A program made the translations under genes and the position numbers. Below the pieces are notes generated by a model that saw only the letters and a program-made list of their open reading frames with translations, did no database searches and was not told where the DNA came from. Of a DNA stretch of 64,000 bases, positions 1 to 64,000 are shown piece after piece (positions within the stretch are counted from its first letter, which is position 1; the number at the start of each line of letters is the position of its first letter). This DNA is from Glaucostegus cemiculus. Taxonomy: Eukaryota. The DNA lies in assembly GCA_976551045.1 (NCBI GenBank), contig CDPCPM010000026.1, forward strand, positions 6,386,001-6,450,000. Direction: 5' to 3'.

Positions 1-1559
1 CTGTCCACTTAACTGCCTTGGATTCAGGTAGTCTTGTATTTCACTTATGGCTTTGAAATATGTCCAATACATTAAGCTGGAAAAAATCTCAGAATTTTTA
101 TAGAAAAGGTTGAAAGGCAATGGAGGAATAGCAGATAAAAGAATTTGCATCAAACTAGAATTATTCCCAAGGCAATTATTCTCTCATTCATAGCTAGCAG
201 AAGGAGTTTGTTGCAACACTGCCTGGCTTCACTGTGGATTATGACCATGTGCTTCAGTCTGACCAGTAGACAATTTCCTCCATGGGCATAGCTCTAAAGG
301 TCCTTTAAACATTTATCCTTTATATCTCGGGCTCATTACAGACTTGTTGTGCCTTTTCCCTGAAATACTTAAGATGCATAATTCTGGAACTATCTTCACA
401 TACCAAACATCCTTGGGGTGGTCAGGGAGATCTGTCACATATTCTGGGCCTTGGACCTTTCCTCCATGCGGACCTTCTTCTCACTTGCTTTCGCTTCATT
501 ATTACTTAGAACTTGTCTTCACTCCTTCTGTTGCCAAAAGCAGTCAAACAGGTTGAAATGCATTTGGGGCATTTCTAAAAATGCTGCAAGAATTTTTTGT
601 TTCTCATGGCCCAGTTTCTTAAAGTAGACACATCTCTTTAACTTTTATCCACACTGCAATTTTCTGGTTTTCCCCTCCCCACCCTCCAATTAGGCTGGCT
701 CCTATACAAGCCTGAAACGGAAGTGGGAGCTCTGAATAATTTCGAAGATGAGCTGACCACGGAAAATGATGTGAAGTTGTTGCATAGCATTGCTGGCAAA
801 GTTTGCCCTGGTTCCCAGCCGTGTTGCTTGAACTTTGCCAGAACCCAGCATTCCACATATTGATGTGATTTGGCAGTTACAAAATGATGCGTAAGTTTTT
901 TTATTACACAAAAACTTGAAGTAAAAAATTAGATACTTCCATCATCAGCATAAATTGTTCAGCAGAAGAGAATTATCTGATAGCAGATGATTCATTTTAG
1001 AAATCAATGTGTAAGGTTGGAGACCTCCAGTCTATTCCCTTGATCTTGCTATTGTTGATGTTGATATTGGGCAAATTAAAAAAGTAACATTGTAGGGTCA
1101 TAAGGGACTTGAGGTCCTCTAACTGGGGAGATTGGTGATGCATTACTTATGAAAGCTTCTTAACTAAAACATGAACAATCCTGCAGTCAATTGTCCTGTC
1201 TCAGCACTGAGATGCAATATTAAGTCTGTTCAACATGCAGTGCTTAGGAGCAAATAAATTCAGATTTTTGTTAACAATGTGTGCATTTTAATTAATATAT
1301 TATTTACAGAGTATTAAATGCTATAAAACAGAGAAGACTGGAGGCAGTCTAACATCAATCGACCACAGCACATCTGGAATTTTAGCTATGAGGCAAAGTT
1401 AGTCCACAGCACAGAGGTTTGATTGTGTCCAATATTTTCAAAACAATATTGAATTTATATATTAGCTTTCACATCCATTTTTTATCTTACATCAATCAAG
1501 AATTTTCTCAATGTAACCATTGTTGTGGATAGAGGAATCATGGCAACCACTTTCGAATA

Positions 1560-1870
1560 GAAAGCTCTCATAAACAATAATGAGATAATTACCAGAAAAT
1601 GTAGTTTTGTAATGTTGATCAAGGGATAAATTGAAGGATAAGTAATGGAAATTCATTGTAATAACTGCCCTGCTCTTGTGCACAGTAATCCCTTAAGAAC
1701 CTTTACCCCCACTTAGTGAGTGCAGACCGGACCATTGTTACCTTAGGTAAAAAGCAGTACCATCTACGGTGCTGAAGTCTCAACCTAGAGTTTTCTGCTG
1801 AAAGTTTTTCATTGAACTTGGGCCCATAACATCTGGGTTTAGAGGCAAGAGTGGTACCAATTGAGCCATA
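1560..1870 (-). mobile_element. Degenerate SacSINE1/Deu-domain-type SINE
   Basis: Segment ...GTCTCAACCTAGAGTTTTCTGCTGAAAG...GAACTTGGGCCCATAACATCTGGGTTTAGAGGCAAGAGTGGTACCAATTGAGCCA resembles the reverse complement of a SacSINE1-like tRNA head/Deu region; heavily decayed. Confidence 0.45.
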
Positions 1871-2423
1871 GTTATCATCATTGTATAGCACGAGGTAGTT
1901 AAATAAATAATATAACCCATCAGAATAGATTTGTCCACAAGCCAGTGGCAGACAAATTATTGAGGCATGAACTGGAGTTAAGCTGATGAATTAATCTTCA
2001 TTTGACAACTGACAAACTGAACCACCTCATGACCCATTGTCCTGGGGAGTTAAAGTAGCAAAAACATCTGGCAAAAATTGCTTAGTCCAGAAAATGCAGA
2101 TTTTGGGGTAAGTGTACTCATAATACAGGAGATACACTCAGGAACTTCCTCAAATCAAATGGAGCCACAAGAATGTCTAAAGATATTTCTCTCCTACCTA
2201 ATTTACTTCTGGATGCAAAATAAATGCTGGATAACAGCAGGAAATAATGTTGAATATAAAATCTTATGAATCCAAAAAGAACCTTAACAATGCATGAGAA
2301 TGCAGATGAAGTTGCATATTAAGCAAAAATAATACAATTTTGCTGAAGCAGCAAGAGCTGGAAGGAAATGCAGCCAAAGTAGTTGTGGAAATCAACTGAA
2401 TTTACTGCTATTTTGCTTCTCAG

Positions 2424-2830
2424 AAGGACTCCATTCCATTCTCCCAGTTTCTCTGTCTCCATCATGTCCGTTCTGAGGCTGGAACTTTCCAATAGTCATC
2501 ATTTTTCCTCAGTTGAGGATACCCCTCTACTATAATTGATGGTAACCTCGACATAACATTTGGCTTATCCTAATTTTTCGCCACACCTTGCAACAGATCA
2601 TCCTCCACCACGCCTGGCATATCCAGTGTGATGCCACCATCAAATACATCTTCTCTCCCTTCAAAATTCTGTAGGAACCAGCTCTTCCTAATGTTTTGGT
2701 TCATTCCTTAAGCATTACCAACACCCCCTCAGCTTCCCACTGCACGGTTCCATGCCAGTGTCAATTCTTTTAACTCTTCACATCCCACTATCCACAGATC
2801 CAAGCCATCTTTCTGGGGGAAACAAAGAAT
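2424..2830 (+). mobile_element. Penelope-like element RT/linker relic
   Basis: AAGGACTCCATTCCATTCTCCCAGTTTCTCTGTCTCCATC translates KDSIPFSQFLCLH, matching the KDAIPLSPFLCLH motif of the other PLE copy at 59210-59840; contains stops and frameshifts. Confidence 0.7.
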
Positions 2831-3039
2831 TCAACGTACAATTCTATATTTGTTGCTGATGTTGTTCTCTCTCTTATACTGCAGAGTGGATGGCTTCTGC
2901 TTTGCAGAACACTTTGTTCAATTCATAATAGTAACAGCAAAATTCCAGTTGTCTGTGCATTCCAAATCTGACTACTCTGCACTGCATTTCCCAAGGTGAC
3001 TCCTGGACAACATTGAGTTCAACAACTTCAGATAATGAT

Positions 3040-3662
3040 TCCAATGTTTCATTCACACTTCTTCTTGACCGATCTTTTGTTTCTTCATTTTTCCCATGTA
3101 ACCTCCTCCCATAATGCACTGTTGTCTCTTTTCTTATTCAGTCTTTCCTCCCTTCCATCATATCACAGTTTCATTTTGTCTTTCCTCCTGTCTACCCTTT
3201 CTCTGCATCTTAAAGACAGGCACAGTAGTGTAGTGGTTAGTGTAATGTTATTACAGTGCCAGCGACATGGGTTCAATTCCGGCCACTGTCTGTAAAGAGT
3301 TTGTACGTTCTCCCTGTGTCTGTGTTGGGTTTCCTCCGGGTGCTCCGGTTTCCTCCCACATTCCAAAAACCTACGGGTTAGGAAGTTGTGGACATGCTAT
3401 GTTGGCGCCGGAAGTGGAAACACTGGTGGGCTGCCCCCAGAACACTCTACGCAAATGATGTATTTCACTGCGTGTTTCGATGTGCCTGTGACTAATAAAG
3501 ATATCTTACCTTAAAATTTGTTCTTTCTCTACAATGGTTTTTCCATTTTTATGAAAACTCATTCTTAAAGCATTAACTCTGTTTCTCCTTCCAGTGCTGC
3601 CTGATCTGTTGATCATTTCCAGTATTTCTGTTTTTATTTCAGATCTCCAACATCTGCACTAC
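3040..3662 (+). mobile_element. Penelope-like 3' terminal region interrupted by a SINE
   Basis: Pyrimidine-rich tract, then ...TGCTGCCTGATCTGTTGATCATTTCCAGTATTTCTGTTTTTATTTCAGATCTCCAACATCTGCA, the same terminus seen at 31900-31958 and 63530-63920. Confidence 0.7.
3219..3510 (+). mobile_element. tRNA-derived V-SINE, subfamily A (tail ...GTGACTAATAAAGATATCTTA)
   Basis: A-box TAGTGTAGTGG, B-box GTTCAATTCC, V-domain GAGTTTGTACGTTCTCCCTGTGTCTG...GGGTTTCCTCCGGGTGCTCCGGTTTCCTCCCACA; close paralogs at 25105 and 58549. Confidence 0.92.
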
Positions 3663-6600
3663 TTTAATTTTATATCTTAATGGCAAGTTTCCTGCATATG
3701 TTCTTTTTAATGATGCCTCTGTAGCTTCAGTTTCAAGGGCTACTTGTCAGTGGAATGCTGTAGTACAAACAAGACAAATTCCATTAATGTGAAAATGCTC
3801 TTTGCCTGCACGAAAAACAAGCTCATAGCAAACTGGAAGCCCATTTTACAAAGTGACCAACTGAAGTCAACGGAAAACATATTCCGGCTAGGAATAAAAC
3901 TTGCAAAGGCCGATTTTACTTTCATAACTTCCATGGTTGACAGCATCTGATTGTTCAGTCACAGACTGATACATAAAAAAGTGAAATAGATCATGTAGAA
4001 ATCAGTTGTCTCCTTTTGAGTGCCATTCTCCTGAAGATCTAATCAATAATGTATTAGAAGTCTTTCATGTGGTGTGATCTTCGGTAAGTCACACCTTCTC
4101 AGTTGCACTTTCGTAGTAGCACTTATATTGCAATAAATAGCATACATTCTGATTTAGCAAGGTGTACTAATCTAAAAACAGCCTTAAACTTTCACAATCA
4201 GGATTAAGTGGTTGTGCTAACAAAAGATGACATACACAAAAACACCATCCAATCAAAGTATGCATCACATAAAGATAGGTTAAAACAATTATTTAAGAGA
4301 CTGAAGATTTATATAACTTGCAAAATTTAAAGTACAAACATAAAGATAGAAGAAGGCTGAAAGATTAGAACAGCAGGACAACTGGTGATGGATTGTTTCT
4401 GCTGGCCTGCAGCTGAGGCAATTTGGGTGAATGGAGCAACCAGGGATAACCCACAAATCACCGCATTAGTTATTATCTGCTGAACAGTAAGCATGAAAAC
4501 ACGATAAACATGTTTTTCTTAAATGTGTATGATTGAAATAATGCTTATTTCACATTCTAAGTGTCTTTTTGGGTCAGTTGTGCAATTGTACAAATGAATT
4601 CATTGACAATTCCAAACTATTCGATTGTATGCTGACGTACACATTCTGTAAATATTTCCAGTCAGCACAAGACAATTTTTTTGAGTACAGTATTGGCTAA
4701 AGGAATGCTGCCTGATTGGCAGTGCTGTAACATTTTGAAAGGACAAACTAATCTCGGAGACCAGTAGCAGTGGAATGCTGTTGATCTTAGACCTGGAAAG
4801 ACACTTAAAGGGGGTAATTAGCATGCTGGCCTTTAACCTCTCACTTCTGGAATTAGATTGATGGGATGAAAATTGTCAGTTGGTGAATGTTATCTAAAAT
4901 GAGTTTGGGGCAGTCTGACATCAGTCAGTATGTGGACACCCAGTACAAAGCTGATTCAGGACTAAAAAGGTAATTTCACTCAGGGAGGCCACAGGCTCCT
5001 GTGAAAAACGAAAGAAAAAGGTCACTGTGGTGAAGTAAAATATGTTCTTCTAAAGTTAGAATTAAAGCAATGGTTGAAGAGGAAAGAGTGTTTTACTTTT
5101 CATCTGATTGATACACTTGACTTGTGCTGCATGCTGAGTGCCCAAATTGGAATAGTTCCATTAACCATTATTCACATCTGTCAGTTTGATGATTTGATGA
5201 GCACAATAAGGGGCTCAAAAAAAGGTGTCACTGTAGCTTACAGGAAAGTGCTGGCTTCCCATACTGATGATCACTGGGACTGTGTCTGGAACCTGAAACT
5301 GCTATGTTGAATATCTTCAAGGCGAACTTGAGTTCTTTGGTAAATCCCCATTCAAAGCAATTACTAAGCCCAATGGCTTCCACAAATACATCAGTTACAT
5401 TGGTAATTAAATAACTACCTTGTAGTAGGCTATTGCCTGTATCATTAAAGCAGACCATAACCATTCACTGAAAATGGTATGGCTATAAATAAATATAATT
5501 ATGCCTGAATATTGAAACTAATTATTTAGATGTTAATGCCAATAGCAACAGAGATAATAAACTAATTATATAATAGAAAACCATTTCTGAGGTCAACCAG
5601 CCTGTTGTTTACATGAGTGGTTGGCTCCACCTGTAAAATTCGTGTTGTATCACATTAATGATTTGACTTAGTACACGTCAGAAGTAAAGGAAATTCAGAA
5701 TTTGCAGTGAAGAGTTTACAACTGCTCTACATAATCATGATTTCACTCTCTGTTCACATTCTGGTTTGGCCTCAGATCTCCTCCAATGGATTTAATTCAC
5801 TGCTCAATGTAGGAATTGGTCATTTAACAAGAAATTGCAGCTAGTTCAAGGCCAGTTGTGGGTTGGCTCAATGGAGGAAACATCATTATGATAGAATGAA
5901 TTTTTCAACCGGTACATTGACTATTCTTAGCTGAACCTCCACCCACATCAGCAGAAAAAAAACAATGTGCAATCTCATTACATTGTCTGACTACAAGCTC
6001 TCTGAAGAATCCAGACTAAATATAAATAACAATATTCATTGAATATAAATGTGAGGAACCAATAAAGAGTGAAAGGGAAAGGCTTTTGGAATATATTTTG
6101 CAACAAAAAAAAATTTGGTATTAGAAAAGTCAAATCACTGAAACTGTAAATTGTAGTAATTGCTTATGAATGTTTTACTGCATTAATTAATAAACCAGAT
6201 GAACTCTTTGTTAAATCCAGATCTATACATTTCAATACATATTTATAATTCAGTAACATAAACTAGGCCGTGAAATTACCATGACTTAAAAATTTGACAT
6301 AAACATTCAGCATTACTCTTAAAAATGGAGTTATGAGAAACAACAGGTAATAATGCCCTACACTCTCTGATAAATTTTGCATATGGTTTTAATGAACTTA
6401 ATAAAAAATAGATGATCAGATGATATGTTGTAGTTGGGGTTGATAAAAAGAGACGTCTGCACAGTAGCCTGATGTGTCGTATTAAGGGTTGATAGAAAGA
6501 TTTCCGTACTGAGAATTGCAAGCACCTAACTAAAGCCGTATTCTCTCATTTTTAAGCAGATTTATATTTTGTATAATTTTTTTTCCATGTGCCTATTGAA

Positions 6601-8887
6601 GTTTAATCCCTACCAGGAGGAGTATGAATAAGCATATTTTAGCCATAAAACCCATATGCAGTGCTTAATAATAAATCACTTTCTAAAAAAAACAAAAATA
6701 CACTGAGGTTACTAAAGTATTCACACTGCAAACAGAAGCCAAGGGAATAACTATGTGTATTTCTTTGCCCCTTTTGTCTTCCTCAGTAAAAAATTCCTTC
6801 TGTTTCCACTGCATTAATGGTGAATTTTTTTTTTATGTTAGCTACATTTTAGGAACGCTAGGTCTAGCTGTAACTAGCCACGGCACAGCTACTGTATTTC
6901 AGAATGTAGCATTTTGATCATTAATTTATCACAGTTCTAGCAGTTTGTTTGACAGGTATGGATTCTTTCATCTAATGGCTACACAGCAAGTGTGCAGTAC
7001 ACTAAAGCGTGGATGCCACTGACTTCAGGTAGGGAAGCAGCAGACAACAGCCACCTTCCTACCTTTTGCCAATTTAGTCTATTTTTCAAAGACAAAACAA
7101 AAAGTACATATAATAATTGATGAGAATTCAGCTCTGCTTGTTATACAGCACCAATTTTTAAGCATTTTTATGAGAACTTCATTGCACATGAACAAAAGGT
7201 TTGGCATCTGTCACTATATCGAATTGTGTGAACTCAATGAACACTGGAAAACAGTGCATGATTTGCTTATATTAAACGTCTAGGTTGTGCATTGTTAGAC
7301 GATAATTTTATATGTGCGCTTAATAGTTAGAGGAAATTTTATTTTCTATTGTTGAAAATATCGCAAAATTAAAATGCTTATTTTTGTTTGCATGGACAAA
7401 AAACTGCCAAGTGTTTGCATGAATTAGACATGAACATAATTTGTCAAGAAACATTTCTAAATATAAAAGAAATGGGTTTAATAAAGATAGTTATGTTTAT
7501 GCAAAGCATAGACAGATACAGTACTAAAAGGCTCTCCCTAAAATATACAACTTCTGTTGCTAAAAAGAGCTCTCCCAATTAAAGTTCCAGCAATCATATG
7601 TAGATGTTCTATTCCTACAAATCCTTCTTGAACAGGAGTAATAATTAATCCACTTGCACCTTTGGTATTGCACCTTTTCCTAGAATTATGAGAGGAAAGA
7701 ATGAAGCATCAATAGGTGTTCCTCATATGTAAGAGAATATGACAGAATACTCCACAATAACACCATGATATTTTTATAAGACTGCACTTTGTATTCTTTG
7801 AACTATGGCTGCCACTAGCTAGGCCAGTATTTAATGCCTGTTCCAACTGCTTCAGAGAGGGTGGCAGTGAGCTGCCTTCATGAACTGTTGTAACCTGCGT
7901 GATAAAGACAGGTCGACAGGTCGTAGGTTCCACGATGGATTATTATTCACTCAGCAAAAATAGTGAAGATCGTTGCAAGTGGTTTAGTGTTGCCCTTTAA
8001 ACAAGCTGGGTTCTACATTGTTAGGGTGGGGATGTTCATGGAGGTTCCCCCCACCCTCCGCTTCTCAGGTCAGCTGATTAATTGCCTCTGACCATCCACA
8101 TCAGGACTTATGGGACTACAGAGCTTTGATTGTGTCGGATTGCCCAGCTCCACCTACATTGGGCTGAGTTGGAATGTTAGTCAGATTGGCATCTCACATT
8201 TAGGGGCATGTTCTTCTGCACATCACTTTGACCCAGGGTTGCCCCTCAGGCTTAATAGAGCAGATAGGACAGCAGATATGCTGAGCCACCAAGTCCCAGA
8301 ACAGGGTGAGATAAAATTCTGTTGCTGCTGATGGGTCACAGCACCAGGAAGTTTCCATGTTTTGAGGTGCTTGATCAGCATGATGTGAGTACAAGACTTT
8401 GTCTCCACATGTCTGGGTATCCTATGCAAACTCTCATGGGCAAGTGCTTATGTGACAGGCTAGATTGATGAGGATGACTTCACTGGGGAATTTCCCTTGC
8501 GTTATTCTTTCCTTCATCCACCGCTGACTCCTCCAGGATTCCTGGGAAGCAGGTTGGTCACTTAAATATTTCAATGAAGCTGCCTGCCTTCATTTTAGTC
8601 ATCATTCAGTTTTTAGCCCCTGGCACCTGGGTTTCCCAGGCCTCAAGAAACTTGACAGCTGAAACCGGGTGAAAAGAGCTGAATCTGTGGCATTAATGCC
8701 TTTACAAGACTGCCTGTGAACAGGGCAAGGGGAAATGTTCCTCCCAAGCCCAATAAACTACCCAGTAATCTGATCCCCAAACCTCACCTCCAAAAGTACC
8801 ATCAGACACATCCCGCCAATTCCTGCATACCATCACCTACTCTCCCCTCATGACTCCTCCCATCCTGCTACCAGGAACTCCTTACAA

Positions 8888-9155
8888 CCTTTTTTTTAAT
8901 TAATTTGTTTTTACAGGATCTGGTCATCACCAGAAAGCCAGCATTGGAGAGAATGAACTTTTAGTGTGGTGGATGGGATCTCATCAAGCAGACTGCTTCG
9001 TCCAAGATGAAGTCAAACTACACTCATCCAGACAAATGTAGAATAATCCATCACACTCCTCATTTTCACGTTGTAGATGGCCAGAAGGCTTTGGGATGTA
9101 AGTAAATCTGTTGTTGCAGGATATCCAGCTTCTGACCTACTCTTGTAGCCACCAA
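8888..9155 (-). mobile_element. L2/CR1-superfamily LINE 3' fragment (internally deleted)
   Basis: Poly-T at the left end and GTGGTGGATGGGATCTCATCAAGCAGACTGCTTCGTCC...TCTGACCTACTCTTGTAGCCAC; appears to be the same family as 27100-27398 in the opposite orientation. Confidence 0.6.
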
Positions 9156-10825
9156 TCCCTGCTCACAAGACCGAAGAAGCATTCTTTCTGCCTGAGAGGG
9201 TCTAATCTGTCCCATAGGCAGTCTGCGAGCAGGACTCTCACATGAGAATATCTTCAACAGCTCTGTGGTTAAGTTCTGCAGAATATTTGGGTGAACCTTT
9301 CTTCCTGGTCTATCATCATGCCCCACCTTGCGCTGAACTTGCCTTCATGACACAAGTTCTGGATTTTAGCAGAAAAAAGACAGAAAAGAACAAAAAAGTA
9401 ATTATGTTTACATTTTATGTTATTAAATTGTCTGATAACAATTAACACTTTAAGAAATGAGAGTGCACAATTGTAAGACTTCATCTTCAGTGTGAGGGTG
9501 GTTGAGTGACATGAATAGAACTGATCATGTTGTCATGTTGTTAAAGGATACTCAGTCTGAAATAGAAGAGATTCAAATTTCTGATGTAAGCTGGTCTGTA
9601 CCTACTGTGCAAATATAGCAACATCATGCTGATCAATGTACATTGACAGGAGTGAGATAGCAAAATGCCAATTTTGCAAAGCTAGTGCCAGGATGACATA
9701 TTGTGGACATGCATCAACTCTTGCCTGAAGTTTTTCTAACATTTGCGCATTAGTAACAAAAAGTACCATGACCACTGGTGCAATTTTGATGGTAAATTAT
9801 GGACTTGTATGTCTAGTATGCATTAATCATTGTTGCATTCAAACATTAATATTCATGCATAAGGAAAGTCTGGAAAAACGTTTATATATTGTAAGCTTGG
9901 AGGTCTCTGACTGATTATGCTGATGGTTGCTTTTTTACTTGTTATATGTTCTGCCATATATCAGTAAAGTTTGCAGCAGATTTTACAGCAAGCCACCAAT
10001 TGGAAGATCAGAATAAAATTTTAAGACGATTTGGGCCTTTTAGGAAGAATGACATTGCATTTTCCTTCACAAGGAAGAGGTTTAGTTTTAGGGTTTCACT
10101 TAACACAATTAATCCAAAAATGAACAATCATCATATTTACTAAATCCTTTAAATTATTTTAGGCAAGAATAAGCATTAAAGTTTAAAGTAGATTAGGTAA
10201 GAATAAAGTATGAGGCAAATGAATGTGTTAAGAACACATGGTTCTTCTGACCTACTGAACTGCTCTTTACGGAGCTGGAGAAAAAAAAATCCAAAATATT
10301 TTCCTTCTTATTGCCCTGGGATTTTCCCTGTACTTTTGCCCTTCCCAGTAGATTACATAGTTTAGGATGGGTGGGATGTGGGGAGGAAACGGATGAGAAG
10401 TGTTAAAGTGGGACGCTCCAGCTGTAATGAGTATGGGACGGATGTGTGGGAGCAAGCAATGTTTTCTTGCCCTTCATTTTCATGCACTGGACTCCAAGGA
10501 AACTGGAGCAAAGGAAAATTGGTGACCCACAGAGAGGAAATCATGATCAGAAGTGCTTCTGAAAATGAAATCTTGGGAAACACTCTATCCACAAGAGTTT
10601 AAGAAACCAGTTAAAGCATATATTGTACAGCATATTCTGCAGGTAAGGCATGTAAATATATATCTATCATAAGTGATTAACTGAGATATTAACAAGCAAC
10701 TTTCTGAATCACACTAAAAGAAAGATAGGATCCCTTTAAACATGCCCGCTCCATTAAAATTGTTCAATACCCATTTCAGAATGGAACCACTCCTGTGCTT
10801 TCTTTTTACATTAGTTACGTACATA

Positions 10826-12232
10826 CAAACATGAATGAACAAATTAGGGCCACTTGTCCCATTGACCCTACTCAACCATACAACATCCACAGCTGATCTA
10901 ATTATAACCTCAAAGCCGCGTTCCCTGTAACTTTTCAATCTTTGCCTATCAAATATCTATCTACCTCAGTCTTAAAAGTAATCTGCTTCCACTGTCCTTT
11001 GAGGTGGAGAGTTCCAAAGACTCACAGCCCTCTGTTAGAAAAAAATGCCTTAAATGGGCAACCATTTATTTTTAAACAGTGACCCTTACTTCGAGATACT
11101 CCATTGATGAAATACTTCTCCACATCCATCCTGTCAAGATCTCTTAGGAGTTTATACATTTCAATCCTTGTCTAATCAATCTTTTGTCAAAAGACGGCTT
11201 AATCAATCCAGGTCTGATTCTAGTAAAATCCAGATATCAGACTAGTAAACCTTTTTTGAACAGTTTCCAACATATTTACATCCTTCCTTAAACATGGAAA
11301 CTGATACTGTACACCTTACTACCGAAGCAGTCTCCCTGATCCCCTAAATAATTGAAAGATGACCTCACTACTTTTGTATTCAGTTCCCCTCAAAATAAAC
11401 AATAACATTCTTTTAGCTTTCCTGATTACTGCTTGAATGTCCTTTTCTGAATCATGCAATAGAATGCCCAGATTCCTCTGCATCTCAGAGCCCTGCAATC
11501 TCTCACCACTTAGATAATATGTTTCTTTTTATTTTTCTTGCCAAAATGAACTTTTTTTTTTCATTTTGCCACTTTGTACTCTGTTTGCCAGATCTTTGTC
11601 CACCCACATAACCTATCCATATAGATTTGGCACCTCCTGACATCCTCTTGACAGCTTACATTCCTATCTGCCTTTGTGTCATCAGCAAATTTAGCACACA
11701 CACATTTGTTGATATCAGTTATAAAAAAGTTGAGTCCCCCAGCACCAGTGGCTGTTACATATCCATCATTATATCTTACCAACCAGAAAAGCCATTTCTA
11801 CCCACTGTCTGATTTCTGTTAGCCAGCTAATCTTCTCTCCACGTTAATAAGTTACCTCCTACACTATGAGATTTTATTTTCCATAACATCCCTTGATGTG
11901 GCATCCTTCTGAAAATATAACATATCCACAGTACATTATTTCTTCAAAGAACTCCAGAAAATTGTCAAACATGATTTCCTTCCACAAAACCATGTTGACT
12001 TTGCCTGATTACCTTGAATTTTACCAAATGCCAATAATAGCCACTAATGTTTTCCTTCTCACAGATGTTACGCTAACTACTTTCTATCTCCATTTCCTTT
12101 TGCATAAAGGAGTTCCATCCACTATAAAACTTCCCCAGGATCAAGGGAATTTTGCAAATTGAAAACCAAACCATTGACTATCTTACTAGCTAATTCTTTC
12201 AAGACCCTAGGAAGAAGTCAATCATGATCCAA
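10826..12232 (-). mobile_element. CR1/HER1-like LINE relic (RT through 3' end)
   Basis: Minus-strand translation includes KFADDTK...VSCQEDVRRCQIYMDRLCGWTKIWQTEY (CR1 RT FADD motif and the following W..WQ.EY) and LPRVLKELA near 12200; CR1-type 3' end near 10830-10900. Confidence 0.88.
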
Positions 12233-14019
12233 GAAAATGGAGTTTTGAGATTGTGAAATAGCTTACTTGATAATTATTTTCATTAGGTTACATACATTTG
12301 TCCATTGAACCTTCAGTCACTTGAATTGTGATGAGATTTTTGCAACTCTTTTAGGGGTGATCTTTCATAAGGCAGGTTATCAACACCATACAGTCATTGA
12401 CAGCAACAATACCCAATGATGTCTCCTGTTCCACATAGAACCTTATTTAATTCCTGCTTTGTGAGAATTAGTTCTATAGTATGTAAAAGGTTGAGATTGG
12501 CTCCAAAAAATATAGGAACATGGAAAGATTGCTCATCCATTCGACTGCTTCCTTTATCATCCAGATACTTGAATATTCTTGAGCATTTTCCAGTGGCATC
12601 TTTTGATCTGGTGATGCAGTAACTCGAAAAAGGAGCAGCACAGTGTTCACACATTTGTTTTTTCTAATGTAGTTAGATATAAAGTAACCCCACGATGATG
12701 TTCCCTCTGGGAGCCATATGAAAGCATGCTGTAATTATATGGAATCTTCACTTTTGGCATCAAGTGCACATGCCTACCTCCACACAGCCGAAAGCAATCA
12801 TGGTATTTTGGACATAGGGCCTGGGAGAGTGGCCGAAATAATAATGTTTTGCTTTAGTATTTTATTTTTGGCAAAATATTAATTGGATCACACCCAAGGT
12901 ATTATAATACGCCTACAGAATGATTTTTCTTGGATGTTGTTCTTGCTCTAAGTATTTGTACATGATTACCCTGCTTCTTTATGCACACCATGTAAAGTTT
13001 CCTTTACAATTGTCCAAAGCTATCTGATACAGTGGGAAAGGGCTTTGCCTCCTATTCCTAAAGTTATTTCAAACTTCTCTTACACAAGACCCGTCATAAA
13101 TATTTATAGAACTTTTCAGTGCAAGAGCTTAACAAGGGCATTGTGCTTAACAGAAAAGTAATTAATTTGTGGAAAAAAAACACAAACAACACACCAACCA
13201 AAATAATTCAGAATATTTTAGCTTTCTTGGTTTGTCCTTCCCCCTTGAGCTTGGTGTTGTCCTGATTTATCTCTTCTTCTGCTTCTTCAAACTTTGTTGT
13301 TATCCTGCATTATTGAACATGGCCCTTCACTAGATTCTCGGCATTTTTTACACACAAAGTGTTGAGAGAGAGGTATGGTGGAAATTCATTCTTCTGAAAA
13401 ATACCATTAAGTGTATCAGTTCTAAAAACAGACTACTCATGTTATCTTCAATTCACAATGACAATTAATCTGACTTAATTTGACCTGCATCACCATTTTC
13501 CTGATATTATCTATCTCTTACACAGTTTGAGAATTGGAATACTTCTGACAGCTAAAAAGAATATACTTGATATATGGGGTTGGAAGCTGTTTTTTTCCCT
13601 GTGTATTAATTCTATTGTTTACTGAATCACCAAAAAGCTACACGGAATAAAAATTGTGCTATCATCACAAAACATTTTACTGTTGAATATATGATCCCAG
13701 GATATAATTATTTCTCCATCAAAAATACAGTGAGGTCAATGCACATGATTTTTCTGTGCTGCTCTAATCTTTAGTGGTAACATACAGATAAAGAGCCCAA
13801 AATGACAAATACATACCTTTGTCTTCTAACCAAAGGTCTGCCTGCTGCCATTTTCAAGTGGACCTCAAGTCTGGCAACATCATTTCTGTAAAAATTCAGC
13901 AGGACAGGAGGCTTGTTAGTAAATGCAGATTGGAGTCATACAATATAGGGAAGACCCTAGTGTCATTTTAACCCCTTCACCCCTCCTCCCCAGAACCATG
14001 CCACAATCAAACTATCGGT

Positions 14020-14500
14020 AGCTCACTACTATGAAGCAGAAAACCTGCTGACTCCTACCAGAAATGAAGTTAAATGGTCTGTGTATGATTTTCTGGCAGC
14101 AAGATATATGTGACTGCTTTTCTGATACTTCTGTGGAAATTTGACCCAAACTTTAAATTGCTTGCCTACTGCTGCATGCAAGGTAACTTGGTACCCAAGA
14201 TCCCACAAAGAGCCAAAGCAAGAAAAGCTGATCAATCTGATTTTGAGGTGTTAGTTGAATGTTGGCCAGATAAAAGGTAGAATATTCTTCTTTAAGCAGT
14301 TTCTTATAATGCTTAATATCCATGTGGATCACTAGAAGAGCAGACAGGACTTTGGAATAGTGTTTTGCCAGAAAAAAACAACACTTTTAACAACATGACA
14401 CTGTGTTGGTGGTGCCACAGATTGGATCCTCAGCCCAGATTAGCACTCAAATCCTAGAGGGAACCGAAGGTTAGATTACCACAAGCTGAGCCATGCCGAG
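14020..14500 (-). mobile_element. Degenerate SacSINE1/Deu-type SINE
   Basis: GATTTTGAGGTGTTAGTTGAATGTTGGCCAG...GAGCAGACAGGACTTTGG...CAGCCCAGATTAGCACTCAAATCC resembles the Deu-domain SINE reverse complement. Confidence 0.45.
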
Positions 14501-17500
14501 CAGGCATGCAGGAGAAGCTCAGAATGACCATCTTCTCCAACTTCACATCCTATCCCCAACCTTCGACGTACCTCCCTGTACACACACTCATGGGGAAAAA
14601 AGAGCACTCATAACTTATGGGACTTTCAAAATTAGGGAAGTATTACTCACAGAATCCATGTAACCTATTTAAAATGCTGAAAACAATGTGCGTAGACTTT
14701 TCGTTTAAGAAATAAATGCACATAATCACTGTGAAATGATATTAAGTTCTTTACTATGATTCCCAATGTAAACTAAATCCAGTAATTCAGCATGAATATG
14801 CTGCTATATATGGGGTTCTCAAATCCTTGCCTGTTTCTTTATTTTGATGGTACCGTGAGGTAAAATTTGCAATACACTTGATGTATATTCAGGGTCCATG
14901 AGAAAGGCCAAGTCAAGTTAGGATCAAAATGTATGTGCCGAATAATGTTGGAAGTTCCACATTGGGCCTGTCCCCAGCAGCTTCCTTACACCTGTGCAGG
15001 TGTCACTTAGATAGGATATTTGAATCTGTATCTTTTTTCAGTGTAAATAGTCAATAAAGAGTTTTCAAATGTAGCACTTAAAATGGTCCTTAACTGCATT
15101 AAGCTAATTTTTTGGTTGGTAATTTTAAGACGCTGGGGTGCTTCAGAATCTGTTTTTGACATTTGCAGCATCAGTTTGACTGCTAGGTGCTGACGCAGAG
15201 TACGTCTGTGGAGGCCTCTGTCTCTCTCCAGCAACTGGTAGCATGCTACTGGATTTACTCTTGACATTCCAAATGAGGAGGAAGAGAAATAATAAATCCA
15301 AAGAAGACACAATGTCCTGCAAGAGAGCAAAGCAGGCAAGAGGCACATTCCACTCTGTCGGTACTGAGGAACAGAACAAGCTCATAGAGCAGCAGAGCAC
15401 ATTGCAGGTACATTGTAACAGCTGGAAGAAAAGTATGGCCCAGCAATACTTCTGATCATTGTAGAGTTTCTCCTGATTAATTCCTTCCCTGTCTCCAAGT
15501 ACCAATTCCTTCCATTTGTCCGTTCTCAGTACCCACATGAATAATCTTATATCTATTTAGTTATTAAAACAGCTACTTAAATTCAAACATAAGCTTTCAA
15601 TGCTGAGTTAGATGTCTTAAACCCAACAGCAACTAGACACAACCCATTTGAAACTTTACTGCTACCACAAAGTTTGTTTTTAAATGAACACGCATGTGCA
15701 AGATTCATAAGCATGCTGCACAATATATGCACATATCATTCTGCTCTTAAAGTGCAAATTCTGTGTTAAAATGAATTCTTAATCCCAGTCTGCTTTCTGT
15801 ACCATAGAATTTATAATGTAAACCCCCATAATTTTTGCCGAGGTGGGAATTGCTTGAGAAAGTCCATTTGTAGAATATGCAGATAATTACACAAAACACA
15901 AGGAGCTCAAAACAAATCAGGTCCTCTTTATTCAAAGGCTCCCCACAAACCACTTCCTTGGAATTTTCTAACAACAATGTTGCAACCCAGACACCAGTTA
16001 GTTCCACGACACTATCTTTAAAGAAGCAATGGCCTTAAAGCAACACTTATTGTTCACCGTTATCATTATGTATGATATAGCCTGGTGATGTGGTATGGTT
16101 TTCCTGTCACAACTACCCAGATACCTAACTGAACTGATTAGTCAGAGATTTCCTGTGAAAGAACACACAAAAACACATTTTGCTATTTATCCAGTTGAGA
16201 AATAATGAAATACTAAAAAATATTGAATACAGCTCAGGTTAATTTTTTTGGGACCCTGTCAAAAATTAATAATTCAGTGAAATTGGGATTAGATGTAAAG
16301 AGGAACTCTCTCTCTCACGCACATGTGCATGCTTTTCAGATCTTTTCATAATATGAAATAGTGATAGTTTCTTTCACAAGCATAACTGATTCATAATTGA
16401 GCATTAGCTGCAGAAAGTCATGATCACATGCCTGATTACAAAGGATTCTGGAGGTAGTCAACAATTGCCAATAGATTTTACACTGTGACAGAGCATGTGC
16501 ACAATAAAGTTCGAGGGGACTTGATTATCATTCTTCCTGTATGAGAATAAACATGGGCAAGTAGTACAATTCAACTCTGGCAAGCTTTAGAAAGCCATGA
16601 CGAGATGTATATTGTACACATATGTGCAGATCTACATGCCCTGAATGGATCTAATGATTTTTTTGGAGGCCGATGCCAGTGTTGGACTCCACCACTAGAT
16701 GTGGTCCTGGGAATAAATATATAAAATATGTGTACAGTGTTCCAAAGTGAGAAGCAAACTTTTTTATGACTATATTATTGGAATGCTTACTTTTATTATG
16801 TCATGTAATGTGTAATTTAGCAGTTGCAAAGAATCATCATTGTAATTTTGTCTCATGAAATCAGGGAGTGGAGATTCTCTTGCCACTCTATGTAATGAAT
16901 AGGTTGGAGGGGGTGATGGTTGGTGGTGATTGTGGTGGATTCTGGACAGCCTTCAGTCTGAACTGGAGGGGTGACAATGTAAGAAGCAAGTGACATTGAC
17001 AGCTATACATGAGGAATCAGCCTAAGCCTGAGATATTCAAGCAATTTGCTGCAAATATCAATTGCAAAGGGAGCATGAAAATGTTTTGTGCAATGTTTCT
17101 GACTCCATAACCAGGTGGTGTGGGTTCAACTGAAATCATGGTTTTCTTAATGATTTGGAGCCTCATCGGTTTTGGGATTAAATTTAAAAATGTGAAACTA
17201 TAACATGTAAAATTTCATTTCACACCTGTTTTGAGTTATCCTGAAGGAGTATATTTATTGAAGGGTAATCTGAGAAGAGATGGAGCTCAGTCACTTATTT
17301 TACTACAGCAACTTTGGTTGAAGTAACAATTGTTGGTTGGAATTTAAATTTTAAAAATTGTGATATTAAGAGAGAACTTAACAGTGGACTACTTTGCTGT
17401 AAAGCAGGAGTGGTGCCACATCTACAGGTTCTAACATCTATGTAGTTAGAGCGTACATAGAAAGAGCAGCTGGGAGTTACTCCAAGCCATTGCACCACCA

Positions 17501-17894
17501 ACTGGATTTTATGTTTATAGTAATTATTGAATTCTTCAAAGTGAGAGCTATGATTTCTAAGGAACAGTCGATCTTGCTACCTTGGAAGCCCATATTAGTA
17601 TTGAGCACTTTAATGTCAGGTACAGAAGGAACAGCCAAGTAAATCTCCCTTGAGTCTGCAACTAAGTTATAGTCTTAATTTTCCAAACCCCTGAGAGATA
17701 AAAATATCTGTCTTAAACGCATTCGTCTGAGGCCTATTTCATAAGATATGGGAAACGTTTCGAGTGTTCTGTTTGCAAGTCATAAAATGGGTGGATTTAG
17801 GTCCATAAAGGGAGCAAAAGCAAAGTACTGCAGTTACTAGCATTCCATTGCAGGAAGCCCTCACCTTTTTAGGCAGCTTCTGAGAGATATGACC

Positions 17895-17976
17895 AAATGA
17901 CCTGATGGAAGCCCATCAGCCTGAAACATTGACTGTGTGTCCTGATGCTGTCTGACCGGCTGAGTATTTCCAGCAG
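17895..17976 (+). mobile_element. Penelope terminal-repeat fragment with decayed hammerhead-like core
   Basis: CCTGATGGAAGCCCATCAGCCTGAAACATTGACTG...GATGCTGTCTGACCGGCTGAGTATTTCCAGCA. Confidence 0.65.
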
Positions 17977-17982
17977 TAAAAT

Positions 17983-19794
17983 GGCGACACAAGAGATTGC
18001 AGATGCTGGAATCTGGAGCAAAAAACAAGCTGCTGGAGGAACTCAGTGGGTCAAGCAGCATTCATGGAGGGAAATAGATGACATTTTGGGCTGAGACCCT
18101 TCATCTGAACACAAAAAGTAGAAGGGAAGTAGCTGGTGTCAAAAGACAAGGGGAAGGGATGGGCCAAGAGCTGGCAAGAGATAGGTGGATCCACATGAGG
18201 AGAGGTTGATTGGTAGATGGAAATCTCTGGGGGAGGGAAGGATGGAGATAGCGACAGAGGCTGGAAGGTGATACGTGGAGACAACAAAGGGCTGCAGATT
18301 ATGAAATCTGATAAGAAAAGCAGATGTAGAGTGGAACCAGATTAGGGAGGTGGAATGAGCGGGTGGGAACAGTGGGAGGAGCGTGTGGGTAATGGGCAGA
18401 TGGAGTAGGTGGGGGAGGGGAAAGAAACCGGGAGTTGGGGGCTGGGGTGGGATGGGGGGCAGTTGGAAAGAAGGGTCTGTGTGAGAGGACCTGGCTAGAT
18501 CACAGGAAGAAGGAGAGAGAAAGGGACAAAGGAGGAGCAGGTTACCTTAAATAGTATAATTGTAGATGATTCAGGTGGAATATTAGGTGCAGTGCTTCTG
18601 GTTTGTGATTGGCCTCACCCTGGCAGTGTAGGAAGCCGAGGACAGACATTTGGTGTGGGAATGGGAAGGGGAATTAAAATGGCTGACAATCAGCAGCTCC
18701 AGATGGCCACTGTGGACACATCGCAGGTGCTCAGCAAAGTGGTTGCCTGGTCTTCGCATTGTCTCACCAACGTAGAGAAGCCTACACCAAGAACACTGAA
18801 TGCAATAGGCGAGGGTAGAGGAGGTGTATGTGAACTCTATTTTAGGGTTGCTGGAGGAAGTGCCTAGGGAGTGGGAAGGATGAGCAAACCAGGAAGTCAT
18901 GGGAAGGGGTGGGAAGGGAAGATGTCACTGGGTGGTGGGATCACATTGCGGTTGGAGGAAATATCGATTGGTGACATGCTGGATGTGGAGGCTGGTGTGG
19001 TGAAAGGTAAAGACTAAGGGAACTCTATCCTTGTTCTATATGGGGGAAGATATGGTGAGAGGAGAAGTGTAGGAAATGGAGGAGATGTGGGTGAGGGCTC
19101 CATCACCTCCAGTATGGGGGAAGCCATGTTCCCTGAAAAAGGAGGACATCCCAAATAACCTGCAGTGGAAGGCCTCGTCTTGAGAACAGATACAACAGAG
19201 ATGGAGAAACTGAGAGAAAGGGATGATGCCCTTACAGGGTGGGAGGAGGGTTAGTGTAGGTAGTTGTGGGAGGAGATGTGTTTGTAGGAAACACTGTAGT
19301 AAACATCAGTGACAGCTCATCTCCTGAGATGGAGACAGAGATATCAAGAAAGGGGAGAGAGGTGTCAGAGATGACCAAATGACTTTGAGGGCAGGGTGGA
19401 AGTTGACAAATTTATACAGCTAGGTAGCACCAATGCAGTCGTCAGTGTAGCAGAGAAAGAGTTGAGGAGTGGTGCCAGAGTAGGTTTGGAACATTGTCTG
19501 CTCCACATAGTCAATGAAAAGTTAGGCATAATTAAGGCCAATGCAAGTCCCCATGGCTACTCATCTGATTTGTAGTAAGTGAGAGGAATCAAAAGAGAAG
19601 TTGTTCAGGGTAAGAGCAAGTTCTTTCAGGTAGAGGAGAGTGTTAGTAAGGGAGAACTGGTTTGATCTATGCCCTGGAATGAAATGGAGAGCCCTAAGGC
19701 CTTCCTGATGGGGAATGGAAATGTATAGAGACTGGATGTCCATGGTAAACATGAGGCTGTGGGGGCCAGGAAATTAGAAGTTGTTGAAATGGTG
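17983..19794 (-). mobile_element. Penelope-like retroelement, 5'-truncated: RT, GIY-YIG endonuclease and 3' terminal repeat (pseudogenised)
   Basis: RT motifs FTMDIQSLYISIPHQEGLRAL and LALTLNNFSFDSSHLLQIR*VAMGT; GIY-YIG region FTYTSSTLAYCIQCSWCRLLYVGETMRRPGNHFAEHLR; terminal repeat at 17983-18110. Confidence 0.93.
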
Positions 19795-21139
19795 TATTTC
19801 TGTTTTTAACTGGTGTTGTCTGAAAATATTACATTGAGATAGACAGGGATAAAAAAAATGGAAGATGAATATGTAGAAATTGGATTACACCCATTTCACT
19901 GAGCTGAAATGTTGCTGCATTTAGCATTAATGCCCAATCTCTTCATGTGAATAAAATGACAAAATTGGTCAAAATTATTTTGAAACAGTGGTAGTTTACA
20001 ACCAGAAATGGGACCATGTGGTTCCCAATGAGACCTCATCCAAGTTTGCCGATCCAAAGCATTCAGAAGAGGGCATCAGCCACTCAAAGCACAGACCACA
20101 ATGTAACAGCACACATTTTGACTGCCACAGAGCAGAAGAAGTCCACAGAAGAGAGAGGGAGACCTTTGACATTTGCTCAAAGGTAAATGCAATACCATGA
20201 GATACATGCCTTGAGAAAGGCCTTGTGAGTTGGGCTGGGGAGGGGTGGTGTCAGGAGACCTTCCTAGGCCCATCATAAGTAAAGCCTGGCCAGAGGTGGC
20301 TACAGTGGTCTCCCCCTGGACGGTGAATCTTCTATGCAATGCTCAAAGAAATGTCATGATTCTTCAAGCATATCAGGGTGATCTGCACATCATTCTCTCC
20401 ACCTGTAGAACGCAGAACCCCACAGGATATGTTTTATCATGCAGAGTCTGAGTTCTTCAAGCAAGAAGCTGGTTATCAGGAAATAGAGAGTTATTGGAGC
20501 TTGCCATTAATGTTATTGGAACAGGGATTAATTCAAATGCAGTGCAGGTGGATGTAACAGGATTTGGTGCTTTTCTGGCCTCTTGATGATTGGTATACTA
20601 TGTTGGATTAAGAATTGTAGTGTGGAGAAGGTCACTTGGTTTGTATTCGGGGTTTTTATTGAAAATCATCTCTGAAATCCTAGGCGACCAATATTTATCT
20701 CCTCCACTGAGCTAGGAGATGGGACTGTGGACACTGAACATCATCAGCCAACACCCCCACCCCCCGCGCCCCCCACCAACCTCTCTCCCGTTCCTTTTGC
20801 TCCTGTTACTATCCAAGTACCGTCTCATGGACCAAAGGCTCTGGGGTTCCCTGTTTCTCTTCCTCCAGCACCAGCTGTTGTCTACAGTTTATTAGATTAT
20901 GCAGTATACATGAGGTAATGCCATCTCCACACCTTGGTGTGCACTGCAAAGCACCCTGGGACTGATTCAGACAATTAAATCACACCTTTTGGAAAACAGA
21001 GGTGTGTCCTCTGACTATCTCGTTACTCATAATGCATCTTCCCTCAGCTGCTGTGGTTGGAGAGTTCACTGGTATGAGGATCCAAGGAAGCTGAGGGACA
21101 GCTCTAGGATGCATCCCTCCAGCAGAGTTGGACATTGGA

Positions 21140-21232
21140 CAACACACAAAACTCAGGAAGAACTCAACAGGTCAGGCAGCATCTATGGAGGGAGATGGAA
21201 AGTCAACATTTTGGGTTGAGATTCTTCATCTT
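21140..21232 (-). mobile_element. Solo Penelope terminal-repeat fragment
   Basis: ACACACAAAACTCAGGAAGAACTCAACAGGTCAGGCAGCATCTATGGAGG...GTCAACATTTTGGGTTGAGATTCTTCATC. Confidence 0.75.
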
Positions 21233-21340
21233 GCAGCCTTCCTCAGGATGAAGTAGGTATGTATGTTAATAGGAAGCAGAGCATTTGCCAGGAGGAAATC
21301 CTTGTGATTTACAACCACCTGTACATTGAGGGGGTGAAAA

Positions 21341-22128
21341 CCTTTCTTTTTCAATCTTTTTATTAGTTACAAATCAATACAGATTAATATATAGTATCAG
21401 TGTTCACACATGTATTACAAAGAGATCAGTATAACAATCATAGCATAGGTAATCATAAGAAACAATAAAGTATAATATATTAAAAAATAGATCCAACAAT
21501 CTCTTGGTTGATGAATATAGTATAAAAGATAAGAAGGAAAAAGATTTATTATATAAACTGGAAAAAAAGAAAAAAAACAAATCAATAAAAAAATAACAAT
21601 ATAAACTAAACAGAAAATTTTAGAAAAAAAAAACAAAAAAAAGACTGGGCTAAAATTTCTCAATAGAAACAGGGCAATATTATGTCATCAGCTCAGTTCC
21701 CCTAAATTAAAAGGTTATTGAAAGGGAGTCTACATCATGTGGAAATATTTAATAAATGGACTCCAAATATCTTCAAATTTAAGCAAAGGATCAACAGTAC
21801 CACTCCTAATTTTTTCCAAGTTTAAACATGATATAGTTTGAGAGAACCATTGAAAGGTAGTAGGGGGTACTGGATCCTTCCACTTAAGCAGAATGGTTCG
21901 CTTGGCCATTAATGTAACAAAGGCAATCATACGGTTAGTGGAAACAGATAAATGGCCAGACCTTATCCATGGTAATCCAAAAATTGCAGTAATAAGATGG
22001 AGTTGTAAATCAACCTTCAGTACATTTGAAATAATATTAAAAATGTCTTTCCAATATTTTTCCAAAAGAGGACAGGACCAAAACATATGTTTCAAAGAGG
22101 CCACATTCAATTTACATCTATTGCATAT
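21341..22128 (-). mobile_element. L1/Tx1-clade LINE 3' end (ORF2 C-terminal CCHC knuckle, 3' UTR and A-rich tail)
   Basis: Minus frame reads ICNRCKLNVASLKHMFWSCPLLEKYW...AKRTILLKWKDPVPPT...W...LNLEKI...KFEDIWSPFIKYF and is open to the stop at 21730; AATAAAAAAGATTGAAAAAGAAAG tail at the left end. Confidence 0.92.
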
Positions 22129-23607
22129 AAATCTTGCTTTTGGTTTGAGTTATTAAGGGGAAACTCTGTGGGCGTATGAGTGCAGCCAATGGCAATGAAG
22201 TAAAAACGACTCATGTTGCTGGCACTCAGCTCATAATCCGCTTGCCTCTGAGGATGGGCTTGTGCTATTTCAGAGCTATGAGCACAAAAGTGTCAGCTGG
22301 AGATCTGTTGGAGAGCCAAGAACACAGTACCTTCCAAACCTTTAACATCTACCACCAGAAGACAAGGACAGCAGGTACATTGGAACCCCACAAGCTGAAG
22401 TTCCACTCAACTCACTCACAATCCTGTCGAAGTAATATTGATGGAAGTGCCTGTCAAAACACAAATTACCAGGTTACTACTACTTTAATGTTTGCGGGAA
22501 CTTGCTGTGTGTAAATTTTCTTCTCTTTTCCCTCCAATACACATGTGAAAGTTAATTTCATTGACTTCAAGATGTATTGGAGTGACCTGTGGCTGTGAGG
22601 GTTGCTATATAAATGCAAGTGTTTCAAATTTTTTCATCTAAAAAAATAAACGGGAATTTTCTTCATTTCCCACATCGTCTGCATTTCCTTAAGTTAACTG
22701 CAGTTCAGTGATAAACCTATATCAGACGTTGTTCTGCACAAAGCATCCTTGAACCTGACAAAAGGACTCTGCTTTATACAGTCAATCTGATCTGAATTCA
22801 AACTCAGGTCCAGCTGACAGGACACAAAGCAAACATCATCTAAATAAAGATACAGCTTGAAGCACACACATGTGCTGAGCTGACTGGGACATTAACACAC
22901 ATGTGAAAATTTTTATATTATTTAAACATTTAGCAAGCCTGTTTTAAGCCCATGTGTTGTGTGATTTCTCTTTGTACCAAGGTCGTGTATTCTTTGCAGA
23001 ATCTTAAGTACATCTTTAAGTGATTTCTGGATATGTGCTGCTAACAGACATTAAATCTTGCCTCATCAGTGAAATAGCAAACATCTGCACAGTGAACCTA
23101 TGCACCATCCTCATAGAATAATTTTTATTGATTTGCTTGAAAGAAGTGGAACAATGACACTAAAGCATTATCAGGGTCAGCACAAACTGGCTGTGCTGCC
23201 CATGTGACAGCATTTCTTATAAACTGACAAATCTGATAACAGTTTTGGCTCCATGTCACTTTACCAGAGCAGCAAAGGCATTGCAAGATGTTTCTGCAGA
23301 TGATGGGAACTTATAGGATGTGACATTTTTGCGTGACCTCCAAAGGTGCAATCACATTCAGTATTTGAAACAAAGTGCGCAGAGACTCTTGTTTCACACA
23401 ATTGTGTGATATCTATTTATAAAGCAAACAATGGGAAGGAAATTGGTGAGATATGAATTTGAGACTGATATGGAATGCACAGGCGTGGGGAAAGTTGAGC
23501 TAACACTGTTTTCTATCATGTCTGGTTTTAGCACACTCCTTCTGCTGACACATATGGAGCAGCTGGAACCTGGATTCCGCCCCCCCATGTTAATGAATCC
23601 CAGCCAC

Positions 23608-23774
23608 AAGAAGGTGGTGGAAGCAGATATTTAGGTGATGGAGAAGGCAAGTAATCTCACAATATTTAAAAGGGATTTGGATGAGCACTTGAATTGGACC
23701 TAGTGCTGGTTAAAGGAATTAGTACAGATGGGTCAGCATGGACCTGGTGTGCTGAAAACCCTGTATGACTCTAA
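23608..23774 (+). mobile_element. CR1/HER1 LINE 3' end
   Basis: GAAGGTGGTGGAAGCAG...ATATTTAAAAGGGATTTGGATGAGCACTTGAA...CAGCATGGAC...CTGTATGACTCTA. Confidence 0.75.
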
Positions 23775-24014
23775 TAGGACACGCAAGAAATTCTGCAGGT
23801 GCTGGAATCTGGTGCAAAACACACAAATGCTGGAGGAACTCAGCAGTCAGGCAGCACCTGACTGAACTGAGGAATGAACAGTCAAAGTTTTGGGTCGAGA
23901 CCCTTCATCAGGATCATTGAGATCAGGTCGAGACCATTCATCCTGATTGAAGGGTCTTGACCCGATATGTTGACTGATGCTGCCTGACCTGCTGAGTTCC
24001 TCCAGCATTTTGTG
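23775..24014. mobile_element. Fold-back Penelope-derived mini-element with two opposed hammerhead-like cores
   Basis: Inverted arms ACACACAAATGCTGGAGGAACTCAGCAG...GGGTCGAGACCCTTCATCAGGAT and ATCCTGATTGAAGGGTCTTGACCC...CTGCTGAGTTCCTCCAGCATTTTGTGTGT; flanking direct repeat TGTATGACTCTAA at 23762-23774 and 24015-24027. Confidence 0.88.
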
Positions 24015-25059
24015 TGTATGACTCTAAAAGGGTTGTGAAAATACTACAGAGAATACAACTTTTCTTTGCTGTTTTTGACAGCAGTGTGCCATCCAAATAT
24101 TGTTCCCCTAAAGATGTGCTGAAGTGTCGTTGTACTGTGTGCCAGGAGCTGTTTTGGTCATGTGGAGACCAAAATAGCCATTGTACACGTACCTTCACCT
24201 GCCGTGGAGCACACCAAAGATAATGTGGCATTCCGGACCAGTGCCAAGGCTTAGGAGCTTGGGGGGAGAGAAGGTGATGGAAATAGCTGGCAGGATGTAC
24301 AGTAGCCTGTGGCCCTGTGCTGGAGGGGATGGGGTTGCTGACCAGAGAATGACACGGTGTGAGAGGGGATCTGTGGTTTGCTCAGTGAGTCGTGGGGTCA
24401 GAGAGATCAAGGGTTGGTGCCTGGGCTAATGAATGAAGAACATTTCACAGAGAGATTGTTACCATAACTTGGGGGGTGGGTGCTTGCAGAGGGGTTGTTG
24501 GGAGTCCTGAAGTAAACGAGACAAGTACTGGGATTTAATTGAATGCTGTGCTGGCTCTGATTAATTAAAACTTACTTGTTCTGGGGGTACCTCTGAAAAG
24601 AAGGTGTGCAACCTGCCCTGGGGATTCTCCAGAAGGAGAGTTGTGTGGGGAGTGATGTCACTTGATATGCATCTCGCACGGAAATGGTAACAGATTCATT
24701 AGGGGATTTCGCACCTATAAAGGGACTTCCAGTGATAAGATTCAACACCCTCAAAAAACTATGATTTCATACCTGTAATAACTAACTAAATTTTAAGAAA
24801 TCTGACAATTTATTACAGCTTCACAATTGTCATGATATTTTTACTGATGGTTTTTGCAATCGTCACAACTGAATTACTGACGATTTAAATAGGATTCAGA
24901 AATAGTGTCAACATTGAAACAGAGATAAATTTCCTCTTATCCCTTCCTCTGAGACTGCATTTAAACTGTCGTTTCAAGTTTGAAGCTGTTAGACACAGAA
25001 TCACTTCACAATTAGGAATCCTGATTTACTTTGACCAGTTATTAAACTGGGTGGAATTG

Positions 25060-26030
25060 TGAAACTTCAAGGAGACTTCTAACAGATTGAGTGAGTGGGC
25101 AAAATACGGTAGTGTAGCCGTTAACATAACACTATTACAGTGCCAGTAACCCGGGTTCAATTCCAGCCACTGTCTGTAAGGAGTTTGTACGTTCTCCCCA
25201 TTACTGCATGGGTTTCCTTCAGGTGCTCTGGTTTCTCCCACATTCCAAAGATGTACGGGTTAGGATTTTGGTGCTGGAAGCATGGCGACACTTGCGGGCT
25301 GCCCCCAGAACACTCTACGCAAAAGATGCATTTCACTGTGTGTTTTGATATACTGTACATGTGACTAATAAGGATATCTTATCTTATCACTGCTGTCAAA
25401 AATGAAGGTATATATTATTTAAATGGTGTTGGCGTGGAGAATGTTGAGTGTTGATGTACAAATAGACTTGGATATTCTCACTCCATTTAAGTAATAATTT
25501 GCTTTTTCATTCTTCTTTCTGAAGTGGATAACCACACATTTTTCTACATTATACTCCAGCTGCCAACTTACCACTTGACCTCTGTGTATTCCTTTGCAAC
25601 TCTTTGTGTCCTCTTTATCACATGCTATCTCACCTATTTTATATCATTAACAGATTTGCTTACAGTATATGTTGTCTGTTCATCCAGATCATCACATAGA
25701 TTATAATAGCTGAGGCTCCACCACTAATATCTTTGGCACGCCACTAAATACTCATTGCTAATCCAAAAATGATCCATTTATCCATTTATCCCACCTCTCT
25801 GTTAGCTGATCCCCTATCCATGCCATTATATTACCACCAGCTCCATGTTCAATAATATTTTATGTGACACTTTAGCAAATACTGCAAATCCAAATACAAT
25901 GCATCTTACCGATCCCCCCTTAATCCACCCTGTTTGTTGCATCCTCAAAAAAACTCTAGCAAATTTGTCAAACACAATTAAACCTTTCACTAAACCATAT
26001 TGACTCTGCTTGCTTTTCTTCTAGTTTTTC
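25060..26030. mobile_element. CR1 RT relics in inverted arrangement (plus 25060-25480, minus 25481-26030)
   Basis: Plus: CTTCAAGGAGAC...AGATTGAGTGAGTGGGCAAAA...TATTATTTAAATGGTG...GTACAAATAGACTTGG. Minus: CCATTTAAGTAATAAT...AAGTGGATAACCACACATTTTTCTACATTATACTCCAGCTGCCA...TTTGTCAAACACAAT. Confidence 0.75.
25105..25388 (+). mobile_element. V-SINE subfamily A inserted in a CR1 relic
   Basis: Head ACGGTAGTGTAGCCGTTA, B-box GGGTTCAATTCC, V-domain, tail GTGACTAATAAGGATATCTTATCTTATC. Confidence 0.92.
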
Positions 26031-27099
26031 TAAATACATTCTTGTTAATGTTTATTTTCCTGTGTTTCATAGAAATGCTAGTTTTATATTCCATATAAAA
26101 TATGAGCTTTGTTCTGTTTATGTTTTTCCCAAATTTGCTTTACTGTGGAAAAATATATGTAGTTATTTTGATTGTAACTTTTTAAGTTGAGTTCCACACC
26201 CTACCAGATCAAAAACCTCAACATGTTGTGTCTTTTAGAGACAGCCTTATGGCATTCCTAGTTTTTTTACAATGCTGAGATTTTTCCATTATGTACCCTA
26301 TGAATGGGGAATGCAGCGACATTGTATTATTTTTAAACATTAAAGAACAAAATAACACTGGAGAATAGACGAACATTCTACCACATTTACAATCCTAAAG
26401 AATCATGGCCAGTTGCCCATTTATGAAGCAAGAAATTGCTGTTAAAGGGAGCTAGATACATAACTCGAGATAAGCCATGAATGGAGTGATTGGAATAATT
26501 AGATCCAACTGTAAATCTTATTTAAGATATTCCTCAGATAGGGCCTTGGAATGAACATTAGACAAAATACATCTGGCAGGATGGTTGATTTAACTTCTTT
26601 CGGTTAATGTGTTCATATATAATTCCTTTGTCCAATTTTAACATGATCATTAACCAATTTAAAGTCATCAGGACTGTATTGATATATCACCCAAAGGAAT
26701 GTTCCATGGACATGTTAACCAGTATGCTGTCAGAGCAAATTAAACCCTTCAGACAATTTGAAACCTAGACTCAGGTACAGACTCAAGGAGACGATTTGAC
26801 TTTGGAGGAGGTGCATGATGAAACATAGCTGATCTTCAAAATCAAGATTTTCAAATGTAACCAAGGGTTTAACATAGAAAATAACCCAAGGTTCACTGCA
26901 TGGGAATGTGGGTTGGGAGATATAAGAAATAATAAAGCAGATTCTGAAGTGTGGTACACTGTAACTCTTGCTGTAGAAGGGAGGAAAGGATAAGCAAAAT
27001 GGTCTAATGTAAGCTGTTTGCAACGCTGATACCCAGTGGTGCGCTGTGACTGCAGTGAGTTCTATCTGCAAAATACACTGTAGTCACTCGTCCTAGCAA

Positions 27100-27398
27100 T
27101 TCCAACAGCATCTTCCAAATCCATGTCCTCCAACAGGCACCTGGGAGCACCACCACTGCAGGTTCCCCTCCAAATTGTACACTGTCCTGATCTGGAAATA
27201 TATCACTGGTCTCTCATCGCTGCCAGTTCTAAATCCTAGAGCTCCCATCCCAATAGCATTGTGTGAGTACTTTCACCAGGAGGACTTCAGGGTTCAAATA
27301 GGTAGCTCATCACCACCTTATCATGGGCAGCTAGGGATTCCAGATGCTGACCTTTCTAACAAAGCCATATCATGCAAACTGAATAAATAAAAAATAAA
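27100..27398 (+). mobile_element. L2/CR1-superfamily LINE 3' end
   Basis: GGGAGCACCACCACTGCAGGTTCCCCTCCAAA...CTGGAAATATATC...GCTCATCACCACCTT...GGGCAGCTAGGGAT...GAATAAATAAAAAATAAAT. Confidence 0.7.
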
Positions 27399-30300
27399 TT
27401 ATTTTGGGTGCAAGATGAATTTGGTCTGTTTTTAAACCTGAGATGAATGTCATATACTGAGGTCCAGATTAGCATCATTTGTACCAGTGTTATTACTATT
27501 TACACAAGTTGCCAAAGCCTAAATGAAGTTTCCCTACCTTAAAAGATGAATAACAATAGCTGTAGACTGATGGAGTCAATATCAGGAGTCAGGTGGAGAA
27601 ATCCAATGGCAATATGTAAAGGATGAAGCTTGGGATGGGACTTCAGGGGCCCTGTCCAGCTCATTCATCAAATATGTGCATGCATCATATTTGCCATTTT
27701 AGAGCTGATCTCTTACTCACAGAGTCAAGATAAAGAATTAGAGAACACAATTTGCTTAATATGGTTACAATTGAAGTTGACACCCACAAAGACATCAAGA
27801 ATAAAAGGAAAATAAAATTACTTTGCTTGACTGTGATTAGGTGACACAGACCCATGAAGTTAAAGGGAATTCCTGTTGGTTTTGATGGATTCTGGTCAGT
27901 TTTAAAAGAGAGATGAAAATCTCTGAGGAAATCCCAGAGAATGGGAGCTAGATGGCTGAAGACTACAGTAAACATCTCAAAGTAGGGTTGTCACCCTAGA
28001 AATATAATCAGGGTTAAAAAAAAGGGAAGTGTTTTTCTCCAGTGTTGTGATGACCATGTGTTTTTTTTGTCTTGACTCTCAAACCAAATCAACTGTTAAG
28101 TGTTAATTTAAACTGGGCAAGGTGTTCATCATTGTCATTGGGAAAACACACATCTGATATTTTCTTATAAAACTAAAACATTTTTGTCTTCTAAAGAGTT
28201 AAGATTGTGAATAAATACTTGATTTAATTTCTTTAATACCTCTTTAATTCTGAATCATTTTATGCTTCTTTGAATTTGCAAACATATGATAAGCAAACAA
28301 ATTTCACAATTTCACAACTGTCGGTGATGGTAATTGCAGCCAAAACCTCTCACCACATGTCAAATCTGATGGATTTACTGAAAATCATGTGAAATAGATA
28401 GCAGAAATAATTTGTATAAATTAGAAGAGTAAGTCAACTGAGTGGTGGGAGATGCACGTGGGACAAGGAGTCACTTGCTCTTCGGTTGTTCTTCTTTTGC
28501 TATAGTATGTTTCATGGGTCTAATCAGATGATCATTGAAACAAGTCACTTTGATTTGAAAGTACTTCCCAGCAGACACTAGACCTTTGCCCTCACTATGA
28601 AAAGAACTCCCTACTTTAGTCAAACCAATGGATGGTTAGCAACATATATTAAAGCGTTTGTTATAATAACTGAAGCTACATCTGGATCTGAGACAACATC
28701 AGACACTTTATAAAATGACTGCAGTGAAAACTATCCATAATGACCACCTTTGGGATTGACTTCAGGTGATCTTTTAGACAGGTTAGCCCCTAATACATAT
28801 TCAACACTCAGTCATAAATCTTTTGATGGTGCTAGGATAAGATGATTGCCATGTGCAGGTTTAGTGTGATTGTATCACAACTGGGAAACACAAAAAAAAT
28901 CCTTATTAGCTTTTGTGAGATGCACCTTAGGAAGAATTCTTGCCTTACTTTCTTTTAACAAAGTAAGTTCAATAAAATGCAATATCTACTCATAATGAAA
29001 TAATATTGCACCAACTAATGTAAATATAGAAGTCAAGTTGCATGAAAATGATAAAACTGTTCACATAAAAAATCATTTACTTGAATTTTTTAATGTTTTC
29101 ATTGCTTTTCCTCGCTAAATAATTCATGATACAGTATTCACCACTGTGCATCATTACAAACAGCTGTGGTCTCTACACATGTCTGCTTCACAATGATCAA
29201 AACAGCACACACAAAAATACACTGTTTTCAAATTGAGAATTAGTTCTATACTGGTAAGTACAAAACTATTGTGGAATCAATTAATGCATAAATGGTACTC
29301 AAAGGATACTAATAATAACTTAAAATGTGCTCAATCAACATGGACAGAAGATCACCTAAATTACACATTATATTGCACTGATGTGAAGTGGATACTGCTT
29401 TTATCCAAACCTCAGCGACTTAAACCATATTGCACTGGGACTTCTCCATTGTCTATCTTTCTGACCTCACTGAATGAGATTGCTCAATGTGGTGTACCTT
29501 TTGGGAGATTCCTTTTGGTTAGAGATAGATTCATGTCAACTACAAACTGGATTAGTACATCCCAAGCTCATTTCACCTCTTGCTGTCAGACAGAAGACTT
29601 TCATTCTCTCTGGCTGAGGTATTTTTGAACTCTGTTTCCAAAGTGCAAAGATGTTTTAATCTATTACATTACCTTTCCTTAATCAAAACATATCCTTACA
29701 TAAAGAAGATGAGATTGCTTTGGGAAATTATCATAACCCAAATACTAATCTTTGCTGTAAAATTACCACTGTTAGAGTACGTTGTTATGATCTTTTATTT
29801 TGATAATGGACAAATTCTATGAAGCAATCTGCCCGTATAATAAGCCTTTCATACATCTCCCAAAGGCAATGATATGAAGAAAATCTACTGCAACTAGTTA
29901 TGGAGGAGTCTAATGGTTAATGTATTACATTTTGCTGTCGTCCTCAGTTACAAAAATGCTATCGCGTTTAATGCAACTATGTCAGATTAAGAAAGAACAT
30001 TGCTTGGAAGTAGAAATCTTAGTGCTTTATTTGCTTTTATCATATTATTATTGAAGTGAGGACAACATATTAAAAGATATCTTCAGATATCATTCTATCA
30101 CCAGAAAGGTAAATTAAAGCAATGATGTCCAAGGGAACAATGCATGTTTTGTTTGCAGACTGCCCATTGTAATGTTCTGTTGTTGAGCTACTGAAGGCTG
30201 AGGATGCTGGATACACAGATAAATGGACACATTAGAAACTTAATCGTGGCATGCCTATTGTTTATGTGCCACATAATTCAATTTAAATTTTATCCAGAAT

Positions 30301-31134
30301 AGATCAAGAGAACATTGAGATCAAGATTCATGTGGAAGGGCAGGGACTGATAAGGAGGATCAACATGATTTGCTGATAGAAAGTCAAAAATGGCCTTTCA
30401 ATTTCTTGTTCCAGTGTTATCTACAACTGGAATGATCACCTTTACCTTCAAACCAGTCTTCATTCCTTCCTACACCCTCCCTAATTCCTGGAATCTCATT
30501 CTGCCTCAGCACACTCCACAGTTATTCCCTGGTATCCCCCACTGCTGAACTTCCTCTCTAATGCTTCCCTGTACATCTTCTTTGACCCCTCTGATCTCCT
30601 GACTCCCCACTCATCTCTCGGGCTCCCACTCTGTCCCACACTTTCCCTCAGCTTGGAGTTTCTCCTACTATCCCCCACCCCTGTCATTTGTCCAAATCCT
30701 CTCACTGTCAGCTTCCCTGTGGCCAGATTTCCCTTTCTTTCACCTACTTCCCGGCAGTCTCCTCTCTCCGCACTATCTACATGTTGTAATAATGCAAAGG
30801 GAAGACTTTTGTCTCAGATTACGTAGATCGAATTCAAACCTCTGTCCACTACAGCAAGTTGGTGTGTCCATCCCCCCACTCACATGGTGTAAAAAAGCCT
30901 GGAGAAGAATTTCCAGACCAAGAGGGTTATTTTATTTTTAATTACAGATTTACATGGTTTTTGGTTTTCCTCACTACAACCAGTAATTTCATGGCTCCAG
31001 ATATCCTGCAACTTCGTCAGGGATGGAAAGTGGCTTTTGGTACACATCGACCACTGAGCAGTAGAATAAGTTAGTATTCAGATTCTGAACTGGACTTTGT
31101 AACCAAGTAGATCACAGCCAGCGACAGCTCAACA

Positions 31135-31490
31135 GGCAGCACGGTGGCGCAGCAGTTAGTGCTGCTGTTTCACACCTCCAGCCACCCGGGTTCACCCTGA
31201 TGCTGTCTGTATGAAGCTGGCACAACCTCTGATTTCCTCCCACTTCCCAAAGATGTACAGGTAGGTGAAATGACTACAATAAATTGCCCCTAGAGTAGCT
31301 GGGAGGCAAGAGAGTCAAGAAGGAGGTGATGGATACGTGAGAGAGCAGCCTGGTTTGTGCTGTATTGTTCTATGGTTCTATAAATTATAGGGAAATAAGT
31401 GGGAAAATGGGACTAATGGGAATGCTCTGGGAGCTGGCATAGACTTGAAAGGCTGAATGGTCTCCTTCTATGTCATGAGAAATATGTAGT
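31135..31490 (+). mobile_element. Older HE1-like V-SINE
   Basis: Head GGCAGCACGGTGGCGCAGCAGTTAGTGCTGCTG...CCCGGGTTCA, partial V-domain TTTCCTCCCACTTCCCAAAGA, CR1-type tail GGCTGAATGGTCTCCTTCTATGTC. Confidence 0.75.
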
Positions 31491-31899
31491 ATGAAAAGTA
31501 GCAGTCTAAATTTAGGCTAGTCAGACTGTAACACCAGTCCAGGGCAAACCCTAAAAGCACCAAATGTTCTTGCACATGATCTTTGTAAATTAGACATTAT
31601 CCAACAAGCAAGTGGACTCCTGCATATGCTGGAACCTTCATCTGACCTGGGGGGTGTTGTCTGGGGTTGGCCATCAGTGGTGGGGTGTGGCCCTCAATGA
31701 GCAGTTTGACTAGACTGAGCAAAATGATTGAAACATAAATTATATTACTGAGACTAATTTCTACATTGTGTAATCAGTATCTGCAGCATAACCATACTTT
31801 TAATAATATATCACTGGCTGCTCCGATATTTTTATGTGAACATTCATATAGGGTGTTCGCTCAATGTGGACACTATCATGTCAGCCACCTGTTATGTGT

Positions 31900-31958
31900 C
31901 CAGCATTTTGTGTATGTTGCTCCAGATTCCAGCATTTGCAGAATCTCTTGTGTCTCCA
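31900..31958 (+). mobile_element. Penelope extreme 3' terminus fragment
   Basis: CCAGCATTTTGTGTATGTTGCTCCAGATTCCAGCATTTGCAGAATCTCTTGTGTCTCC. Confidence 0.75.
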
Positions 31959-32681
31959 ATGGGTTTGAATATTAAGTTGGGTGTACAATAAGATTTAATA
32001 TGGTACTGTGTGTTACACCTTGAATAACAGCTATCCCTCAACTTACAGTTGCTGTCTGTTCAGAGAAGGGAGTAATTTCTCTCATATAGTTTTCTGAGAA
32101 TAGGAAGTTAGCGAAGTTAGTGCACCTTGAAAAATTCTTACATGGTTTGCTACAACCATAAGGGGGCTAAGGTTTGGTTTCTTACAATAATATACAGCAA
32201 AGATTGGGAATCAAAATCAAAATGTGATCAAATGCATTGAGTTCTTTGTGGCACCCTAAACTGGAAATTTGTTCAAAAAACATAAAAATCAAGTTAAAAG
32301 TCTCACCAAAGAAATAATCTTTTTGCTTTCATGCATTGGCTTACCTTTTGTGTAATCTGAATATTTTTTTCATTTTATTTTTTGGCATTACAGTTGATTT
32401 AGAATTCATTGTTGGTTTACTGGGAGTGAAGTGGGAAGTGGCAACATGAATTTTATTGATATACGCAGAATAAGACAAGACTGGTGCTGCGATGTAATGG
32501 GCCGGAACATATTGACGACATGCCAACTATTCATTGAGAATCACCGGCTAACTGCAGTAGGTAGCATATTTTGCAGTTCCGCACAGTGCATTCAAATGGT
32601 AAATTTAAGTAAGTCTTTATTTCTCTTTATGTGTATCTTTTTAAAAATTAGCAACAGTTCAATGTGTTTAAAATAAATTCA

Positions 32682-32872
32682 GAGACGCAAGAGACTGCAG
32701 ATGCTGGAATCTGGAACAACAATCTGCTGGAGGAACTCAGCAGGTCAAGCAGCATCTGTGAGAGGAAAGGAATTGTCAATGCTTTGGATCGAAAGGTCTT
32801 CAACCTGAAACACCGACAATCCCTTTCCTCCCACAGACGCTGCTCAGCCCAGCGACTTCCTCCAGCAGATGG
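32682..32872. mobile_element. Fold-back Penelope-derived mini-element
   Basis: Arms TCTGCTGGAGGAACTCAGCAGGTCAAGCAGCATCTGTGAGAGGAAAGGAATTGTC and GACAATCCCTTTCCTCCCACAGACGCTGCTCAGCCCAGCGACTTCCTCCAGCAGA; flanking direct repeat TAAAATAAATTCA at 32669-32681 and 32873-32885. Confidence 0.88.
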
Positions 32873-34082
32873 TAAAATAAATTCATTAGTGTTCAAAGAA
32901 TAAGTAAAATTATGTAGTTTTTAATTTAGCTAAATGTTTTTCAGCTGCCTCCCAATGCCCCTGATCATCACAGACATTGTGAAACAGTAAAAAGGCTTTT
33001 GACTGCACATTCTATCAGAAGACCCACAGGGAAGTCTGTGGACAACCTGTTCCATCTTGCAATATGATGGAAACAATGATGCCAGCAGCAGTTTACCAGT
33101 CTTGTGGCCTCGAAAGATCTGGCGCCCAAGGTTGTTGAGGTTAGTTACAAATGTTTACAACAGTCATTTACATATTGCCTCACAGAGATGTAATTAAATA
33201 AATGGTTAAGCTAATTATCATTATACTTTAATTGGAAAATCTTTAAACTTAAAAGACAGTTTTGTAGTTTCCCTTCACCACTTATAAGTAAATAAATGAT
33301 CATATGTTTCCACCTATGCTTCATAAAACTAGTTTCTCTGAATATTTGCTTGTTTTTATCACGTCAGAAAGTAGCTTTAATGTGTGTGTTTTCATTCATT
33401 ATATGAATGAAATGACCCAAACGTTTATTAAATGCAATTAGGTTATAGCTGAGGTTACCCAAACTGCTGCAAAATGTTTGACACATTAGACAGATATTTT
33501 CCAGATATAAGGTACACGAGAGGCAGACGGTCATGCTTTTTCCACCGGAAACAATAGAAGTCCACCTCTACATTAGTTGACATTCTTATTAGGGTCAAAT
33601 CTGTTCTTTGCCCTCTGTCATCCTCCTGCTCTTTTGTCTAGGTGATGGAACTATATTTCTGACCACAGCTTGTGTTCCCTGTACCTTGCTTGTTAGAGGT
33701 GAATTCCCACGCTTGTGTTTCAGATCTGAGCAACCAAAGCTGCAGTGATTAATCTTTCCCCAATTCCTAAACTTAAAAACATCCTCACAATCAGATGCAA
33801 TCAATTCATTTTATCTCAAGCTTGTTGACTTTGTTTATTTACCTTTTTTAAGTTTGAAGGAAGCACACAAAAGACCTGACTACCTTTCTCTTTCTGTCTG
33901 TCTTTTTCCTTATCTTTTGCCACCATTTCTAGTTGTGGAATACACCAAGCATTTTATCTCATCAAAGGGTGCAAATGCTAATCAATGTCTTCCTTGGGCT
34001 GCTGTAATTTCTTCCACCTCAGTCTGACCATGTGTTGAATAGGCTGTGTGAGTCACTGGCATTAAAACCACTTTGTACCTGT

Positions 34083-34332
34083 GGCACGATAGCGTAGCGG
34101 TTAGCGCGACGCTGTTACAGCGCCAGCGATCGGGGTTCGATTCCCATCGCTGACTGTAAGGAGTTTGTACATTCTCCCGTGTCTGCGTGGGTTTCCTCCG
34201 GGTGCTCCAGTTTCCTCCCACATTCTGAAAGACGTACGGGTAGATTAATTTGGGGGTTAAAAGTGGGCGGCGTGGACTCAGAGGGCCGAAAGGGCCTGTT
34301 ACCATGCTGTAAATAAAATTAAAATTAAAATT
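34083..34332 (+). mobile_element. V-SINE subfamily B (CR1/HER1-type tail), young
   Basis: CpG-rich head GGCACGATAGCGTAGCGGTTAGCGCG, B-box GGGTTCGATTCCC, V-domain, tail GGGCCGAAAGGGCCTGTTACCATGCTGTAAAT followed by AAAATT repeats. Confidence 0.93.
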
Positions 34333-34584
34333 CTATACTCTTCTAGAGAAAGGATGTTATGATGGAAAAAAAATTCTAGAATTTTGGAAATGGTGGATTT
34401 AAGAAAGCTGGGAATGTGCAGGAGATTTACATCAGCCCTCAAGTATATATCCATGCACGTTCTAGTCAGTTACCGTCAAGTAGCAGATGTTCAATGTTAG
34501 AGATATTTTTACTTGTCATACATCAAGTAGAAAGATATGTTGATATGGTGCATTTCAGGTTATCCCAAAGAAAATTAGAGTTAA

Positions 34585-35065
34585 TGACAAAACAAAAAGT
34601 GATTGAAACTCTTCGCAGGTCAAGCAGTGTCAGGGGGAGAGAAAGAGAGTTGATGTTTTGGGTCAAGACCCCTTTATCCGAATGGGAGAAGTGAGAAAAC
34701 AAAGTGTGTTTTAAGTTGCAGAAAGGGAGAGTGGTGAAGAGAACAGAAGAAATGTGATATAGTGTAGACCAAAGTTGCCAAGGGATTTTTAGAGCCAGCA
34801 GTTGAAACAAAATGATGAAGAGATAAATTAAAATACAGCAAATTGAAACAAACATACAGCCACATCTGTGAGAAAAAAGGGATTACATGAAGTTGTTGAA
34901 CTCGGTATTAAGTCTCAAGGGTTGTAATATGCTTTGTCAAAAGATGAGATACTGTTGCATTTGTTGGAACAATGTAGACCAAAAAGAGAGAGGTCAGAGT
35001 GGAAGTGGGGTGGAATATTACAATGTCAGGTGACTGGAAGCATGAGATCACTCTTGCGGATGAAC
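34585..35065 (-). mobile_element. Penelope 3' region relic
   Basis: GAAACTCTTCGCAGGTCAAGCAGTGTC...GATGTTTTGGGTCAAGACCCCTTTATC, followed by endonuclease-region-like GGTCAGAGTGGAAGTGGGGTGGAATATTAC. Confidence 0.65.
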
Positions 35066-35067
35066 AG

Positions 35068-35235
35068 GTTACAGCCAATGAAGCAGCATTAAATTGTGGT
35101 CACCATTGTAATGTAGGAAATATTGCAGCCAATTCACATACAGCAAGCTCCCACTCAAGTTTCTGGAGAGAGACTTAACACACAACCTTCTGATTCAGCA
35201 GTGAAAGTGCTGTCAACTGAGCTGCAGCTGACACT
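35068..35235 (-). mobile_element. SacSINE1/Deu-type SINE with internal deletion
   Basis: TTACAGCCAATGAAG...GTCACCATTGTAATGTAGGAAATATTGCAGCCAATT...CAGCAAGCTCCCA joined to CTCAAGTTTCTGGAG...CACAACCTTCTGATTCAG...AGTGCTGTCAACTGAGC. Confidence 0.7.
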
Positions 35236-36942
35236 TAAAAGAGTTGCAAGATCAAAAGGACTGTTAAACTTCTGAAAATATCAAAAAATATTAATCATGA
35301 AATCAAGATAAGTCTCGTGTAAGGCTATTAAATGAGATGAAGTATTTGTTTAAATAACACGTGTATGTTTTTTTGCTCCACCTTATCCATTGTATTACTT
35401 TATTGACATGTCAGCAAATGCATCTTATCAAATGTTTCTGAGTCAACAGATTATTGGGCTGACATTTTCATTTGAAAGGAAAGTTCCTATAGTTTGTTTT
35501 GTATGTTCAAAAATTGATTTTACATTAGTGTGTAATGGTTTTTACTATATTTAGATATTTACATTTGATCTGCATATCTACTGAGCAAATTAAAGTAGGT
35601 GAGGAGTGGTAGCTTGCAACAGCAATGGCAGCTAAGTAATTAATTTCACACACAAATAAGTAAGCAACAAGACAAATATTTTTTTGCTACTGTAATGCTT
35701 TCATTATACAGATATTTTACATCAAATATGATTGTAAACAGAACAACAAATTTCTGCCCAGCTCCGTATACTGTATGTAATATGAAACTGACCTCAACAT
35801 ACTGTGGTTCGATTGTTACTGTGGGTGCAAGGATACACGTTCTGACTGTGATTGGTAACTTTAGTTCATTTACACAACCAGGTGTGATTGATTGCCCTGG
35901 TGTTCCATTGTTCAGGATCTACGAGCTCCAGTAAAAAGACTTCTGCCTGCATTGTTCTCCAGGTGTCTTGTGTGTGCTATACCCCTGATGCCATTGGCAT
36001 CAATAAAACAAAATAAAAAATAGCCAGTGCTATTGCAAATCCTGTCAGTTATATTCAATGGCAGATGATTAATCAGTGCCACTATTGCAGAATATCAAAT
36101 GAACTCTCTTTTATCTTGCTTTTCACAAATTTATTGCAAGTATAATGTTTGTACTGTAGATCTGCACTTAACTTTAATTATAATTATCCACGGCTTGAAA
36201 TCTGAGTGAAAGAAAACAGTTTAATTTATTCCATTAATAGCGAGAGACTGTGGTATGAAATGCTTTGTTGAAATACTTGGTGATACAATAGTCAAGTTTT
36301 ACTCTATAATCCATGTGTCAAACAATAATCAAATGCGAGCTACGACAATGCCAGGTTTGTAATGGAGCTCAGATAGTACACAGTGTAATAAGAAGACTGG
36401 GTGTCTTTATTTGAGAAAATAAGGCAGAAGGGTGTCAGAATATAAATCTTTGAAATTATGAAGTGCTTCAATAGAGGAGGTACAATGGGAGCAGGAGATA
36501 ACTTGTGGGTTGAAACAGATTGAGCTGAGGGAAGGTAGGAGAAGGTTTGTGTGCAGCATTGGCTGGTTAGACTGAATGGACTATTTCTGTGCTGTATATC
36601 TGGTGTGATTGGTAGGCCCACTTATAAATATACTTTTCAGTCCAGCAGCCCATCTGCAAGGCTAATGTTGGAATTACACAGCTTAGGGACCTGGTAGTTA
36701 AAGGTACAGACAACAAACGTGGAATGGTTAGGACTGGAGATAATTGAGAAGCCAAAATGGGAGGAAAGCAGATATCTGGGAGGGTAGAAGGAGTAGAGAC
36801 AAGGAGAGGTAAACTCTTGAGCGATGCGGAAATGAAGATAAGAATTTTATATTTAAATTATTACTTGACATGGAGCCATTGTTGGCCAGTAAGCACAGGG
36901 GAAAGCAAGTACACTTTGGAAATAATATGCAATACACACGGA

Positions 36943-37050
36943 GACATAACAGAGTGCAGATGTTGGTATCTGGTCCAGTCTTGACACAAAATGATGACTG
37001 TGCATTTCCCTCTGCAGATGCTGCCTGACCCAATCAGTTCCTCCAGCAAG
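36943..37050. mobile_element. Short inverted Penelope terminal fragments
   Basis: GACATAACAGAGTGCAGATGTTGGTATCTGG (minus terminus) abutting GTCTTGACACAAAATGATGACTG...GATGCTGCCTGACCCAATCAGTTCCTCCAGCA (plus). Confidence 0.65.
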
Positions 37051-37379
37051 TCATTTCACTGCTCATGAAAAATATAGGCATGGTAACAAAATCAATCGTC
37101 CATACGCACAATGTATGTAATAGTTTCAATTAAATATTTTTTGTTAACGTGGAAAGGTATGATTGGTCATAGTCCCTCAGGACAAGTCCATATTTTTATA
37201 CAAATTCTGCAAGGCTCAGACATGGCAGGTCAGTGCTCTCTCTCATAGCTGTCTCCCTGGATGCTTTCTCTCTGCATTTGCTCTTCTGTTTCCCATCTCC
37301 ATCCCTTTCCCTTTGCTTTACTTCTTCTAGCTCTTTTTGCACCACCTTGTCTTCTTTCTTTTCAGATGGGAGTTGTTTC

Positions 37380-37585
37380 AGACCATCATTGTCAATAGGA
37401 TAAAGAAACAGATCAGAACTGCAAGACAACAATTCTATTGGGTATTATATGAATTGTTGTTCCTCTAGTTTGTATTTTGCCTCACCCTGGCAGTGGAGGA
37501 GGCTGAGGACAGTATGTCAGCATGGGAATAGGGAAGAGAATTAAAATGGCTGGTAATCAGGAGCTCCAGACAGCCGTGGTGGATC
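37380..37585 (-). mobile_element. Penelope GIY-YIG-region relic
   Basis: GCCTCACCCTGGCAGTGGAGGAGGCTGAGGACAG...GGGAATAGGGAAGAGAATTAAAATGGCTGG is paralogous to 18610-18700. Confidence 0.7.
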
Positions 37586-40500
37586 ATTGACAAGGCTACA
37601 GAGTTTTTGATGTGTGACAATGATTATTTTTGCCTTCCTCGTGTTCCATCGAATTTATAGTTCCTTGAGGAAGAAGAGGAATATTCTGTCTGTGCATTTC
37701 ACATTTTCATTTTTAAGTTAAACTGTGCTTTTGGGAGGCGAGTTCAGGATTAATGGTTCAAATCTTCTGTAATATACCTCATTGCTCACATTCACTGTGG
37801 AGGTCATGAAGTGCTTACCTGATTAGTACCAGGAAGCCTAAACTAACTGAACAAAGCATTCAGGACCCGTTTGGTGAGCACTGAATGGCAGCAGGGACTC
37901 GTACAATGTAATACGGTCATGTGAGTGAGACAGATTAAACCCCGTGGAGAAATACACGTAGATTCACAGCAAAGCCAACCTCCAGCTTGAAGATGTCAAG
38001 AGATCCGAATGCTTCTGTAATTCCCTGGCATTCAAAATGAAACTCAACAGCTATTATAAATCAAATAAACAATTAAAACATGAACAAGTTGTAGAAATTT
38101 CAAAAATTAAACTATTAAATCATAAGATACTTTTAAACAATAATTTTAAGCTCTATAAGAAACAAAAATAATTCAAAAAATGTAATGTATTTAACCTTTC
38201 TACCTTGCAACTATTGACTTTCACTTTCCGTTTGTTGGGCTCAGGGATCCTGTGCCAGCTCTACCTGTGTGCAGATTTCCTAAATGATGTGATGGGAACT
38301 CCAGCAAGGTTGTGCTCCACTGTTGAACTCCATGCAGAGTGCAGCATCTAAGTGATTCTATGCAGGGCTAATCAGACTGACTGGGACTTCTGCTTTCACA
38401 TGGGATTGGCCAGTACGTGTGGCAGATACATGCTGTCCATTTATCATGGACTCCAGTACCTTACCTTCTGCAAGTTCCAGCCCATTAATACAGGGTACTG
38501 TGATAACTGCTTTTATCTAGTTTCATCATTGTAATATTAGAGTTAATTTGGCAATTTGGGAGAAAAATATAAAATCTTAAAAAGACAGGAGCTGCTTGAA
38601 CCTGTTGGCAATTGGAAAGTTCATCTGAGTACATAAATATATGCTAAAATAAAAGCAGGCTAACCTAATTGAAAACCTGTTAATTTACAATGGCAACAGT
38701 AGGACAATATAGGAAAGGTTGGCAAACTTGATGATTAAATGTCTAGACTGCAATGGGTAGTGAGTCATTAGCATTTTGGGTGGAGAATACTACACTACAC
38801 ACTGAAGAAGTTTATTGTAAATATACAATTAACAGAAAAAGTGTTTTATTCAAATGAATGATGAATGTTCTAACTATTATTTTATAGGTACTTGGCATAT
38901 AGCCTATTCAGCATTTTCCCAACATCCACCCTCATTCTCTCTGCTCAATTTCCATTGCTGTATCCCACAGTTACAATTTGTTGAACAGATTCCCTAGTGC
39001 TGAATTCCTGATCCTTTTTATACAATCTATTACCCTGTCCTCAGTACCAACATTGTCAGATGGACTTTCACGAAGGTCTGCTACATTCTGCTGGGAATAT
39101 TATTACATTTCTGTGATCCTGGAATAAAACACGCATGGAGTCTCTATCGGGTCAGATCCCATGCACACCACTCTCCTCTGGGGATGGGTCTCACACACAC
39201 CAAACTGGGCACAGTTCTGGGATATAGCTCTGCATACATTGACTCCCACTGAGGTACGTGTTTCAGATTCAGTGGCTCTCTCTAGCATATGGTTGGTTCC
39301 ACACACTGGCTCTCTCTGGGTGACAGCCATTGACACCCTTTGGTATTGGTCCCACAGACTTGTGACTCTACATTTCCCTCTGTCGTAACCCAGTTGCCAC
39401 AGTTTGCCAGCTCATTTAATCTGTTACTTTCTCTTTGTAAATTTAACAAAGTTAATAAAGCTGGAGAATCCAACACCACATCTGTCTTGTGGGATACAGG
39501 ATGCCCACGGAATATCGGAAGCCAGGATATAACAAGGCGTGTAGCATGTTGCACTTTTTATGGTCCAGAAACTGCAGTAATAAAAATCATATTTCAATTG
39601 TTATCAATCATTCTTGTTAACATCATTTTCACCTCTAGCTATTACCAAAAACACAGAAGGCATGCACTGTACTGCACTTAAACATGTGTCTCATCTACTG
39701 CCCCATTTTATGGAGCATCGAAGTGCTTCACATACATCATTTCTTTCCTTTATAGGCGCAGTCTTTCAGACTTCCCTGAACACGTCATTACACTCCCCAG
39801 TTCATTGCTATTGATCCACTGCAGCACTCCAATACTCTTCCAATCACAATATATTGCAACTGTAAAACGATTCCAAAATTAATCAATCCCCAAAGTTAAA
39901 GCATGCAATAAAACCCCAGGAAATAAGAAGAAAGTTAATAAATTGAAACATAACATTAAAAGTATGTTTAAAAACAGTATAAAATTAGTATTAATTAACA
40001 ATGCTAATTTAAAGTACTCCACTTTCTCAAACACAATCTTCAGTCATCTGAATATTCAGGCCCAATGGTTCTAATGCACTTACAGTTCTCCAGATTCTCC
40101 AGATATTTTTGTACTTAATTGAGAACGAAAATTAGAATATTATAACTCATGTTTGCTTTCTATTTGCCTGCGTAACTTTCCTGCCCTCGACTCACTGTTT
40201 GTTGTTCTTATCAAATTAATACTGCACAACCCATTAGAGTTATTGGTGGTTGCATTCTTATTGCATTATTTTAGCTACATCATTGAGGAGAACCCCAGTA
40301 CCAAGAAAATAAATAGGTTTTGATTTAAATCAATTGACCACCACAAAATAAATTCAATGTAGATATTGTTGTTTGTAACTTCTCAGCCACACCACAGAAA
40401 TCAAGTTTGCTCGCATCCACAGAATACCTTCCTAGTGTAATCCAAGGTGATAGACTTGTGTTAAAAATTACTAATCCATCTATGGGACATCGAGGTAAAA

Positions 40501-43139
40501 TATAAAGTACATTAGTATCATGTGACCTTGTCCTTTACATGTAACTGACTTTGCTGTATTTAAAAAAAAACATTAAGGGACAACAGAACTAGCTGCATTG
40601 TTATGAGTTTGCAATAAATTGATTTCTAAATGAAACACTGTTCACAGATTTTATCAGACCCCTGTCAAGACCTGTAGATTTCCATTTCATTGGATTTAAT
40701 GACTGTTGGAGAAGGTGTGCATTACAGCAAGATACTATCACATTTGTCAGCACGATCCTTTTATGTGTAATTCAATTAAAGTGTTATTCTCTAATTTCAT
40801 TATAGACTAAGCTGAGTGCTAATGCAAGTGACTACTTCTGCTACAGGTAGATAATGGTGCCCAATTTGATTACCTAATTAGAGTTTAGTGGTCTAACATG
40901 CATTTCATATCTTAATTCCCTGAATATTCTTTAATTTTGCATCCAGAACAATTCACTTTAATGGAGAAGGTCAAGATAGTACAAGTGTTACATTTTAGAA
41001 ACCAACATTATCCTATTAGAATATGCATCTAATAGCGTTAGAAGGATTCCATTAATGCTGAGTATAAATCTTTTTTCCACTAGATTTTCCGGTACTTGCT
41101 TTTGTAACAGTTGTGCGATTAGTACTAGCCACCACCATGGTGCATTTTAAATTATCTCTGAATAATATATTTTCTGGTTTCTTTTCTTGGCTTCGTGGGC
41201 AACTGAAATGTTTGGTTAAAATGAAAATATGTTTGAAAAATTGTTTGGTGCAGATTGTTGTGATAATCAAATAATATTCCATGGGATTCTTTCCTTCTTT
41301 AGAAAATTGTTTTCCAACTGAGTTATTAACAAGGTTTCCAAAGAAGGTAAAAGTGAGCTGTCCTCAATATACACTAGCTCTTTTTAAAAACTCAGTTTGC
41401 TGAAAGCTCATGTGTAGCTGGATTACAGTATATTGAAAAAATGTGTAAAGGGCATAGTTTGAGGATGTTTGATAAATAACACTTAATGAAAAATTGCTTG
41501 GTGAAATTCTATCAGTGGCACCAAATTGGTTAAAAGTGTTTCTCCTTAGAGTAAATGCTTGTACTTTTCCTTTGCTTGAATGTTAGGATTGAAATATAAT
41601 ATTGAAATCTGTTCTCAGTCTCTGACCTTTACTGAGAAAAGACATAGATGCACGCCTAACATTTATACCCTTGGTCCCCCATCTTTTCCATTGTGCTATT
41701 ATCTGGAAAGTGTGATTATTACTGCTCTTTCCACGGGAAAATATGCCTTGATTTCCATCGATCAGACTTAAATCAATGCTTTTAAAAAATCTTGGAACCT
41801 TTTACTTAAGAGCAAAAGCATGCATTTTATGTTTTGACATGGTTTTATTGATTGGGACCAGTATGGGAGAGCAGTGCACTGTTCCTAACTGTCTACTGCA
41901 CTTGCCCGACTCCCAGTGTCTAAAAGCACACTATTCATAATGGCTTTGCTCCGATCTCTCTCTTTCTGTCTCCCTCACTTGCCCTGTTTCTCCTTCTTGG
42001 TCACTGTTTCCTTCCAACCCACAGCATGATGCCTTTCTCATTTTTTTTAAATAATCAATACTGCACTGAAGCCTCCTGCTGTTCCCCGTCACTCATATTT
42101 GTTCCAGCCATAAATTATATATAGGCTGACCTCATCTGATATAAAATTTCTATTGCAGTTGTCAATTGTTGATCAATAGTTCCAAATGTCCATCCTCAAA
42201 GGCTCTCTTCGTCAGCTCTGAACATCAGATGCAAATATTTCCTTGAACTTAAGATAAGAGAAAAGAATGTTACATTACAAAAGAAGAAAAGTGTCAGCTT
42301 TAGGCAATGGTCACTTCTTTCGATTTCAATATGGAATTGACATGGATTCTAGAGCCATAGACATGATACAAAGCTTTAATCTTAGGTATTGGCCATTTAT
42401 ATCACTCAGAGTTGTGTATTCAGCCAATGCCCTTTTAAAAGATTGAACACAGCTCACCTGCAAACCTTTTCAACCTGAGGCACATCAGCTGCTTTATGTG
42501 AGGTCACGTTTGAACTTCCTTTCTGAGCTAATAGTGTCTGACATTTTGTTCAGCCTTAGAGTGCCTGCTGAAAAATTCAATCAAATTTCACTTCAGTAAA
42601 ATGTACAATATTTGTGGAATAGACATTTTTGTTTATATTTGAGTTATTTACTCATTTGATACTTAACATTCCATGCTTTGGTGTTCTGAGCAATACTTCT
42701 AATCTGTTACTGCATTGTTTTAATTTCATTTGGACAATAAGTATTGAGTTTCTAGCAGCAGTTTATATCTGGTGGTTTCTACTTTCATTAAGCAATCAAC
42801 AGTCATCCTCTAAATTATTACAAATGCCAATCATAATGCTGCATGGAAAATGCCAAACAAATTATTTAGTATGGAGGAAGTAGAAGTGTAAATTAAATTT
42901 ATTATTAGTTTATGCTAAACAAATATATTTTCCTCCCATAATGATGGTAAGCATTCTATGTGACTATATTATTCAATCTTCAATCAAAATGGCTGTGTAG
43001 GAATATGGAGTGTTGGGAAGACGTGTATATTGGTTAAAGAAGAGAAAAAGGATGTTAATAAAGGTAATCAATATTTATGTAACAGTGAATATAAATACAA
43101 GAATACATTTCTCTGTTTATTCCCTAATGAAATAGATTT

Positions 43140-43505
43140 GTTTTTTTTCATTTGCTCACAGATTGTGTCTGTTGCTGGCAATGCATTTACTAATTGCTGC
43201 TGAACTTTGAATATAGTTATAAGTCAGTCATAGTGATGGCTCTGGGATCACATATAGGTAAGAATAGCAGATTTCCCTCCCTGAGTAGCTTGATTAAACC
43301 AGTTAGGTTTTTATGAAAATCTGATAATTTTATAGTCAACTTAACTGAAGTATTTTGTTTTAATTCAAGATTTACTTAATTACTCAAATGTGAATTCTGC
43401 CTTTAGTGGAGCATGGCAGGGGGCAATGGGGAAGATGCAGATTTGAACTTGTATTTCCGAATCAGTGATCCAGATACCTGATTGCGAGCTAAAACACCAC
43501 AGCCC
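43140..43505 (-). mobile_element. Third SINE family (tRNA-like head, tail shared with the 27100-type LINE), decayed
   Basis: Poly-T, then CATTTGCTCACAGATTGTG...GCTGGC...GGTAAGAATAGCAGATTTCCCTCCCTGA...AACCAGTTAGGTTTTTATGAAAATC...GATTTGAACTT. Confidence 0.55.
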
Positions 43506-44044
43506 CGAGAGGGTGGAGGCAGGGTAGCACAAATTATTGATGCAAAATTATTGCATTGTTGTAACTTGTTCAGAAAGAAAAGTGTTGCGTTATATTATGC
43601 TTTCTGATATGCCTTAAAGACCTTAAAGCTACTTTAAAGTGCAGTCACTGTTACAAAGCAAGCACAACATCCATTTTTAAACACAGAAAAATCCACAAAT
43701 AACCATAGGAGGCTTCAAAAATAATCCAGTGCAAATAACCTTATACAAATGCCATATTACCAGATGTTAAGCATCAGGAATTTATAAAGCATAAGCTTAA
43801 TGACACCGAACCTTTAATTTGTGAGTGCCTCTGTTATCAGTCTGCCTCACTGAGTCAAATATTGAAGGTTTAAATATTACTTCAGAACTTGTGAACATTG
43901 TCCAGGGTAATATTTTGGTTTTTAAGGAAACATTGTATTATTGGAGGTCTCATCCATTGAGGGTGATAATAAATCAAAGTTTCACCCATTTGTTCTAATT
44001 ATGTTACAGGAGAAAATTGTATTAAATCAGTTCTACGACTAATA

Positions 44045-44150
44045 CATGGAAGCCACCAGACGCAAAGGTTGTGCATCCCAAACAACTCAGAAGCATTGAA
44101 GAGGAAATAGAATCACCAACAATGATTTTCCAAAATATTTGGATATGCTT
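44045..44150 (+). mobile_element. Small CR1 RT N-terminal relic
   Basis: Translates WKPPDAKVVHPKQLRSIEEEIESPTMIFQNI, comparable to the CR1 motif KSPGPDGIHPRVLKELAEEI..PL.IIFQ.S. Confidence 0.55.
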
Positions 44151-46175
44151 TTGTAAAAATTAGAAACAGACATTTGCAGTATTCTCTAAATCTCCTCTGG
44201 ATAGCCCAATGCATTTCTCAGACAAGTGAGCACTTCTCCCAGTTTCATCACTATTGTAAGATAGTTGAAATGGCAACCATCTTTTTTTTCATCCAGCAAT
44301 TCCCATAATCAACTGTGATAATGGGATACTTCACAGAAAATGCTTGAAACACTCAATAAGTCAGGCAGCTTAATACTTTAAAAGATTTGAGCTTCTTGCC
44401 TCTGCAGCCTGTTTTGGTAAGCTAGTTCAGCTTGTTTTGATAACCAGAAATTACAGAATATTAAAATCTCAAGGCTGGAAGAAAACAGATCCATTTGGCC
44501 TGCCTTCCTCGTGTCTAGCACTGATTTTCTTGTGAGCCATAAGAATGTTGGATGATGATGTGGCATCTTTGCTCCTGAACACAGCATTAAGACTCTTCAT
44601 CGCCTCCAGCTGGATTAGATGTGCAAGCATCCTGTTAGGAAAGAACCCAGATGTACCAAGGACAGCAAGTCCTTCACAGCTGTCAAACAGAACTCTATGT
44701 AATACTGCACTCTGATACTTCCACACTGATTACATTTTCAACACGCCCACATATGAGTTTAGTAGGATTGGGACAAGGGATAGATAGCCAAAATTATCTC
44801 AAAAGGCGGTTGCATAGTTAGACATTACAATGAGACTAGATATTTGACCAGCATCCCATGTTCAGCTCTGGGTAGCTGCCCTTCAGAAGACCAGGCAGCT
44901 TGAGGTAGGTGAGCATTTAAATAACGCCTTTCCTAACCACAGGACGTCCCAAACCAGTTTCAAGCCAATCAAGTGTTGTACGTCTGAGACATGATCCCTG
45001 CTGTAATTCAGGATTACTTAAAGGAGCAGACTGTGGAGAGAGAAGAAAGTCAACAACATTTACCAGACCTAACAATTGTGCCAAAAATGCCAGGGTCCTC
45101 CTGTTCAGACAACTGATGGGCAGAGATGTAAATCAGGAAAGCTGCACATGTTGGAGGTCTGAAATACAATCATAAAATGCTAGAAACACTCAGAAGGTCA
45201 GGCAGCTTGGAAGGAGAATCAAAGTTAAGGTTTCAAGCTGAACACCCTTCTTCAGTTCAGAATTTTGATCATTAATACTGCCTAATCTGCTTCCAGAATT
45301 TTCCGTTTAATTTTTCAGACAAGTGGAGATGTATAGCATAGAATTACATAGAATAATGAGGAATATATGGAAAGCACAGAGGCAGGCCATTCAGCCTACA
45401 AATCTATGCCATGATTGAATGTTCCACTTAGCCTACTCCCAATGTTTCCATCCAGCTCTATCAGTAGAACAAATCTATTCCTGTAATGCATTTCTCTGTG
45501 GATGAGTCTTGAGCCCATTGGATAGGAGAGTCATGATGTAACAATGTAATATTCTGATTGGAATATTTAATCTGTGGTAGGATGCTGTGTGCTTAGGTTA
45601 AGTGTTCTGCAACTAAACTACTGTCTTTTTAGGTGTATGTATATGTTCCTTAATGCATTTGTGAAGAACTATGAATTGGCAACACGACTGAGATCTCAGA
45701 TAGCTTTTCTTCAGGATTGTTAAAGGTGTTGACGACTCTTGCTTGGTAATTTTTAAAGATTGAAGCACTTTAGCTAATTTTTCACCATGCTTTCCCGAAA
45801 CCTCTTGCATGGAATCTCAATTGGACAACTGTGAGCACATTGTTTCATTCAAGAACTTAGCCTTGCACAGCAATTTTGGTGCAATTTTAGATTGTGCTTC
45901 ATGTAATGGGTTTATGGGTGAAACAAATTCAGTCAAAACTGTTGAGCAGACAAAACCTGACATTCAAACATGTACATAAAATTAATGCATTGATGGCAAT
46001 AGTTTCAAAGAATCCTGGAGAATTTCTTCCAGCTCAGGCCACTGGTTTAGCTGCAGTTCACAGTTAGCAAGCCTCAGCAAAACTCTAGTATATGGAACAG
46101 AGTCTGAGGTACAGCAGTGAAGCCAGTTCAGTCAGTTGCTTTCATTTGAACAGCCATCATTCACAACAATCTTGG

Positions 46176-46215
46176 AGGCACAAGAAACTACAGATTCTGT
46201 AATCTAGAGCAAAAA

Positions 46216-46252
<37 letters not shown>

Positions 46253-46505
46253 GCACTCGTCCATCTGTATCTTAGATAGCTCTGCAAGCAGTATGTCACC
46301 TGCACAACCTTGGTCTCCACCTTATCACAGCTAGTCCCTTTGCTTTCTCTACTCCTCCCCCTCTCTGCAATTTTAAACACACTTGTTTTCTGACTTTTCC
46401 AGTTCTGTTGAAAGATCATTAACCTGAAACAATAACTCTGTTTCTCTCTCTCCACAGATGCTGTGTGACCTGTTGAGTGTTCCCAGTACTGTTTGTTTTC
46501 ATTTT
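46176..46505. mobile_element. Penelope terminal repeats in inverted arrangement around a (CT)n microsatellite
   Basis: GGCACAAGAAACTACAGATTCTGTAATCTAGAGCAAAA (minus terminus) and CAGTTCTGTTGAAAGATCATTAACCTGAAACAATAACTCTG...GATGCTGTGTGACCTGTTGAG (plus). Confidence 0.7.
46219..46249. repeat. (CT)n microsatellite
   Basis: Perfect CT run of about 15 units. Confidence 0.95.
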
Positions 46506-46529
46506 GTGTAAAGAGTTTGACTAACAGCC

Positions 46530-48560
46530 ATGTGGTGCACAGTGCAACATTGCAAACAGCAGTCAAGCTAGCCATTGTTGTAACAGACAATGAAAATGAG
46601 CCAATTTTAATGGGGTAGGACTGGCTCAAACAACTCCAGCATAATTGGATTATGTTTTCAGTGCTGACTCAGGACTTGACATATTGTTGGAAGGATATGG
46701 TGATCTGTTGAAAGGCAGCTTTACTTGAATAATTGGGTACAAAGTGTATATTTGCATCAGACATAGCAATGTAAATCTACTGCAAGCTCAGACTAATCCT
46801 TTTTGTTCCAAAGAGTCATATTGAGAAGGAGCTGGATAAGTAAGAACAAAATGATGTGCTTGGGAAACGAGGCCAATGGGCAGTTGTATGCAATACAAAC
46901 AAAACTATGTGGCTACGGGGGCACTACAAAGTCAGATTAAATCGTGCTATAGGTGATGAACAACATCCACTATCCACATTGCAAGAACTGTAAGCAGAGT
47001 CAAAGGTATTCCCAAAATTGGACCTCTCCCATGTCTATAGATGATTGAATGTTAACAAAGAAAGCAATAAACATGCACAAAGAGTTCCATTCATACACAA
47101 GAAGTCAAGCCTTTGCCTTATATTTTCCAAGCCATGATAGACAAAATCTTGCAAGAAGGAGATAATTGCTTATGCAACTAAGATGATCTGTTGATTGCCA
47201 TGAGTACAGAAGAAGAAAATCTGCTTTTGGCAGAGATTATATGACTGTAGACAACAGTAGACCGAAGACCCATACTCCAGAACTGGCTGGGGTCATCAAG
47301 AGAACAAAGATGATCAATTCTTCTATTGCAGAGCGAGCACACAAGCAAGCTTAGGAGTCCTAAACCATAAGCTCTGTACAGATGCTCTGTAGCAAATACT
47401 ACATGAAAATTCTAACGTTGGAAGTGAAAATGGAATTTAAACATTAAATGCCAATGTCCACAGACATTGAACAGAACTTGATGTATAGATAACGAACAAT
47501 CATTCCACAATCATCACACCGTGACGTTATGTCAGCAAAGGTATATCGCATGGGCTTAAAGAGTGTTAATATCCATTAGTTGGAGAAGGAGCACTTTGGT
47601 AATTTGTAGAAGGAGGACCTTGGTCAACCTTCATGCTGAAATATGTAGGAACAGTCAATCTGAAAGTAATTGCATGAAGCTTTTGGAGGATTAAGTTCAT
47701 CATTTCTACGTCAAGTTCTGTTCAATGTCTTTTTATTGGCCTGGTTTGGAGAGTGACCTTCAGTCATGGATAAGCAAAATCAGTATCTATGAAAGTTGTA
47801 GAAGGAAGTCACCAAAAGCATATTTTCCATCATGTGCTTCTGGGTATTTTCATAGAGTACATGTGGACATTTGTGAGAAAGGGAATGACTATTTTCTGGT
47901 GTCGATCATGAGGCACTCAAAGTGGATTAAAGTGAAATGCACACCATGTTCATATAGTACCTCTGACCATTGTATAGATGAGTTGAGATCTACATGTGCA
48001 ACCTGTGACTTACCTGAAGTGTTCACTTCTGGCCATGGTCTTCACTTTCAATCTGCTCTATTCACAAGTTTCTTAACATGGATTGGTATCAAGCATACTC
48101 TCATTCCTTCACATCATCCAGCTTCAGACAGAAAGTCAGTCAGAATAGTTAAAGGAACTCTCCAGAAGCAAGTGCTGCAGGGATATTCAAAACAGCATAA
48201 AACATCATTTGGCTAATATCTTGTTGAAGTACAGAAGATCTCCACCCACTCCCACTCCCACATATTATACACCTGCAGAACTCTTCACAAAGAAAAGTTT
48301 GAGACCATGCTTGGGGCACATTCAACCAATTTTACCTTCTGTAGTTGACAGTCGAGCCAAAGATCCCATTATGGCGTTAACTGGAATGAATTGAGGCTTC
48401 AAGGATAATGAACGTAGTTCTTAGCCCACCTACCAAGGCACACAAGTGGGTGGTAGGAATAGTTCTAAAGTTTGTGGAACCTAGGGATAATTGATTTTAA
48501 TTGGTGACAAGATCCAAAGTGTTCATGTATATCAAATGGTTTCTGCAGGAGACGTACAAG
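46530..48560 (+). mobile_element. Gypsy/Ty3 (Mag-like) LTR-retrotransposon pol relic: protease end, RT and integrase
   Basis: PILMG*DWLKQLQHNW (protease C-terminus); LRGHYKVRLNRAI..EQHPL...KVFPKLDLSHVY and IFQAMIDKILQ...N*DDLLI (RT); YWPGLESDL...RVHVD...HSKWIKV...LPEVFTSGHGLHFQS...GIKHTLIPSHHPAS (integrase, 47725-48216); KWVVGIV...HVYQM at the C-terminus. Many stops, an internal deletion, and no LTRs found. Confidence 0.9.
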
Positions 48561-48879
48561 TCTGGGTGGTGAAATACCTGATGATGAAGGTGCATTTGAG
48601 CTGGATCCAGAGTGCGGACATCAGGAAGTGAAGTATTAAATCCAAGCAGATCTAACAAAGAAACAGAACCTTAACTGAGTTCAAATTCAGAACTGTACAT
48701 TCTAACACCATACCTATGTATGTTCCATAATCTAGTTACTTCACTAGATTTATATTTGTTGTTCATTTAAAAGAAAAGAAGTTTTAATTATGTTAAAAAT
48801 GTGTATATTAGTAAGTTACTTCTACCTTATGGTTGAAAGGATAAAAGGAGTTCAGATAAAAACATTATTTTTTCAAAAG

Positions 48880-49383
48880 AGTATTGGGATGCAATGTGGA
48901 AATACTATAAAGAAACTACATTTGATAACCTGACCACAGCTGAGGTGTGGGGAGATGAGACTTGGTTTCCAGACGCTTTGGAAGATTACCTGAAAGCTGC
49001 AGGTTGGCTCGCAATAGTTGATGCCAGACACATGATGCTGGGATATTGCAGCGAGTATGCAAACAGGATTGGTTGCAAGTGCAGCTACAAGCCTGTAGTA
49101 AATTTGTGCTGAGGCATGAGTCTCAGGGTAGAGGCACTGTGGCTTTCTTTGTCTGCTTATGTTATTTATTGGATTTAACTGAGAAATTAAAGGAGTAAGC
49201 ATATGTGACTCAAAAGTGGCTAACCCCAGATGAGGCGAAGGATGTTTGACCACTAAGGGGCAGACAGATTCAACGAATTGTTTGAAGCAGTCAGCAATAC
49301 AAGTAACAACTGATTCCTCATTTAGAAAATTGGGTGAAAAGGGCCCTATGGATTTGGGAACAGTGTGAGAAACAGACCTCATG
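48880..49383 (+). pseudogene. Protein-like frameshifted relic, possibly a retroelement/ERV gag N-terminus
   Basis: EYWDAMWKYYKETTFDNLTTAEVWGDETWFPDALEDYLKAAGW, then after a frameshift near 49030 DAGILQRVCKQDWLQVQLQACSKFVLRHESQGRGTVAFFVCLCYLLDLTEKLKE*AYVTQKWLTPDEAKDV...LENWVKRALWIWEQCEKQ. The gag assignment is from memory only. Confidence 0.35.
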
Positions 49384-49719
49384 AACTTAAGGGGAGTGCA
49401 TGCATGTATACCACTGTTGCTTTTGACATTACAGTCCCCTCTTCCCACCTATTAATATATCTTTAAATATATCTGTATTACTCTCTGCAACTGTGATTGA
49501 GAAGCACAGCATCTACACCAGAAACTGGTGTTGATATTTAGAATGTGCTAAGAGGGTCTTATAAAATAATACATAAATGGTTTGAGTCTCTCTCTGCAAA
49601 ACTATGTTTTGCCAAGGAGTGAGCTGGGAACATGCTCAGGAGTACCAGGCCTATCTGTTAGACTGTGACCAACAAAGCAAAGCCTGTTTGCCTGAATCAG
49701 GAGACAGAAGAGGGGTGTG

Positions 49720-50700
49720 GTTGCTGTGGGTTTCATTACCACCCTCTCCTATCAACAGCAGAACCAACCACTCCCAACAATACAATTACTGCTCCACCTG
49801 CCACAGCCACCACTGCCACATCACCCTTCTCTTCATCCCTAATTTCCACTGTTTTCACCTTCCTGATCACATCTGCTTATTCCCAGTCTCCACCACTTCC
49901 ACCCCAGCCACCACCGAAACATTCTCAGGTTTGCCGCCATTACCTCTGCCCCAATCACCACTGTGCTTCCCTACAAACACCACCAATCCTCCCCGCATCG
50001 CCACAACTAGCCCTCGATCCTCATCGCCTCCTCTCCCCAGTTAGCACTGCCTCTCCCTAATCTGCACCACATCCCCATTGACTCACCCCAGTCACCACCA
50101 TTAGACCCCCACCCCCCCTCCCCCGATCACCATCACTGGTGTCAGAAGCTCACAGCGATCACCACCACCAGTTTTGTGATTACCACCACTACCTCAGACT
50201 ACCGCAGGCACCTTCCTCTGATCACCATCTCCAGTTTCTTAATCACCACTAGTAGCCCCCACAATTGCCACAGGCTCCTCCCTCTGATAGCCCCGATCAT
50301 CAGAGGCACCTCCCTCTGATCACCACCTCAACCTCTTGTTCATCACCGATCACCAAAGGTACCTTCCTTTACTCATCACCCCTAACTGCTTGGTCACTGC
50401 CACCCTCCCAGTCATCACAAGGCCCTCCCTCAGATCACCACTAATGGCACCTCTATCATCACTGCTACCCGGCATTACTGACATTATCACCCAGTCGCCA
50501 GGACCACTGTCTCATTCACCTATCCCTTATCACTGCCACGCTAGGACATCACCTCCTCTGACAACCACAACCCCTGGTCTCTGCCTGTGTCTCCCCTTCC
50601 CCGCACTGTCCCCCCTACCTCTCTACCCATCATTGCCTCTACTTCCCTCCCTCCGACTGCTGCTTTTATCTTCTCCCCCTCACTGCTATATCATTAAAGC
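49720..50700. repeat. C-rich degenerate tandem/low-complexity array
   Basis: Recurrent unit close to GGCACCTCCCTCTGATCACCAC (e.g. ~50206, ~50273, ~50304, ~50358, ~50421) plus many ATCACCAC/CCACC motifs; strongly G-poor on the plus strand. Confidence 0.8.
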
Positions 50701-52039
50701 TACAACCTTCTTGTCAGTTACACCCACAATTGCCCTCCACTGTGCTTCCACCTTCATGTCCAAAGGCCATCACAACCATCAGTCTTCACTCCTGCCTCAC
50801 TCCAAAGCCGTTCTTATATTCCATAAGTCCACTTGGACCAATGTCGGAAACCTAATGCCGAGTGCAACACAGACACCATTGTTTAGGTACAGGGATTGAC
50901 TTGCCCCAAAAATTTGTCAGTCACAGTCTTGAGATGTAAAATTTGGCCATATCTGTATGCAAATATCTTAGACTCTGAATGACACACCAGCTGCTGATGG
51001 TCTTTCCTACAGTAATGACCTATAATGTATCCCAACCTCAACCTCAGAAAGAAAATTAATTACTAAATCAATAGGATATTTTTATGCTTATTGTCTCTGC
51101 ATGCATTGGATGATCTGTTCCTAACCTTGGAGTTTGCTTGAATGTGAGTTAAAGGCAAGCCAGATAATAGCTCAGTTTGTCAGGAAAGGGATGAAATTGT
51201 GGATGCTGAAATTGGCAAAAATTACTCCCATCAACATCGCAAATAACACTGTAGTAATTACTTTGGTCTATTTGGGGTCCTCATTTCTTCTGCCTATATA
51301 ATTTATACCTCCCACTAGAATTATTCCAATGTGCACACATCTCATTTATGTTCTCCATGCATATTTAGTTGTCAATGTTGTACAGTGCATTTATTGCTGT
51401 CTCAGACAAATCATTTGTGATTTTATACATTTGGCTTTTGTGGAAAGGGAGACTCAGCCCAACCAGACTGCTCTATAGAAATTATCCAATCAAATCCTTA
51501 GCAATTCTCATGAATAATATTCCTCATAACTCTCCCAATTCCAGCTGTAATAAGCAAGCCTCCAAAATATTTATCTAGCCCTCCCTATATATACAGAGTC
51601 CATTGCATGCCATACATTGGACAATAAAGAGGAGGCCAGTCACCCCTTTAAATGTGTTCTGACACTCTACTGGATCACAAGGAACATGTGCCTTGATTTC
51701 ATTGATCTGTCTTTTCTCTGTATGCCTCTATACTCCTAATTAACCAGGGACTTAACCTGCCATTCCAAAAAATGGTCTAAGTTACATTCCTGGAAACACT
51801 TCGGGTTCCGATTGTTGTAGTTCTTAAACCAGAATAGTAAGAATGTGAATATTGAATAACTTATTGCTAAAAAAAATCTGATAGGAAAGGATACTTACTT
51901 ATTGCATTGATCAGTTACACAATGCTTAAAGTACTAAATTTATATTAATCCATTTGCAGTCTCCTCAGGAGATCCTCTCAACTACTCAGTTTGCACATAA
52001 ACTGCTTTTTATGATGTTTATAGATTATTTCATAATGAA

Positions 52040-52356
52040 CTGTGAAAAGCCAAATGTTATTTCACCATCTCCAGTGCAAATGCATCTTCCTCTAGTTGTA
52101 GCAACCAGAACTGTACACAGTACTTCACCTGTGGCCGTAACCTCCCTGCTCTTATAGTCTATGCCTTGGCTGATGAAGGTATTCTTAATTATCTTATCTA
52201 CCTGTGCTCCCACCTTCTTGGATCCTTGGACATGTACACCAAGATTCCTCCATTCCTGAACACTGCTGAGAGCCCTACCATTCTTTATGTCTGTCCCAGC
52301 CTTATTTGTCCTCCCAAAATGCATCACCTCACACTTATCAGGATTAAATTCATCTC
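52040..52356 (-). mobile_element. CR1 LINE RT C-terminal relic
   Basis: MHFGRTNKAGTDIKNGRALSSVQEWRNLGVHVQGSKKVGAQVDKIIK...FISQGIDYKSREV. Confidence 0.88.
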
Positions 52357-52506
52357 AAGAAAGGCACGTTAAATTGATTACACATAGGGATCCTCCCCCT
52401 GCAATGTAGAGACCTGCCTAGGCTATTAACAGATAAGTCCATAATTCCACTGTACCCAAGTGAAGGCTGAAGCACAACCTTCATGATCATTCTTGAGCCT
52501 CTCAAC

Positions 52507-52763
52507 TTATTTTAAAAATATATTTTTTATTTACAGCGTGGTAACAGGCCCTTTCGGCCCTCCGAGTCCACGCCGCCCATTTTAAACCCCCAAATTAACC
52601 TACCTGTACGTCTTTCAGAATGTGGGAGGAAACTGGAGCACCCGGAGGAAACCCACACAGACACGGGAGAACGTACAAACTCCTTACAGTCAGCGACGGG
52701 AATCGAACCCCGATCACTGGCGCTGTAACAGCGTCGTGCTAACCGCTGCACTATCGTGCTACC
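52507..52763 (-). mobile_element. V-SINE subfamily B, young
   Basis: Reverse complement is nearly identical to 34083-34332 (shared NVGGNWSTRRKPTQTRENVQTPYSQ shadow translation); CpGs retained. Confidence 0.93.
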
Positions 52764-53474
52764 CTATTCCTTTCGCTCAACAGGTTAATTATAAACGTTG
52801 GGTTAAAACACAGAGTTACACTCAGTGTTTCCATTGTAGATCCAGCCTGAAGTAGTTCATAGATTTCAATGAGTTTTATTTACTTTTGCAATAAGTAATT
52901 TCCTCTATTAATGACAGCCCTGGAGCCACAGATTCCACATACAATTGTCACTCATTTGTATGTTTTACTGTTTGCATCAGTTCTTCTTTGGAACAATTTC
53001 TTACTTAGCTCATGAGGCTACACTTTCAATTACTAACACCAGCATGCCACAATTAAAGTTGGACTTAAAGATTTGAACATTCTAAAGGGAGTCAGAATTT
53101 GTGTTAAAAATAGAATTTTCACTGCAAATATCAGTATAAAGATAAAACAAGTTGGGATATTCAGAGAGTCAGCAAATATTTAAATCTGTAATTAGCCATA
53201 TAACTTAACAGGACAATGGACAAATATAATTGATCTGCCATTTGTGAATGTGCTTTCAGCTGTTAAGAAACAAAGAATGTGGAAGACACCTTCCACCCCA
53301 AAGCATTTTTGTGTTCCTCTCTTTCCTCCTTAAAATGCTACTTTACCACTCTCTGACACACTTTGGTCGGCTGTCTAAATATCATTTTGCATAGTTCAAT
53401 GTCAAATGTTGTTTGATTATAATCTTTGAAAAAATTTGGAGTGTTCTGCATTGTCAAAGTACCATATAAATATA

Positions 53475-53645
53475 TTGGAAAAACTCATCAGGTCAGGCTG
53501 CAACTGTTGAAAAGAAAGCAGAGTTAACATTTCAGGTCAAAAATCCCACATTAGGGCTTCAACACGAAACATTACATGATCTGCTGAGGGTCTCCAGAAT
53601 TTTCTTTCATTTAGTATTTCAGATTTCAAGTATCTGCATTTTTTG
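53475..53645. mobile_element. Older fold-back Penelope terminal element
   Basis: GGAAAAACTCATCAGGTCAGGCTGCAAC...GAGTTAACATTTCAGGTC opposite GGGCTTCAACACGAAACATTA...GATCTGCTGAG...TTTCAGATTTCAAGTATCTGCA. Confidence 0.6.
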
Positions 53646-54711
53646 GTTTTCATATGAATATGTTGTTGTTGGTGACTTAGAGTAAATGTAGAAATAGTCT
53701 GGCAATAATGTATAAGATCATCAAGCATTAGCATTAAGTTTCTTCCTTTACACTAATCACACTAATTTTTAAACTGTTGAATAATTGATATGTAGTAGAC
53801 AGTTATTTTAAATTTGAATCATATTTTCTTAATGGTCTCAGTGTCAGAGCAGAGTTGTAAGATGCTGCCTTATAACTTGCAACATTCAGCATTGCGAATT
53901 AGAAAACTTCTTGGAGTTTATAAAAGAAACAAAAATTCAGCCTCCATTTTTCACAGGGAGGCAAAGAGGGAGTCTTGCTGCAAGCAACAAAAATGGGAAA
54001 ACTGGGAATGTGGTATGCTAATGGTAGGATCTCTTCAGGATATTTTACTCCTTGTCCAACTCGAGAGGTGTCAAGGTTAAAGGTCCCTGCCAGTGAGATA
54101 ATGGAGTTGGTGGTCAAGCTCATAGCTCAGCAGCAAGGAGGGTGGAGAAAAGGGGTGATTGCAAGAGGAGCCGTTGTCTGTTGGGGAAAGAGTTCAGAGA
54201 TGTCCATTAGCTATACATTTACTCCTTCCTGTCCCTCAGACCCCCATTATGAGGGGATTAAAACCATGGTTTTCTCCCTTCTCTCTCTCCTGCAGCCTAT
54301 CTGCTCCTCCTTCCAGGTTTACCTGCTATGATTTTCTTTTATGGAATCTTCCTTACAGGTTTTTGCTTTCTTAGTTTTATTGCTGAATATATTTGGTCTC
54401 CTGATTCTCTTCCATGATCTTTCAACTCATCTGTCAGAATTCTATTATTTATCATTCCATTTCTTTTTACAATGTCACCAGCTGAATGGTTCAAAGACAC
54501 TGTCTCGTGGGGCTGCTTCCACAGCTGAAGTGGAACGGATGCTCATGGAACACTGGGCAGCAAATCACAGATTGCCCCAAGAAACATGCTCAGGAAACAG
54601 AGCTGGAAAAGTAGAATGGATTTTAATTTGAATTGAACTTTGGTGCATGAACTGGTCATGCTTTTGTATTAGAGGAAGAATACCTTTATTTCCAATGTAT
54701 AAGAAGATTCT

Positions 54712-54807
54712 TAGGTTAATTTGGGGGGTTTAAATGGGCGGCATGGACTCATTGGGCCGAAAGGGCCTGTTACCACGCTGTAAATAAAATTTAAATTTAA
54801 TTTAAAA
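54712..54807 (+). mobile_element. 5'-truncated V-SINE subfamily B tail with 8-bp target-site duplication
   Basis: TAGGTTAATTTGGGGGGTTTAAATGGGCGGCATGGACTC...GGGCCGAAAGGGCCTGTTACCACGCTGTAAATAAAATT; AAGATTCT at 54704-54711 and 54808-54815. Confidence 0.88.
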
Positions 54808-55037
54808 AAGATTCTCTGAAAACCATGTATTCATATTAGTGCACAAATTCCATCCCCCTTTTTTATCAGTATTATTGGGGTGAATGTTTGCAGATGTTTC
54901 ATTCATTGTTCCTATGTGGTATGTGCATTAGCATATTATTGAGATCTTTGTTTTGCTTGCTCAGTAAATGTTCAGCAGAATTTGATGCAAATTTACTCAC
55001 AATCCTTTCATTTGCATATTACATTAAATGTGTACAG

Positions 55038-55052
55038 GAGGTTCACCAGCAG
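55038..55052 (+). other. Candidate 15-nt microexon (GAGGTTCACCAGCAG)
   Basis: TACAG acceptor, CAG|GTGAGT donor, branch-point-like TACTCAC at 54994-55000, ~57-nt AG-free zone, and TGC before the 3' splice site. Confidence 0.35.
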
Positions 55053-55444
55053 GTGAGTGGACCTTCAGCAATCAATATAAGCCATCTTACAGTGAGTGCT
55101 ATCAAAATGTCCTTCACTTGGATCTTGGAGGGACAGTGCTTAAGGAGACTGCTCTTTGACAAAGACCCAATCTCTGATTCGTACAAAGGTCGCGGAGGCA
55201 ACTGTGCAGTTAAAGTGCAACATCCAGATAGTGCTCTCAGCAGAAGTGAAAGTCATCATTGCATTAATCTTCAGCACTGTAAGGAGCTTCCAAGCACCAG
55301 CAGGAGACATCAGTCAGACCAGTCGGTGTAGGAGTTGCAGCTGCATCAAATGAGTAATAAATCCCTCCTCTGGTGACACATCCACGAACATCACATCCAA
55401 CTTTGGCACACAGCACCAGCTGGACGAGCAAACTGAACAGCAAG

Positions 55445-55590
55445 CCTGACAAGGTAGCATTCCTCAGTGCTGCACTGCGGTCTAGGGAAGGTGTTGTTGT
55501 GAGGCAGGTGGGGGTGGGGATTAGGAGAAGGAGGAGCTTGAATCCCTTGCAATTCAGAGTCAGATGTGCTACCAGATGAGCTTAGTTGAC
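55445..55590 (-). mobile_element. SacSINE1/Deu-type SINE head fragment
   Basis: GTAGCATTCCTCAGTGCTGCACTG...GCTTGAATCCCTTGCAATTCAGAGTCAGATGTGCTACCAGATGAGC. Confidence 0.55.
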
Positions 55591-55892
55591 ACTTGCTTCG
55601 CGGCATCGTACAGCTGCTGGTGGAATTCAAAAGTTTTACCTAGATCTGCTCTCAGTGTCTTGGGTAATGATGCAAGTAACTTGCTGGTCATTGCAGCCTT
55701 GAAACATCCCCCGTTCTGTCAGTGGGCCGTGATGCTAGAATCACAAATGTGGAGCGGTGGAGCTCGTGCCCAAGTAGGTACCTCTGCACAGCAACAGCCA
55801 GCCTTCTTTAACTATCACCTGTGATCAGCTGCCCACCATGGGGAGTTATCCCTCAAACTCTTGGACATTGTCTGGAATCACAGCGTCTTTCA

Positions 55893-56360
55893 ACACAGGA
55901 GGATGCCACTTGGCTCATTGTGCCTGGGCCACAGCTGTCCAATTAGTCCCTCTCCTCTGCTCTCCCTATAGCTGTTCAAATATATATCCAAACCTCTTTG
56001 AAAGTTGCTACTGAAGCCACTTCTTCCACCCTTGGTTGGTGTATTCTAAATCATAACTTACTGCAAAAATAAGTCTCTTCATCTCAGCTTTGATTCTGTC
56101 TAAATATCTTAAATCCATGTCTTCTAGTTACAAATCCTCCTGCCAGTGGAAATAATTTTGTTTTTCACTCCAGCAAAATCTCTCATAATCTTGGACTCTA
56201 CTATTAAATTTCTGCTTTAAGTTCAATAGCCCTTCTTATCTGTTGGAATTCTAATAGGTAAATTCCTCCCCATCTCCGAGGCTTTGGCATCTTCTCTGTA
56301 TTCCAATTGAGTCCAAGCTAGTGACTTACAAAGGTTGAGCACAGCTTCCTTGCTGTTACA
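55893..56360 (-). mobile_element. CR1 LINE 3' end relic
   Basis: ACACAGGAGGATGCCACTTGGCTCATTGTGCCTG...AAATCCTCCTGCCAGTGGAAA...; minus frame has LNLCKSLAWTQLEY (compare CR1 LYKTLVRPHLEY). Confidence 0.7.
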
Positions 56361-58394
56361 ATCAGATGTGCATTCCTGGGATATTGCCTGAGATAAATGA
56401 TTGTGACGGCCCCACAGTCTTGGCTTCCTCCTTGACTTTCTGTCAAGAAAAGATCGCAAAGGATGAGCTTCTGAAAATTATTATGCAAAGGCTTCTTGCA
56501 GTGACATTACATGCTATATCTCATGCCAGAACACATAAAAATTGACTGTCAGAAATTATATCAACAGTGCCATGAGTGCACTTCTCGAATGTAAAATAAA
56601 ACCTGGAGGAGCAAAGTTCCATGTGGAAAAAAAGCCAGAAAAAGAACATGCAGGAAATAGGTAGATTAGAAGGCAGAAGGTGGTTAGGAGGAATTTGCCC
56701 TTCTGCTGTTACTAATTGATCTTTATCCATTGCTTTGAAGAAAAATAACCTGTAGAACATGATACATTACTAATTTAAAACTGAACAAACTTCAGTAGGA
56801 TACTGACATTTGAATGCCACGTTCCAAAACTCCTGTAGTCATTACACTGGATAGTACATCCAGTGTAAATTGGTACATCCACTCATTAGTAGCAGGCTAT
56901 TAATATGTTGAGAGCTTTTTTTTGCTATATTAGCAAGGGTTATTAATAAATGATCAATGAATTTATGCTGTGTTAACTTACAACGCTGGGGAGGTATTGA
57001 ACTAGAAAAAAAACCTTTTAACTGGAAAAGCTTGTTCATATGAAGAATTTAAAATCATAGAAATAAATGTGAAGAAAATCTGTATCTGGATAAATTACCA
57101 TCAAAACGTGAGGTGAGCTACCTAACTGGAGCCCTTCCTCTCTCCCCACATTCAAGGACAACAGGAGAGCCAATATTGTGAGAGGCAGACAGCACTTAAA
57201 GATGCACTGGCCAGCCATCTGCAGCACTTAAACATTGCTGCTGTGGATGCTGATGGTCTAGAATTTATCCTGACCAGCAATTCATTGAAGAGACTGAGAT
57301 CCACATTGTTTGGACTCTGTCCAGGAGACCACTAATGGCAGAGCAATGCCCCATTACCACAAGGGGTCGGGCGGCCACGAGTGTGAGCTCATGCACTTTC
57401 ACTCACACACACCCACACAGCAAAGGAGCTAAACCCAATAGCTACTGTGGATGCATACCACAAATCAAGATGACTTGTCATCAAGATCAGTGGAACCCAT
57501 CTTCAAATGCTATGTCCCACCAATGGCATCACCATCCTCAGCCGCTATTCAGTCCAACATTGCCTGACACTCTCCAGCCATTCATATCCGTAACACAGGA
57601 CTCACTTCTAACTTCATAAGCTTCAACTCACCATCTTACACACAACGCAACGGCAAGCCTCAAACCCCATCTCACAGCCCACACATACGGCCAGCAGTTC
57701 AGACACATTGAGAAAATTCTCCAAACACATTGTGTCCTGTTTGCCAATATACTTCTTCCTGTCTTGCAAGGCGGTTCAAGAACAAAGGTGACAGCAACTA
57801 ACCTGTAGGATGCATAATCGTATCCCCAAGGAGAAGAAGGTCTTGCCACAATGAGGGCATTTTTGGCCAGTGGTGGAATACAAACCGTAGAAGACAACAT
57901 TGTCCTCACACCCCCTTCTCATGTCTGACAATCTACAATCTCTTCTGATGAACAAGTTGCCCTATAGTTTCAGCACAGGCCTCTTACTTTCTAACCCTGC
58001 CAGTTACACAGCCCTATCTATGCCCTTTGGGTTAGCCAGCAACTGCAACTAGTCAGGCAACAAAAGAAGGGGATTGTTACTCAATTTAATACTCATCGCC
58101 ACCAGCTCAATGACATTATTGCACACATTTCAGAGGTTAGCTTCAAAGCAGGATCCGCAGGAGGAAACTCACAGGTACAATGGGCTGCAAGTGTGGCAGA
58201 GGTAAGAGTAGTCCAGATAATAGTCCCCTGAAGAGTGAGGTTGCACAGAAAACTCAGATAAAGGCTTTGATAGAGCAACTTGCAGAAGGAGGCTAATGGG
58301 TATGTGCAATGAAATATATGGTGTATTGGCTGGAAGCTGCAGAGCCCACCATTCCTAGCAAGTAAATACCACACAACTCCATGAGGTCACGAGG

Positions 58395-58930
58395 TCATGA
58401 GAAATAGAAACAAGAGGAGGCCATACAGCACCTCAAACCTGCTCCAACGTTCGGTAATGTTGTGGCTGATCCTGTGCTTTGCCCAATTTTCCACCCACTT
58501 GTTGTATTCTCTGAAAACTTTCAGCCCATGTGTATTAGACAATTAGCAGGTATGGTAGTGTAGCGGTTAGCTATTACAGCGCCAGCAACCCAGGTTCAAT
58601 TCCGGCCACTGTAAGGAGTTTGTACATTCTCCCTGTGTCTGTGTGGGTTTCCTCCGGGTGCTGCTGTTTCCTCCCACATTTGAAAGATGTACATGTTAGG
58701 AAGTTGTGGACATGCTATGTTGGCGCCAGAAGCGTGGCGACACTTGCGGGCTGCCCCCAGACCACTCTATGCAGAGGATGCATTTCACTGTGTGTTTCAA
58801 CGTACATGTGACTAATAAAGATATCTTTAAAGATAAAGATATCTATTCAATTTCTTCTCCTGGGCCAACCCCTCATCTCAGGAGTTAGTCCAGTGAGTCC
58901 ATGCTGCACTGATTCCAAGCATCTTTAAGT
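58395..58930 (-). mobile_element. CR1 3' end relic interrupted by a SINE
   Basis: CATGAGAAATAGAAACAAGAGGAGGCCATACAGCACCTCAAACCTGCTCCA...GTGGCTGATC. Confidence 0.6.
58549..58844 (+). mobile_element. V-SINE subfamily A
   Basis: GGTATGGTAGTGTAGCGGTTAG, GGTTCAATTCC, V-domain, GAAGCGTGGCGACACTTGCGGGCTGCCCCCAG...GTGACTAATAAAGATATCT. Confidence 0.92.
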
Positions 58931-59209
58931 ATATTTGTTTTTGGGGACAGGCACCAAATCAGAATTTAGCATTTTTTTCTACTTCAGGTCACTTTTCAAT
59001 GACCAATATTTCAGGGCTGGGTAGGAGGTTGGAACCTGCTTTGAGCTCAAGTATGATGTCACCCCTGGTGAAGAAGACAACTAATGCTCACTGCACTAAT
59101 GGTTAACTGGTCAAGACACCAGATGGAAGTTTGTATATGTGTCACAAATTGGCGATGATCTCAACAAAGAGCGGGACAGGATTAATGAGTGAGAAAGCTC
59201 TCTCTTGTT

Positions 59210-59840
59210 CATTTGTTCCTCTGTTCCGGTGAATCAACTCTTGAAGGAGAGAGTGATCTACAGAATGCAATAGATCAGGTTGGAGGAGATGCATGTGAGT
59301 TTCTGCCTCACCTGGAAGGGCTGTTTAGTCCCTCAGATGGCGGTGAGGGACAAGATGAAGAGACACGTATTTCACCTTGTATGGGTGTAGGGGAAAGCGC
59401 CAGGGTGTGGTGGGAAGACATGAGCGGACCAGGAAGTCATGGAGGGAGTGGTCCCTGCAGAAAGCAGAAAGGATGGGAGATGAGAAGATGTGAGTGGTGG
59501 GGAGATCCTATTGGAACAGGTGGAAATGGTGAAGGATGATGTGCTGGATGCGGAGGCTAGCAGGGTGAAACATGAGGACAAAGGGGACTCTTATGTTCTG
59601 TGTGTAGGGGCGGGGGTGAGTGGGTTGGTGAGGGCAGATACGTGAGAAATGGAGGAACTGCATTTGAGGGATCCATCAACTATGGCAGAGGGGAAGCCAC
59701 ATTGCTGGAAGAAGAAGAAGGGCATTTCAAAAGTCCTGGAGCAGAAAGCCTTGTCTTGAGAACAGATGCAGTGGAGGCAGAGAAACGGAGACAAAGGGAT
59801 GGCGTCCTTACGGGAGGCAGGGTGGGATGAGATGCAACAA
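59210..59840 (-). mobile_element. Penelope RT thumb/linker relic
   Basis: SSHPASRKDAIPLSPFLCLHCICSQDKAFCSRTFEMPFFF..CGFPSAIVD; paralogous to 18830-19250. Confidence 0.88.
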
Positions 59841-62800
59841 CTATGATAATTCTTTGAATATGACAGAAAGACTTCTATGAGAGTATTGCGAACAACGGCT
59901 TTCATTGGTAACCTTTCAGACAAGGATCCTTTAAGATTATCTCTCAAATAAAAAGAGTTAACAGTGCAGATTTAGTTAAGTCGTATTTCTCTTTCATCTT
60001 GATAAATGCCAGTTGCTCAGCAGGACTTAGATTCAACTCCCTAAATTCACTACACCCTATTCTCATGCACAATGACAGGAAAATCAGAATTTATTAAGAC
60101 TTTGCACAATGTGTGTAATGTTTCCTTTGAAAATGCGATCTCTAATCAGTTTCGGTTGAATCCAAAACTTAGCGATTTGCACAACCCAGATTTCCACCGC
60201 TAGGTAAAAGTTAAAAGTTGTAAAATGACAAACCAGAACATCTCAGCTGGTTACAGCCACATCCTATGGGAGGTTAACCAACAGATTTATGTAAGCAGTT
60301 GATACCTATTCAAAACTTCATTGGGAAGGAATACATCAAATTCTTATAAGAATGAAGATATGATGGGAATATCCTTGAGCTGTCCCCTCTGTTCCAGATG
60401 TTACACAAATAGGAAAAATGTTTGAAAAACTGATTCAGCCTAAAGGATCCTGGCAGTCAGATCAAGGTTCAAATTTCCTTACATTTTTTAAAATTAACAG
60501 AAAGCAGAATGCCAATGCGATTACTCAAATTTTCATTATTAAGGTGATCTATGTCATCGTAAAGGATTCGTCTGCCATAACATAGAACCAAGCAGACACA
60601 TTTACAAGCTCTCAGACTTTATTTGATACAGATACAACATTTTCCAAGGATATTGTAAACTCTAGCATTGATTCCACAACAGAAAAAAAATTGTATTTTT
60701 AGAAGTTTTGAAACATAGCTGGGGGCTTCAAGAGATGAATTTCTATCTCCTTTTCGAAATATTATACTACCCTGATCCATCTTATCTGCGCCAGCAAATA
60801 CAGCCTTTGCCAAATTAAGAATAATTACAGTTTGTATCTGGTTCCATGAAATTATAGTTCTTCTGAGTTTGAAAGGAAGTAAATTGAAGTAACTGTAAGA
60901 ATAGCCTGTTTATCAAGATCATTCTTTTTCTTCTTATGGCTATATTTAGGGGATCAAAAGTCTTTAAAAAATTGAAAAATGAATCGCAAGATTGTTATTT
61001 GCAATGCAACTTGAGACAATCATTGGGGCAGATTTTTGTCTTCTGTGCCTAGTCATCTGGTGGAAATCAATGAAAACGAGGTGGTTTTTAAAAAGAATAG
61101 ATGATCCACTCCACCAAGTAACTGCCCAGGCAGCCAATGAGTCTTAAAGTAAGGAGGAGGACCCAACAATAAAATAAAAAATGAGCAGGTTAAAGGCTGG
61201 GTTCTCTGCAATAAGTAGCTTAATTGCTGATCTCCCTAAACTACTCCATTATCTATAAAGGTGGGATGAGAAGGACCCAGTAACCTGCCTAGTTGTAAGG
61301 CATTTGATCAGTTTCCACTCACTGTACTTCATATCCCACCCTGCATCACCAGTGAGTTGCAACTGCAGTACTTCTATCTACACAACGCACAAGAGCAATT
61401 CATTGCTCTTCCTTTGAAAATACCTCACAGTTCCGCAAACTCTACAAATGAGGAGGTCAGGAAGCACCTTGAAACCACACAGCAACCTGATCTGAATATT
61501 GGCTATTATGTTAAAATCCTTGAATTTACCATGTGCCAATCCCTTTACCACCAGCAATATGCCTGTTCAGGAAAATGCCCAACACCATTTTCCCAGAGTA
61601 ACTTGGGATGGGGGATAAAAAATGTCAGCCTGGTCCAGTATTCCCAGATCTCAGGAGCAGCTTTTTATTAAATAACACAGATAGTTTTGCTTATTGTACC
61701 TTCAGCACCAGTGGGTGGAGCTCACCACTAATTTCATAAGCATGTTGCAGCAGGCATCCTCTCTAACTATCTTATTCATTAAATTTCAGGCTGTATTGCA
61801 ATGAGTATTTTTCTAAAGGAAACCGTATGGAAAATCTAAGCGATATGAGTCTTGTATGGTGTGCCAGGCTTTATAAATTAAATTGAAAGCACTGGTGGTA
61901 ATTTACAGATAATTATCCCTTCTGGCTGTATGCATTAAGCTTCTCGGTATTTGCTACTGATCTCTGTAACTGCTAATCTCCCAATACTTAAGGTGTCAGG
62001 TTTTCTTTTGATGTTATAAAATATGTTGACTCTCATTTTTCATCAGGCCTGCATTCCAGGTAACACAATTATATTCTTACATTTTTAAAGCAGCATGTCC
62101 CACAAATTATAATGTTTATTCCTGGAGCCTTCATTAAAATAACAATGTCGTGAAAAACTGCGAACAGAAGCAATCCAATGTTGAAGAGGCAGTCCACTAT
62201 CTTAAAATATTTAAACTGAGCTTATGTTTTATTCAGGCATTGACTGATTATACCTACCCTGAATATATGCGGAAAAAAACTTTGCAGAAATCTGGAATGA
62301 GAACTACCAGTTATGTCCAGCTTCTAATTTGCTAAATTCAAATTATTGTTTGGTGCATATATTAGGCTACCAAAATTATTTATGGTATACTTACAACTTA
62401 CATCTTCCTTATTTTCAGAGCTGCATTTCTTTCAGGAACTTGTTGCTTCAATGAATATTCTAAGAAAAAATAAAATTAGAGTGGAACTGTAATGTCCCAT
62501 TCTGTGTAGTAGGAAGATGTGGATTTATAACAGCAGTCTCTTGTGAAATAGGATTCTGGTCTCTGCCACAAAGACCAGTTTCCCACAAATAGGGAACTAA
62601 GATTGGAACTTCAGCTCCCAAGAATCAATGTGAAGGGCTTAGGGGGATGTGAGATCTCCAACCTTCTGTCTAGAAGTTGTGTAATAAGTAAGATTATTTT
62701 CCAACAATAAAGCTGGAAAAGAGGAATTGAACTATTTATTTAACAATTCATTTGCATATGTTTGGTTTTTGCTTCTGTTGTACAAATGATGCATCCACGT

Positions 62801-63209
62801 CTTTGTACCATTTGTGGTTATCCTGTGATTTACACTGGAGAACATGGTTCAATGCAAAGCAGTTTAAAATAGTTTCCTAGACAGGATATTACATTTTTCG
62901 TCTTCTGTGAACTTAAGTGTCAGACAAGAGATGAACCATCATTTTCTTGCTGATGTGTAACTGAATAAATGTGAATGATGGCAACATCAGTGGCCCTTAA
63001 TTATCTAAAATGAATTAAACTGGGATACTTGTGAGGTAGGCAGAGAATGGCTATTTTGTGTCGATTTTCTGTAAACTTTTCTGCAAACTATCTTTGCAAT
63101 TTTGTTTGAATAAAAACTATTTTGTCCCAGGGAGTTCATCTTAAGCTCCTAGTCATGGCTTGTCTTAGAACTCTGACCCAAGGGAATGAGAGCAGCACAA
63201 TGTGGATAA

Positions 63210-63413
63210 CAGAGAAACAAAGATGCCAGAATCTAGATGAAAGACACTATGATGCAGGCCAGACAGCATCCATGGAGAAAAGTAGGCAGTCAACATTTCA
63301 GGTCAGGACTCTTCTTCAGGACTGATATGGACTAAAGAAGGGTCCTGACCTGAAACGCTGACTGCCTGCTTTTCTCCACAGATGCTGCCTGGCCTGCTGA
63401 GTCCCTCCAGCAT
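63210..63413. mobile_element. Fold-back Penelope-derived mini-element with the best-preserved hammerhead-like core
   Basis: Arms 63254-63319 and 63332-63397 are reverse complements (~65 bp, about 8 mismatches); flanking direct repeat CACAATGTGGATAA at 63196-63209 and 63414-63427. Confidence 0.9.
63287..63324 (-). ncRNA. Minimal type I hammerhead-ribozyme-like motif (PLE-associated)
   Basis: Minus strand reads CAGUC-CUGAAGA-A-GAGUC-CU-GACCU-GAAA-UGUU-GACUG: stem I CAGUC/GACUG, CUGANGA and GAAA cores, imperfect stem II and vestigial stem III. Confidence 0.6.
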
Positions 63414-63529
63414 CACAATGTGGATAATCCCCTTTTCCAAATCAGAATAGAATAGTTATGAATGCAGCCAAATGGAGGTGTACCTTATACTAAAACAGGA
63501 CTTCAAATATGCCAAAATGTAAAACAAAC

Positions 63530-63920
63530 AGCAGATGCTTGAAAAACTGAACTAAAACAGAAAAACGGGCAACTGGAAGCTCAAGGTCACTTGTCTGACA
63601 AATTAATTGTTCATCTTATTCTCACTCTGATCTCTGCACCTTTGGCCTCTTACATTTTTCCAATGAACCCCAGTGTAAGCTCAAGGACTAACATTTCACC
63701 TTCCAACCAAATATGCTGCAACCCTCAGGACTCAAGATCTCAAGATTAAATTCAACAACATCAGATTATCAGCCTTTCAAGTTTGTATCAGAAAAGGCCA
63801 GTTCTGATGAAAGGTCATCAACCTGTGATATTAACTCTGTTCTTCTCTTTCCAAAGATACTCTTTAATCTGTTAAGTATTTCCAGCATTCCCTTTCATTT
63901 CAGATTTCCAGCAACTGTAG
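63530..63920. mobile_element. Penelope 3' end/terminal repeat relic
   Basis: CCAGTTCTGATGAAAGGTCATCAACCTG...TTAACTCTGTTC...GTATTTCCAGCATTCCCTTTCATTTCAGATTTCCAGCAACTG. Confidence 0.7.
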
Positions 63921-64000
63921 TTCCTATGTCTCACAGTTCCAGCATTTCTTGTTTTCTCTCTCTTCTGTTCTCATTGAAAACCTATTTAAATCTTCTCCAG

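What the first reader, a model, noticed from the sequence alone, without database searches (positions are those of the whole stretch)
63196..63427. Self-complementary Penelope mini-element carrying two opposed hammerhead-like cores and a 14-bp flanking duplication
Seen in sequence: a 204-bp insert between exact copies of CACAATGTGGATAA. It consists of a complete PLE 3' terminus in minus orientation fused to an inverted, truncated copy of itself. The minus arm holds CAGUC CUGAAGA A GAGUC CU GACCU GAAA UGUU GACUG, and the plus arm holds a mutated copy (CUAAAGA A GGGUC CU GACCU GAAA CGCU GACUG). Established: PLE terminal repeats contain minimal type I hammerheads that lack a stable helix III and are proposed to cleave as dimers, and PLE insertions often have inverted 5' segments. 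Inference: this is either a non-autonomous, retrozyme-like unit mobilised by a PLE RT/GIY-YIG, or a stereotyped insertion product. Transcription of either strand would give a long hairpin containing one sense ribozyme core base-paired to its own antisense copy.
Basis: partly seen in the sequence, partly recalled or inferred. Interest (0 to 1): 0.7.

Follow-up and report, generated by a model that had tools for sequence, protein, structure and literature searches.

The report
Two-template Penelope stub, dead ribozymes
This 204-base mirror-image insert is one old, decayed landing of a common Penelope-type jumping gene rather than a self-spreading ribozyme, and its many sister landings show halves that stop at one fixed point and often differ in a source marker, which likely means each half was copied separately from its own RNA copy.

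Summary
The sequence description holds: 204 bp between exact 14-bp duplications, two head-to-head arms, two hammerhead-like cores. The retrozyme reading fails its own test. The insert is the 3' end of an abundant RT + GIY-YIG Penelope-like element (1,270 exact tail matches). Its junction is unique in the genome, sister junctions differ (21 kinds in 23), and the cores decay neutrally (4 of 46 sisters keep both). The plus core is dead (G5A, U16.1C, no helix I), and in either transcript both cores lie inside the long hairpin. The layout (inverted tail-less arm, tail, TSD) is published, and this scan noted the same kind in at least 10 other genomes. What the sisters add: short arms stop at a wall about 134 nt from the 3' end, at an initiator-like site 31 nt after a TATA-like box and just before the hammerhead (1 of 160 arms beyond it, about 20% expected). 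The two arms also differ at a source marker in 21 of 106 insertions, against 4-6 expected from mutation. Best reading: both target nicks primed separate cDNAs, often on different RNA copies. Ordinary locus, useful mechanistic clue.

The parts
63196..63209 (.). Target-site duplication, left copy (14 bp)
   Evidence: Exact repeat; family TSDs are 12-16 bp in 54 of 63 detected
63211..63325 (-). Tailed arm: PLE 3' end from the terminus (el 0) to about el -136, with internal deletions of 8 and 14 nt
   Evidence: Alignment to the in-script family consensus; deletion letters seen in reads
63211..63236 (-). The PLE 'tail' (el 0 to -33), present on one arm only
   Evidence: Short arms end at el -28..-42 in 72 of 101 sisters, mode -34; 30-40 bp tail described in PMC8557442 and PMC11167929
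63287..63324 (-). Minimal type I hammerhead relic; core letters intact, helix II weakened (G-121A, C11.1U), palindromic ACGU lost (C15.2U); predicted cut between 63292 and 63291
63326..63331 (.). 6-nt junction filler; it recreates a 5-nt direct repeat of the end of the tailed arm (a templated insertion is inferred)
   Evidence: junction unique in the genome
63332..63413 (+). Tail-less inverted arm, el -130 to about -47, with about 2 nt of microhomology into the right TSD
63332..63364 (+). Dead hammerhead relic: G5A, U16.1C, C11.1U, no 5' strand of helix I
63414..63427 (.). Target-site duplication, right copy (14 bp)

Best explanation
The insert is a single old insertion of two head-to-head copies of the 3' end of an RT + GIY-YIG Penelope-like element, likely built at landing when both nicks of a staggered target cut primed reverse transcription separately, likely often on different RNA copies. 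Shown: family membership, TSD, tail asymmetry, independent junctions, neutral decay, a wall of arm ends at el -130 to -135, and marker discordance between arms. Inferred: (1) the endonuclease nicks both strands 12-16 nt apart; (2) one nick primes at the tail end (el 0), the other at the inner start site (about el -34, here about -47, helped by 1-3 nt of pairing); (3) each cDNA runs toward the 5' end of an RNA that starts at the pLTR initiator (el -134), right before the hammerhead, and stops there or earlier, like a strong-stop cDNA; (4) the two cDNA ends are joined by end-joining, with microhomology or filler. The two opposed hammerheads are passengers: they appear when both cDNAs run to the wall.
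For: Partner ORF: 525-aa frame with RT, a C-X4-C-X2-C linker and GIY-YIG directly upstream of this repeat. 53 of 90 tail-selected copies have an inverted arm, 31 with a TSD; their lengths run from 96 to 2,038 bp and only 1 of 90 is a two-core mini. Fixed outer ends and TSDs in 63 of 101 short palindromes, control 2 of 300. PMC11167929 (main text and part of the methods read) shows a PLE protein nicking and extending both strands, two RT start sites that bound the tail, a predicted dimer, and no need for hammerhead cleavage. Wall: 34 of 160 arms end at -134..-130 and 1 of 160 beyond -140 (about 20% expected from smooth reach); in a longer size class 1 of 30 (42% expected). Arm reach is correlated, 16 short-short, 24 long-long, 13 mixed of 53, P 2.5e-4. 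TATA-like box at el -165 and initiator-like A at -134. Marker at el -45: 15 AA, 21 discordant, 70 C/T-C/T of 106, against 4-6 discordant from mutation and 39 if fully independent. Discordant insertions share 1 derived site in 1,292, concordant ones 31 in 5,225, P 0.013.
Against: The transcription start is inferred from motifs and arm ends only; RNA reads of a related species showed no place where many molecules begin or end. A natural 7-bp palindrome centred at el -132 could equally stop or nick arms there, and 3 of 23 junctions sit exactly on it. The two-template case rests mainly on one marker site; later DNA-to-DNA overwriting of a whole arm is not excluded. About half of the insertions are compatible with one template. 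This insertion itself is uninformative, because its short arm ends at the marker. 22 of 53 inverted copies and 38 of 101 short palindromes had no detectable TSD. The microhomology estimate (1.5 vs 0.4 nt) is partly circular, since TSD ends were set by best match.
Confidence: 0.62

Rival explanations
1. Fold-back or self-priming: one cDNA (or antisense template) snaps back at a local palindrome and copies itself, so the second arm is a copy of the first. This is the interpretation offered in PMC3846280 for head-to-head PLE junctions.
For: 3 of 23 junctions lie exactly on the intrinsic palindrome. Arms of one insertion are slightly more alike than arms of different ones, 90.2 vs 88.8%, 0 of 1,000 permutations. 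About half of the insertions are marker-concordant beyond chance.
Against: It predicts no marker discordance beyond mutation (4-6 expected, 21 seen, P < 1e-5). Most junctions are asymmetric, and 30 of 55 carry filler. It does not by itself attach a 3' end of the element to both sides of the TSD.
Confidence: 0.2
2. Same single-template origin, with one arm later overwritten by gene conversion from dispersed copies, and the wall caused by RT stalling or DNA nicking at the hairpin around el -132 rather than by an RNA start.
For: Thousands of donors exist. The hairpin is predicted at P 0.81 in read-through RNA, and its loop coincides with the peak of ends.
Against: It needs whole-arm conversion in about 45-50% of insertions. 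A per-arm stall would make arm lengths independent, but they are correlated, and 79 of 143 unbiased arms reach el -148 or further.
Confidence: 0.14
3. A non-autonomous, retrozyme-like mini-element that spreads as a unit through its own hairpin RNA and hammerheads.
For: Many sisters have similar length and two cores. Animal retrozymes derive from PLE pLTRs (bioRxiv 10.64898/2026.07.22.740005; abstract, introduction, part of the methods and passages read).
Against: Those searches were biased by a palindromic query. Junctions are individual, this one is unique, there is no same-arm excess of shared mutations in 5,050 pairs, and cores are not conserved (5.6 vs 4.6% divergence; G12 lost like any CpG; 4 of 46 keep both). 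Palindromes that break inside the cores outnumber two-core ones, 58 vs 23. The copies are inverted, not in tandem.
Confidence: 0.04

Closest known systems
EN+ Penelope-like element insertions with inverted 5'-truncated pLTR, one-sided 30-40 bp tail and TSD (Pen2a_Av, PMC3846280; general scheme, PMC8557442; passages read)
   Same: Head-to-head inverted arm, tail on one side only, TSD, TATA and initiator motifs in the pLTR, palindromes at some junctions.
   Different: No ORF and no second direct pLTR here; both arms are under 140 nt; TSDs are 12-16 bp against 8-10 bp in the rotifer cases; the published self-priming reading does not fit the marker-discordant arms.
Poseidon PAc of Anolis carolinensis in vitro (PMC11167929)
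   Same: Two fixed 3' ends bounding a tail, hammerhead in the pLTR, hammerhead dispensable for insertion.
   Different: This family has the C-X4-C-X2-C linker that Poseidon lacks. The paper does not address how inverted arms form or how many templates are used (in the parts read).
Minimal type I hammerheads of metazoan PLEs (PMC4209133, parts 1-2 of 4 read)
   Same: Extra base between 9 and 10.1, short helix I, no helix III, palindromic 15.2-16.2; that paper already reports dual motifs 100-700 bp apart on opposite strands.
   Different: Here both copies are mutated and locked in a long hairpin, and opposite-strand cores are not on the same RNA strand, so they cannot form the cis dimer.
Non-LTR (animal) retrozymes (bioRxiv 10.64898/2026.07.22.740005)
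   Same: Non-coding, PLE-derived, type I hammerhead, small.
   Different: Retrozymes are head-to-tail tandem units with a complete hammerhead in consecutive units; this is one inverted pair without a shared unit sequence.
L1 twin priming (recalled, not from a call)
   Same: Both target nicks prime cDNA and the products are joined in inverted orientation.
   Different: In L1 the two cDNAs copy different, non-overlapping parts of one RNA; here both copy the same 3' stretch, often from different source variants.

Membership tests
EN+ Penelope-like element | Single ORF with RT followed by GIY-YIG endonuclease in the parent family | tested here: met
   L111 3394-4968 minus, 525 aa, upstream of this repeat; GIY-YIG PF01541 E 1e-4 at the Pfam cut-off on L070; RVT_1 hits are weak, best E 1.9e-5, below the cut-off; 78 homologs, nearest from sharks and rays
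EN+ Penelope-like element | [quoted passage not shown] | tested here: met
   CxxC inside the GIY-YIG core and downstream histidines in L070, L079, L111 translations; definition from PMC8557442
EN+ Penelope-like element | Inverted 5'-truncated copy, one-sided 30-40 bp tail, TSD | tested here: met
EN+ Penelope-like element | Partial tandem (pLTR-ORF-pLTR) full-length copy | not tested
   The in-script reference reached 2.15 kb upstream of the tail only; the 5' part of the ORF was not traced
Neptune (or Nematis) clade | CX2-5CxxC linker between RT and EN | tested here: met
   C-X4-C-X2-C in L112, L120 and L122 frames; definition
Neptune (or Nematis) clade | RT phylogeny with reference clades | not tested
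   No named reference PLE proteins were fetched; Neptune is preferred because the preprint lists Neptune and Poseidon in vertebrates
Minimal type I hammerhead | Core boxes, NUH, helices I and II, palindromic 15.2-16.2 | tested here: met
   Met by the family consensus (fold P 0.86-0.90 for el -135..-97); only partly by the minus copy; not by the plus copy
Minimal type I hammerhead | Self-cleavage (dimer or protein-assisted) | not testable with these tools
   Needs an assay; no pile-up of arm ends at the cut site el -102
Non-LTR retrozyme | Head-to-tail tandem units each with a complete hammerhead | tested here: not met
   One inverted pair; no tandem units around it
Non-LTR retrozyme | A unit sequence shared by copies that spread as such | tested here: not met
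Non-LTR retrozyme | Circular or self-cleaved RNA | tested here: inconclusive
   Three ordinary RNA-seq runs of a related species; no defined ends; such libraries are not suited to the question

The most novel reading that the evidence does not exclude
The inverted arm of Penelope insertions is a second, independent cDNA: a dimeric RT/endonuclease primes both target nicks at the two start sites that bound the tail, on two RNA copies in at least about half of events, and the short class is paired strong-stop-like cDNAs that run off a Pol II start at the very first base of the hammerhead. The same start would act as a switch: RNA begun there can fold the ribozyme, read-through RNA hides its core in a hairpin.
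Probability: 0.45. Interest if true: 0.6.

Novelty: new member of a known kind. Interest (0 to 1): 0.33.

Why it matters
The locus itself is a neutral relic. Its sisters matter because the origin of the tandem/inverted structures of Penelope-like elements is described as undefined (PMC8557442, passages). A wall at the likely RNA start and frequent two-source arms give concrete predictions for the existing in vitro system (PMC11167929): mix two marked RNAs and look for hybrid inverted products. It also warns that opposed hammerhead pairs in genome scans are by-products, not a ribozyme device.

Tried and rejected
Rfam scan: no hammerhead family, only sub-threshold hits, mostly hairpin models. 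Retrozyme or MITE-like replication: rejected. Hammerhead-cleaved RNA as template: no spike of arm ends at the cut site; 9 ends in -104..-100 against 16 and 9 in the neighbouring 5-nt bins. My first reading of the 58/23/3 junction counts as a smooth decline was dropped once the wall was measured. An 'anti-ribozyme' role for the el -139..-124 hairpin is a folding prediction only. Long-arm insertions were too few (14) to test template sharing. No RNA holder was listed for the locus. RNA reads laid on it came from other family copies. No empty-site joint among the joints shown; 183 were not shown. A host gene beside the insertion was not identified: two exon-like frames at 62237 and 62421 had no Pfam match. 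Literature searches 'Penelope + twin priming' (3 papers, titles unrelated, listing only), 'Penelope-like / head-to-head / self-priming', a 2023+ structure search and a shark search (0 papers) found no paper proposing two-template priming; subscription papers and supplements were not seen, so this is not proof of absence. The paper on dimer cleavage of PLE hammerheads was not held; it is known here only through review passages in PMC6765202.

Full report
Coordinates 'el' count back from the element's 3' end (el 0), using a consensus built inside a script from fetched copies.

1. Observation. The 14-mer at 63196-63209 recurs exactly at 63414-63427 and nowhere else in the window, enclosing 204 bp. 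The arms at 63254-63319 and 63332-63397 are 88% complementary, and both strands fold far better than 200 shuffles (z -13.0 and -14.7). Against the family, the minus arm covers el 0 to about -136 with deletions of 14 and 8 nt, the plus arm covers el -130 to about -47, and 6 filler bases lie between them. No Rfam hammerhead model matched, but a relaxed motif scan finds the minus core as the window's only hit with a paired helix I.

2. The family. The insert matches thousands of places in its own genome (4,858 first-look candidates, 40 scored); a 40-nt tail stretch has 1,270 exact matches, control 0. At about 4.6% non-CpG divergence this implies on the order of 8,000 tailed copies (inference). 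Long copies carry, directly upstream of this repeat, an ORF with RT, a C-X4-C-X2-C linker and a GIY-YIG domain with internal cysteines. Its nearest named homologs come from sharks and rays. By the definitions in PMC8557442 (passages) this is an endonuclease-bearing Penelope-like element of the Neptune or Nematis type; no tree was built. No fully intact ORF was seen among the 150 scored matches (longest open frame 525 aa).

3. Anatomy of insertions. I took 90 of the first 100 listed tail matches, a set chosen without regard to what lies upstream. 31 have an inverted arm with a TSD, 22 an inverted arm without one, 5 a single arm with a TSD and 32 neither; the first group runs from 96 to 2,038 bp, and 1 of 90 is a two-core mini. 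In 101 short palindromes the tailed arm ends at el 0..-5 in 91, the other arm at el -28..-42 in 72 (mode -34), and a TSD was found in 63 (12-16 bp in 54; swapped-flank control 2 of 300). This is the published layout: inverted 5'-truncated copy, 30-40 bp tail on one side, TSD (PMC3846280 and PMC8557442, passages). PMC4209133 (parts 1-2 of 4) already reports pairs of minimal hammerheads on opposite strands.

4. Not a replicating unit. The junction of this insertion occurs once in 2.85 Gb; 7 one-mismatch hits are unrelated DNA, and the control pattern had 4 hits. Of 23 two-core junctions with exact anchors, 21 sequences are distinct; 3 identical ones lie on a natural palindrome. Palindromes that break inside the cores are commoner (58). 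Among 5,050 pairs of insertions, same-arm sharing of mutations equals the opposite-arm control. Core positions diverge 5.6% against 4.6% elsewhere, G12 is lost as often as other CpG bases (69% kept), and 4 of 46 two-core sisters keep both cores. At this locus the plus core has G5A and U16.1C and no 5' helix I strand; the minus core keeps its core letters but has a mismatch in helix II and has lost the ACGU palindrome. In either full transcript the hammerhead helices have probability 0.00. That G5 and U16.1 are required is established knowledge, recalled.

5. Age. Contigs from two other organisms follow the left flank at about 95-96% identity, enter the insert by 13 letters and go on for 18-23 more where the window has its own 8-nt deletion. 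This suggests the insertion predates their split, but it is below the tool's 31-letter bridging rule. It fits the 4-6% divergence of the arms.

6. A wall at the hammerhead's 5' edge. In 80 of the 106 palindromes found (160 arms), 34 arms end at el -134..-130 and 1 beyond -140; a smooth-reach simulation expects about 5% and 20%. In 15 of 25 longer palindromes, 1 of 30 arms passes -140 against 42% expected; ends read as -139 are probably over-extension through the palindrome. In the unbiased set arm reach is correlated (16 short-short, 24 long-long, 13 mixed; P 2.5e-4), so there is a short class bounded by the wall and a long class that is not. The consensus has a TATA-like box at el -165 and an initiator-like A at el -134; that this spacing is typical of Pol II promoters is recalled. 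There is no spike at the predicted cut site, el -102. I infer that short insertions copy RNA that starts at el -134. Rival: a 7-bp palindrome is centred at el -132. Against the start-site reading, RNA reads of a related species showed no defined ends, and the D. virilis promoter is described as TATA-less (PMC2377424, passages). Both arms of our insertion end at the wall, which is why it has two cores.

7. Two templates. Site el -45 is A in one source variant and C (decaying to T) in another; A arms rarely show the neighbouring CpG decay, 4 of 92 against 37 of 182. Exact-anchor counts gave 15 insertions with A on both arms, 21 with A on one and 70 with C/T on both. I fetched 20 of the 21 for this check: 18 are A against C/T, 2 are A against G, the A lies on either arm, and 11 have a TSD. 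Mutation alone predicts 4-6 discordant, full independence 39; both are rejected (P < 1e-5 and 1.4e-4), giving a mixed fraction of 0.45-0.49. Discordant insertions share 1 derived non-CpG site in 1,292, at the between-insertion baseline, while concordant ones share 31 in 5,225 (P 0.013), so the whole arm differs, not only the marker. A pure fold-back copy cannot give this. Two pLTRs on one tandem transcript, two RNAs, or later whole-arm conversion can. Our insertion's short arm stops at the marker and cannot be classed.

8. Mechanism. PMC11167929 (parts 1-2 of 4) shows a PLE protein nicking and extending both target strands, starting RT at two sites that bound the tail, predicted as a dimer, and not needing hammerhead cleavage. 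With sections 3, 6 and 7 the likely path is: staggered nicks; priming at el 0 and near el -34, the latter aided by short pairing (1.5 vs 0.4 nt, partly circular); run-off at or before the RNA start; end-joining with overlap (22 of 55), a blunt join (3) or filler (30); then neutral decay. The anatomy and counts are shown; the steps are inferred.

9. Verdict. A new instance of a known kind. The scan holds 72 notes with these words in at least 10 genomes, including twin priming (e1-9964995) and single-locus hints of two templates (e1-9979443, e1-9240057, e1-9134495); I did not re-check their loci and they are not independent support. My twin-priming reading was recorded before I saw them. The addition here is the population-level count. 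Interest 0.33.

Noticed in passing
Family consensus el -139..-124 (in the window only partly present, 63313-63325 minus): The bases just upstream of the hammerhead pair with its own 5' core box (predicted P 0.81) when the RNA extends upstream of el -139; RNA starting at -135 folds helices I and II instead (P 0.86-0.90). A possible on/off switch set by the transcription start.
   Followed up: partly
80 short palindromes, L254-L333: The arm that reaches the wall is the tail-less one in 26 cases and the tailed one in 11. Unexplained.
   Followed up: no
window 63790-63925: An older, more diverged PLE-like 3' end with a decayed hammerhead-like string, 360 bp downstream of the insertion; reads of the family pile on it.
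   Followed up: no
window 17944-19776, 21141-21230, 23793-24015, 32681-32769, 36978-37510, 59260-59837: Further relics of related PLE subfamilies, including ORF fragments at about 70% identity and at least two more inverted pairs (21.1-21.2 kb and 23.8-24.0 kb).
   Followed up: partly
L079, L089, L189: Some long insertions invert at one point with the inverted part continuing from the break (for example el -72 then -74 to -860), the non-overlapping L1-like pattern, unlike the overlapping arms of the short class.
   Followed up: no
window 47695-48216 +: Degraded integrase core (rve, E 1e-4, below cut-off), likely an LTR retrotransposon relic.
   Followed up: no
window 62237-62492 +, AATAAA at 62964 and 63109: Two exon-like frames with acceptor-like sites, the second ending in a stop, then polyadenylation-like hexamers; the insertion may lie just past a gene's 3' end. 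Gene not identified.
   Followed up: partly
Protein hits P0002, P0006, P0042, P0075: Several ray gene models named as host genes carry pieces of this PLE ORF, probably annotation read-through into the repeat.
   Followed up: no
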